Assembly: GCA_026936335.1 (NCBI GenBank)
Contig: JAPMXV010000027.1
Location: forward strand, 1-64,000
Direction: 5' to 3'
Source of the DNA: Mantamonas sphyraenae STR306
Taxonomy: Eukaryota > Protista > CRuMs
DNA: 64,000 nt
Positions 1 to 64,000 of this stretch are shown here, piece by piece. A model generated the notes under the pieces. It ran no database searches. It was not told where the DNA came from and saw only the letters and a list, made by a program, of their open reading frames with translations. A program made the position numbers and the translations under genes. Position 1 is the first letter of the stretch. Each line of letters starts with the position of its first letter.

Positions 1-54
1 CCTAACCCTAACCCTAACCCTAACCCTAACCCTAACCCTAACCCTAACCCTAAC
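1..54 (+). repeat. Telomeric repeat array (CCCTAA)n (TTAGGG type); chromosome left end
   Basis: About 9 perfect CCCTAA units at the very start of the window. Confidence 0.97.
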
Positions 55-327
55 ATTATATTATGTGGATTAGCATTGTTGTGATGGTTCCGGTCTATGT
101 CAAATGAGTTGTGCTTGTGTCTGCTGGCGGGGTGGCTGAGTTGGGTGATGACATGGGGCAGTGGGCATTGGATGGGAGTGGAAATGTTGCTGGTGAGTGG
201 CCATCGTCCTGCAACGCCGCGCAGTCAGTAATTTCCTCCCGCCTTCAACCAAAATATCACCAACACCCACAACTTCCTCCACTAGTCCAACACAATCCAC
301 ATACACTCCACTACCACCGCCACCAAT

Positions 328-3300
328 ATGGACAACGACTACTCAAACACTCCGAAGCAACAACACACACCCAACACCTACCCAGCGTGCGTTCTGCCTT
401 GTACTCCGTTTTCTGACTGCCCGCTTCTTCCGCTTCCTTGCCTCCTCCATGCCTCCGTCGCTTCCCTGCACTTTTCCCCTGCATCTCCACTTCCACATCA
501 CCACCGCTGCTGTCTTCTCTGCCCTTCTCCGATCCCGTCTCCCCTGTCACTGCCCTCCCCGTTGCCAGTTTCCGCGTCTGCCAATCTCCTCCGTTTTCCC
601 TCCCTGCTCGTTCCGGCCTCCCTTCACACCGCTTCTGCCCTGACGGCGTCCATTCCGCCTTCCGCTCACCGGTTCCACACCGCCCTGCCACTACCCGTCT
701 ACCACACAGCTACGGGTACATGGTCGCTCCCATGGCTGCCCAGCCGTTTTCGAACATGCTGCCCGTCTCTGGCGTACAAAACACGTATCCCCAACCACCC
801 GTCATCTGGGTCCCTGTCAACACTCATCCCCAGCAGCACCACGCATATGCTCATCGGGGCCACCCATACTACGCCTACCCTCCTCCGCCGCCTCCTCAGC
901 CGCGACAAACCGCCCAGATGCACTTCGCTCGGCCTCCGTTGCACCGTCCGCCTGCTCAACCCACCACAAACCACAACCGCGTCCCCAAACGCGTCAGCCC
1001 TGCCTTTGTCGGCATCACACGCACCACATCCACCACCACATCGTCGTCCCCCACCCACCAGGCCACACGGCAGACTGGAGACAGCGACGACGACGACGCA
1101 GACCAGGACACGCACACACATGACACCGGCGACGTGGAGGACCTGATGTTTCTCAACTTTGGCCACCGAGAACCACGGTCAATCACCAGCAACTCTGAGT
1201 GGATGACCAGCTCGTGGATGGAGGCGTACGAAGAAGAAGGCGTGGCAAACGACGCAACCCAGCAGCACGTGGACGACGTGTTGGAAACACAGGGTACCTT
1301 CAGCTTTGCAGACACTGATGATTTCATGGATGAGGAGTACATGCCGCAAGAAGACGACGACGATGACACAGACGATATGAAGCAGGAGGACACGGACGAA
1401 TGGCAGCCGAGACACACAAGTCGAGGTCATAGACGAGGCAGAGACCACAACAGCCGTCGTACTGGTCCACAACGATGAAAGGCAGCGGACAGCGCAGGCT
1501 CAGGGTCACGGCTGGCAGTGGCACGGAGACAGGAACATCGAGCACACGGGCAATGAGGGCCAGGAACGGAGACACCGGCGCAAAGAAGGTGTCAGGGGCG
1601 GAGAAGTCGAACAAGTTGCCAGATGATGTCGTGCGCAAAGGATGGTCGATGAACTGGCGCAGTGAAGAGCGCAGCCACAGCAACAACAAGGAGCACACGG
1701 CACTGCTGATACACATGTACACTCTGGCCAACGAGCAACCCATCGACAACATCCTCGACCTCATGACCCTGCAGGCGCGTGTCGTGGTCTGCCATGGCAC
1801 CCTGACCACGCTGGTCCGACAGATCCTGCTCGCTCTGGGCAACATTCCCCTTTCCCAGGGCGACATGGCCTTCTGCCTCACCCTTCTCGGCCGTGACATG
1901 GATCATCAGGCGTGCAGCCTTGCTGTCAACAACGCTGGTCTGGCCATGGGTGTGACAAAGGCTGGGTTGAAGGTGTGCTGGCTGGAGGAGCCACACGACC
2001 ACGGCGACCCCAACTACGCCCTCCTCCATCTGCTCATGACAGAGATGGACACTCTTGGCGACAGGCCCCATCCCACCACCTGGAAGGAGCACGAGCAGAC
2101 CCAGCTGTGGCTGCAGAAAGCACGACGCCCTGCTGACAACAACAGCGACCCACACTGGACACAATGCGACTACGACCGCCACCTCACCACCACCAAGGTG
2201 GACAAGTGGCATCCAGAGTCTGCGCGCAGTGGCTGGAGCAGGGGAACTCCCAGTGACGAGCGTGGCAGCTGCACTGCGCGGGAGTTCCAGACGCTGCTGG
2301 CACACATGAAGGCACGCGCAGCCAAGCACCCTCGCCATGAGCAGGCACACGAGCTCCAGGCACTGCGTGAGCTGATCAACAACGGCAGCCTGATGTCCCT
2401 GCTGCGACACATCATCCTGGCGCTGGGCAACGTTGGCGTGCCGCCTGTCGACCTGGCCTTCTTTGCCCGCCTCCTCAGACCGCACCTCACCTACAAGCAT
2501 GTGCAAGGCGCCATCACCAAAACCCTCACGCGTGGCGTCACCACCCTCTCCCTCAAGATCGCCTGGCTCGACAACCCCCAACCCAGCGACGCCACACTGC
2601 ACACCCTCCTGCACACCCTCATCGACCGCATCACACCTCACATCACCACCCGCCCCACCACCGTCGACGCCGTGAATGGCCTCGACATCCCCGAGCTTGT
2701 CCTACCCGAGACCACAGAGGAGGAGAAGATGGTCGTGGAGGATGGACTGCCAGATGGCGTTGTGCGCAGTGGCTGGACTCACTGGCGCAAGAGCGAGCGC
2801 AGCCGCAGCAACAAGAAGGAGCACACCGCTCTGCTGAACCACATGCACACCCTGGCCAACGAGCATCCCATCGACGACATCCCAGATCTCATGACCCTGC
2901 AGGCGCGTGTTATGGTCTGCCATGGCACCCTGACCACGCTTGTCCGACAGATTCAGCTCGCTCTGGGCAACATTCCCCTCTCCCAGGGCGACATGGCCCT
3001 CTGCCTCACCCTTCTCGGCCATGACATGGATCAACACCCGTGCGGACTCGCCATCCACGACGCTGGTTTGGCCATGGGTGTGACAAAGGCTGGGTTGAAG
3101 GTGTGCTGGCTGGAGGAGCCACACGACCACGGCGACCCCAACTACGCCCTCCTCCACCTGTTCATGACAGAGATGGACACCCTTGGCAACAGGCCCCATC
3201 CCACCACCTGGAAGGAGCACAAGCAGACCCAGCTGTGGCTGCAGAAAGCACGACGCCCTGCTGACAACGACAGCGACCCACACTGGACACAATGCGACTA

Positions 3301-3889
3301 CGACAACCACCTCACCACCAACAAGGTGGATAAGTGGCATCCTATGTCTGTGCGCACTGGCTGGTGCACGACCGCAGACGAGCGTGGCAGCTGCACGGCG
3401 CGGGAGTTCCAGACGCTGCTGGCACACATGAAGGCACGCGCAGCCAAGCACCCTCGCCATCAGCACGCACACGAGAATCAGGCACTGCGTGAGCTGATCA
3501 ACAACGGCAGCCTGATGTCCCTGCTGCGACACATCATCCTTGCGCTGGGCAACGTTGGCGTGCCGCCTGTCGACATGGCCTTCTTTGTCCGCCTCCTCAG
3601 GCCACGTCTCACCTACCAACTAGTTACCAGTGCCATCAGCAACACCCTCACCCGCGGCGTCACCTCCGTCTCCCTCAAGATCGCCTGGCTCGACAAGCCC
3701 AAACCCAGCGACTTCACACTGCACACCCTCCTCCACACCCTCATCGACCGCATCACACCCCACATCACCACCCGACCCACCACAGTCGCACTCGTCAACG
3801 CCTACCCCATCCCCTCCTTCACCCTGCCCAAGCGCAAAGACCCTTCCTCCTCGTCGTCCTCCTCCTCCAAACGCCAACGCCTCGAATGA
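328..3889 (+). CDS. Uncharacterised modular repeat protein, copy 1: Pro/His/Tyr-rich and acidic N-terminus, four putative winged-helix-like modules (A-B-A-B), C-terminal NLS-like PKRK...KRQRLE; 1-bp frameshift near 1472
   Basis: Exon 1 328-386 (MDNDYSNTPKQQHTPNTYPA). A GT..AG intron at 387-709 splices in frame into ORF 438..1478. ORF 1475..3889 follows after a 1-base deficit relative to copy 2 (CCACAACGATGAAA vs CCACAAAAGATGAAA). Confidence 0.75.
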
Positions 3890-4197
3890 ACCACCCTTTC
3901 ATTCTCACACCCTCCTCACTCATTCCCCTCCCCATCCACTCCACCACCCTCTCCATCACCTCATCCGGGAGTGTCACCCACCCTTCCCACCCTCTCTCCT
4001 CCACATACGCCTCCATCCCCCCACACCCAAACATCGCCTCCCCCTCTTCCCCATTCATCACCAACCCCGTCTCTTTAGCCTCGTCCCCCTGTGCACCCCA
4101 CCCATCCCCCTTCAACCAAAACATCACCAACACCCACAACACCCTCCACCAGTCCAACACAATCCACATACACTCCAGCACCACCACCACCGCCACG

Positions 4198-7100
4198 ATG
4201 GACGAAGACTACTCAAGCACTCCGAAGCAACAGCACACACCCAACACCTACCCAGCGTGCGTTCTGCCTTCCACTCCGTTTTCTGACCGCCCGGCTTCTC
4301 CCGCTTCCACGCCTCCTCCATGCCTCTGTCGCTTCCCTCCACTCCTCCCCTGCTTCTGCACTTCCCCATCACCACCGCCGCTGCCTTCTCCGCTCTTCTC
4401 CGATCCCGTCTCCCCTGTCGCTGCCCTCCCCGTTGCCAGTTTCCCGGTCTGCCAATCTCCTCCGTTTTCCCTCTCTGCTCGTTCCAGCCTCCCTCCACCC
4501 CTGCTTCTGCCCTGACGGCGTTCATTCCGCCTTCCGCTCACCGTTCCTACTTCACCTTTCCCCTCCGCGTCTCCCCCACAGCTACGCGTACATGGTCCCT
4601 CCCATGGCTGCCCAGCCGTTTCCGAACATGCTGCCCGCCTCTGGCGTACAAAACCCGTACCAGCATCCACAACCACCCATCATCTTGGTCCCTGTCAACA
4701 CCCATCCCCAGCAGTACCACGCATATGCTCATCAGGGCCACCCATACTACGCCTACCCTCCTCCGCCGCCTCCTCAGCCGCGACAAACCGCCCAGATGCA
4801 CTTCGCTCAGCCTCCGTCGCACCCTCCGCCTGCTCAACCCACCACAAACCACAACCGCGTCCCCAAACGCATCAGCCCTGCCTTTGTCGGCATCACACGG
4901 ACCACATCCACCACCACATCGTCGTCCTCCTCCCACCAGGCCACACGGCAGACTGGAGACAGCGACGACGACGGCGCAGATCATGACACACACACACATG
5001 ACACCGGTGACGTGGAGGACCTGATGTTCCTGGACTTCAGCCATCGTGAACCACGGTCAATCTCCAGCAACTCAGAGTGGAAGACCAGCTCATGGGTGGA
5101 GGCGTACGAAGAAGTCGGCGAGGCAAACGACGCCATCCAGCAGCAAGTGGACGACGAGGTGGGAACTCAGGGCGCACTCAGCTTCGCAGACACTGTTGAT
5201 GCCATGGATGAGGAGTACATGCCACAAGACGACAGCGACGACGACGCAGACGGCATGGAGCAGGAGGACACGGACGAGTGGCAGCCGAGACGCACAAGTA
5301 GAGGCCGCACACGACGACGTAGAGGCCACATCAGCCGTCATACTGGTCCACAAAAGATGAAACCCAGCGGACAGCGCAGGCGCAGGGTCACTACTGGCAG
5401 TGGCACAGAGACAGGAACATCGAGCACACGGGCAAGGAGGGCCAAGAACGGAGACAACGGCGCACGGAAGAAATCAAGCGAAGACAAAACGAACAAGTTG
5501 CCAGATGGAGTTGTGCGCAAAGGGTGGACAGCGAGACACAGCGACGAGCGCATGCACAGTAACAAGAAGGAGCACACGGCACTGCTGAACCACATGCACA
5601 CTCTGGCCAACGAGCATCGAATTGACAACATCCCCGACCTGGTGACCCTGCAGGCGCGTGTTGTGGTCTGCCATGGCACAACGACCACGCTGGTTCGGCA
5701 GATTCAGCTCGCTGTGGGCAACCTTCCCCTCTCCCAAGGCGACATGGCCATGTGCCTCACCCTTCTCGGCCATGATGTGGATCAACAGGCGTGCAGCAAT
5801 GCCATCAAAGACGCTGGTCTGGTCATGGGTGTGACAAAGGCTGGGTTGAAGGTGTGCTGGCTGGAGGAGCCACACGACCACGGCGACCCCAACTACGCCC
5901 TCCTCCACCTGCTCATGACAGAGATGGACACTCTCGGCAACAGGACCCATCCCACCACCTGGAAGGAGCACAAGCAGACCCAGCTGTGGCTGCAGAAAGC
6001 ACGACGCCCTGCTGACAACGACAGCGACCCACACTGGACACAATGCGACTACGACCACCTCCTCACCACCATCAAGATGTACCAGTGGCATCCTGAGTCT
6101 GTGTGCAGTGGCTGGGCAGCGCACAGTCCCAACGACGAGCGTGGCAGCTGCACGGCGCTGGAGTTCCAGACGCTGCTGGCACACATGAAGGCACATGCAG
6201 CCAAGCACCCTCGCCATCAGCACGCGCACGAGCACCAAGCACTGCGTGAGTTGATCAACAACGGCAGCAAGATATCCCTGCTGCGACACATCATGCTGGC
6301 GCTGGGCAACGTTGGCGTGCCGCCTGTCGAGCTGGCCTTCTTTGTCCGCCTCCTCAGGCCACAACTCACCTACCAACTAGTTGCCAGTACCATATGCAAC
6401 ACCCTCACCCGCGGCGTCACCTCCCTGTCCCTCAAGATCGCCTGGCTCGACAACCCCAAACCCAGCGACGCCACACTGCACACCCTCCTCCACACTCTCA
6501 TCGACCGCATCACACCCCACATCACCACCCGTCCCACCACTCCCGCACTCGTCAACGCCCTGTACATCCCCAAGCTTGTTCTACCCAAACCCACAGAGGA
6601 GGAGATGGTGGCCGTGGAGGATGGACTGCCAGATGGCGTTGTGCGCAGTGGCTGGAAGTCCTGGCGCAAGGGCGAGCGCATGCACAGCAACAAGAAGGAG
6701 CACACCGCTCTGCTGAAGCACATGCACTCCCTGTCCAACGACCATCCCATGGACGACATCCCAGACCTTATGACGCTGCAGGCGCGTGTTGTGGTCTGCC
6801 ATGGCACCCTGTTGACGCTTGTCCGACAGATCCAGCTCGCTCTGGGCAACATTCCCCTCTCCCAAGGCGACATGGCCTTCTGCCTCACTCTTCTCGGCCG
6901 TGATGTGGATCAAATGGCGTGCGTCCTTGCCGTCCAGAACGCTGGTCTGGCCATGGGTGTGACAAAGGCTGGGTTGAAGGTGTGCTGGCTGGAGGAGCCA
7001 CACGACCACGGCGACCCCAACTACGCCCTCCTCCACCTGCTCATGACAGAGATGGACTCACTTGGCGACAGGCCCCATCCCACCACCTGGAAGGAGCACA

Positions 7101-7851
7101 AGCAGACCAAGCTGTGGCTGCAGAAAGCACGACGCCCTGCTGACAACGACAGCGACCCACACTGGACACAATGTGACTACGACCACCACCTCACCCCCAC
7201 CGAGGTGGACAAGTGGCATCCCGAGTCTGTGCGCAGTGGCTGGGCAGCGCAGAGAACAAGCGACGAGCGAGGCAGCTGCACGGCACGGGAGTTCCAGACG
7301 CTGCTGGCACACATGGAGGCACGCGCAGCCAAGCACCCTCGCCATCAGCATGCACGCGAGCACCAGGCACTGCGTGAGCTGATCAACAACGGTAACCTGC
7401 AGTCCCTGCTGCGTCACATCATCCTGGCGCTGGGCAACGTTGGCGTGCCGCCTGTCGACCTGGCCTTCTTTGTCCGCCTCCTCAGGCCACAACTCACCTA
7501 CAAGAAGGTTCAACAGGCCATCAGCCTCAACCTCATCCCGTCGACAACCGCCAACCCAGCGCGTCACCTCACCCTCTCCCTCAAAATCGCCTGGCTCGAC
7601 AACCCCAGAGGAGGAGAAGATGGCCGTGGAGGATGGACCCAGCGACGCCACGAGCCTGCACACACCTCCTGCACACCCTCATCGACCGCATCTCACCCCA
7701 CATCACCACCCGCCCCACCACCCATCGAACGCATCACTCGTCAACGCCTACCCCATCAACCCTCCATCCCCTTACCCTCCCCAAGCGCAAAGACCCTTCC
7801 TCCTCCTCCTCCTCCTCCTCCTCCTCCTCCAAACGCCAACGCCTCGAATGA
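4198..7851 (+). CDS. Uncharacterised modular repeat protein, copy 2 (same architecture); last module garbled at ~7530-7790
   Basis: Exon 1 4198-4256, intron 4257-4581, then a long open frame. It ends in the same KRQRLE* (ORF 7633..7851). The 1716-aa ORF is a read-through caused by indels in the last module. Confidence 0.75.
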
Positions 7852-7960
7852 ACCCCCTTCTTTCCACTGCGACCGTGTCGCTCTTTTCGTTCCATACTCT
7901 CGAAATGCAAAGACCTGCCCGCCCCCCCCCCCCCCCCCACCCCCACCCCATCCAAAAAAA

Positions 7961-9241
7961 ATGTCCAGCGAAGACCACGACGCCCCAGAAGAGGACGAAG
8001 AGTTGGACAGCCAGGATGAAGACGTGGAGATGGAATCCCTCCTTGGCATCACGGCTTCCAGCGAGCTCCCGCGTGCCCGTCTACCCACTACCTTGTCCTT
8101 GCCGCGCCGACAAGGCAGGCAACAACGTGGGAAAACGAGATTCGCAATCCCATGTGCAGCGTGGCCTCGCTTGCATCAGCTCCTGCTCGCCGTGGCTCTT
8201 CTCTTTTCCACCCTTATCGTTGTGATCGCTTCATCCGCCCCTGTGGCTGTTGTGCGGGAGCAACCCTTACCGCAGCCGACAACAACTCCGCCGCCGCCTT
8301 CCGTCGCGTCCAGCACTCTTCCACCTGTTCCGATGTGCATCTCCCCGTACGGCACCACCGTCCAGTGGGCTCGCTACCAGAATCAAGATGTCACCGATGT
8401 TGTTGTGCACGCCATCGCTCAAGTCGTCGCTGAAGGCAAGACCACGCTTGCGATCGACGGCGACGACTTTGCCACGTTGTTTTCCAAGGTCCACAACGAC
8501 GCCTTCCCTGGCATCCTCTCAATCCAGTACATCACTCCCTCCTGTGATCACTTTGTGCGCACATGGGACTCGGCTGCGACTGTGGAGCTGCCTGTTGGCA
8601 AGCAGGCCCCCTCCTCCTGCGCGTGGTCTCCGTGCGCGCAGCACTGCACGCCCGGAGCGGCACTCAGCGACACAACGCAGTGCGTGACCCGTGGTGTGTA
8701 CGCAAACACGCTGTGGTGGAGGCGTGCAACCTGCAACGGGTGTGTTCTTGGTGGCCGCTGGACCCGTGTCGGTCACCTGACCCTGGGGCCAGGTTCTCCC
8801 CCTCACCCTCTGTATGGAAACGACACTCAGCACATTCTAGACCTTCTCAGTGGCCACGATGCCATCATAACCTCTCCACAAGGCTACACCGATCTGCGCA
8901 GCACCTTGGGCGACTTCTCCCAGCTCCGCCTCACGTGCGGGAGGGTAGGACAGGGCTCAGCGATGGATATCGTCATTCCCAACAAGGCAGATGTCGACTT
9001 TCTACTCCAAGACAGCTCACTCAATGCTGGAAGTCGGTATGGCTTAATTGTTGACGTTCACCAAAATGGACGACAACGCAACATCTATTTCGAACGCAGA
9101 TACGCTCGCTCTGGTATGGTCAACCTTGTTGATACCTACCTCTCACCATACTATTGGAACATCGCGTACGGAACTCCGCAATGCGCGAACATGTACGCAA
9201 ATTCGTACGGCTTGCAGTGGTCTGTGTACATTCGCCGCTGA
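7961..9241 (+). CDS. Type II membrane protein: acidic N-terminus, one TM helix, Pro/Thr stalk, Cys-containing ectodomain (possible lectin-like and fibrinogen-like parts)
   Basis: ATG at 7961 (MSSEDHDAPEE); TM LLLAVALLFSTLIVVIASS; motifs WARYQNQDVTDVV...FPGILSIQY and GGRWTRVG. Confidence 0.7.
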   Translation: MSSEDHDAPEEDEELDSQDEDVEMESLLGITASSELPRARLPTTLSLPRRQGRQQRGKTRFAIPCAAWPRLHQLLLAVALLFSTLIVVIASSAPVAVVREQPLPQPTTTPPPPSVASSTLPPVPMCISPYGTTVQWARYQNQDVTDVVVHAIAQVVAEGKTTLAIDGDDFATLFSKVHNDAFPGILSIQYITPSCDHFVRTWDSAATVELPVGKQAPSSCAWSPCAQHCTPGAALSDTTQCVTRGVYANTLWWRRATCNGCVLGGRWTRVGHLTLGPGSPPHPLYGNDTQHILDLLSGHDAIITSPQGYTDLRSTLGDFSQLRLTCGRVGQGSAMDIVIPNKADVDFLLQDSSLNAGSRYGLIVDVHQNGRQRNIYFERRYARSGMVNLVDTYLSPYYWNIAYGTPQCANMYANSYGLQWSVYIRR

Positions 9242-9263
9242 TCCCCACAAGCAATACACTCGC

Positions 9264-10772
9264 TCACTCCACCTGCCCTCGCTGAACCACCTCTGCTGGC
9301 TCAAGAGAGACCCCCTGAAATGCCCCCGGGTGCAACCAGACCCCCTTGCCATGAAAAACGTCCACCCACACCACTCTCTGCCACACACCTTGCTCCACCT
9401 CAGCATGCGCCTGCTCCACCTGCTCCCTCTCAAACTCCTTGCCATACTCCTCCAACCACGCAGAGTGCACTTGCTCCCAAGGGCTGTCGGGGATGCCAAA
9501 CCGCTGCAGCAACCCCCGCATGATCTTTTCCACGTTCGGTGTTCGCTCTGCCATCGGTGCTTGCTTCACCATCGCCATCAACAGCAACCGTCTTGCATAA
9601 AGCTCCTGCACCATGGTTTCATCGCAGGCGTGTGCGTCGCATTGGCCGGCCAGACTCGACACCACATTCTCCACCAGCGTCACTGTCTCATCCCCGTCCG
9701 CAAACACCCAAGCTTCCCCCGAGTACCGCACCCACGCGTTTTCCAGTGCCGCCAGATGTGCAGACACCACCGCGGCTGCCCAACTGCTCTCGCTTCCCAG
9801 ATCACAACCCTGCAAAACACGCAGGCTCAGCAGAATCTCGTCTCTCCATCCCATCAACGTCGGTGCATCCATGACAGCCTCCAAAGTGTGCAGCAACTGC
9901 TGCTGCAACGCTGAGCCCCACTCCTGCTGCTTTTGTGCCTGCTCGTAAAGCAGCGATTTGACGAGTCCCTGCTTGCGCGAAATCGCTGCTCGCATGATCT
10001 GCGCGCGCTCGTCCTTGTTGCCCGAAAACAGTTGTTCAAGCAGCAGCAAAGCTGCAATGCGATTGTTCGCTGGACTTTCGTCCAGCGCCGTCAGCGCAAG
10101 AAGCGACTCGAGCACCTCTGCGTCCAACGTCAGCTTCACGCCCGCCACGCTGCACACCCGTGCTGCCAACAGGATCACTGTGCTGTTGTGCGCCAGCACT
10201 GCGTTTTCAAACACTGTCTGCAGCCCCACGCGCAATTCGTCGCTCGCCACAGTTTTTCCGTTGGCGTCGACGCAATCCATCTCATCCAGCCGGCTCCACA
10301 GAGTCATATAGACATTCTCGCTTACCGGCAGCGTGCTCAACACAAGAAGCAGCTGTGATGCTGCCGACGCAACGTCATCTGGAGCCGACATGATTTGCGG
10401 AACCCACACATGCTTCCACGCCCTACTGCTGCTCTCTCCAGTCCTACTGTCCACGTCATCCATGTACGACAACAGTCCAGACATGCTCCAGAAGAAGAGT
10501 GGCATGGCCGTCTCTGTGCTCTGTCCGGCGACGTACCCCGCAATCCAGTTTTCCTCGCTGCCAACGCTCACCTGCACACCAACGAGCAGCACCATGCATC
10601 GCAATGCCTCGCACACAAGCTGTGCAGGTGCTTCCCCTGCATGCATCACGACAAAATGCCTCAGGGCGTCCACCAACGCCAGTGCAAGATCGCCTTCCCC
10701 GTCCTGCGACTCCACATGCTGTCGAAGTGCACCCGCGTCCTGAACGCTCGCCACCAGAGCACTCACGCACAT
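9264..10772 (-). CDS. Hypothetical alpha-helical (ARM/HEAT-like) protein, ~500 aa
   Basis: Long ORF with protein-like Leu/Ala/Glu composition; no family recognised; start uncertain. Confidence 0.6.
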   Translation of the reverse strand: MCVSALVASVQDAGALRQHVESQDGEGDLALALVDALRHFVVMHAGEAPAQLVCEALRCMVLLVGVQVSVGSEENWIAGYVAGQSTETAMPLFFWSMSGLLSYMDDVDSRTGESSSRAWKHVWVPQIMSAPDDVASAASQLLLVLSTLPVSENVYMTLWSRLDEMDCVDANGKTVASDELRVGLQTVFENAVLAHNSTVILLAARVCSVAGVKLTLDAEVLESLLALTALDESPANNRIAALLLLEQLFSGNKDERAQIMRAAISRKQGLVKSLLYEQAQKQQEWGSALQQQLLHTLEAVMDAPTLMGWRDEILLSLRVLQGCDLGSESSWAAAVVSAHLAALENAWVRYSGEAWVFADGDETVTLVENVVSSLAGQCDAHACDETMVQELYARRLLLMAMVKQAPMAERTPNVEKIMRGLLQRFGIPDSPWEQVHSAWLEEYGKEFEREQVEQAHAEVEQGVWQRVVWVDVFHGKGVWLHPGAFQGVSLEPAEVVQRGQVE

Positions 10773-11045
10773 TCGCGTCACCGCAAGAGCGCGTGTCGTC
10801 TGTCCAGCCAGCTCGCTCGATTCGCTTCTCCCTCCCGATCATCCCACGCCCCGAGCAAGCCCAAAGTCGATTTCACTACCACAGCAACGTGTCAGCACGT
10901 GTCCAAAAACACCTCTCTGCCTCTTCATCCCCTCTTCAACCCTTTGTGTCACTCACACTGTCCACAGCCCGTGTTTGCCCGTGTTTGCCCGTGTTTGTGT
11001 CAGAATCCCCTGGGAAATTCTCCCTCTCTCCCCCACCCACCCCAC

Positions 11046-11456
11046 TTACAAGAACTTGCAGATTGTGTGACGCCTCGTTGGCTTTGCCTGCACCCAACCA
11101 CACACCCACACCATTGTCAGCCGACCCCCTCCCTCCCCCCCCCCCCCCTCACCCTTCCCAAACTCACAAAAACGAGACTCCACCAGCCCCTGCACGCTCA
11201 TCAGCTGTCGCTGCGCCTTGGTCACCAACATCCCCTCCCAGACTCCCTTTCCCCTCCTCTTTGAGACTTTCGCCTCCGCCAGGCCCAGCATCGCCTCCAT
11301 TTGAAATCGCAAATCGTGGCTGACCAACTCAACCACCTCCACATCACTCAGCCTCTCATCGTCATAAACCAAGCGCAACAAGATGTTTGAATCCACAGAC
11401 GCTACCACATCATCCTGCTCCACACCCACCAAACTGCTGGAATGTTCGTTTCCCAT
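11046..11456 (-). CDS. Possible small hypothetical protein
   Basis: 136-aa ORF with a plausible helical middle (SNILLRLVYDDERLSDVEVVELV); it overlaps a local duplication and a poly-G tract. Confidence 0.3.
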   Translation of the reverse strand: MGNEHSSSLVGVEQDDVVASVDSNILLRLVYDDERLSDVEVVELVSHDLRFQMEAMLGLAEAKVSKRRGKGVWEGMLVTKAQRQLMSVQGLVESRFCEFGKGEGGGGEGGGRLTMVWVCGWVQAKPTRRHTICKFL

Positions 11457-11585
11457 TCACGTTTTTGCTCTGCTTCCCGCATCGCAGCACCTCTCCACAT
11501 CATCCTGCTCCACACCCACCAAACTGCTGGACTGTTCGTTTCCCATTCACGTTTTTGCTCTGCTTCCCGCATCGCCGCACCTCTC
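11405..11585. repeat. Near-perfect 90-bp tandem duplication
   Basis: CCACATCATCCTGCTCCACACCC...GCACCTCT occurs at 11405 and 11495 with about 2 mismatches. Confidence 0.9.
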
Positions 11586-14160
11586 ATCAACCCCTCGCCT
11601 TTCCAGTCCTCCTTCTCCCTCCTCCCCGCCTGTACTTCTCCTTCTCCTTCTCCTTCTCTTCTCCTTCTCTCTTTCCTTCTCCTCTTCTTGCTCCTCCCTC
11701 TCCCTCTCCCTCTCCTCTCGCTCCCGTGCCAGGCTCGTCCACAGCCGCAACTCCACGCCCACATACGGACTTGTGCCCACCTCCTGGCCTTCCTCCCCGA
11801 GCATTGCATACTCCACCTCCCCTGCTCCCTCCACCTCCACCATCCACGCCTCTGCGTCCTCCTCCACCACCGCTGGTCCCGTCGCCTCTGGCTCTGTCAC
11901 CATCCCACCGGGCTTCTCCACCGCCCCGTTGCCCTCCTTGCCCCGCGCCGACTTGCGCCCTCTGCCCCGTGCCGACTTTTGCCCCCGCCGGCTCTTGCTC
12001 CGCTTCTCATCGTCTCCGCCCACGCCAAGCAGCGCACTTTCGCTTGTGCCGCTCTCTACTATCACGTCGATTTCCTCTCCCACTCTCCCTTCTTGCACCA
12101 CTGGACGCCCCAGAGGTTCCCATGGCGTAAGGGCCACCGTGTCCTCCACCTCCATGGTGTTGTGTGCCACGATGCAACTCAGATCCAGCCTGCCCTTGCG
12201 AACCAGATGCGTCTCGCTCCGCAGCTGCCCCACAGGCGCAATGTTCAGCTCCGTCGCAAACCCGCTCGGTCCATCTTCCTTCTCCTCCCTTTCTTGCACC
12301 CCGCCACTCCCTCCGCTGCTGCTGCTTCCGTGTGACGCCCTCTCTCTCCGCGGCGTCCGCTTCTTCCGTGACGTGCGCGACCCACGCTTCCCGTCCTTGT
12401 CCTTGTCCTTGTCCTTGTCCTTGTCCTTTTCTTCTCGCTCCTTCTCTTCCCGTTCCCTTTCTTCTCGCTCCTTCTCCTCCTCTTCCCGTTGCCGTTGTGC
12501 CACCGCCGCTGCCTCGGCCTCCCAGTCTGCCGGGTACCGCACTTCATACAGCCGGATCTCCAGGCCTCGCTGAAGCCTATCACGCCACTCCACCGAGCTG
12601 TACAGCGTCACGTCGTGCTCGATGTGCAGCGGCAGCTCGTATGCATGCGTCTCTCCGCCAAACTCGTCCACGCTGCTCTCCACAAGCGTCAGCGTGCGCG
12701 GCTTGGTACGCACCAGCCCGTCCAGCTCGTACTCCACCACATAGCGACGTTCGTGCTTCTCCGCACCCACCGCCGCCGTCCACTCTTCAGGCCGTCCCTG
12801 TGCCACCCACGCCCGGTACGCCTCCAGCCCGGCGTTGGCTGCCTGTGCCAGCTGGACGTTCACCAGCTTGTCCATACGCAACACACCACTCACTGCTTTC
12901 CGACTCACCTTGGACGACAGAATGTACTCGCCCGGCTGCTCCTCCTTTGCCTGTGCCGCCGCCAGCCGTTCCTCGTCGCTCACGGGCACGTCGTCCAACA
13001 CTTGCACGTGCTCCAGCACGCTCACTGCATGGTGCCTGTAGTGACGCAGCACCATGAACGGATTCCCTGCAAGTGCGACGTTGGCCAGATGTGGCAGGTG
13101 TTTCAGTGCAGACAGCGTCGCCTTCAGATCCGTCAGCGCGTTGTAGCTCAAATCCAACGACAGCAGCGCCTGCGACAGGGCACTCACACGCGGCTCCATG
13201 CGCATACGTGGCGCCACAGAACGATTCGTAGAGAAGCGGCTCATCGGTCGCGACCCCTCTGACCCGTCTGTGCGCACGCTTGCCGTCTCCCACATCGACG
13301 CCATCGAGCCGCGCGAGCTCACACGCCGCTGCTGGAATGCCTCTGCCAGACTCGCCTGGTCCACTGCGTTCCGCGACAAGCCCAGGTGCCACAGCGCATG
13401 CTCCGTCGGCAGTGTGTTGATTGCGTTTCCGTGTGCGTGCAGCACTCGCAGCGAACCTGGCAGATGCCCAACTTCACGCAGCTGGTTGCAGCTCACCACA
13501 AGCTCTTCCAGCGCCTCCAGCTCCTCAAACTCGCTGTCCAGCCCCGTGATGTCCATGTCTCGCAGCTGCAGGTCGCGCAGCTCGCTCACAAGCTCTCGCC
13601 GTGTAAACACGGGCTTGCGGTACAGCGCCAGCAGCTGCCGATGCCCTTCCTCGTCTTCCTCCTCGCCTTCCTCCTCCCAATCGTCCAGCAGTTCCTTCAA
13701 CCGCTTCCGCTTTTCCTTCACGACTGTCCGCAGCGCTTCCGCCTGCGAAGACCACGGCAGCGGATCTATGTGTCGCACGCGTCCAGTGTTAGCAAATCTG
13801 GCCGTTACCCTTCCCTTCCCGTTCTGCCTCCGCTCTCTCCTCACCTTCCAGCACAAACTCGGTCTCATCAAACCGCTCGCCGCTCACCGCCTCGTCCTCT
13901 CTGTCCATGCGTGCCATGTCTAGATTCGACCACGGCCGCCGCACGCGCGGGCCAGCCTCCTCCTTCGCCCTCTTCTTCCCTGCACGTCCTCGCGGCCGCC
14001 TCTTCCGCAACGCTGCCACAGCCACACGATGCTTCTTCTCGCGCACCACCGTAATGTTCAGCGACGTCGACAGCAGCCGATCCACAGCCGCCGTTGCCGT
14101 CGCCGGGAACGTCAACGAGTCCGACAACACGCCTTCGCGCGTCACTCCCAGCCGCTCCAT
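11547..14160 (-). CDS. LRRC43: Leucine-rich repeat protein, LRRC43-like
   Basis: LRRs LEELVVSCNQL, LWHLGLSRN, LLSLDLSYNAL and LRR-cap AGNPF..YR..LDDVPVS. A 43-nt intron at 13766-13808 (GTAAC..GCTAAC..TAG) joins ORFs 13789..14202 and 11547..13871 in frame. The 3' end is uncertain. Confidence 0.7.
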
Positions 14161-14264
14161 TGTCTTGCACCTCTCTGCGCACGCACACTGTTCCCCACTC
14201 ACTCCATTCCCTTGTTCTCTTCAACTCCAAACTCGTGTTCATTGCTCAAACATCGCCCTTCTGC

Positions 14265-15288
14265 TCAATAGAAAAAGCCCAGGATCTTGCCACCCGTGTG
14301 CTTGCGCTTGGCATCCTCGTGCGACATGATGCCGTACGACGTCGTCAGCACCAGCTTGCCCACAGTGCGCGCAGGCAGCAGGTTGCGCTGCCACTTCTCC
14401 ACCTCGTTGATCTTCACGTCGAAACGCGGCGAGATCACGCCACACTTGTTGATCTGTGTCGTCGGCACACCGTCGTCATGTCAGCACGCCTCCTCTCTCT
14501 CTCATCTCCCCACCCTTTCACCATCCTTCACCCTTCCCCACCACTCTGTCCCAACCTACGCGTCCCAACAGGTTCACAACAATCTTGCCCGCGCGGTGGT
14601 CATCCACAACCTCAAAGTCGCCAATGTAACCTGTGCCGTGCCGCCCACTCACTGTCAGTCTCTCGCTGTGCACCCCCATCTCTCTTTCCTCTTGCCGCCC
14701 ACACGCTCCCCACATGCGACACACAACCTTGCCACCCTTCCATCTCCTCCCATGAACCCTCACCACGCCCTCGACACATCTTCCGACCCTTTCCCATGCA
14801 CACCCTCTCCACAAGTATCCCTCTTCGCCGCCACCGCTCCTCACCGCCCCCGCAGCCACTCGGCGAGGTCCATCCGCCACAAGAAAAACCGGCCTTTCCA
14901 CAAACGGCCCGCCACCATGCACTTGCGTCTTTCCATGCACTCCCCACACCGGCCTCCCGCCCATGCCACTCTTGCCATCCTCTTCTACACACTTTCCGCC
15001 CCACATGCGTCCCACACCCCAAGTACACGGGTTCCCGCTCAACTCTGACGCATGCGCCGCAACTCCCCGCCTCCTCCACCGCACATGCACATCTCACACG
15101 AGCCCACCGCACGCCCAGCCCATACTACGTCCATCTCGCCCCTCTGTTCACCTACCAGACTGCTGCATCACCTTGAGAAAGGCAATGATCACACGGCTGG
15201 CCGGGCGGCACAGCACCTGGCGCTTGCCACGCTTCTCGGCGTTGTGGATCGAGTTCAGGGCATCGTTGAGAACGGAAACGCGCACCAT
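14265..15288 (-). CDS. RPS15A: 40S ribosomal protein S15a (uS8), copy 1
   Basis: Exons 15288-15156, 14630-14560, 14453-14265 give [11 protein letters not shown]...[16 protein letters not shown]...GGKILGFFY. Confidence 0.96.
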
Positions 15289-15381
15289 ACTTGGCTGTCT
15301 CTCTGTGTGTGGAAATAAAGATGCTTTGGCACGCGCCGTCCCGCCACCCAAACCACCCCAAACTTCCATACACATACAACC
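15289..15381. promoter_or_regulatory. Putative bidirectional promoter between the divergent RPS15A copies
   Basis: 93 bp between two outward-facing ATGs; inferred from position only. Confidence 0.5.
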
Positions 15382-16490
15382 ATGGTGCGCGTCTCTGTTC
15401 TCAACGATGCACTCAACTCCATCCACAACGCCGAGAAGCGTGGCAAGCGCCAGGTCCTCTGCCGCCCGGCCAGCCGTGTCATCATTGCCTTCCTCAAGGT
15501 GATGCAGCAGTCTGGTATGCTACCTTTCCCACGCTCATGTCGCTCCCTCTACCATCTCCTCCCCCCACTTGGCCCCTCCTTGCTTTCCCTCCTCCCGTCC
15601 CGCATCCCTCGCCTCCGCCCGCTGCAGATTTCCTCCCGTCCGCCACTTTGCATGCTTGCCCTCGCATCTTTCCTCCGCCCTGCACGCTCTCTGCCTCCAC
15701 CTCCTCCTTCTCCACATCCTGCATGCACGTACCACTGTCTCCCCTTGCCCCTGTGCGTTTGTCTGCATTCCCCTTGTCCCTCTGTGCATCCCTGCAGCCC
15801 ACTTTCTCCCGCTCCCATGCCTTTTTTCCTGAGCGCCCACCCTTTCACGCACGCCCCGCCCACCTTTCCATGCCCTCCCGTCCCTTCCCACTCGCCTTGA
15901 GCGACGCACTCTCTCCTGTTCCACCCTCTCTGCATCCCTTCTGCTGCGCACACGCCTTGCTTCGGCGCCTGCTGCACGCCAAACCACAGACGCTTCCATG
16001 TGCATGCGCCGCATCCGCGCCTCCCACCCTTCCCCCAACACGCTCCTTCACCTTGCTGACCCACCCCTCCCCACCCCTGCTTCCCCTCCCGTACCCGCTT
16101 CCTCTCTCAGGCTACATTGGTGACTTTGAGGTCGTCGATGACCACCGCGCGGGCAAGATTGTGGTCAACCTCCTCGGTCGCGTACGTCTCCTCCCCTCCC
16201 GCTCGCCGTTTCCCCGCCCCCTCGCCCTGCGCACCCTTTGTCCTCCTCTCCCTTCCCCACCTCACACTCCCGTTCTTTCACTCCCCCCCCCAACCCAACA
16301 GATCAACAAGTGTGGCGTCATCTCGCCCCGCTTCGACGTCAAGATCAACGAGGTCGAGAAGTGGCAGCGCAACCTCCTGCCCGCCCGTACCGTTGGCAAG
16401 CTCGTCCTTACCACCTCCTACGGCATCATGTCCCACGAGGACGCCAAGCGTAAGCACACTGGTGGCAAGATCCTCGGCTTCTTCTATTGA
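15382..16490 (+). CDS. RPS15A: 40S ribosomal protein S15a (uS8), copy 2
   Basis: Exons 15382-15514, 16111-16181, 16302-16490; same protein and same intron positions as copy 1. Confidence 0.96.
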
Positions 16491-16695
16491 GCGGCCTCAA
16501 AAATGAAAACTGCAATCATCAATCATCACACCCCCCCCCCTCTCTTCACCCCTTTCCACCCACCTTTCTCCACCCTGCGCCCTCGACTCTCGTTGCTGCC
16601 ATCCCTCCCTCTCCATTCCTGCTTCACCACACCCCATTCCCTCCCAACGCCTCCTGCGCCTGCCCGTCAACCGAAAGAACTCTCTCAACGCACCC

Positions 16696-17247
16696 ATGTC
16701 CTCCAAGCGAGTCCTCAGCAAGGGCGTCCAGGAGCTCCGCATCCAGTTCTGCAGCAAGTCTCCCGCAAGCGCAGGCCTCCGGTACGCAAACTCTTCCACA
16801 TGCCCGTTCCCGCTCACCGCCAACGTCCCCCAGCCCGCCCTCTCTCGCTCTCGCTTTCCCCCCGCCTCCCACCCCGCTCACACCTTTCCCACCCCCCGCC
16901 GCCCACCCTACCTGCGCCTCTCCGCCTTTGCCCTCTCCTTGTGCACCCCAGCGAATTCACCGGCACCTATTTTGACGAGCTCAAGCAGGCCAATCCCGAC
17001 CTTCCGATTCTCGTCCGCACTGCAAAGGACACCCCCGCACGCATCTGGGCTCGCTACGGTGCGTTCACACGCCCTTTGCCGCCCCTCCAATCTGCTTCCT
17101 CTCCCCGCTCACACCCCTCCGCTGCCCCTCCTCATGCTTCCTGCCTCCACAGACCTCGGCGAAGAGCAGGTCGTGAATGTGGACGACATGAACGTCTCCG
17201 GCATCGAGGAAGCCATCACTGCCCTCAGCTCTGCCGCCGACCAGTGA
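16696..17247 (+). CDS. NDUFA2: NADH:ubiquinone oxidoreductase subunit B8 (NDUFA2)
   Basis: Three exons: ELRIQFCSKSPASAGLR / LKQANPDLPILVR..ARIWARY / DLGEEQVVNVD. Confidence 0.9.
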   Translation: MSSKRVLSKGVQELRIQFCSKSPASAGLRYANSSTCPFPLTANVPQPALSRSRFPPASHPAHTFPTPRRPPYLRLSAFALSLCTPANSPAPILTSSSRPIPTFRFSSALQRTPPHASGLATVRSHALCRPSNLLPLPAHTPPLPLLMLPASTDLGEEQVVNVDDMNVSGIEEAITALSSAADQ

Positions 17248-17395
17248 TCACCCATATCTCTCCCAGCACAATGGCTCTCCACCAATGCACAATCATCATT
17301 CTTCCACCTAGTTCTCGTCACTCCTGCTCCCGGACCCCCGCACACACCCAAACCAAACATCCCCACCCACTCCTCCTCCTTCTGTCTTCCTCCCC

Positions 17396-18220
17396 ATGGA
17401 CGCAGACGTACCATCCCTCCATCCCGATCCCTCTCTCCTCCTCTGCGACGCCATTTCCGCCGACGACGTCATCTCCCTCCGCCTTGCACTTGCCCAAGGC
17501 GCAGATCCAAATCCAACACAGAGTTCCGCCGTTGCCCCTCTCCACCTTGCTATCACCTCAAATTCCAAAGAGCTCGTTGCTGAACTCCTTGCTGCCGGCG
17601 CAGATCCAAACCTCCCGGACCCACGCTCCGGTCTCACTCCCCTCATTGCCGCCATCGACCACTGCCCGTCCTCCATCCCTCTCCTCCTCGAAGTAGGCGC
17701 AGATCCGAATCTCTGTGCCCCGCATGACATCCACCCCCTCGTTTACGCCGTCGAATCCGCCTCAACCTCCACCCTCTCTCTCCTCCTCGAAGCAGGTGCA
17801 GACCCGGATCCACACATCCCCAACGGCGACAATCTGCCCTGTCTCTGCATCCAGCACTTTTTCATCGAAGGACTTGTCCTCCTTCACGACACCGGCGCAG
17901 ACATCAACCAGCCCGACATCGACGGCAACTCTCCCCTGCACTACGCAGCCATGTTTGGCCAACCAGAGTGGATCAAACTGCTTCTCGACCTCGGTGCTAG
18001 TCCCCACGCATGCAACAACAATGGCCACACCCCCCTCGCTCTCGTCGCCACAGTCGACGCTGCGCGCTCTCTCCTTCCACACTCCCCAGACCTCAATGCC
18101 CTTCCCAAAAACCTTCGTCGCTCCGTCGCCTCCTTTCAGCTTTGGCCTCAAGGTCTGGTCCAGCCCCATGACCAACCAGGTGCGGTTGAGAAGCTCTACG
18201 GCCACTTCAACGCAATGTAG
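17396..18220 (+). CDS. Ankyrin-repeat protein (~6 repeats)
   Basis: Repeated GADPN / TPL / GNSPLHYAA / GHTPL motifs. Confidence 0.9.
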   Translation: MDADVPSLHPDPSLLLCDAISADDVISLRLALAQGADPNPTQSSAVAPLHLAITSNSKELVAELLAAGADPNLPDPRSGLTPLIAAIDHCPSSIPLLLEVGADPNLCAPHDIHPLVYAVESASTSTLSLLLEAGADPDPHIPNGDNLPCLCIQHFFIEGLVLLHDTGADINQPDIDGNSPLHYAAMFGQPEWIKLLLDLGASPHACNNNGHTPLALVATVDAARSLLPHSPDLNALPKNLRRSVASFQLWPQGLVQPHDQPGAVEKLYGHFNAM

Positions 18221-18366
18221 CCGACCTGAACTGCATCCAACCCCTCTGCTCGGCCATAGAAACACCCCAAGAGTTGCATGCTCCCGCTGTATGACTAAAC
18301 TGGTCCTCTGCTTGAACTTCGTGCAGATGTCCACGCCAAACCAACAAAAACCCCGTTCTTCCACAC

Positions 18367-21206
18367 ATGTCAACCGACCAAGACGCCGAAGCACGTGCCC
18401 TCCAGGAGCAACAAGACGCTGCTCTTGCTGCTCAGCTTGCTGCCGAGGATGGCGACGCCTACGACCCCGGCGTCCCGTCCCTCGACGGCACAGCCTACGA
18501 CCTCGTCGTCTTTGGCACAGGCTGCACAGAGAGCATGGTTGCCGCGTACGTCCCTCTTCCATCCCATCCCCTCTCCCCTGCCCCTCCCGCTCCCGCTCCT
18601 GCCCCTCTCCAACCCTCCGCTCACTCATCGCGAATTCTCGCCCCTCCCAACAGTGCCGCCGCACGCGCCGGCTACTCCGTCCTCCACATGGACCGCAACC
18701 CGTTCTACGGCGACTCCCTCGCCACCATGAAGCTTTCCGAGATGCGCACCTACATCGACTCGGTCGCTGGCGGTACGTGTCTGGCCATTCACGAGCACTG
18801 TCCTCTCCCACTCCCGTCCTGCTCACCTGCTCACTTCCTTCACCTCACGTTGTCCACACAGACGCCCTCACCCCCCTCCACGAGGCCTCTGCAGACGCAG
18901 ACTCCATCGAACCCTCACCCCTTACCCTCAACGTCGCCCACGCCTCGGCAACCATCTACAACGGCAAGCAGCGCGACGTTCCGCGCATCACCCGCCACGT
19001 TGTCCCGGCTGTCGACGAGGAAGGAAACGAGTCCTTCATCGAGTACGAAGAGGAGCAACGCGTCGACAGCCTCCTCGCCTACGACCGCAAGTTTGCCCTC
19101 GACCTTGTCAGCAAAATCACCCTCTCTCGCGACTCCATGATCAGTCTCCTCATCAGCTCGGGCACCTCCCGCTACTTTGAGTTTAAGATCATCGAAGACA
19201 GCTACATGCACCACGACGCACGCATCCAGCAGGTGCCTGCCTCCAAGAGCGACGTCTTCAACAGCGCCTTCAAGAACCTCGACAAGCGCCGCCTCATGAA
19301 GTTCCTCCACTTTTGCATGGAGTACGCCACCGACGACCAGGCCCTCGCCGAACTGGATGAATTCCGTGACGCTCCCTTTAGCGCCTTTCTCGACCACCGC
19401 GGCCTGTCCCCTTCTCTCCAGCAGTTTGTCCTTCACGCCATCGCCGGTCTCGACGCCCCGCAGCACGATGGCATGCCCAAACACCAACGCGTCACCACAG
19501 AGCAGGGTCTCGCCCGCATGGCCCTCTACCTCCAATCCCTCGGCCGCTACGGCAAGACTGCCTACCTCTATACCCTCTACGGCACCAGCGAGTACTCCCA
19601 GGGCTTCTGCCGCGTTTCCGCCGTCTACAACGGCGTCTACATGCTCAACGAGCACCAGCCCACCCACCTCCTCCTCGACGACGCCACAGGCAACGTCGAC
19701 ACCATCGTTTGCCAAGGCATGACCGTCTCCACACGACGCCTTGTCACCTCTCCCGACTACGTCCCGGCTTTCCTCACCTCCGACATCCAGCAGCAGCGTG
19801 CCCTCGCTGGTGTCGCTCACGCCGTCTGCATCGTCGACGCCTCCCTCCGCGCAGGCGCCGCAAACCTCAACCTCGTCATTCCCCCCGCCACTGTCGACAA
19901 CGAGTATGCCATTCAGGTCATCCAGCACAACTACGAAGCCATGGTTTGCCCCGAAGACGTCTGCATCGTCTACCTCTCTGTCCGCCGAGCTGACTCGCAC
20001 CTTGATGCCCAGGCCCTCCTGCAACCCTGCGTCGATCTGCTCTTCAACACCGACCCCGGCCGCGACGGCCGCGCATCCGCCTCCTCTAACGACACCCCCA
20101 ACGCAGACGAAGACCTCATGTGGACCGGCGACGGCGCCATCGAGGACGACACCAAGCGGCCCAATCTCCTCTGGTGCGCCTTTTTCGACCGCATGCAGCG
20201 CGAGATCCGCCCGCAAGAAGAGCTCCCTTCCAACGTCCGTGTATGCAACGACCCGTCCCCTGGCCTGGCCATCGATGAATGCGTCGACGAGGCGCGTGCC
20301 ATCTTTGCTTCCCTGTTCCCGGAAGACGAGTTTCTGCCCAAGATCCCCAATCCAGAGGAGGTCTGGGCCATGCAGCAACTCGCGGCCCAAGAGCCCGAGT
20401 CCTGGGAGGTTGAGGAGGCCGAAGTGGAGCACGAGTCGGACGCAGAACAGCCCTCGTCCGCGTACGTCTTTCACATCTGCAAGAAAAGCGACATCGACTG
20501 GTCCACAAACACCTACACCGCCCCGTCTCTCAACGACGTCGGCTTCATCCACTGCACGGGCGAGGCCTCCCTCCTCCTCAACGTTGCCAATCTGTGGATG
20601 CAGGGCGAGCAGGGCGACTATGTCATCATGGTCATTGCGGTCGACCGCCTCGAAAGCAACTGCGTGTGGGAGGAGCCCACAAGCAACAGCAACGAAGACG
20701 ACGAGACAAAGATCACCGTCCTGATGCCACACGTCTACGGTCCCATCAACCTCGACGCCGTCTGCGGCCTCCTGTACTGCCAGCGCGACGACGACGGCGC
20801 CTTTGTCGGCCTTGGCGCATTGGACTTTGTCGACGACGCCACCAGCGCAACGTGGTCCCTCTCCGCGCTTCCCAACCCAGATCGCGACGTGCGTGCCCTT
20901 GCCGCTGCCCTCTTCCGCAACGACTGCCCCGTCACAGCACTCCACCTTGCACAGACCCCTCTTGACGACGAGCTCGTCCGCTTGCTTGCCTGTGCTATTC
21001 GCGACAACGCCGACTTTACGGTGCTCTCCCTCACAGAGTGCCAAATTTCGGATGACGCCGCCACCTATCTGGCCGAAACACTTGCTGAAGGCGCAAACGG
21101 TCTGACAACGCTTGACCTTTCCAACAACAGCCTCACGGATGCGTGTGCCACCCCGCTGGGCTCCTTTGCCTCTGCAAAGTCGTGTGAGGTCGTGATGAAC
21201 AAGTGA
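18367..21206 (+). CDS. CHM: Rab escort protein (REP/CHM, GDI family) with C-terminal DUF952-like and LRR domains
   Basis: YDLVVFGTGCTESMVAA, SVLHMDRNPFYG, SSGTSRYFEF, QVPASKSDVFNS, SLGRYG..YLYTLYGTSEYSQGFCRVSAVYNGVYML, EFLPKIPNPEE; two 5' introns. Confidence 0.88.
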
Positions 21207-21214
21207 AAAGGTCA

Positions 21215-24200
21215 TCAAAGAGCAGTGTATTCCTCGTCCTCCTCGTCCTCATCGTCTTCCTCTTGCTTCTTCCTGCGCTTCTTCTTCTTCTTTTGCTTCT
21301 TCTTCTTCTTCTTGCCCGACGATGTGGTCTTGTTCGAATCCAGATGGTTCGCCACAAACTCCTGCACCTCCATCAGTGTCTTGTTGTCCAGTGTATCCAG
21401 ATCCACCTCGACCGCATCCCCGCCGCTCGTAGGGCCCGCCGACATGACGTTTGCCTGGATCAGCTGCACCAACTCGGGCATCACGTGCACCGGCAGCAAC
21501 TGGATGTTCTGTGTGAGCTCCAACTTGTCGGCGTACGTCATTTCCGCAACCTTGCGCCGCTTCTTCTTCTTCTTCTTCTTCTTTTTCTTTTCATCCTCCT
21601 GTTCCTCATCCTCTTCGTCCCCATTCTCGTCCCCCATGGGCGAAAAGTTGGCCAAAATCCCGCCATCCACCGGCTGCGCCAGCATCGGGTTCACCCCACC
21701 CCCATCCTCCTCATCACTGCTATCCGCCCCAGCCACAGGTGCCAGCATCGGGTTCACCCCACCCCCATCCTCCTCATCGCTACTATCCGCCCCAGCCACA
21801 GGTGCCAGCATCGGGTTCACCCCACCCCCATCCTCCTCATCGCTACTATCCGCCCCAGCCACAGGTGCCAGCATCGGGTTCACCCCACCCCCATCCTCCT
21901 CATCACTACTCTCCTCCACCGCTTGCGCAAGCATTGGGTTCACCCCACCCCCATCCTCCTCATCACTACTCTCCTCCACCGCTTGCGCAAGCATTGGGTT
22001 CACCCCTCCCCCATCCTCCTCATCACTACTCTCCTCCACCGCTTGCGCAAGCATTGGGTTCACCCCTCCCCCATCCTCCTCATCACTACTCTCCTCCACC
22101 GCTTGCGCAAGCATCGGGTTCACCCCTCCCCCATCCTCCTCATCACTACTCTCCTCCACCGCTTGCGCAAGCATCGGGTTCACCCCTCCCCCATCCTCCT
22201 CATCACTGCTACCTTCCACAGCTTGTGCAAGCATTGGGTTCACGTCGTCCTCCTCATCACTGCTCTCTTCATCACCCTTACCCACAACCTCATCGTCGTC
22301 ATCGTCGTCGCTCCAAAAGCTCTCGTCCAGCTCTCCCGGCTTGAAATCAAACGCGTCGCTCACCTCCTCTCCATTGTCCACATCCACCACCACATTCTTC
22401 TTCTTCTCCGTCTTTTTCTTTTCCTCCTCCTGTTCCTCATCCTCTTCGTCCCCATTCTCGTCCCCCATGGGCGAAAAGTTGGCCAAAATCCCGCCATCCA
22501 CCGGCTGCGCCAGCATCGGGTTCACCCCTCCCCCATCCTCCTCATCGCTACTATCCGCCCCAGCCACAGGTGCCAGCATCGGGTTCACCCCTCCCCCATC
22601 CTCCTCATCACTGCTATCCGCCCCAGCCACAGGTGCCAGCATCGGGTTCACCCCTCCCCCATCCTCATCATCACTACTCTCCTCCACCGCTTGCGCAAGC
22701 ATCGGGTTCACCCCACCCCCATCCTCCTCATCACTACTCTCCTCCACCGCTTGCGCAAGCATTGGGTTCACCCCTCCCCCATCCTCCTCATCACTACTCT
22801 CCTCCACCGCTTGCGCAAGCATCGGGTTCACCCCTCCCCCATCCTCCTCATCACTACTCTCCTCCACCGCTTGCGCAAGCATCGGGTTCACCCCTCCCCC
22901 ATCCTCCTCATCACTGCTACCTTCCACAGCTTGTGCAAGCATTGGGTTCACGTCGTCCTCCTCATCACTGCTCTCTTCATCACCCTTACCCACAACCTCA
23001 TCGTCGTCATCGTCGTCGCTCCAAAAGCTATCGTCCAGCTCTCCCGGCTTGAAATCAAACGCGTCGCTCACCTCCTCTCCATTGTCCACATCCACCACCA
23101 CATTCTTCTTCTTCTCCGTCTTTTTCTTTTCCTCCTTTTTCTTCTTCTTCTCCTCCTTCTTCCTCTGCCTCTCCTTGGCTGTCTTTGCCGGCAATCCCGT
23201 CTCCTCTGCCGCCTTCTCCACCACCGCCGCTGCCTGTCCACTTTGTCCACTCTGATTCCTCGTGGCAAGCCATTGCTCGTACTGACCGTAGTCCTGACAT
23301 TCCGCCAACACCGTCAGCTCCTCCAGCGCAGCACCCATGTCCCGCACATTCGCCGCCACAAGCTGGTCCAGATGCTTCCGCTGCCTCTGAAGGAACGGCA
23401 CGTTCACAAAGCTGTAGATTTCCTTCAGGCCAAAGCAGTTGCGCATCGAGCTCTCAAACACACGGCCCTCATGGCCCGACGCCTCAAGCAGCTTTGTCAG
23501 CTCCTCCTTGGTCACCACCGCCTTCTTGCTCCCACAAAGGTCCACAAAGTTGTACAGCAACAACATAGGCATGCCCGACGGCACTTCGTCCAGGTGATCC
23601 CGTACCCATGTCACGCTCTTCTCCTCAAACGGGTTCACCATCACAATCACTGCGTGTGTGTTTGCGTACACGTCTACGCTCTCTGCATCCAGCACATTCA
23701 GCGAAAAGCTCCCGCTCCGCAGTTTCTTATCGATGCCAAGGTGTGCTCCTCCGTGTCCAACCTTGATCGTCTGTGCAAGCTGCTCCTTGCTCGGAGTCCC
23801 GCTGTCCACCACGTCCCAAATTTCCACTTTGCTGGCCACGTCTTGCGCTGCATGCAAAAGAGTCAGTTGCCTGTCCTCCCACCACCGCTCCTGTCGATCT
23901 TGCGAGTCCTCCCTCTCACTCACCCTTGTAGTTCCACTGGATATTCGCCGTCTGGATCTGCTCCGTAGCCCGGTACTTTTCCTCCCACGACAACCCCTGC
24001 AACCGCTGGAACAGGGATGTTTTGCCTGAACCACGCTCTCCACGGATGATGACTTTCACTGCGTACGTGAGCGTGTGTGCACATCACCCCGTGTGTTGTG
24101 TCAGTCCCGTTCCGTCTCCCAAGCCACACCCGTGTGCCGTTTTCCCTCCCTTTCCCCCCGACCCGCGCAAACCCACAGTTGTAATCCACTCCCCATGCCA

Positions 24201-24303
24201 GACTGCGTTTCAGTTCCGGGTTGATGTTTTGGAACTTTGGACTGCTCGCCTGCTCCTGCAATCCTCCCGCTCCCCCGCCGCCACTGCTCCCAGGCCGAGC
24301 CAT
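21215..24303 (-). CDS. RABL6: Rab-like protein 6 (RBEL1/PARF) with an acidic repeat array and a C-terminal ET/NET-like domain
   Basis: Exons 24303-24177, 24058-23924, 23847-21215: [62 protein letters not shown]. The start may lie further upstream. Confidence 0.85.
21590..23140 (-). repeat. Coding minisatellite (60/63-bp units, SSDEEDGGGVNPMLA...) nested in a higher-order duplication
   Basis: 18 NPML units in two blocks (8+10); each block is preceded by a duplicated KKNVVVDVDNGEEVSDAFDFKPGELD segment. Confidence 0.95.
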
Positions 24304-24724
24304 TTTTGATTCATCTTGCCCCATCCTCTCTCTTGCTGTGCAACCACCCACGTATCAACACACCCGCCCATGTGTCAGCATCGTATACCCAGCCAACCCT
24401 CTAGTCCCAACCGCATCTTCTCAGCCCACAATCGACCAACCTACGTTTGCGTTGCCTCGGCCGTCGACCTCTTCATTGCCATCCAAGGACCATTCGTCCA
24501 ATCTCGTGGCTCCCTGCCTGCGCCAACGAAATTCCATCGCCACCCGACCCACTATTCCAACGATGATGTTTGCCCACTCCTCCCAACCCGTACGCCATCC
24601 CACCACAACCACAGACCCACATGCCTGAGTCCACTCACCCCTATCTCCGCGCTCACACCCCCACCCCCTCACCTTCCCCGTGTTCCGGCGTTTTTTCCGC
24701 TCTTAGAATCCTGACACGTCCAGT

Positions 24725-26977
24725 TTGCTCGAAATCAACCCGTCCATCAAAGATCGCGTTCGCGCGCTCTTGGGCCTTCATCCTCGTCAACCGGTCACAA
24801 AGACTCTACTCAAGAGTCATCTCTTCCGCAAAGGAGTCTCCTATTCAAGCAATGCCTCCATCAACTCTCTCATGGAACAGGTTCATCGCATTCACACTCC
24901 GACCCAACCCGCCGCTTTGCCTCCCCCGCAAGGCCCGTCCACGGCCCTCGTTCCCATCCAAGCATCCAACACCTCCTCCTCCTCCTCCTCCTCTTACGAT
25001 CGCCTCTCATCCACTCTCGCACGCCTTCGTGCAGAGGGCAACCTCTCGCGCACCTCGATCAGCAGCAAGCTCTCGAAAATCGAGATGGTCGAGGTCGCCG
25101 CTGCCAACGGGCCCCACTCCGTCAGCGATCTCAACAAGCTCTCCAAAGCAGAGCTGGCCGCACACATCGCCTCGTTGATGTCGCCTGATGACCCAGAGCC
25201 TTCAAACTCCTCCCACCCGTACCCGCTGCTCAAACACATCCTCCACCTCTTCCATGCTTCCCACCATCCGGCTCGATCTCGTTCCCTCTCCTGGATTCAG
25301 CGTCGCCTTGCACGCCACGAGCGCCAAGTCACGCAAACAGACATTCTCCATGTCCTGCGCCACCCTGATCAGGACCAGCTTCTCCTCCACGGCTCCGGTT
25401 GTTGGAAGCTCGCTTCAGCCCCCGCCTCCTCTCCGCCGTCCCCGACGCATCACCTCATGGAAACCATGCACAACCACATTCAACAGCACGAAAGAGAACA
25501 CATGCGGGTGCAGAAGCAACTGACGGATCTCTCTATGCAGCTCCAACGCTCTCTGGCCTCCATTCAGCTGCAGCTTGCTCGCCTTGCTCCATCCCCGCCC
25601 TCTACACGCCGCAAGCGCTCCTGGTCCCAGGCGATGGTCCAGGATACACAGGAGGAGACTTTGTTCGACCACGTTGAGGACGACCCGTGGCAGACCTCGC
25701 CCCGCAAGCCTGTTGCCAGCCGCCGTCGTCTCGACACCTCCTACACCTGCACTCTCAGCGACAGCGGAAGCGAAAGCAGCCTACCCGACCACCACCTGCC
25801 CATGGCAAGCACCCCTTCTCTCCTCTCCTCCTCCACCCTCGCCACTCAATCTCCTGACGACAACGATCTCTTTGCTGAAACGACCCCAGACGACTCTGCT
25901 GCCGCCGCACTTGAGTACGCTTGCCTGGTCCAGCACCTGCGTCCTCGACACAACCCCCTCGACTACTCCTTTCTCTCGCCCCTGCTCCTCTCTCACCAGC
26001 AGCTTCAGGCCGCACACCCTGACATCACACACCCGTACGCCGTGGGCGACTTTGTCCTCCTCTTTCTCCATGGTCTGCCTCGCTTTCTCGACCACGTCAC
26101 CTCAGCGTTCCCAGACGTGCTCGACAATCCCATGTACGCCGATCTGCTGGCATACGAGCCTCATGCGCCGTACACGCTCGCCATTGTCGCCGATCTCGAC
26201 AGCACCTCGGTTTCCATTTCCTTGGCCCTTGAGACCACTCGCCTCTGTATTCCTCGCCTTGCTCCCTCTCCCCAGCTCCTGGTTCCTCTATCCACCATGC
26301 CCGAGGCTTTCTCCCCGCGTGTTTCGGGCATCTCCATGCTCGACAGCTTGCAGGAGCAACGTCCTCGAGGCTGTGCCATTGGCCTGGGCGACCTTGTGGC
26401 TCGCCCAAATCCTCGCTCTTCCACCTCCATCCACTGGCAGCACGGCCTCGTGTGCGAGCTGGACCCGATTCCGGGCATGCAACACTGTGCCACGCTCCAG
26501 GTCGCCTGGCTCGACGCAAGCCGCTCCGGCGTCACTATCTCCACACGGGACAACACCCCATCCCTCTGCACCGTCTACCCTTGGCAGTTGGTCCGAGTTG
26601 CTACACAGACAGAGATCATTCAGGAGATGCGCTCCCACGTCTCTTCCACTCCGTCTCCTCCTCACCGCCCGGTCAAGCGAGCCATTGCCCTCCTCTCTGC
26701 CCAGCCCTTTTACTCCCTCTTCTGCGCCCTCTACTCTGTCCATGCTCTGCCGCTGCCCCACCGCTCTCGCGCATCCACCTGGCCTTCCATCTCACGCGCT
26801 TTTCTCGACCGCCTCTGCGCATGGCCCTCCTCCCCCGCCTTCACCCGCAAGCTCTCTCGCTACATGGACGCATGGGACATCTCCTACCAACACCAAGACC
26901 CCCATGCCTATGCAAGACACCTTGTCGAGCGAGTCCTCGCCGCCGTCCACGCCACAGACGCACTGAGTGAGTATTAA
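24725..26977 (+). CDS. Hypothetical protein with SAP/HeH-like and winged-helix-like motifs and a coiled coil
   Basis: 750-aa ORF, probably preceded by an unresolved 5' exon (CTGAC..CCAG acceptor at ~24723). Confidence 0.6.
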
Positions 26978-27002
26978 ATAGAGATTCCAATGAACGCGCC
27001 GT

Positions 27003-28646
27003 TCATTCATACTCAGGCAGCTCATCATCATCATTTTCACCGTTTCCGGCACTGGAATTGGACTGCGTGGTCTGTTGCTGCCCGTAAACTGCTGCTTTTG
27101 CTGCACCTTTTGCTGCGGGTAGTACCCTTGCTGCACGTACCCCTGCTGCACATAACCTTGCTGCGGGTAGTATCCCTGCTGCTGCTGGCCCTGCTGCACG
27201 TATCCCTGCTGCACGTACCCCTGCTGACCATACCCCTGCTGACCATACCCCTGCTGCTGCTGCTGGCCCTGTTGCACATACCCCTGCTGCACCATACCCC
27301 TGCTGCTGCTGCTGGCCCTGCTGCACATACCCCTGCTGCACATACCCCTGCTGCACATACCCCTGTGCTGCTGCTGGCCCTGCTGACCATACCCCTGCTG
27401 CACATACCCCTGTTGCACATACCCCTGCTGACCATACCCCTGCTGACCATACCCCTGCTGCAGTGGCTGTCCCTGGTACACCTGGCCCTGATACACCTGT
27501 TGTTGACCTTGCTGCTGCTTCACGTTTGCAAACGCATACGCCGCCGAGGTCGTCGTGCTCAAAGTGTTCCAGTTTCCACCTCCCTGCCCTACGTTGCTGC
27601 TGCCACTACTATTGCTGTTGCTGTTGCTGTTGCTGCTGCTGGTGCTGCTGCTGCTGCTGCTGATCCCTCCACTCCCACTGTTCGCCTTGGACACCGGGAA
27701 CCAATTCATCGTCACGTGGATTTCTCCGACGTCCACCTTCTTCAGGTCCAGCCATTCGTCGTAGCTGCCTCCAGACATCGCCTCTGTTGCATTCACTGTC
27801 ACCTCTCCCAACGGGTCCGGCTTGCCAATCATGTTCCAGTCCTTCACAAAAAACGTCACCAGAGTTTTCGACGTGATTGGCAACGTCGTGGCAAAGTTCC
27901 ACTTTGGGTTCAGGCTCTTTTTGATCGTCCTCGATTTGTAGTCCTCGCCATCTGCTCGCATCACAACATACGGATCGCTGCTCTTGCCCTTGTCCGCCGC
28001 CAGCAAGTCCCTCGCTTCCACCACCGTCACAGTGAGATTCGGTTCCCACGTCAGCTCCACGCGCAGCTCTCCCTCTCCGCTGTCCACCGGGTACCAAGCG
28101 TCGTTTGCTTCAAAAGGCACCAATGAGTTGGGTGCAATCGACACCGAGCCCATGAAATCGTTGCTGGTGAAACGGTCCCAATCGTAGATTTTCAGCTCCA
28201 GAATGCTGTTGTCAAACGCACTCTGCGTCTCCACAGGACTGCACGTGCGCCCTCCACGGGTCAGACAACGTCCTCAAGCGCTTCTTCTCTCCTCCCTCTC
28301 TCTTTCCACCAACTCACAACGTGACCTCCTTGCTCCACGACGGATTCAAGGTCCCCTTCTTTACATCCGTCTTGGCGTCGAAACGCCCATACTTCATCTC
28401 CACAAACGGATCTGACTTTCCGTTCTTATCCATGGCCTGCCGTCCATCCGCCCCACAGTGCGCCAAGGACCCCACATCCCGACCAGCCCGCCCGTTTTGT
28501 CAGCCGGAACGTTTCCCTCCGACCCCAAACTCCGCCCACCGCTCGAAACGTCCCTGGCCCACGCTCTCTCCCGTGCCCATTCCACACCCACTCACCTTGA
28601 GGTTCTTGCCCTCGATCACATTCACCCGAAGTAGCGCCAGCACCAT
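27003..28646 (-). CDS. Tandem C2-domain protein with a Gln/Gly/Tyr-rich (QQGY) repeat tail
   Basis: [11 protein letters not shown] / [17 protein letters not shown] / [14 protein letters not shown]; second C2 [27 protein letters not shown]. Indels in the repeat tail; likely true end ..DDDELPEYE*. Confidence 0.85.
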
Positions 28647-28675
28647 CGCTGCCACTTGTAAACGTATTGGCCACA

Positions 28676-29431
28676 ATGGGGCGAAAGCGCGGCGCGGGCA
28701 AATCGCAGCCACGCACCAAGGCCACTCAGCTCACCTGGGACGGAGGCAACCCGCTTGACAACGACCTCCGCTACTACGAAGAGGCCCTCAGCTCCGACGA
28801 AGAGGACCTCGGCCAGGACGGCTGGGTCAACGACAGCCCACGCGCTCCACTCACTCCTGGAGCTGGTCCTCATCAGCGAAACACTTCCTCCACAGCATAC
28901 CAGAATGCCGCTGCAGGCCTTTCCCCGTCCAGCAGCCATGCAGACGTCCGTGTCGACATGGGGCGCGCCGCACACCCTGACGACCGCCACGTCGTCGCAC
29001 GCAACGAGTGGGCCGTCTGGGTACGCTCCTCTGTCGACTCCCTATCCCCCTCCTTCTTTCTCAAACTCTTCATTTGGTTCCTCCTCTACGCCTTCACCGT
29101 CTACATCCGCTTTGCCACCGTCTTTCTCATCCTCTCCGCCATGGTCTTCATCTTTGCCAACCTCGGCTCCGACGCCGACCTGCAGGACCAGATCGCAAGG
29201 AACCCCAATCGGCGCTCCGCCTACAGTGTATTCAATCCGGGCCAACAGGCTCTCTCAGGCTCCTTGGTATGTTCCGGCCTCCCTCCCTTTCCCCTCCACG
29301 CACGCGCGTTTCCTCGCACATCCCCCCTATCTGCCCTCTTCCTCGCTCACCCACGCCCTGCCCCACCTTCCGGCTCCACACAGGACATCCGCCAAATGGA
29401 GCGTGACATGGGTGGCCGCCAAATTGGCTAG
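28676..29431 (+). CDS. SAYSD1: SAYSvFN-domain membrane protein
   Basis: Hydrophobic segment followed by SAYSVFNPG..LSGSL; intron ~29267-29383. Confidence 0.9.
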   Translation: MGRKRGAGKSQPRTKATQLTWDGGNPLDNDLRYYEEALSSDEEDLGQDGWVNDSPRAPLTPGAGPHQRNTSSTAYQNAAAGLSPSSSHADVRVDMGRAAHPDDRHVVARNEWAVWVRSSVDSLSPSFFLKLFIWFLLYAFTVYIRFATVFLILSAMVFIFANLGSDADLQDQIARNPNRRSAYSVFNPGQQALSGSLVCSGLPPFPLHARAFPRTSPLSALFLAHPRPAPPSGSTQDIRQMERDMGGRQIG

Positions 29432-29488
29432 CAGTACTATGTCATTGCTGAAATCAACGCTTTCCTCTTTGTTGTTGTTGTTGTGCTC

Positions 29489-30268
29489 TCACTTTTCCGC
29501 CCGCTGCCGCTTCTCCCCCTCAACCTCTCCACTCTCCTCCGCCTCCTCTCGTTTGCGCTTCGCCCGTTTCACCGGCTTGAAGTGCTCCACGTCGCCCTCC
29601 ACCAGCCCCTGCTCCCGAGACAACCGTGTCCCCCGTGCCCACAAACACTCCCACACCTCCCACATGCTCCACGTCTTGCCGCATGTGCACAGCCCTCCGT
29701 TCAGTGCCGCCACCTGAGCCCGGCACGCTCGTTGGAACACTTCACACTCGTCCTGCTTCAGCTGCGCCTTGCTTCGTGTCGCACTCCACTCCATCGCCAG
29801 CTGCGTCTCCTCGTCGTACACTGCAAAGTCGTCCGGCCGCAGCAACACCAGTGTCCGTGTGGCTGTTGCAGGTCCAATGCCCTTCACCTTGCACAACGTA
29901 CCCACCGCATCCTCCAGCTTTCCCGTCACCGCAGCTTGTGTCGCATCGGGAACCTCCTCCTCCTGCGTCCTGTTCAGCAGACCGAACAGTGGGCCGCGAA
30001 AATGTCCACACGACATCTTCCACTGCAGGATGCGCGCCATCTCTGCCTTGCTCACCCTCTCTTTGCCCTCAAACTCCTTGCGGAACTCGCCGATCCGCCC
30101 CACCGTCTCCTCAAAGTACACCTTGCGCTTCTTTGCATTTGCCACCCGCTCCGCGCACCCTTCGTACACTTCTCCCACTGCCTCCAACAGGTTGTGCCAC
30201 ACCTTGCACGATTCCACGGCCCAGATTCCGTACTCTGGGCGGTCCCTGCCACTCGCTCGTGTTGACAT
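29489..30268 (-). CDS. Amun-like helix-hairpin-helix (DNA-glycosylase-like) protein
   Basis: SKAEMARILQWKMSCGHFRG and HhH motif LCKVKGIGPATAT; basic NLS-like tail. Confidence 0.7.
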   Translation of the reverse strand: MSTRASGRDRPEYGIWAVESCKVWHNLLEAVGEVYEGCAERVANAKKRKVYFEETVGRIGEFRKEFEGKERVSKAEMARILQWKMSCGHFRGPLFGLLNRTQEEEVPDATQAAVTGKLEDAVGTLCKVKGIGPATATRTLVLLRPDDFAVYDEETQLAMEWSATRSKAQLKQDECEVFQRACRAQVAALNGGLCTCGKTWSMWEVWECLWARGTRLSREQGLVEGDVEHFKPVKRAKRKREEAEESGEVEGEKRQRAEK

Positions 30269-30430
30269 TCTTCGCTCTCTTCCCTCGGCTTGCCTCCACC
30301 TCCGCACCTCTATGCCCATCCTCCCGTCGATTCCAACTCTCAATCTTCAATCCCTCAATCCTTCAATCCTTCAAGCACCAACAAGCACACAGCCAGCCCG
30401 CCTTGCCACAACCCAACCAACTGCCCCCAC

Positions 30431-33400
30431 ATGGACATCGAACCAGCGACGGGTGCATCCATGCACAACAACACCATTGCCGACAACGACGACGATGTCG
30501 TGCCCGAGTCCCCACAATCCTCCCGCGAATCCTCCCCGTGCTCATCTCCGCTGCCGGGCACCCAATCACACATTCGCTCTGTCGTCGGCTTCTCTCTTTC
30601 CGTGGACACCACGGCAGCCCACACCCCGGGCTTCCTTGCCGCCAGCGCCCACATGGAGGCTGAGTCTGCCAATCAACCCTCGCAAAACACTGTGCGTTCC
30701 CACGTCTCTTTTCCCGCCACCGTTCTCAAGAACCCAGGAACTCGGCCCGCTTCACCCACCCAGGCGCCCGCCGCTCCTTCCTCGTTTCCCCACGCACCAC
30801 CGCACCCCACGACCCCGCCCTTTCATCCATTTCCGTTCATACATTCTCCCCATCCTTTCCCAACACCCTTCCATCCCGCATCTCCGCTCCCCAACCTTTT
30901 TCCCGCCATCACTCACCTCTTGCCCCGACTCCTTTCCCCGCCTCTCCACAGACTCCCGGCTCTGCCAAGCGCAAGCGTGCACAGACGCCTCCTTCCGACG
31001 GCCCTGCTTCTCCACAGGCTGTCGCACATGCCTCCGACGACGACGAGAGCGAGCGCGCAGAGCAAGATCACGCGGACAAACTCGCCGCCGCCCTTGAAGG
31101 GCGCACACACACAAATGGTTTCACCGTACCACGCATGGTTGCACGCACTCGCAACCAAGACCTGGATGGGGTCGACGTCGACGCTGCCGCAGACACGGGC
31201 GCTCCCAAACGTCGCAAAGCCAAGCGCTCCAAGCACCTGCACACTGCCGGCCGCCCCAAGCCCAAGCCCAAGTCCAGGACAGCCAAGCGCTCCCACGCGC
31301 TCCCGTCTGCTGGGTTCAAGACCGTCAGTGGCAAGCAGATTCAGGTCAGTGACGCTGCCGTCAAGCGTGCGCAGCGAGCCATGGACGCTCTCGAGCGCGA
31401 CGTCACCATGCACTTTCACCAGCGCAACAAGACCATCGACTACGACGACGATTCCCTCACCCAGCACGACCTCATGCAGGCCAAGAAGCTCCTTGTCTCT
31501 GCCGACGAGGAGTTTGGCAACATGGTCACCCAGTTTTCCTCCATCGGCTTCACAAACGCAAAGACGGGCCAGGCCGTCCAAGTCTCCGACGCAGCCATGC
31601 AAAAGGCAGAAGTCCTCATCCAAGACGCTCAGGAGGAGCCCTCCTCCTCCTCCTCCAGCTCCTCCTCGACCCCCCCCCCCCCCCACCGCCCCCCGACTTC
31701 CCACGCGCAAACCCCTGCCACTCTCTGCACACCAACGCGCCAAGCGCTCCGTCATCCCCAACCGCAAGCCCAGCCCAAAGCACACCTCACCAGAACAATC
31801 AGAACAAGGTCTCGACGAGCAAACCATCCTCAGCATCCTCAACGGCGACATGGACGACGACTTTGATCGAGCCCTACGCCGCAACCGCACCAACAACCAG
31901 CCACACCAGCGACCTCGCACCAAGCCCAAGCCCAAGTCCAAGCACACCCCAACCCCATCCTCCGCCCCTTCCTCTGGCATGGAGCTCGAAACCACCCCCT
32001 CCGCCTCCTTCCACACTCCTCGCCTCTCCTCCTCCTCCTCCTCCTCCTCCTCCTCCTCTTCTGACAAGATGCGTGCCCTTGACGACCTCATGGACCAACT
32101 CTCCAACCAGTCCACCACCATCACCACCTCCTCCTCATCCCCGGCAAACCCCCTCGACAAGCAAGACCGAGCCGCCTACACTCCAAAACCCACACCCATC
32201 CCCACCTCCACCACCACCACCCGCCGTCTTTCCTTCACACCCTCATCCTCTCTCCCGTCCACACCGTCCACACTCCAAACCTCGACCCGATCCTCCTCGA
32301 AACCATTCAAAACCCCACGACGAACCACCACCTCATCCTCCATGGACACAGAACCAACCGCATCCAACCAACCTCTCTCTCTCCACCCCCACCCCTTCCC
32401 GACCACGTCCAATGCGCACAGACATCCCCTTCGGCATGCCATCCTCCCACGAAGCCTCTCTCGACCAAGACCTCCTCTCTGTCGACTCCCTCTCCGCCCT
32501 CGACTACACCTTTCCCGCGCACCAAGCGCCTGCCCTCGCCAGCATGCTCGATAGCTTCCTCGACGACGACGACCACGACGACTCTTCCGCGCGCCTCGGT
32601 GTCCCCGAGTTTCACCTCGCCATGCTTACCGGAGACCGTCTCGCCAGTGCGAACCACGCCTCCATCCACTGGGTTGCAAACCACTACCGTTGGATTGTCT
32701 GGAAACTCTGTGCCCAAGAACGTGCCTTTGCCTGGAAGAACGCAGGCAAACGCTGCAACGCAGACAATGTCCTGGAGCAGCTCTGGCACAGGTACGACAG
32801 AGAGTATGACCAGGGCCATCGCTCAGCCCTCCACCGCATCTTTGCCAAGGACGAGCCGGCAAACCGCTACATCGTCCTGTGCGTCGCAAACATTTACCAC
32901 GACGCACAGCAAGGCGCGGAGCGCCTCGAACTCACAGACGGCTGGTACAGCATCGACGCTTCCCTCGACGCCGACCTCGAGCACCTCGTTGCCACTCGCC
33001 GCATCTTTGTCGGCCAGAAGCTCCAGATCTTTGGGGCCCGCCTCGAGAATGCTGGCGACGGCCTCCTGCCGCTTGAGAAGCTCACCCGCGCGGAACAGGA
33101 GTGCCCCTCCTTCCGCACCCACCTCCTCGCAGACGCCTCACGTGCAAAGAACGCCACCAACCGCACCGTGCACCTCGCCCTCCAGTACAATGGCGTCCGC
33201 CGTGCCCCGTGGCACGCTCGCCTGGGCTTCCACTCTCAGCGCGTCCTCGGCGTCTCCCTCTCCTCCATTCGCCGCTCCGGCGGAGACGTGCCCATGGTCG
33301 ACGTCCTCATCGAGCGAACCTACCCCACAGTGTACATGGAAAACCTCGGCTCTTCCAAACGAGTCCTCAACCAGCGCGCAGAGCGCGTTTCTGCACGTGA

Positions 33401-34811
33401 CTACGAAAAGCGCATGGACCGCCTCCAACACCAAGGCGACGCCGCCCTCGACGAGGCCACCCTCGAGGCTGCCGTCCCTCGCTTCAGTGTCAAGCGCTCG
33501 CGAGCACGCACCGCACGTTTCACCGCAGACGACCTCGACTCCATGACAGACCTCGAAATCTGCGCACACATGCTCGCACGCGGTGACGGCGAGCTCATCA
33601 TGGAGTACGTCTCTCCCTCGCGCCATGCCTCCATCCAGGACACCTACCGCCGCCTCGCTTCCGACCAAGCCGCCGCACGCGCACGCCACGCAGGCCTCTC
33701 CTCGGAACGCAAGGTCACACCCATGCAACGCGTGCGCGTGCGTGACCTCGCTGGGCCCAACCACACCGCCACCTACATCACCTTTTGGGGCCACGCCACA
33801 GACGACCTCCATGCCCTCCTCCGCGAAGGCTCCCATGTCCGGTGCTATGGCTTGACCCCAGGCTCCTCTTCCTGTTTTGTCGATGGCGCCCCTCGCGTAC
33901 CCCTCAACGGCTACAGCAAGGTCAAGATCCACCGCATCGGCAAGGCCACCCCTGCCCAGCTCCAGCTCTCCTCCCACCGCTCAGCCTCCGATATCCTTTC
34001 GCTCGCCAACGCAACCGCAGGCCAGGAGCTCGACATGGCTCTCCTCTGTCTCGGTGTTTCTGAAGCTCAGAGCAGCGAGTACGCACGTGCTCGCGCAAAT
34101 GTCTTTTGCGCAGACGGCAGCGCAGATGCTCCCGTTGTCATCGAGATGCCCACTGACTTCTTCGGCTCTCTCCTCGACCAGCTCCAGACCGACCACGACA
34201 CCCAACCCATCCTCACCTTTCACAACCTGCGCTACAGCAAGTTTGATCCACACCTTGCCGTCCACCACCTCGTCGCAAACGAGTACACCCTCGCCGCTGC
34301 GGACAAGGCACCCGCGGCCTCCGACCAGCACCTCCTGGACGCATACACAGACATCGCAGATGCCCTTCACACACACGACACGGACTTTTCCCAGCACGTC
34401 GACCGTGTCTTTGACACCTACACCTCCATCGTCTCTGGCAATCGCTCCGCCTCCTCCTCCTCTTCCTCCATGGATCTCGACAACTCCCCGCGCGCCACCG
34501 CCTCGGCTGCCACCTACGGCTTTACGACTCCTTCTTCCGCAACCCCGCGTGCCCGCACTCCGCTCACAACAAGCACCACCCCGTCTGCTCGCGGCCGACG
34601 CCGAACAATGGGCATGAGCAGTGCACGCACGCGCACCCCGTCTTCCACGCCCGCCACAACCACTCCGTCCTCCGTCTCCATCTCCTCCGCATCTGCTTCG
34701 GCCTCCTCCCGCAAGTTTGCTTCTCGCAAGCGCATCGGCATGGGCCTTTCCAGCGGAAAGAAGCTTATGCGCAAGGTCGCGCAACCCATCAAGATGGACT
34801 CCCGAAAGTAA
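30431..34811 (+). CDS. BRCA2: BRCA2 homologue (2 clear BRC repeats, helical domain, OB folds); several frameshifts at ~30.8-32.4 kb
   Basis: BRC-like GFKTVSGKQIQVSDAAVKRA and GFTNAKTGQAVQVSDAAMQKA; WVANHYRWIVWKL, RYDREYDQGHRSAL, ELTDGWYSI, GQKL, APWHARLGF, IERTYP. Confidence 0.92.
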
Positions 34812-37174
34812 AAATCCACCGTGCCAGCCCACCCTCTCTCTCTCCATCTGTCCCCGTCCCCCACCCACCCACGCTCACCTTGGCCCTTTGCCCCTCTCCC
34901 CACCCCCAGATCCATCCCCTGCAAGTTCTTCATGAACGGAGGCTCCTGTCTCCTGGGCGACTCATGCCCCTACCTCCACGACGATGGAACATCATCCACT
35001 GCCTCATCTACTTCCTCCACCCCGTCCATGATGACCATGGCCTCCCAACCGCACGCCAACCTGTCCGCTGGCCAAGGGTGAGTTTCTCCTCTCTCCCGCT
35101 CTTTCCCGCCACACACCGCTTTTCCGCCCCGCACACCGTCCACGCACGCTCTTCTACCCCCTCCACCCATCCTCCTTCCACGCAGCCCTCTCTCGCACAC
35201 ATTGACCCCTCTCATATCCACTCTCCTGCCCGTCCATGCCCCTCCTCCCGTCCCCACAGCATGTGGCCGCTTCCAGGCACAGAGTACTCCTTTGACAACG
35301 GCGCCCAGTCCATGGCTGGCTCCGCAGACGGCCAGATGCTCTACAGCGCCGTCGTCTCGGGCTCCTCCAACAACTCTCTCTCTCCTGCCAACTCCTCATC
35401 AGGCCCTTCGGCAGGCACCTGGCGCTATGCTGCCCAGAACGCCTCCCTGCCCCAGATGCAGCCTCAGCAGACCTCCTCCGCCTCTGTTTCCTCCTCTTTC
35501 AACCAGCAATCCTCCTCAATCTCCTCGTCAAACCCACAGGGTGCCGGCCTTACCCTCAACGCTCGACCCTTCTTTCCCAAGACCGGTTCCACAAACGCAT
35601 TTTCCTCGGCCTCGTCCCCGTCCTCCTCCTCCTCCGCCTCTCAGTCCTCCTCTGCAAATGCTTCCTCCACCACACAGTCCTCCCACTCCACCTCGGGCTT
35701 CCAGAACCCTGTCGTCGACCACCAGCAAGGCATCCTCGACCTCAAGGCAAACGCTGCCTCCTACGTCTATGGCGCAAACGTGGAGAACCCTTCCTACTAC
35801 GCAAACACCCTCGCAAACACTGTTTCTGCCTACCAAAACATGCAGCACGCCTCCTTCAAGCCCGTTTCCAAGCTCTTTGCCGGCGAAATGGTCCGCTCAG
35901 AACTTCTCAACCGCGCCATCGCCTCCAGCTCACGCCTCGAGGACGACGACCCGCGCCTCGACGACCTCCCCGACTTTGTCAAGAGCTACCACAGCCTCCA
36001 TCCCCTTGATCACGCCAGCCAGTACGGCGGCACAAACGCCACATTTCGCTACCCGAGCACCGTCTTTCGCGTCGTCAACGCAAATGACGGCTGCACCTAC
36101 GCCATGCGTCGCGTCGACAACCTTCGCCTCACACGCGAGTTTTCCCTCTCCCGCGCAGACGCCTTCAAGGCCCTCAGGCCACACCCTAACCTCGTCGCCC
36201 TCAGGGAGGTTTTTGTTTCGGACGCCTTTATGATGGAATCCAAGTGTGTCTGCTTTGTCCACGAGTTCCACCCGGGCTCAGAGACTCTTGAGAACACCTT
36301 CCTACTCACCACAGGCCAACTCCTGCCCGAGGCCCAGCTTTGGAACTTTGCCTGTCAGCTACTCGCCGCAATCAAACACGTCCACACCGCAGGGCTTGCC
36401 GCACGCGTCATCGACATCTCCAAAATTATGATCACCAGTGGCTCATCCCAGCGTCTCTGTGTAGGCTCCCTCGGTGTCGTCGATGTCGTCCACTTTGAAG
36501 ACCAGGACAAGTCGCTCCAATTGCTCCAGAACGAAGACCTCTTTGCCATGGGCGGCGTCATGATGGCCCTTGCCTGTCGAAACCCGGCTGCTGCCTCCAA
36601 CCCCAACGTCTGGTTCGAGTCCATTGAGCAGCACTACAGCGCTGACTTTAAGGAGCTCATTGTCTTTCTCCTCACCAAGGCCCCTACAGACTCGGACTAC
36701 CCCACGGTCGCCGAACTCACCACCCTCATGGCACCCAAGATGCTTGAGGCCCTCGAGAGCGCCCAGAGCCACAGTGACTCCCTCATGGACGAGCTCCAGC
36801 TCGAAATGGACAACGGCCGTCTCTTCCGCCTCCTCTCCAAGCTCGGCTTCATCAACGAGCGTCCCTCCCATCGCAACGACGACCAGTGGGCAGAAACTGC
36901 CGATCGATATCTCCTCAAGCTCTTTCGCGACTTTGTCTTTCACCAGGTGGACGAGGAAGGCCACCCTGTGCTCGACCTCGTCCATGTCATCGACTGCCTC
37001 AACAAGCTCGACGTCGGTGTCAACGAGCGCATCACGCTCATGAGCCGCGACGAGAAGGACATCCTCGTCGTCTCCTACGCCGACTTGAAGAAGTGCATCG
37101 AAAAGAGCTTTGTCGACCTCCTCGAAAACGTCGATCTGCCCAGCGGCGGAGGCAGCGCGGGCGGTGGACGATGA
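34794..37174 (+). CDS. PAN3: PAN2-PAN3 deadenylase subunit PAN3
   Basis: CCCH finger CKFFMNGGSCLLGDSCPYLH, PAM2-like LTLNARPFFP, pseudokinase, and C-terminal DNGRLFRLL..WAETADRYLLKLFRDFVFHQ..CLNKLD. The start position is inferred (see findings). Confidence 0.92.
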
Positions 37175-37239
37175 ACAGTGCAAACAGGCAATGCAAAACA
37201 CACAAACACACAAACACACAAACACCCTGGCTGTGTCGT

Positions 37240-39362
37240 TTAATCGGCGCGCTTCGCCTTCTTCTTGCGTTGCGTCACCTTGGACCCACTCGCACCCGAT
37301 GCACCCTTGTTGCTGGGCTCGAGTTCACCCTCTGTGCCCGCTGCCTCGCTCTCCTTGGCCTTGCCCTTACCCTTCCCCTCATCCTCCTCCTCACCCTCCT
37401 CGTCCTCATCCTCGCCCTCTGCAGCCACGCCAGCACCCTCGCTCGCCGGCTGTGCGCGCACAGCCGCAGACTCCGGCGACGACGACGACGGCATCAGCAG
37501 AAAGATCATCAGGGGCAGCAGAGCCATGACAGCGCCCACCATGGCACCCTGCGGGTTCTCCTGCACAAAGTCCATCAGCTGTGTGTACAGGCGCTCAAAC
37601 GCCTCGCTGATGCTCGCCACAAATCCCTTGCCATTGCCCGTGTTGGCCTCAGCCGTGGCACGCTTCGCCTTTTCGCGGCCAAACTTGATGCGCCACGTAG
37701 CGTCAGCAAACCGGCGTGCCTCCGCCATGTCGTGCCCGATGAAAAAGTTGTCAAACAACAGGCCGTCGTTTACGTTCCACAGCTCCAGCGCCATGGCCAC
37801 CATCGGGTCAAAGTTGTGCGGGTGGTTGTCCTCAAAGTAGTTCTCGTTCGGGATCTGGCGCGGCTTCCACTCGCCCTTGTACTCGGGGTTCTTGATGCGC
37901 GGTGCCTTCCAGGGGCCCTTGTAGCGCGGGTTGTCGATCATGGGCGGCTTCCACTCGCCACAACCCTGAGACTCACACTTGGGGTTCTCCACCATGGGCG
38001 CCTCCCACTCTCCGTCATCCTCGTCGTCCCAATCCTCGGGCTTGGCCACACTGGGGTCCGGAATCATCGCCGGCTCGTCGTCCAGCCAGTTGTCCGGCTT
38101 CACTGCATCCGGATCCGGGATCTTGCGAGGCTGCGTCTCGTCCCAGTCCTCGGGCTTCACAGCCTCGGGATCGTCAATGTACTCCTCGTCCACCCAGTCC
38201 TCGGGCTTCTTGTCGGTCGGGTCGTCAATCATCTTGGGCGGGTTGACTGCAGGCGTAAAGTTCTCCAACAGGGAGCCCGAGCTCTCCACTTTGCCGTCGA
38301 CCAGCACTTCGAACGAGTTGTCCGGGCGCACGTGCAGAGTGTACAAGTGCGTCAGCGTGTCCGACAGTTTGGACATGGGTGGCTTGCTCACGTGCTTCTC
38401 CTCGTACTCCTTGTTCACCGGGTTCTGGTGGCGAAAGATAAAGTGCACCTTGTCGTTGTCCGGTCCGCATCGGTCCGGACCAAACATGATCGTGTACGGC
38501 GTGTCCCCGTCCAGCTTCTTCGGATCAAAGTTGTCCTTGGCCGTCAGAAGCTTCACATAGGCACCACCGCACTCCTGTGCACGCTGCGCCTTGACCTCGT
38601 ACTGAACCACAAGCGATTTGTCCTTCACGTTCAGCGTCTCGTTGAACACCGCCGTCAGGCCCTGGAACGTGTTCGGCTTTTGGATCACCAGTCCCTTGTC
38701 AGCCTTGATGCCCACATACTCGGCATCCGGCTCCTGCACACGCATAACACCTGTGAAACGTGCATATATGTGTGTGCGCGCGTGTACCGCCCGAAAGCAG
38801 GTGTGTCCACCCATCAGGATTGTGTCAGCTCGTCGCCGCGCAGAATGACGTGGCTCGGCGGTTTCCGCCCATTGTTTCCCGCGACTTTTCTTCCGTTCCC
38901 CACCGCCCTTTGCGCTGCACTTACCGTTGTACTTGGGCTGCTGAGAGCGCACCCATGTCTCCGGGTCAAGCTCGTTGTGGAAGGTCTCGAAAAAGTGTGC
39001 TCCCTCGGGGGTGGGTGGCTCGTAGTTGGCCAGCTCCTCCTCGGCGTCGTCATCGCCACCAAACTCCTCCTGCACGCGGTGAAGCAGACACACATCGACA
39101 CACAGGCAAACGTCCCCATGGCTCCGTGTCAGCTCGTGCATGTCTTGATGCATACGTGCACCTGTGCACACAGTTTCTAGCCAGCTGTGGACGCTGGCTA
39201 CCGTTTGCTGTGCATGCTCCACTCACCTGCACTTCCGACACCACCGGCACGTCGTCATCCTCCTCCTCGACTACAGCGTCATTGTCTGCGTGGACATGTG
39301 TGTTGGCCAGCAACAAGCTGAGGCCAAGCAGCAAGATCAGCAATGTAGAATGTCTTTGTCAT
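37240..39362 (-). CDS. CANX: Calnexin
   Basis: Signal peptide, LVVQYEV..CGGAYVKLL, YTIMFGPDRCG, repeated KPEDWDE P-domain, TM helix, ER-retrieval-like tail KKAKRAD; three introns; apparent +1 indel just after the ATG. Confidence 0.95.
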
Positions 39363-39408
39363 CTGCTCAGAACTGCTTTTTCCAGTGAGTTCCCCGGCGC
39401 TCGCTCGC

Positions 39409-41592
39409 TCACTCCTCCACACCCAACACCTCCCGCACCTGTTCTGGCGTATACACAAGCAACGACGACGTGTCGGTGTAGCCCGAGTTGGGAGCCAGGA
39501 TGGCGGCGTACAGCACGTCGTAGGCGCGCGCAATCTCCTGCAGCACAAGCTGCCGCACACGTGCGCGCATGGCACTGTCCATCAGCATGTCACACTCGCC
39601 CAGCTCCAACACACCTTGGTCGATGACCTCTGTGCGTAGCGAATCCAGCGAGCTCTTCATGTGCGCCTGGTCCATGCCAGGCACCTCGCTCAAGGGCGGC
39701 ACTTCCCCCTCATCCGTGCCTTCGCCGCTTCTGCGTCGCAGGCATGTGTTGACCTTGTCGGCCACATTGCAATCCGTGAGTACAGTGGACACTTGCTCGC
39801 GCACCACAGTGTTCAAATTGACCTCCAGCTGCACGCGCAGGAGCTCGCACTCGGACTTTGTAAACGCATACGCCTCCAGCGTCTGCAGGATAGTCTGGAT
39901 ACAGTTGAGCATGTACACTACACACTCCAGCGGATCCAGTCCCGCCGTACTCAGCGTGCATGACTTGAGCAGCGGTTGCACCATAGCCTTGAGCACAGGC
40001 GCAAACTCCTGGTCCTGTGCTCCGCCGCTTGTCAACGTGGCCTGGTGACTCTCCATCAGCTCATTGATTACAGCCAGCGTGTTGTGAACCTGGATTGGAG
40101 GCATGAGGTCGGACGGGGCACTCGGAGGCATGCGCACAAGCTTGTCGCCAAGCTTCCGCACCATGTCGTTAAACTCGCGTTCCGCCCGGCCTGTGCAGCT
40201 CGTGAACGTGGTACTCAGCGCGCATTCGGCGTACAACATGTCATCCACCAGTTCCTGGTAGAACTGCAGGATGTTCTTGATGCGGTAGGTGACATTCAGC
40301 TGGTTTAGCGAAAGAACAACCTGCTCCACCCGAATCTGGAAGGGTCTGCACACGCCGTCAAACGCCTGTGACAGCACCTGTGTAATGTCCTGCTGTGCTG
40401 CCTTTTGTCTTTGCTCCACCTCCTCTGCACTCTCGTGCTCTGGCTCGTCGCCTTGTTCACCGTCGTTGTCTCCGGACTGCTTGTCTGTCCCCTGCACGTC
40501 TGCGAGCTGCACCTGAAACAGCTGCCGCATGAGCTCTCGCTCAGATGCCAATGTTTGGTGGATCCAGGCACACATGTCGCTGACGTAGCGGATTGGGTCG
40601 TGCGAGTGGATCTCGATCGGACGCGGCACGCCGTTTGGCCCGCCAACCTGCAGGGCGTCGACAAACATCTTTGTCAACGCATTGCGTCGTTGAGTGGCAA
40701 TCTCTCGCAGGCATACACTGTGTGCACGTGGATGACGCCGGGGTGACGAGTGTGTGTGTGTGTGTGTGTCAGCCGGAGTTTCAGGGTGTGCCAAGAGAGG
40801 GATTCGCTCACGCAAAAACCCGACGCCCTCCTACCTGTACAAAGCCTTTTCGCTGAGCCTGGAAAGCGCAAGGGGAAGCAGTTCGTCAACAGAATCGAGC
40901 GAAGTGGCGTCGAGCTTGCGCACTTCTTGCTGGACCCAGCGGTAGAGTCGCTGGTAGGCAGCCTCCTGGTGTCCGCTCATGGTCTCCAGGATCTCCATGC
41001 CCACACGCTGGTTAGGCGAGTTGAGCAGCAACTCGTGGCACTGCGACGTGATCAAACGCACACGGTCCCAGGCATCGAAAAAGGCCCGGTCCAGCTGGAT
41101 GGTCTTTGCGGCCTTTGCTGAGGAGCGCGAGCTGCCAGCCGTGCGCACGGACGCAGGCGGTTGCAAGGCATCCAGTTGCTCCTGGGTCAGCGTGTACTTG
41201 CGCAGAAACGCCTGTGACAGAGACAAGTTGACAGTGGCGCGTTGCATGTCATTCTGCAGCACCGAGCTGGTGCGTGTGAGCTCCTTGGAAACCGCCTGGC
41301 TGGTTTCCAAGCGAGCGCTGATCTGCTCGCAGGCGTCACTCATCACATCCACGTCCTCCTTGACCTCGGCCAGTGCATGCTGCACCTTGGACAAGGCAGA
41401 CAGAAAGTCCCTGTGGATCTGCACGCCCTGCTCCTCGATGTTGTCCAGCAAGTCCAGTCTGTTCTCCACTGTGTTGGCCTGGTAAAACGTGCCCAGATGC
41501 GTCAACGCCATCAGCAGCTCCGGTGAGTCTGTCCGCGTCTCCAGGATGCGGTTCAGCCGCGCACGCAGCTGTGGATGAGACGAGCTGGTCAT
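39409..41592 (-). CDS. COG6: Conserved oligomeric Golgi complex subunit 6
   Basis: QEAAYQRLYRW, GGPNGVPRPIEIHSHDPIRYVSDMCAWIHQ, CRPFQIRVEQ, TPEQV..L; one intron ~40709-40834. Confidence 0.93.
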
Positions 41593-41645
41593 GGATTACA
41601 CTGCACCTCGCAGCGCACCCACACACACACAAACACACCCTCACA

Positions 41646-42541
41646 ATGAGCCAGTCCGAGGCCCCCGAAGTCGAAGGAGGACAGCAGCTGGACCTAAGCA
41701 CGCTTAGTCTCGAGCAATTGGGTGTCGTCAAGCAGCAGCTGGATGAGGTACGACCAAAGTTGGCGCCAAGGCTGCGGCGGGAGATCGTGATTTGCTGACC
41801 CCCCAACCCACAACCACCTCACACTTTCCGCAGGAGAACAAGGTGCTCATGCAGGGCTTCAGCAACCTCAAGGAGGCAGAGGCCAGGTACAAGATGGCCA
41901 AGGAATCTCTGAGCGAGTTCAACTCGGACAACGAAGGTGAGCGCGCTGCTGGTGATCAGCAGAGGGGAAAACGGCTGCTGGGTTTTTCACCCCCTTCCAC
42001 ATCCACTACCTGAGCACATGTCGCACACGACTCTGCCTCGCATGTCTCCACATCTCCCATGCGCTTGTCGATGTGTTTCCACTCGCCACAGGCCGCGTTG
42101 CAGAGCGTGCGACGCCGCGGGTCAGCTGCCTCAACTTGCGCGCCAACGGCCTCGGCGGTGCTGCACAGACAAACGTTGGCGACGCAGCACACACATTCCG
42201 CGCAGCGCTGACACACCTTGCACGCTTCTCCCCCCACGTGTGGCTCCACAGGCGCATCGATCCTGATTCCGCTGACGCAGTCGTTGTACGTGCCTGCCAA
42301 GCTGAACGACGTCGAGAGCGTCATGGTGGAGATCGGCACAGGCTACTACGTCAAGAAGAGCGTCGAATCGGCCACCAAGTATGTGGAGGGCCGCCAAACA
42401 AAGGTCAGCGACACGCTGAAGGGTCTGGAAAAGACCATCACCCTCAAGCAGCAGTACGCCGCCATGGCTGCTCAGATGCAGCAGAGCAAGGTCCAGGCTG
42501 CCCTGCAGCAGCAGCAGCAGCAGCAACAGAAAAACGATTAA
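41646..42541 (+). CDS. PFDN5: Prefoldin subunit 5
   Basis: DLSTLSLEQL..VKQQLDEE; ILIPLTQSLYVPAKL..VMVEIGTGYYVKK; two introns. Confidence 0.93.
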
Positions 42542-42628
42542 ACACACACACTCTCTCTCCCCACACACCACACTCGCACTTGCATCGATGCTCTTCATTG
42601 TGTGAAAGTGCTCTGGACACTCACTCCA

Positions 42629-43852
42629 TCAAAAGGCGTCGTCGCCAACAGTTGCCTCGATAACATCAGCCACGCCGCGCATCAGCTTGGCCTTGTCCTT
42701 TCCGTTCTTCTGCATCCAGGCGCCCACTGTATCGGCCGCAGACTCCACCAGCTCATCGCTGACGTCTGGCGTGTTTGCTGCCATCTGCTCCAGCAGCCGC
42801 GGGTGGTCCAGACTCTGCAGCCCGTTCAGCAGTTCTGGGTCCACCATCAGTGCAGCAGCAAGGGCAGACTGTACCATGACCCCTCCGTGCTCCGACGCGT
42901 TCCATCCCAACGCCTTGCCTTCCTCCTCGGTGATGGCGTGGCCCTTGAGAAGAAACGCCCTCAGATCCGCAAGCTGTTCAGCCGCAACCACCTCTGCAGG
43001 CACACTTGCCTTGCCGTCCAATGTTGCCGACGCCGCCACCACACCCAACGTCAGTCCAGCACTGCTGTGCAGCTTGATTTCACGTCCCGTGCAGCTTTGT
43101 GCTGGGCCCAAAGTAGCCAGCACGTCCACACACATCAGCGGCACGTCCTTGGCCATCAGTGCGCTCGCGTGCCGCACATCCTGTAAACACACCTTGGTGA
43201 GCAGGTCCAGAGCATACTTGGCTGGCTGCTCGCCTCCGCCTCCAAAGAACGTGCCGGTGTTGGGCAGGTGAGCGAATTGCGACTCAACCTCCGTGTTGGC
43301 CCTGTCCACGTGCTTGATCAGCTGGTCCACCGCATGCTCATCTTCAATCAGCTGCATGGCAAAGAATGCGTCGCTCGCAATCACCTTGGGATGCGAACCC
43401 ACCTCCCGGTACAACGTCTCGACAATCAGGTCACGCAGTTTCTTGTCCTTTTCCGCCTCCCGTGCCACAGCCATCAGCGAGTCTACGCCGTTGTGCGCAA
43501 TCACAGACACTCGATTGCGAATCACCACTGCCTGGGACGCCAGTCCGGGCCGGAAATGAACCAGCTGCTTGATATCCTTGGCCATCTGCCGACGAATGCG
43601 CACCGTCTCCGTGTCCATGTTCTTCACCAGCGACTCCACCAGTTCCCGGTTGTCTCCTGACGCAGGCTTAAAGTCTTCCATCAGCGTGTCCACCAGCTTG
43701 CCAAACAGGTTCCCCTGCGCTGCTGTGGAATGCACGCCTGCACGCTGCACCTTTTCGCCGTGCAGCACCCTCGTACTTGTGCTGCTGCTTGCACACCCTC
43801 GCACCCACGCTTTGTTCAGCCCTGCCTTGCGCAGCCCCGCTCGCTGAAACAT
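42629..43852 (-). CDS. Hypothetical helical protein with a mitochondrial-presequence-like N-terminus
   Basis: MFQRAGLRKAGLNKAWVRG... is Arg/Ala/Ser rich and acid-free; ~407 aa; no family recognised. Confidence 0.6.
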   Translation of the reverse strand: MFQRAGLRKAGLNKAWVRGCASSSTSTRVLHGEKVQRAGVHSTAAQGNLFGKLVDTLMEDFKPASGDNRELVESLVKNMDTETVRIRRQMAKDIKQLVHFRPGLASQAVVIRNRVSVIAHNGVDSLMAVAREAEKDKKLRDLIVETLYREVGSHPKVIASDAFFAMQLIEDEHAVDQLIKHVDRANTEVESQFAHLPNTGTFFGGGGEQPAKYALDLLTKVCLQDVRHASALMAKDVPLMCVDVLATLGPAQSCTGREIKLHSSAGLTLGVVAASATLDGKASVPAEVVAAEQLADLRAFLLKGHAITEEEGKALGWNASEHGGVMVQSALAAALMVDPELLNGLQSLDHPRLLEQMAANTPDVSDELVESAADTVGAWMQKNGKDKAKLMRGVADVIEATVGDDAF

Positions 43853-43909
43853 GTTCCGATTGAAAGTTGGCCCCGCTGACGTGTCCAAATCAAACAGCCC
43901 TCCTTCATC

Positions 43910-44206
43910 ATGGATCTCGACACCGAAGGCGCCAAGGCTGTGCTTGAGCGGCTTCAACTCATCACAGCGTCCATGAGTACGTACTCGGTTGTGGTCCCGC
44001 GTCTCGTGGCAGCCTTGGGCGCACACCGGCTGCGCTGCTGCGCGCGCTTACTCACAACTCCGCCCGCCCCGTACGCAGACGACATCAAACGCCGCCTCAA
44101 AGACACGGAAGTGTGTATCGAAGACATGAACGAGACACAAGACAACATCAACGGCGCGGTGACAGGCTTTGCAGCTGCATTTGGCCAGTTTGGACAACAC
44201 TCGTGA
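43910..44206 (+). CDS. Small (~64 aa) coiled-coil protein
   Basis: Consensus intron 43977-44078 (GTACGT..CTCAC..GCAG) gives MDLDTEGAKAVLERLQLITASMNDIKRRLKDTEVCIEDMNETQDNINGAVTGFAAAFGQFGQHS. Confidence 0.6.
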   Translation: MDLDTEGAKAVLERLQLITASMSTYSVVVPRLVAALGAHRLRCCARLLTTPPAPYADDIKRRLKDTEVCIEDMNETQDNINGAVTGFAAAFGQFGQHS

Positions 44207-44220
44207 TCGCAACGCGCCCC

Positions 44221-45728
44221 CTAGGCAACGCCTGCGCCCGTGGCCTCCACGTACTCCCTCTTGGCCCTCTCGATCTGGTCTGCGTCTTTCCAGGTGGCTT
44301 GGGTGAGCACATGAGGGCCCTCCTGTGTAAAAAGAACGTCGTCTTCGATGCGCACGCCGATGCCGTTGAACTCGCTCTTGGAGCCCGTCAAACCCTTCAA
44401 ATACAATCCAGGCTCCACTGTGACCACCATTCCGTTGCGTAGGCGCTGCATGCGCACACTGCGCGTGTCATGCACGTCCATACCCAAGAAATGGCCGATT
44501 GAGTGCGGGTACACCTTGCGGAGCTCGTGCGTCGTCATCTCAATGCCCAATTCTTCACGAAGGCCACTGAGCAGAGCCAGGGCGCTTATTTCGTGCAGGC
44601 CTTCCAGAGTCATGTTTAGCTCCTGCTGGCAAGCCTCAATGACCATACGCTGTGCCGCAAGCACGACCTCGTACACAGCCCGCTCTTGCGACGTGAATGT
44701 CATTCCCACTGGGAAGGTGCGTGTGATGTCGATGCTGTAGTTGTACAGCTCGCCTCCGGCGTCCACCAACAGCAGACCATCCTCCAGCTCGTCGTTGTTT
44801 GCTACATAGTGCAGGATCAGCGCGTTCTCCCGTGCGGCCACCACCGGTGGGTATGCCAGCCGCATGGCACCACGCATACGACACACATACTCCAGGTAAG
44901 CTTCCACCTGGTGTTCATTTTCAGTTCCCCCGAGCTGGTGCGTACCATCGCTCCATTGATTGCCTCGGCACTCAGCGCTGCACATCGTTCCATCATGGCC
45001 ACCTCTGCATTGGACTTCACAAGCCGTTGCTGCTCAACCAAAGGCGTGGCCATTCGCGGGTGTTTCTGTAGATGTCGCGACCCTTCCATCACTTTGACCA
45101 GCCGCGCCGCCTTGGCTGTGCTTTGCACCTCGGTGCTCCCACAGAACAGCACGTTGGACCGCACTGCGTCCAGTTTGCGGTTGAGCACCTGTTCAAACTC
45201 GTTTGTGGTGTATGCTTCGTCCACCCCAAAGTGGTCCATCACCCCCTCCGGTCCGCTCCTGGGTCCGTCCCAAAGCTCGCGCGCCTCGCTCCGTTCGGGC
45301 ACAAACAGCGTGCTCACCACCTTCTCTTCCACCTCCTGCGTTTCCAACACCAGAAACGCATCTGGCTCCTCAAAGCCGCACAAGTAGGCAAAGTCGGAGC
45401 TCTGACGGAACCTGTATGGGATGTCGTTGCTCATCAGCTGCTGCGACGCTCCGGCCACCACCAGCATGCTGTTACGCCCCACACGTCGCATCAGCTGCGC
45501 ACGTCGTTCACGGTATTCCTCTGCAGTGAACCCAGGCGTCACTGATGCCCAGATGCCCATCCCAACTGTGTCAGCGTGGTGCCCCCACCATCATCTGGTT
45601 GCGTTCTCTCTCTTTCCATCCTCACATTCTCCTTCCTTCACCAGATGCGGGTGAGATCCACGCAGAGGTTGTCCGTGCTTGCGCATCTTGGCTCCCTGCT
45701 GCAGCGTCCCTCCTGTCCTTCGAAACAT
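44221..45728 (-). CDS. XPNPEP3: Mitochondrial Xaa-Pro aminopeptidase 3 / Icp55
   Basis: GQP..SHPHL..GELTPG..EEY..RR, DIPYRFRQSSDFAYLCG, LVDAG..Y..DITRTFP, PHSIGHFLGMDVHD, TVEPGLY, GVRIEDD; frameshift in a G-run near 44930. Confidence 0.93.
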
Positions 45729-45783
45729 GCAGTGTGTCAGCGCCCTGCCTGCGCCCGGGCACTCAGACTTTCCCCCACACACC

Positions 45784-46873
45784 ATGCCGGTGAGTTACGG
45801 CTGCCTTTTCTACAAGCCCCTTCCCCCAATCCCCGCGCGCCCCGCAACACACACGCACCTCCACACCTCCATCCGTGCTCTTCTGCAACCAAAGACACGA
45901 CACACAGGTTGATGAAGCGCTGACACAATTTCGCCCCTGCCTGACTTTGGCCTCGCCGCGCTGCTTAGGTCTACCACTCCAGCTTCAAGCAAGACAAAGA
46001 GTTCCAACAGCTGTGCAAGAACTCCCTGCTGCCTCTGCGCACAAAGTTCAAGGGCCCTGCCCAGGCTGACGACTCGCTCGGTGCGTTTAGGCCGATCGGC
46101 CACAGCCCCTCCCGCCACCGATTGCTTCCCGCCTTCTATGGCCACACAGAACCCTCGTCACACCATCCATCATCCGTGTACACATAGATGGGTCTTTGTG
46201 TGTGCCACCCTCCCATGTGCATACGTTGTGTGTCTCCCTGTGTGCTCCTACGGCGCCTCGTCCCTCGTCGCGGGAGGGCTTTTTTGTGCACCCATTCGCA
46301 AGCCCGACTGGCTTTCCTCCGCCACACCTGCTTGTACACACCCACACACGGGTTGTACCACAGCTAGGGCAGACGCTGCCTCTTGCTCCATTTACCTATA
46401 CTGACACCCCTTCCTGCACGCTTGCTATTGGCGTGCTTGTGGCTACCTCGTTCCCGTGCACAGAGAAGGACGTCGTTGACGAAGCGCTCGCTTTCTTCAA
46501 GGCCAACATCCTTTTCCGCAACTTTGAGATCAAGAGCGGCGCCGACCGTGTGCTCATCTACCTCACCCTGTTCATTTCGCAGTGCCTGAAGAAGCTGGAG
46601 ACCTGCCGCGGCAAGTCGGACGCCGAGAAGCAGATGAACACCCTGGCCATCTCCTCCTTCTCTATCCCGGGTGACAAGGGCTACCCCATGAACGGAATGG
46701 TGCCCGCACCGGCCGACCGCAAGGAGGCTGACAGCATCCGCGCCTACTACATGCAGCTGCGCCAGGAGCTCACCATTCGACTTCTCGAGCGCTGCTGGGA
46801 CGAGGAGAACGACAAGCTCAGCAAGTGGTGGTCCTGCTTCTCCAAGCGCAAGTTCATGAACATGTCGTTGTGA
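45784..46873 (+). CDS. ARPC3: Arp2/3 complex subunit 3 (p21-Arc)
   Basis: MP / VYHSSF..LLPLRTKFKGPA / DVVDEALAFFKANILFRNFEIKSGADR..SKWWSCFSKRKFMN. Confidence 0.96.
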
Positions 46874-46907
46874 GCTGGAAGTGCCATGAATCAACTGTCC
46901 ATTCTTT

Positions 46908-48265
46908 TCACTCCTTTGTCGACATCCCGTCTTGCAGGGAAACAAGGAAAGCCGCGCGCTGCTTCACATCCAGGGCCTGCAAGCAGTGTACCAGCGCCTC
47001 GGCGGCTGCCATGGCATCTTCCTGCATCATCTCCTGCATGCGTGCGGCAAAAGCCTGCACCTTGAGCGATTTGACAAACACGCCTTGCACCTGCGCCTCG
47101 TTCTCCATCAACCACGTCGCCACCGCCTCGTTCTGCTTGCCAGCCTCCTCCACGCTCATGCCCAGTTGCTCAGCCACCCATGCGCGCAGTTTCTGCAAAC
47201 CCTCTGCGTACGCCAGGCCGTCCACACTCTGCACAATCTCGTGCTCCAGCAGGCGCCTGCGCATGCGCCAGAAGAACCACTGGCGACTCTCCTCCCACTG
47301 CACAATGTGTTCGATCACACCCTTGGCGTGCATGCGCACGGGTGTGTCGTGCAGCGCGCAAAAGTGCGTCGCCAGCTGCTGGTACACAGGGAACAGCTCG
47401 TCCTGACGTTCTGCCAGCTTCTTCTTCAGCGCGCTCACCTCACCCGAGAGCTGCTCGCGTGCCGCCTCGTCTTGCTTCATCTCTGCCTCCAGCTCGGCAA
47501 TCTCGCCAGCCAGAGACTTGCACTGCTCGTCCGTGCGCAGCATCGTCGCGCGCACTGTCGCTCCGCGGAATTTGATCGACTGGATGCCTTCGGGCTCCAG
47601 AATGCCTGCACGTGCACGAGGGTCCGCATACATCTCCATCATGTCGCCGTTGATCGTTGCATCCAGCACCACCCACGCCCCTCCGCGCAACTCGGCGTAC
47701 GGAGGCAGGTACACAAAGACAGGCTGCGTGTACGTGCGCAGGTTGTCCACAATGTACGAGCCGTACTTCAGCACTTCGTCAAACATGTCGCGCATGCCAC
47801 CTGAGAAGCCGCGCCAGTTGGCAAAAATAACCAGTGGCAGACCCTCCTTGCTGAAATCCTGGATGGCTTGCGCCGTTTTGTACGCGCTGTCCGGGAACCA
47901 CACCTGGCCTGGCTGCTGCACCACGTGCTCGTTCGACATCTCGTCCGCAGGGTCTGCCGGTCGGATGCGCTGCACCGTGCGCGTCTCCACGGCAATCACA
48001 CCTGTCGGGATGCCTCCCAGGCGCGCTCGCCCACACACCACGGTCTCCGCCCACGCAGACAGCGTCTCCACAAACGAGCCCTGGTCAAAGAAGCCTCGCA
48101 GCAGACGCTCACCCGACGCATCCACGTCGGGCAAGCTGCCGCTAGCGATACTGCGCACGCCTTGCGAGCCAAGTGACAGAGTAAGATCACCCACGCCGCT
48201 CATGCCTGCGGGCACAACCGACATGCCACTCACAGAAGCAACATCATCGTCCACCTCTGCGTCTG

Positions 48266-48297
<32 letters not shown>

Positions 48298-51200
48298 CCA
48301 GCTCCTCCCTCCACGACCACGCCCTGCAACAGCGCACGTGGGTTGTATGCCTCACCCTTCTGTGGCACAAAGGCCACTTGGCGATCCACAGCATCGGCAC
48401 TGGGCACCACAGGCACTCCGGTGCGCTGCTTGGCCGGCAGGAAGCTCAGCCAGTTCACCAGTGCCCCCATGCCCTCGAGGTCGTTGTTCACCGTCAAATG
48501 GCTCACGCCGTTGCGGAACATGATCTTGGGTCCGCCGATCTGCAGGTTCGACGTGTAAACGTGGTGGCCCACCAGCCTATTCAGCGCAGCAAAGCCGGTG
48601 AGCAGAATCGGTGCTGTGCGCAGTTGTACCACACGCTGGCCAAGGCGCACAAGATACGCGCCAATGCCCACCGCTCGGCCTGTCACGTACGACAACGTGA
48701 CCACCTCGTCATATGCGGCCGACATCTGGCTCGCAATCGTGCCCGACCCGCGCAGGTTTTCTACGCCGATGCCGTCCTCTGTGCCGATGATGTCTGTGAT
48801 GCGGTAGCGCACCTCACCACTCTCCAGTGTCACCTCCTCCGTGACAATTGCCTGGGGATGTTTCTGCATCACGCGGCCATAGTCTCCGGCATCCAGGTAG
48901 ATGTACTCAAAGCCGCTGCCCGGCTCGCCAGCATCCTTCCACGCCACCTTGAACAGTCCGATCACTTCCTTGGCCAGTCCAATGCGTGCACCACTGTTGG
49001 CCGCCACATAGAGCAGCGGCACGCGCAGCGAGCGTGCAAGGTCCGAGCCATACTCGTACAGCTTGTCCTCCAGCACGCCAAACGACCCGCTGACGACGGT
49101 GATGTCGTTGGCAAGCATCACCACACGTCGCCCCTGCGGGTACTCTGGCGTGCGCATGGTGATGAGCCAGCCCACCATGCCCAGCGTGTTTGTGCCGGGC
49201 GGCACACCAGCCTTGAGGGCAAATGTCACCGTGTCCCTGGTCACAGGGGATCCTGCCAGAGCACTGGACGATGACTGGGCCTGCACACCCTCGCCACCCG
49301 GAGCCTGCACCACAATCTCCTCCAATTCCACGAGTGGTTCGGCAGGACGCGACTGCACGTCCACACGTGTCTCCACAGCAGCCGCCCACTGTGCGGCCAC
49401 AGCACTCTCCAGCAGGATGGGAAAGTCGTAAGCGTAACTGGTTCCCAGCACCTGCGCACGAGTGCGCTTGGCTGCCAGCTTCGAAGCCACAGGGTACGGC
49501 GCAGAGGGCGACGCAACTTGGCCGCTGTACACACGAGCGTGTGCAAGCTCTTCTGCCACCCATCCGCTCTCGGTCCACGTGTACACGTCGGTGGTAACAC
49601 ATACGCCCGCGGCAAAGCCCAGAAACACACGGCGCACGGTCTGTTCGTCGCCCTCGTTTGTGCTGACTGCAACTTCCACCTCCTGCACATCCTGCTTGGC
49701 CAGCAGGTGCACCATGCGGCCCACGAGCACATCCATGCCCTCCAAAAGTGCCTGCAGATCCACAGACAGGGAGCCGAGCATGTTCAGGAAGATGTGTGCG
49801 CCCGACGCTCGCGTGATGCCTGTGCGTGCCTGCGCATATTCCAGCGCACTCACCGCGCGCAGCAGATGCATCTCCACAAAGTTGACAATCTCCACATTGT
49901 GCGAGGCGTCGCCCTTGGCCAGCGGGATGATGCAGCGCGCAAAGAAGCGATCCTTGCTCTCCTTGGACCCGCCCACCGAGCTGCCGCCCATTTTGGCAAA
50001 CGATCGCCTGCGTGCCTGCATCGTCATGACACCGCCGTCGGTGTGCATGCCCGCCGATGCCTGGTAGATGTGGATGTTGGTCTTGTTGGTGGGGCACACG
50101 CTCAGCTCAAACTGGCTCAGACGCGGCAGCTCCAGATAGTCTGCCATCGTCGGCTCGATGTGGCGCACGTACGCGTCCTCCTTGAAGCCCAGGTAGGAAC
50201 GGAATGTAAAGATGCGCATCGGCTGCTCTTCCTCCTCCTCGCCCTCGGGCGTGAGCAGCACAAGCGACACACGACGCACACCCAGCTTGGCCAGGTTCTC
50301 CTCGCGCTCCACAAACAGCTTTTCCAAACGAGCGACCAGTTCGTCGTCGTCCTCGTCGTCCTGCAGTGCACTCGTCTGCTCCGAGCCCAGCACCACATAC
50401 AAAATGGCATTCTGTGTGCGCTCCGCCATCGACGACGGGGCGTACTGGGCAAGCAACTGAGTCAACAACGCATCCAGACGAGCTTCAACGTCGTCTGCCT
50501 GCGACCAGGCCACCAAGAAACCACGACGCGGTGCGTTGAACACATCGGCCCCCGCCGCCGCTGCCATGGCCGCCGATTCGGCTTCGGCTTCCATTGCAGC
50601 GAGGCTTCCACTGCCCTGTGCCCCGATGGTCGGCGACGAACGCACGAGCCCTGACGCAGCCATGCTGTCTACGCTGTCGATGCGCCAGATCTGCGGCCCG
50701 GTGTCCTGCTCTCGGCTGGCTCGGTTGAGCACAGAGGAGCTCAGCGACGCTCCCTCTGCCAGTTCATACTGCCAGCTGGCCAGATTGACCGGTTGGGCGT
50801 CGTCCAGCTCCAAGGTCTTGCACTCCACATCCAGGATCTGGTACTCGGCGTACTGGCGACGAATAAACGTTTGCATCGAGGCGAAGCTCAGCTGGGTCTC
50901 GGAGTGAGCCAGCATGCGGATCAGAATGTCCTCACGCACCTGGTCGTGTTCGTCTTGCACATACGGCGCAAGCACTTGACCAGCCTGCTCGGGCTTGGTG
51001 GCCTCCAGCAGCTCAGCCACGTGGCGCAGCTTCTCCGTGGCCACTTGCACCTGCTCGCTGTAGTCCTCCGACTGCAGCGACAGCATCAAGTACTTGCTGT
51101 GGATGCTCACGTCGGCAAACACGGGCTGGCGCAGCGACTCCAGCTTCTCCAGCATGGGCAGGAATGCGCGGATCTGCTTGGCCACCACATGCTGCAGCAA

Positions 51201-54200
51201 GCCCAGCACCAGCTGGTTCTTGGCCTCCACATGCGCGTGCGAGCGCAACAGGTCGTGCACAAGGTCCGGTTGGTCCTTAAAGTGCACGCGCAGCTCATTG
51301 ACAATGTCTTCGTACGGCCAGTCGTGATCGAACTGACTGGCTACGTCGTAGTACTGCTTGAGCAGCGACATGGTCACGCGCACCAGGTAGGCGTTGGGTC
51401 CACCCTTGTGGCTGCGCAGAAAGTCCATCAGCGGCGTGAGCAGCGACTGTGCAGCGTTGCGGTCCGAGGCCGACCCGAGGGACGCAAGGTAGTCCTGCAA
51501 TGCGGTCTGCATCGTCTCAAACGGGAACTCGGTGCTGGTATCCTCTGCAACCATGGCACTGTACGTCTGCATGCAGTCTTCCAGTTTGGTGTACAGCTCG
51601 GGCGGGATGCGACCGGTCAGCGGGGACAGCACCTCGTTGAAGTGAAACAGACTAAGTTGCGGGTTGCGCAGCAAGGCCTCAAGCTGCACCACCCGGTGAG
51701 TCACCTCCTTCTGCGACAAAACGTGCGACTCGGGGCTGGGCTGGTAGCCGCTGAGCACAGTGACTGCGTACTTGAGCAGGCTGCGCTCCTCCAGAGCCAG
51801 ATCGACGTCGACCCCCTCGCGCGGAGGTACCACACGCAACGGGTCCAATTGTTTGGGCAGCGTGTCCAGAGACGGCTGCGACTGCTTGACAACCGTGCCC
51901 TGGGCCAACTGCATGCGTGCAATGACGTCGTCGGTGTCCACAAATGTGCCTTCCGACTTTGTAAACGTAATGACGCCGTCCACCTGCGCCTTGAGCGTGA
52001 GCAGCATCTTCATCACCTCGATTTCCGCCACGGGGTCGTCCTTGCTGACTTGGGTGCCGTTGGGCACCAGGTAGCGGTACAGCTTGCCTGCGCTGCTTGT
52101 GCGAAGCGTGCGCGGGTCGACCTCCTGCGTCACAAACGAAAACGTGCGTCCGTTGATTTCCATGCGGAAGCCCGTCTTTCTCTTCGCGCGTGTAGCACAC
52201 AAAGCTCTGGCCACCCAGAGAAATGAGCAGACCGCCGTCGGACAGCGAACGTACGTTGGCGGCCGCCATGGTTCCGTTGAGCATGAGCACGAGGTCGTTG
52301 GGACTGCTGATGCATCCCTTGAACACGTACTTGCGCTCCTCAAAGATGATCTGCGTGTCAAAGTACGTCTGGACACTTTCGTCGGAGGGCAGCTGTCCAC
52401 GTTCCAAAGACGCGTACAGGTCTTGCTTGTGCGCACGCAGCTCCTTGTAGCCACGCGTGGCTGCGCCACAGGTGATGGCCACCAGGGTGGGCGACATCCC
52501 CTGCACGTACAGGCCGCTGCTTGTGCTGCCCACAGACTTGAGGGGACGGGTGCTGGGCCCATCATCTCCAGAGATGGAGCTGGTGCTAAGCGAGTGCTGC
52601 TGCTGCTGCTGCTGCTTATCGCTGCCGCTGCTGCTGTGCACTTTGGCCGCCAGCGACGACGACGCAGAGGACATCGAGCCAGCCGACGATTCGTTGTCCA
52701 GCTCCGACTGCGACTCGCTGGGCTGCACCTCCATGGACGAGACACTCTCCAGATCGGAGTCGATGGCAGCGGCGGCAGCCTGTGCTTGCTCGTCGCGCTC
52801 CGTGTTGCGCTCGACAATGTACGTGTCCAGCCACGAGGTGTTGAAAGCGTTGGACAGGAATGCAGGATGCTCCAGAATCTCGATTTCGACTTCCACAGTG
52901 TAGCGGATGTCGCCCAGCACAGTCATGCCCTTGAGAGCGACAATCAGGTTGCGCTGGGCTTCCACGCGGTCTGCTCCATACGCAAACACGTGTCCAAACT
53001 GCGAGTCGGAAAACTCGTGGATGCCACCCGAAGAGCCGACCGAGAAGTAGGCCCACGCCTTGCTGGTGCTGCGAAAGGTGAGCTCCTGGATGGAGCCCGA
53101 GGTGGGCTGGAAGTTCTTGTCGGCGTTCTCGGCAGTGATGCGTGCGGCAATGACGTGGCCCTCGGGTTCCCTGCGCTGGTCGTTGTCAAAGTCGATTTCC
53201 GTGTCCTCGTCGTCGTCGTGGCCGTAGAAGGAACGGATGTCCGGGATGCGGTTCAGCGGGATGCCCATAGCGACGCAAAGCATGCAGGCGGGCAGGTTGA
53301 TGCCCAGGATGCCTTCGGTTACGGGATGTTCCACCTGAAGACGAGGGTTCATCTCGAGGAAGTAGTAGTGGCCATCCGTGTAGAGGAATTCGACAGTGCC
53401 GGCCACGCTGTACCCAACGCTCTTGGCCAGTCGAACAGCAGATGCCTCCATGTCGTGGAATTGTTCGCGCGAGCAAATGGTCGCCGGCCCTTCCTCGATG
53501 AGCTTCTGATGACGACGTTGCACCGAGCAGTCGCGTCCGTCGAGGGCGACTGTGTTGCCGTAGCGATCGGCCAGGATCTGCACCTCGAGATGGTGGCAGT
53601 CGACACCCATGCGCATGAGGAACACAGGCGAGCCTGGCACTTCTGTGAGCACCTGGCGGTATGCAGCCTCGAGATCGTCGAGCTGAAGGACTTTGCGGAT
53701 CCCCTTGCCTCCGCCGCCTTCGCTGGCCTTGATCATGAGCGGGAAGCCAATGATTTCGGCATGATACTTTGCCTCTTCAAAGTTCTTGACGCAGGCCTTC
53801 TTGAACACCTCGTCGGTGAGCTCGTCTGCGCTGGACACGCGCACTTCTGCGCCGGACCAGGGGATGCAAGGTACGTCGCTGCTCTGGGCAATGATGGTGG
53901 AGGCGATCTTGTCACCCAAGGCAGACATGGAAGCCGCCGATGGACCAATAAAGACGATATTCTCCTTGGCACAGGCCTCGGGCAGCTATGCGGTGTGTGA
54001 GCGGACCTGAACAGCCTCGGAGCAATTCGCATGCTGCGCATCCCTGCAGGTGGGAAAAGTCGTGCGGGTGCTGAAAAGGTACTTACAGCTGGGTTTTCGC
54101 TGGCATAGCCCCAGCCAGGCCACACGGCATGGGCCTGGATGCGCTTGGCCAGGCTGACGACGAGCTGTACGTTGCTGTAGTTGTTGTTGCCGGGCCCTCC

Positions 54201-54482
54201 AGGCACCTCGACAAACTCGTCAGCGAGCCGGATGTACTCTGCGTTGATTTTCAGGTCATCCGGGGTGGCCATGGCCACCAGACGCACTGCGCGGTCGTCC
54301 TGGAAGGTTTTGTAGCACCATGCGCGGATGGAACGAATGGCTTTGACTGCAGCCAAGCCGTTGTTGGCCACCAGGACCTTTGTGATGACGTGTGTGCCGC
54401 CATGGGCCTTGACATACGCCTCCACGGGAGACCCCTCTTCGCCGCCACTCTGTGCAGACGACATGGCAAGGCTAGATGACAT
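46908..54482 (-). CDS. ACC1: Multidomain eukaryotic acetyl-CoA carboxylase (BC-BCCP-CT)
   Basis: [36 protein letters not shown], biotin site [21 protein letters not shown]; one intron near 54.0 kb; +1 frameshift near 52175. Confidence 0.97.
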
Positions 54483-54675
54483 GTTGGATGGCCGTGCACG
54501 CAAGCAGGGGGTTGTGGTGCACACCGCAGCGCCGATGAAGAAGGCTCGGAGAATTTTGTCGGCGGTCCGTGTTGTTGACCAGGGTCCGCTTGAGAGGCTG
54601 CACAAGAGGTCAATGGAGGTGGAAGACACGTGCAAAGCATTGAACGTTGTGTATGCATCCCTACAAACTGCCAGA

Positions 54676-56646
54676 TCAAGCAGCAGAGCGAGCGAGAGGA
54701 GCGCGTTCGCCGCCCTGCATCACCTTCATCTGGATGTTGTTGTGCAGCTGCTCGTCAATGAGGTACTGGCCGCTCTCACGGTTGCGCTCCAGATCCTCGC
54801 AGTAGCAGACCAGGACGGTGTCGGCGGCAGCCTGGACCAGCGAGCCGGCGAGGTGGAAGATGACGAGGGAGACACCAAACACGAGGACAAGGGTGATGAG
54901 GCCTGGAACACGGCCAGCGACACGAGTGGCACCCCAGAGGATGGCGGTGCTGAGGCAGGCGCCAAACAGCTTGCCCATACCCAGGATCATGTCGCCAATC
55001 TGGTCGACGATGAGGGCGTCGATGAAGTTGCGCTTCATCAGCGCCCAGCAGCTCTTGGCGGAGGTGCAGAAGTCTTCGCCATACATGGCCACGTAGATAA
55101 ATGCGTAGCGGTTGAGGAAGCGCACGATCTCGCCGAGGCACTGCACGAGGCAGCGGACGCAGCACAGCACAAAGCACATGAGCAGGTTGCCCTCCTCGCG
55201 GGCCTCGTTCTCAGCCTGGCGCAGCATCATGTTGATAAAGTCAATGATGGCCACAATGAACGAGCCGTAGGCAATGGAGCCCGACGCCTTGAGCGCACGA
55301 CCGAAGGAGCCCCAGGACGGGCTGCCCGACGGCTGCACGACGTTTCCGCGCGAAAAGTACCACTGGGCGGTGGCACCGGCCACGCTGGTGTGGAACATGC
55401 CGGCCATGAAAGCGGTGAACCAGTAGAAGAAGAAGAGGAGGTAGTACGAGTACGCGGCGTCGCTCTCGTCAAACTCAAACTTCTCTGCGTTCGCAACGTT
55501 GCCGTTCTTGGGCACGGTGTTGACGTACACGAGCGTTGAGATCCACCACTGTGTTTTTGGATGGGACAAGGCAATCCGAGGCGGACCGAGAGGAGTCAGC
55601 ATGCACGTGGCAGAAGCGACGCATTATCACAAAAATAGCGGGCGGGCGCGCACACACGCACACACGCACGCACACGATGCACACCACACACTTACCGCCA
55701 GAAAGCCGACGTAGACGACCATGAGCACAAGGGCAACAAAGATGATGCCCGGGTTTGTCTGCAGGGAGCGGCAGGCCTCCTCGAACATGAGGACGGCAAA
55801 GTTGATGCGATCGCGCAGGCGATAGATGAAGAACGCCGACAGCAGCGACAGGACGATGAGGATTCCACCGCCGACCTGCAGGCCAGTGTCCTGTGCCTTG
55901 GTACCTTCGGCAGCGAGCACGGCGCCCATCACCAGCAACAGCAGGACGCTGAAGATGAGGGTGAAGCTGCGAGCGGAAAAAGACGCGGTGGGAGTCAAAG
56001 AGCGTCAGCGCATGGTTGCACAAGAAACCCACCGTCGTACGCCGCATCAAGACACCCAATGGTACGACAGAGACGCTGCACGAGACAATGTGTGCAATCA
56101 CATGACAAAGCGCACCAGAGCGGTGCCAGGCCACGGTGCATGCACAGAGGGGGGACCGAGGAACGAAAAAATGAACGACTGTGGAGAAAATTTTTCCCAC
56201 CATGTGCGCAGCGAGGGGCGATTGCGGGGAAGGGACACGCGGGGCTACGCGGGGCTCTGCAGGGCAAAGGGGAAAACGTACTACACAAAGAACTTGGTGA
56301 ACATCTTGAGGAGCTGGATCCAGAGGAAGGCGACGGCGACAGAGACGCCGAGGCTGAGGACAAGGAGGTCGAGATCCTTGGTCATGTTGGCGACCTGGTC
56401 TTGGACCTGTGCATCACTGCGCACTTGCTTGGTTTGATCCTTGGCCTGCTTGATGATCAGGTCGGGGCGGCCGTTCTGGTATGCGTGGACCGAGATGACA
56501 CCCATGCCAACCAGGGCGGCGATGAACAGAAAGAGGAAGAACACGTCGTTGACCTTGCGGTTGGTCAGCTTGATTCCCACCCACGTGGGGTCGTTCTCCA
56601 ATGGCAGCGAGTTGCCAGCCATCTTGTCGTCGTCGTAGAATGACAT
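54676..56646 (-). CDS. Choline transporter-like (SLC44/PNS1 family) membrane protein
   Basis: [74 protein letters not shown]. Confidence 0.9.
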
Positions 56647-56724
56647 CTTGGATTGCGTGGGCAGCTTCGGGCGAGTCGGCCCCGCTCCTCCAAAGCAAAA
56701 CTCAAGTCCCAGTCCCAGTCCAAG

Positions 56725-58787
56725 ATGACCACCTATGGGCGCCTGGTGGTGCACAAACTGCACCTGAACGGGCAGGACCAGACACACGAAGGCTTGGTCA
56801 ACGACTTGATCCTTGCTGGCTCCACCGTGAAGCTGGGTCGCAAACACTTCTTCAAAGACCAACGCATCTCGAGCAACCACCTGACAATCAGCTTACAGAG
56901 CGTGCGACGCGAGGGTGGCGACGGGAAAATCCGCCACGGCTACAAAGTGGCACTGACGGACACCAGCGCAAACGGAACGTGGGTCAATGGCCACCGTGTC
57001 AAAGGGCAGCACTTTCTGCGCACGGGCGACATCATCACCGTGGTCAAGAGCGATGACTGTAGGTGTTGGCATTGCAATGTGCCTGGGCAGGGTGTGGTGT
57101 GTGCATGCGTTGTCCAGACCGAGCAGGGACCGCGCACAGCGGAGGGTATTTTCGCTGACGCTGGAAAACGTCTGTTCATTTTGTGCTGCAGTGGAGCTTG
57201 CATACAGATTTGAAAAGGGCGCAGGGAACAGCAGCAGTAGCAGTACGACGGGGAGCAGTAGCAGCAGCAGCAGTCGCAGCCAAATTGGGTCGACAGAGAC
57301 ACTGAACGACAGCTGGACGCAGGCGGACTCGGACTCGTCCGAATCCGACTCAGACGAGGACAGCGACGGCGCACGATTCCGCACGGCAAAGGGCATGCTG
57401 GACTCGCCCGTGTTCTACAGCACACTGCTATCAGCACAGGCACCCCTGCCGCACGAGATCGATCAGCTGAACTTCACCATGAGGGCAGGGTCGAAGGAAC
57501 TGGAGGCGAACCGTTGGCGAGACAAGTTCCTGGAGCTGGACGGCATCGAACGGCTGGCCGAAATGTTTGTGTCGCTGACCACAATGGAGAACAAGAGCGA
57601 ACTGGACAGCCAAGTGGAAGAGGGGATCATCTCTGCGCTGGAGTTTCTGGCGGACAGCGAGGCTGGGTTCAGCAAACTGGTGGAAACCAAGGGGGCTCTG
57701 GCCAACCTGTGCATTGGGTTCCCACACGCCAACGAGTCTATGCGCATCCCACTGATGCAGGTGCTCAGTGCAGTGTGTCTGTACTCTGAGGACGGACGCA
57801 CCATTATCTTTGACACCCTGGTCAGCCTGGTGGACAAACGCAAAGAGGTGATCCCATTCCGCATGTTGATCAACACGCTCACCGACTCGGACGACGAGAA
57901 CGCACAAATCGAAGCCATGACCTTCATCAACGCGCTGTGCAACTGCCCAGAAGAGATTGGCGACCGAATGATTGCACGTAAGCACTTTGACTCCATGGAC
58001 ATCGGCAGTGTGATGGAGGGCCTGAAGATGAGCCCAGAAATCGACGAAGAGCTCCTACGCGTGTTTGCACTGTACAGCAAGCGGCAGGAGGAGGACGAAG
58101 CGGCCGCCTTGTTTCGCGGTACCGATCTGACCGACGCGGAAGCCATCGCCAGGACGCTAAAAGAGCGCATGCACGGAAAAGAAGCCTACAGCTACATGGT
58201 CACACTGATGCAACAGATGCTGTTGATGCCAGTGCGCGGCAGGCACGCGATGGCCAAGTGGCAGGTGGCAAGCCGCTTTCTGGGTCAAGTGGTGGCCAAC
58301 GAAGCACACAGCGAGTCGGCATCCATGGGGTTTGAGCTGGACGAGCTGAAGAAGATGCTGGAGGAGAATCAGGGTGGAGACGAGGCCGATTCAAGTGGCA
58401 AAGCCGCGGATGACAAGCCGGACGACTCGCAGGCGTGGGGGATTGTGCGTGGGTTCATCGACATGCTGGTTGGAGGCAATGAGAGCGACGAAGAAGACAG
58501 TGCAGCAAGCGACAAAGATGGCGAGGCGTCGAGTAGCAGTGGTGGCGGCAATGGCAGTGGATCGAAATGGTCGTTGGTGCGAGAGAGCCTGGTTGACGGA
58601 CAGGACACGCCGTCCATTTACAGCAACATGGAGCGATTGAACGAGGATCTGGTCAACACACGCAAGGAGTCCGACAGGCTCAAGACACGCGTGGATGAGC
58701 TGAGCAAGGAGCTGGACCAGGCAAAGACACGAGCGCTGGACCTGCAGAGTGAAAACACAAAGCTTCAGGACAGCTTGCGCACAGCAG

Positions 58788-58818
<31 letters not shown>

Positions 58819-60737
58819 TTCTTCTTCTTCTTCTTCATCATCGACAACAACAGCCATGACGACGACGACGACGACAACAACGACGGCCAACAAGACATCC
58901 GGAGCCCCGCCGCCTCCTCCACCTCCCACAAACATCAAAAAGAACCCACATGCCGGTGTGGGAAAGGTCACACCCATTCAAACTGAAAAGGCAGCCTTGC
59001 CGCCTCCACCACCGCCACCGCCCCCGGGAGGAAAGAAGAACACAGGGGCAGCACCACCACCACCACCGCCACCGCCCCCGGGAGGAAAGAAGAACACAGG
59101 GGCAGCACCACCACCACCACCACCACCTCCAGGAGGGAAAAAGACAGGAGGAGGCCCTCCTCCGCCACCGCCGCCTCCAGGAGGGAAAAAGGCAGCAGGA
59201 GGAGGGCCGCCGGGACCGCCTCCGCCTCCAGGAGGTGGTTTGCAGGCGGCAGCACCCGCGGTTCAGGCGCCCAAGAGCCCAGCGCCGTCGGCAAAGATGA
59301 AGCCGCTGCATTGGAAAAAGATCCACGCACGGAAGCTGGAAAACACAGTATGGATGGACATCCAGCATGAGGAAAGCGTTCTGGATCTGGACTCGTCGCT
59401 GCAGGAGCTGGAGGAGCTGTTCTGCGCAAACAAGCCGCGGACGGAGCAGGCGAGTGACACAAAGGAGGAAGGGGCAGGAAAACAGGCAGAGGTGGTGTCC
59501 AAACCCAAGGTGACGTCGTTCCTGGACATGCGCCGCTCGAACAACCTGGGCATCTTCCTGTCGCGCACAAAACGCTCGGCGGAGGAGATCAAAAAGAGCA
59601 TCTTTGAGCTGGACGAATCGGTGCTGAGCGAAGAGTTTGTGGAGGGGATGATCAAGTTTGCACCGGAATCGACAGAGCTGGAAATGATCCGCACGTACGA
59701 GGGCGACATGGACTTGCTGGCGAACCAGGACAAGTTCCTGCTGGCGATGGGCTCCATCCCGGCATTCACTTTGCGTCTGGAGATGTTCCAGCTGAAGCAG
59801 ACGTTCTCCGAGCAGATGGAGGACGTGAGTCACGGCGTGAATGTGCTGGAATTGGCTTGCCACGAGGTGACGGAGAGCAAAAAGCTCCGTCAGCTGCTGC
59901 ACTTTGTGCTCGAGGTGGGCAACTTTTTCAACCACGGATCGTTCCGTGCAGAAGCGGCCGGGTTCCAGTTGGAGGCGTTGGTGAAGCTGAACACGATCAA
60001 GGCACAGGGGAAGAGCCGCGTTTACGCTGCTCCACTTTTGTGCACAAAAGGCAGAGAAGGAGTACCCTGAGCTGCTGGAGATCGGCAACGAGCTGTCGCA
60101 CGTGGAAGAGGCGAGCAAACGGCCGCTGTCAGACTTTGTGACGGGGGCAGGCAAGCTCAAGGGCTCGATGACCAAGCTGGGCAACACGCTCAAGTCGATC
60201 CCGCGCTCAGACGGAGACCGATACCACGATCTGATGGGGGAGTTTTTCGACAAGGCAAACGAAGACACGGACAAGCTGGCCGAGAAGAGCCAGAGCTTGG
60301 AGGCATTGTATGTCCAGACGGCGGAGGCATTTGCAGAGGACCCAAAGAAACTGCCGGCCGAGGAGTTTTTCGGGCTTCTGCACACGTTTGTGTCGAGTTT
60401 TGTTCGATGCCACGAGGAGAACCTGAAGGAGCGGGAGCTGGAGCAGAAGAAGAAACGCCGCGAGGAGCAGCAAGCGAAGCTGTTGGGAAAGGGCAAGGGC
60501 AACGCAAGCAGCAGTGGAGGCAAGAAGGGAGGAGGAGGAGGAGGAGGAGGAGAGTCTGTTGGGGAGCGCAGCAGCGGCATGGGTGTGCCAAAGGGAGGAA
60601 AGGCCATGCCCGGGATGGGGGCTATGCTGGGGGAGCTCAAGGGGAACCAAGGTTTCCTGCGCAAGGCGAGCACTACGTTGCGCAAAGGACAGTTCCAAGC
60701 ACTGAAAGCAGCGCAACAGGAAGCATTGGAGCAGTAA
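56725..60737 (+). CDS. Formin with N-terminal FHA domain, GBD/FH3, FH1, FH2 and a WH2/DAD-like tail
   Basis: FHA motifs GR..ISSNH..DTSANGTWVNG; poly-Pro FH1; FH2 MKPLHWKKI, GNFFN..AAGFQL; intron ~57059-57191; +1 frameshift near 60017 restores FTLLHF. Confidence 0.92.
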
Positions 60738-60762
60738 AGCAACAACGATCACACAAAGCATC

Positions 60763-62596
60763 ATGTCGCGCGTCCCACCCCTGAAGATGTCCCGAAGTCG
60801 TAGTGGCGACCACGGAGGAGGAAACGGATCCAAAGGACGCGGGAAGCAACACTCGCATCGATCACACGAAAGCAACCATAACAACGAGGAAGCACGCTCG
60901 ACGAGCAGCCGCAGCTCGCGGCGCAGCAAGAACGGAGGAGAGGGCGGAACACGACATTCGCTTGCACCGACACAGTCGTACGAGATTACCGAACAGGAGA
61001 TTGAACAGGCCATCGAGGCGGGCGAACTGCCATTGGAGAACAGCTGGGTGTTTTGGTTTGACGGTGGCATGAAGCCGGGCATGGATACCAACAGCTTCCA
61101 ACTCAGCATGAAGCAGGTCGGGGCGTTCAACACGATTCAGGTGAGTTGTGAGGGCGGGGGGCGTGCATGGACTCTCTATGGTGCTGAGTGTGGGCCCATG
61201 GAGGAGCATGCCCAGTCGTAAGCGGCAGTGTGAGACTAACGCAACAAGGGACCTGGGCTTTGCGTTGCACCTTCGGCGGTTTTCGTCTCCGAAACCGCCG
61301 TGCTTGGCCTCCGATTTGTACACGCAGCAATTCTGGCGGTACTGGACACATCTGTCGGACGTGTCGCAATTTCCCAAGGGGAGCAACATGCGTATGTTCA
61401 AAAAGGGGATCCAGCCGACATGGGAACACCCGCGGAACCAGCGGGGTGGCAAGTGGGTAAGTTCGAGGCTGGATTTGGGAAAACGCAGGACACGTCACGG
61501 AGGAGCGACACGATCTAGTCTCACGTGTACGCATGCTCACACACACACGCACACCCACACGGCGGCTGCGGGCATGGGCATGGGCATGGCGTGGGAAACA
61601 TCGCAGATCATGCACTGCAAGAAAGAGTACACGGCCGAGGTGTGGAACGAGGTGGTGCTGGCGGTGATTGGCGAGCAGCTGGACAACAGCGAGGATCTTT
61701 GCGGCGTAGTGCTGTCCATGCGCCAGGACAGGAATGTGTTGAGTGTGTGGAATGCAAGTGGGCGGGACACAGTGACCATGGAGATTGTGGGGAGGCAGCT
61801 GCACGCCTTGTTCGACACGCACGTGTGCTTGACCACAGACATCGACTATCAGATGCACCGCGGTGCCCTGGAGTTTAACAGGTATCTTCAGCGTCACAAT
61901 GCGTCCGAGGTGAACCAGGAACTGTCGGAGAAGCTGAAACGCAACCGAGAGATTCGCGAGAAGATGAACTTTACGGGCATCGAGGGAGGTCTTGTGGGCC
62001 GTTTGAATCGCAACACCAGCGGCGACAGCACCTCGGAGCAGGAATCACCGCGACCGGATATGGATGAAACCGAAGTGGATGGCAAACTGCTCAATGTGTC
62101 CGATGCCGAGCCTCTGGACAGCGAGCACTCTTCGTCGTCGCTGGGCGATCCAGGCACACCAGAGGTGATCCGCCGCGTGCAAGAGGAAGGAGAAAAGGTA
62201 CAACAGGAGGAGGAAGAGCGCAAAAGGAAAGCATCGGCATCATCCACAGGGGCAACAGCGGCAGCAGCAGCACTGGCAGCAGCAGCAACTGAAGAGCCCT
62301 CCAGCAGCGGGCTGCGACAGCGTACTGGAGGGCACGTTGAGACTGAAAAGGACACCGAGGCAAAGAGGAGCTCAGAAAAAGGCTCAAACAAGGGCAAGGG
62401 CACGGAGAAAGGGTCTGGCAAAGGTAAAGGGAAGGGAAAGGGCAGCGAGAACAAGAAAGAAGAGGGAGCACAGGAGGCACAAGTGACCACAAGTGCAAGC
62501 AACAGTTCGACAGGGCCATTGTTGGTGCTGTTGTTGCTTTCATTGGCAGCGCTGGGAGGCGCTGTGGCGACCGGGTTGCTTCCGGCAAGTGCGTGA
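60763..62596 (+). CDS. eIF4E-family cap-binding protein with a long C-terminal extension ending in a hydrophobic helix
   Basis: PLENSWVFWF, FNTIQQFW, MFKKGIQPTWEHPRNQRGGKW, WNEVVLAVIGEQ, CGVVLSMR..LSVWN; introns 61141-61328 and 61457-61606. Confidence 0.9.
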
Positions 62597-62613
62597 CGAC
62601 GAGCACGCTTCTT

Positions 62614-63710
62614 TCATTGGTCCTTCTTCGCTGTGGCCGAGTCGGCGTCGTCCACAGCAGCGGGAGCCGTGGAGGTGGAGGTGGAGGTGGAAGGGGTGGG
62701 AACAGGGCTGCGGTTGCCAAAGAGGCGGCCGAGCACAATGCGGTTGAAGAGAGTGGAGACGTCAAAGATGTGAAGTCGAGCGGGGAGGGCGCGGTGGTGC
62801 TCCTTGAGCTTGCCTGGCGTGGCGTAGGCTGCCAGTACAATGAACACGGGAAATACAATGGCGTAGAAGCCATCGCTGACAAAGGTGGGGAAGAAATAGG
62901 AGAAGGCGGTGCAGGGCAAGCCGAACCCCAGAAAGTACTCCCAGCGCTTTTCGATGTATCGGATGCGCCTCTCAAAGGTCCACATTTGTGCAGACCACAG
63001 GTATTCGAAGCTGTAGTAGGCGTAAAGGTAGGAAAAGAGGAGAAAGGCCAGCAGTGAGCCCAGGCGGGGGATAAAGCCGACGACAAAGACCTGCACGAGA
63101 TAGCCGATTACGACCATCATTCGGTAAATCTCGCCGCTGAGCATATCGCGTACGCTGTGTGTGTGGAGCAGGGCGGGAAGAGGGGCATGGGAGGGGCATG
63201 TGGGATGCGCTGTGTGAGCGTGTGTGACGTCATTTTTGGACGGTAGAACGAGGCCAAGGCACACACGTACGACAGGTAGGCCTCTGTGGGTTTGTCGTAC
63301 ATGTGGGTGTACGTCTCATTGGCAATCTCTTGGTAGAACTGGGTGTTGAGCACAAAGCTGAGGATGTACACGGGCAACACCCAGAAGATGGTGAAGAGGA
63401 GGTGGAAGGTAGAGTCAAACACGGCGGCGGCACGCTCCTGATTGGCAAGCGAAAGAATCCAGTGCATGGCAGGGATGACCACGAGGCGCGCCAAGGCCAT
63501 ACTGCCGAGAAAGATGACGCCGTTGAGGAGGATGCAGCGCAGAAAGAGAAACTTGAGCTTGTGATGGTCTCGCAGCAACTCGACCAGCTTGCCAAAGTTG
63601 AGGGCGTCGCTTAGGCCATTTCCGAGCAGGGTGAGGTGGAGTTTGAGGCGGTACGGAAGTGTGTAGGTTGTGGTCTTGCGCGGGGGCGCAGGATCCACGT
63701 GATCTGCCAT
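62614..63710 (-). CDS. EI24: Etoposide-induced protein 2.4 (EI24) family membrane protein
   Basis: CILLNGVIFLGS, FWVLPVYILS..N..YQEIA, YAYYSFEYLW..RIRYIEKRWEYFLGFG..YAIVFP. Confidence 0.92.
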
Positions 63711-63836
63711 CTGCGGGGAGTGTTTGGGCTTTGTTTGGCCCCCGCGCTGCACCTTCAAAACTATTTTGGATCGTCGTCGACGTCTGCAGCCAGTCTGTCC
63801 CACGCATTCGTTTGAGCAAACACATAGTTTGGGATC

Positions 63837-64000
63837 ATGGGCTGTGGACAGAGCACAAGCAAAAGCAACAAGACGCACCCGGAGAACGGAGGCGGCGCAG
63901 GGGCGTCGTCGTCCGACGGCCTGCAGAAGCCCAGCGGAGTCACACGGGACAGCGGGGCGGCACGTGGAACGTCACAGTCACAGGATGGCTCGACTCCATC
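63837..64000 (+). CDS. 5' end of a gene with a dual-acylation-like N-terminus (MGCGQS)
   Basis: ATG at 63837, frame open to the window edge; MGCxxS myristoyl/palmitoyl motif; head-to-head with EI24. Confidence 0.55.
   Translation, partial: MGCGQSTSKSNKTHPENGGGAGASSSDGLQKPSGVTRDSGAARGTSQSQDGSTP

Follow-up and report, generated by a model that had tools for sequence, protein, structure and literature searches.

Telomere-adjacent genes and their structure

The window, i.e. the whole stretch of 64,000 nucleotides analysed here, is the left end of contig C27 in the 25,061,354-base, 78-contig assembly of Mantamonas sphyraenae. For this deep-branching, free-living CRuMs flagellate a FALCON assembly with 9,416 predicted genes has been described, and the passages searched in that source report TTAGGG telomeres and hold no mention of subtelomeric genes (PMC10492846). 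In the window sequence, nine telomeric repeats, (CCCTAA)n, mark the left chromosome end (1..54, no strand assigned). Directly inward of these lie two head-to-tail 3.87-kb units, 87% identical to each other, with all features on the plus strand. The first opens with a leader common to family units, a presumed promoter/5' UTR (55..327), with matches of 88-92% beside many contig ends; an own-genome search gave 161 candidates at first look. Gene 1 then comprises exon 1 (328..386), an intron (387..709; GTGCGT donor, CAG acceptor, ~78% pyrimidine), an N-terminal region (710..1615), and four modules of alternating types, A1 (1616..2209), B1 (2210..2659), A2 (2747..3337) and B2 (3338..3781), followed by a bipartite-NLS-like tail, KRK-x(n)-KRQRLE, with its stop (3830..3889). 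Gene 2 repeats this order, with exon 1 at 4198..4256, an intron with the same donor and acceptor at 4257..4581, an intact N-terminal region at 4582..5497, modules A1 (5498..6088), B1 (6089..6538), A2 (6626..7216) and B2 (7217..7782, recognisable to ~7700), and an NLS-like tail with its stop at 7783..7851, out of frame with the assembled ORF.

A preliminary description of this DNA had placed eight modules of two mutually homologous types here, and all eight are present between 1616 and ~7700, with A and B cores 29-35% identical. The module length of 185-200 aa given there is wrong for B, which spans ~150 aa plus a 29-aa linker; similarly, two module genes are indeed present, but they start at 328 and 4198, each with an intron. 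In both genes the N-terminal region is low in complexity (Pro/Gln/His/Tyr-rich), with the acidic-aromatic and Arg-rich segments that had been noted, and had no match in a Pfam search. The C-terminal motif is likewise present, with a spacer of 9-26 aa across the 30 copies compared, and its classical bipartite pattern suggests a nuclear localization signal.

The spliced gene model was examined exon by exon in 24 copies, which were the top-scoring loci and are thus a favourable sample for intactness. Exon 1 measured 59 nt in 24/24, while intron length ranged over 315-330 nt and all three phases; the spliced frame reached module A in 21 copies, 18 of them intact as far as read. This pattern provides indirect evidence of splicing and translation. 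As assembled, both window copies are disrupted: gene 1 has a frameshift near 1430-1478, and in gene 2 several indels and a misplaced linker garble the last B module from ~7530 onwards. Errors in the assembly consensus or genuine decay may account for these defects. Immediately inward of the array, an orphan plus-strand ORF (7961-9241), acidic at its N-terminus and probably containing a transmembrane segment, reaches the gene 2 frame only via the garbled region, and its Pfam search gave no significant match. Also observed were a minus-strand ORF at 21218-24043 that matches a BET/ET domain (E 7e-14) and contains a 60-bp repeat in two arrays, and, over positions 1-64000, a GC skew that is strongly negative across the first 50 kb and positive beyond ~53 kb.

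Own-genome searches found family copies lying no more than a few kb from the ends of over 60 contigs, on the plus strand at left ends and the minus strand at high coordinates, i.e. pointing away from the telomere. First-look counts, which are not exact copy numbers, were 740 for individual modules and 161-177 for those parts of the unit that occur in it once, from which we estimate that the genome carries roughly 170 chromosome-end genes of putative helix-turn-helix (HTH)-like module strings. Four modules per protein (A-B-A-B) is the usual array. Some genes (loci L021, L019 and L013) possess identical adjacent modules or three AB pairs, indicating recent internal duplication or conversion, and identical modules also occur on different contigs (L028/L029, on C17 and C71).

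Variable patches, selection and predicted fold

The comparison drew on 30 loci plus the window, which supplied 63 modules of each type. Scaffold positions are conserved, and the three patches proposed in the preliminary description are hypervariable throughout this sample, with up to 16 residues per site (V1 ~1646-1666, V2 1805-1807 and V3 1907-1933 in module A1 of gene 1; ~2237-2257, 2390-2395 and 2495-2521 in its B1). All six hypervariable columns of A outside V1 fall on columns that are hypervariable in B (hypergeometric p ~1e-7); as A and B are only ~32% identical, this coincidence amounts to an independent replication. Residues at V sites are mostly Q, K, S, N, H, R, L and D, and the cores carry charges of +1.3 (A) and +5.3 (B). 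Along helix 3, 166-177 degrees separate the variable from the conserved residues, in agreement with the spacing of buried and exposed positions that had been read from eight modules; the hypervariability thus occupies one face.

A site-wise dN/dS analysis of paralogues, suggested earlier as a check, revealed positive selection at V sites. Overall omega was ~0.35 in a grid codon model, with most sites under purifying selection and a non-synonymous excess (beta>alpha, posterior >0.96) at A98, A102, A106, B63, B64, B101, B102 and B106. Codon-model tests of A and B modules gave 2dlnL of 89 and 137, values that recombination inflates, and recombination probably also accounts for several two-allele sites that were flagged. 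A tree-free check agreed for the V sites, where heterozygosity at codon positions 1-2 reaches 0.5-0.7, compared to a mean of 0.13 at four-fold sites (n=162), of which one reaches 0.6. Local hypermutation was considered in place of selection and rejected, as the strongest V sites are less variable at third codon positions than at positions 1-2; synonymous diversity near V sites in B is somewhat raised (0.21 vs 0.11), as expected from linked balancing selection. Linkage (r2) is indistinguishable from noise at distances above 30 bp, and V2+V3 signatures are distinct in 112 of the 121 modules (55/60 for A and 57/61 for B), demonstrating that the patches are freely reassorted. Short-tract exchange between chromosome ends may be responsible.

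For the fold, the predicted B1 model contains helices at residues 61-72, 79-89 and 95-107 that match winged-helix chains in fold comparison, arranged as a right-handed three-helix bundle with helix 3 exposed, the defining arrangement of an HTH. Winged-helix domains of cullins, ScpB, Stn1 and MAGE-type proteins were among or akin to these matches, and further comparison with PDB structures added only Zur. Of the winged-helix layout originally proposed, the three-helix HTH thus appears in the model and the sequence has a Gly at the canonical position after helix 3; in the region of the wing, residues 108-122 (B) and 108-135 (A) have pLDDT<50 and carry no strands, and a short helix is modelled at its expected place. 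Foldseek searches of PDB and BFVD returned no significant match. Searches of Pfam, NCBIfam, PHROG and PDB sequences gave no match to a curated HTH family and no accepted match of any kind, in agreement with the initial failure to recognise a known family; weak Pfam matches to APOBEC, GemA, Gp84 and DUF6197 were short, with E above 0.005, and were rejected. Based on the model, an HTH fold of the modules is moderately supported.

Internal genes with a nuclease-like domain

Starting from an odd fusion in locus L018, we identified three internal genes joining module arrays to a nuclease-like domain that is absent from the window and from telomeric members. Two lie on the 751-kb contig C29, one on the plus strand (~74-86 kb) and convergent with the other on the minus strand (94-104 kb); the third lies on contig C69 (264-270 kb, minus strand). 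Their arrays hold 5, 7 and about 8 modules and continue in the same frame into a domain of 210-220 aa, found only in these three genes within the genome, after which comes a helical domain ending in KRQR. Modules of the C69 gene are 17-64% identical to window B1, with very divergent and near-standard units mixed. Between C69 and C29 the domain copies are 44% identical, and saturation of synonymous sites alongside a pN of 0.40 indicates that the domain is old and constrained.

The motifs WLVD, FTE, YKxR, EAD, DSD and TDVP are invariant in the three domain copies. FEN-like nucleases are defined by an ordered set of residues, namely acidic residues after S1, S2 and S4 and before H4/H5, an arch Lys and an H2TH Asp (PMC5499597), and all three copies carry this order. 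Compared to FEN1, XPG, the Pol I 5'-exonuclease and T5 D15 (PMC5499597), they share the S1 Asp, an acidic S2 residue (here Glu), the arch Lys, EAD, DxD and the H2TH-position Asp, and their motif spacings (64-70, 52-58, 24-26 and 47-48) fall mostly within Pol I, phage and FEN1 reference ranges. The pattern was chosen after seeing the motifs; among 200,000 column shuffles its core form arose once and its full form never, and 8-9 of 23 references contain it. Differing from FEN-like nucleases, the domain is fused to a variable HTH-like array and lies below Pfam, PHROG and NCBIfam detection; PDB searches likewise returned no match. By hhalign only EAD..DxD aligns, with marginal scores (23 vs a shuffle maximum of 22, and 19 vs 18.5). 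The motif evidence suggests that the domain is likely a putative PIN/FEN nuclease, and assignment of a FEN/PIN-like nuclease to the three internal members is moderately supported. A PIN/5'-exonuclease-like domain elsewhere in the genome (L040, C34:214276; Pfam PF02739, E 8.6e-7), located in a 2252-aa frame, was considered as a relative and found not to be detectably related.

Several further features were observed around the C29 genes. The plus-strand frame opens with ~300 aa of unrelated sequence (L034:769-1700, C29 ~73.8-74.7 kb), in which an H-Y-T-A-W...YND stretch resembles the C-terminus of papain-like peptidases, with no match in a Pfam search. Past KRQR, both genes (L018/L034) stay open across the splice-acceptor region and continue into a second unit of the family, which adds modules and extends the frames to as much as 3224 aa, the plus copy being frameshifted near L034:6400. 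The interval between the two (L063, C29:85800-94700) holds, by eye, multicopper-oxidase-like and MFS-transporter-like genes, and no telomeric repeats were seen there.

Relatives, alternative readings and proposed function

Word-index searches with the AB unit, the full-length protein and an A+B profile were blank, as were feature and structure searches of the ESM Atlas, phage tblastn searches, and searches of metagenome and viral contigs with the modules and the nuclease-like domain. Exhaustive HMMER over 1.84 billion representatives yielded a single match (E 7.6e-4), which was to a TPR protein encoded on a metagenome contig of 4.3 kb and was judged spurious. Literature searches found no description of the family. 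It is a real, large and orphan family under diversifying selection, where orphan means lacking detectable kin and carries no statement of true age, since other mantamonad data are probably missing from the collections searched.

Few scaffolds for modular DNA-reading arrays with swappable specificity are known to us (zinc fingers and TALEs, with PPR/PUF for RNA). The Mantamonas family would work like zinc-finger or TALE arrays and belongs to neither: consensus repeat units of C2H2 zinc fingers, TALEs and PPRs measure 28, 34 and 35 aa, whereas the modules span 150-200 aa and had no such match in Pfam searches. KRAB zinc-finger proteins and PRDM9 are lineage-specific tandem DNA-reading modules with selected contact residues on one helix face, and the present family resembles them as a large family with a constant scaffold, a selected helix face, concerted evolution and an N-terminal effector-like region; however, it lacks C2H2 fingers and KRAB/SET domains, its modules are HTH-like units in AB pairs, and its genes sit at nearly every telomere, some with a nuclease-like domain. 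TAL effectors combine swappable specificity residues in near-identical repeats with an NLS and an acidic region, and TALENs are their engineered nuclease fusions. Swappable residues, an NLS-like tail, an acidic region and the joining of array to nuclease-like domain recur here, although fold and repeat length are unrelated, arrays hold four to eight modules, the genes are eukaryotic host genes with an intron, and the code is putative. With other subtelomeric variable families (Candida TLO, yeast Y', Plasmodium var, trypanosome RHS) the genes share chromosome-end position and, probably, diversification by ectopic recombination, but the proteins are not surface antigens, helicases or Mediator subunits, and no homology was found.

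Other readings of these data were also weighed. Tandem wHTH domains joined to a PIN-fold nuclease are a known RNA-decay architecture, found in OST-HTH/LOTUS proteins with LK/NYN nucleases such as Limkain b1/MARF1 (PMC2848206), and the FEN-like group includes RNases (PMC5499597), so that the arrays could bind RNA for transcript decay or sequestration. The likeness extends to a 5'-3' superfamily-like nuclease in one chain with wHTH-type domains, but here that domain lies at the C-terminus and carries motifs of FEN type (EAD, arch Lys, H2TH-position Asp), Pfam searches of modules and nuclease-like domain detected no OST-HTH/LOTUS or NYN profile, and the N-terminus is acidic and activation-like. 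To our knowledge, OST-HTH/LOTUS proteins are low-copy, and are not known as hypervariable or telomeric. We give RNA binding a small chance, and a slightly larger one to recognition of diverse proteins, either viral or each other (self/non-self, poison-antidote), via the exposed helix face. The winged-helix domains of cullin, ScpB, Stn1 and MAGE type near the fold matches and the frequent hydrophobic residues at A-type V3 would agree with protein recognition, and diversifying selection suits any ligand; nevertheless, nucleic acid is favoured by the 5'-nuclease-like fusion, the NLS-like tail and the basic core of B, and the variable sites sit at canonical recognition-helix spacing.

It is improbable that the 3.9-kb unit is itself a selfish telomere-associated element, a driver or parasite of telomeres encoding a protein that binds the element's own or rival copies, with nuclease-bearing copies as ancestral or helper forms. 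Its fixed orientation beside the telomere, head-to-tail arrays and an old, divergent nuclease-bearing copy on C69 would fit, but Pfam searches of the unit revealed no reverse transcriptase, helicase, transposase or gag, i.e. none of the coding capacity of Y' or HeT-A/TART-type elements, no terminal repeats were seen, the unit has a spliceosomal intron, and internal copies lie beside ordinary genes without telomeric remnants. Finally, a five-helix bundle like DUF3349 with relaxed surface positions, in place of an HTH, is very improbable: the short helix modelled at the wing position and a weak local similarity of B (34/94 positions, E 0.7-1.1) are set against a score of 15 bits over positions 17-50 of 94, compared to a cut-off of 28.3, and the absence of DUF3349 structures from the top 50 fold matches, and diversity above synonymous levels indicates more than mere relaxation.

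We therefore lean, with some reserve, towards a Mantamonas-specific repertoire of nuclear, sequence-specific putative DNA binders built of HTH arrays, in which telomeric members would bind DNA and mark or regulate it, and internal members would cut it. The preliminary interpretation is partly supported. In such a mechanism, helix 3 (V3) would present base-contacting residues at i, i+3/4 and i+7/8, the start of helix 1 (V2) and the V1 arm would add contacts, and usually four tandem HTH-type modules together would read a long composite site. Short-tract gene conversion among chromosome ends would shuffle the specificity patches, and selection would maintain numerous specificities, in the manner of an arms race against mobile or viral DNA. 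Telomeric members, which lack the nuclease-like domain, may mark or regulate bound DNA via the acidic N-terminus, and nuclease-fused members may cut or resect it. Both the conflict with foreign or mobile DNA and the targets are matters that we infer. A bolder version, held more tentatively, is that these are natural eukaryotic re-programmable HTH-array DNA readers, arising combinatorially at telomeres through gene conversion, with TALEN-like members whose array would direct a FEN/PIN nuclease to particular sequences, and with module-to-base rules that could be read from V1-V3.

Together, these findings suggest a natural system, hitherto undescribed, of DNA binders and cutters that can be re-targeted. 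If true, it would constitute an independent HTH-based array, represented by hundreds of natural variants within a single genome and by naturally occurring nuclease fusions; a recognition code could be derived from this ready library, and a new scaffold for targeting might result. In a lineage that branches near the root of Amorphea, ~2% of the genes would then be devoted to telomere-driven diversification, and the recognition of foreign DNA by unicellular eukaryotes would become a directly testable question.
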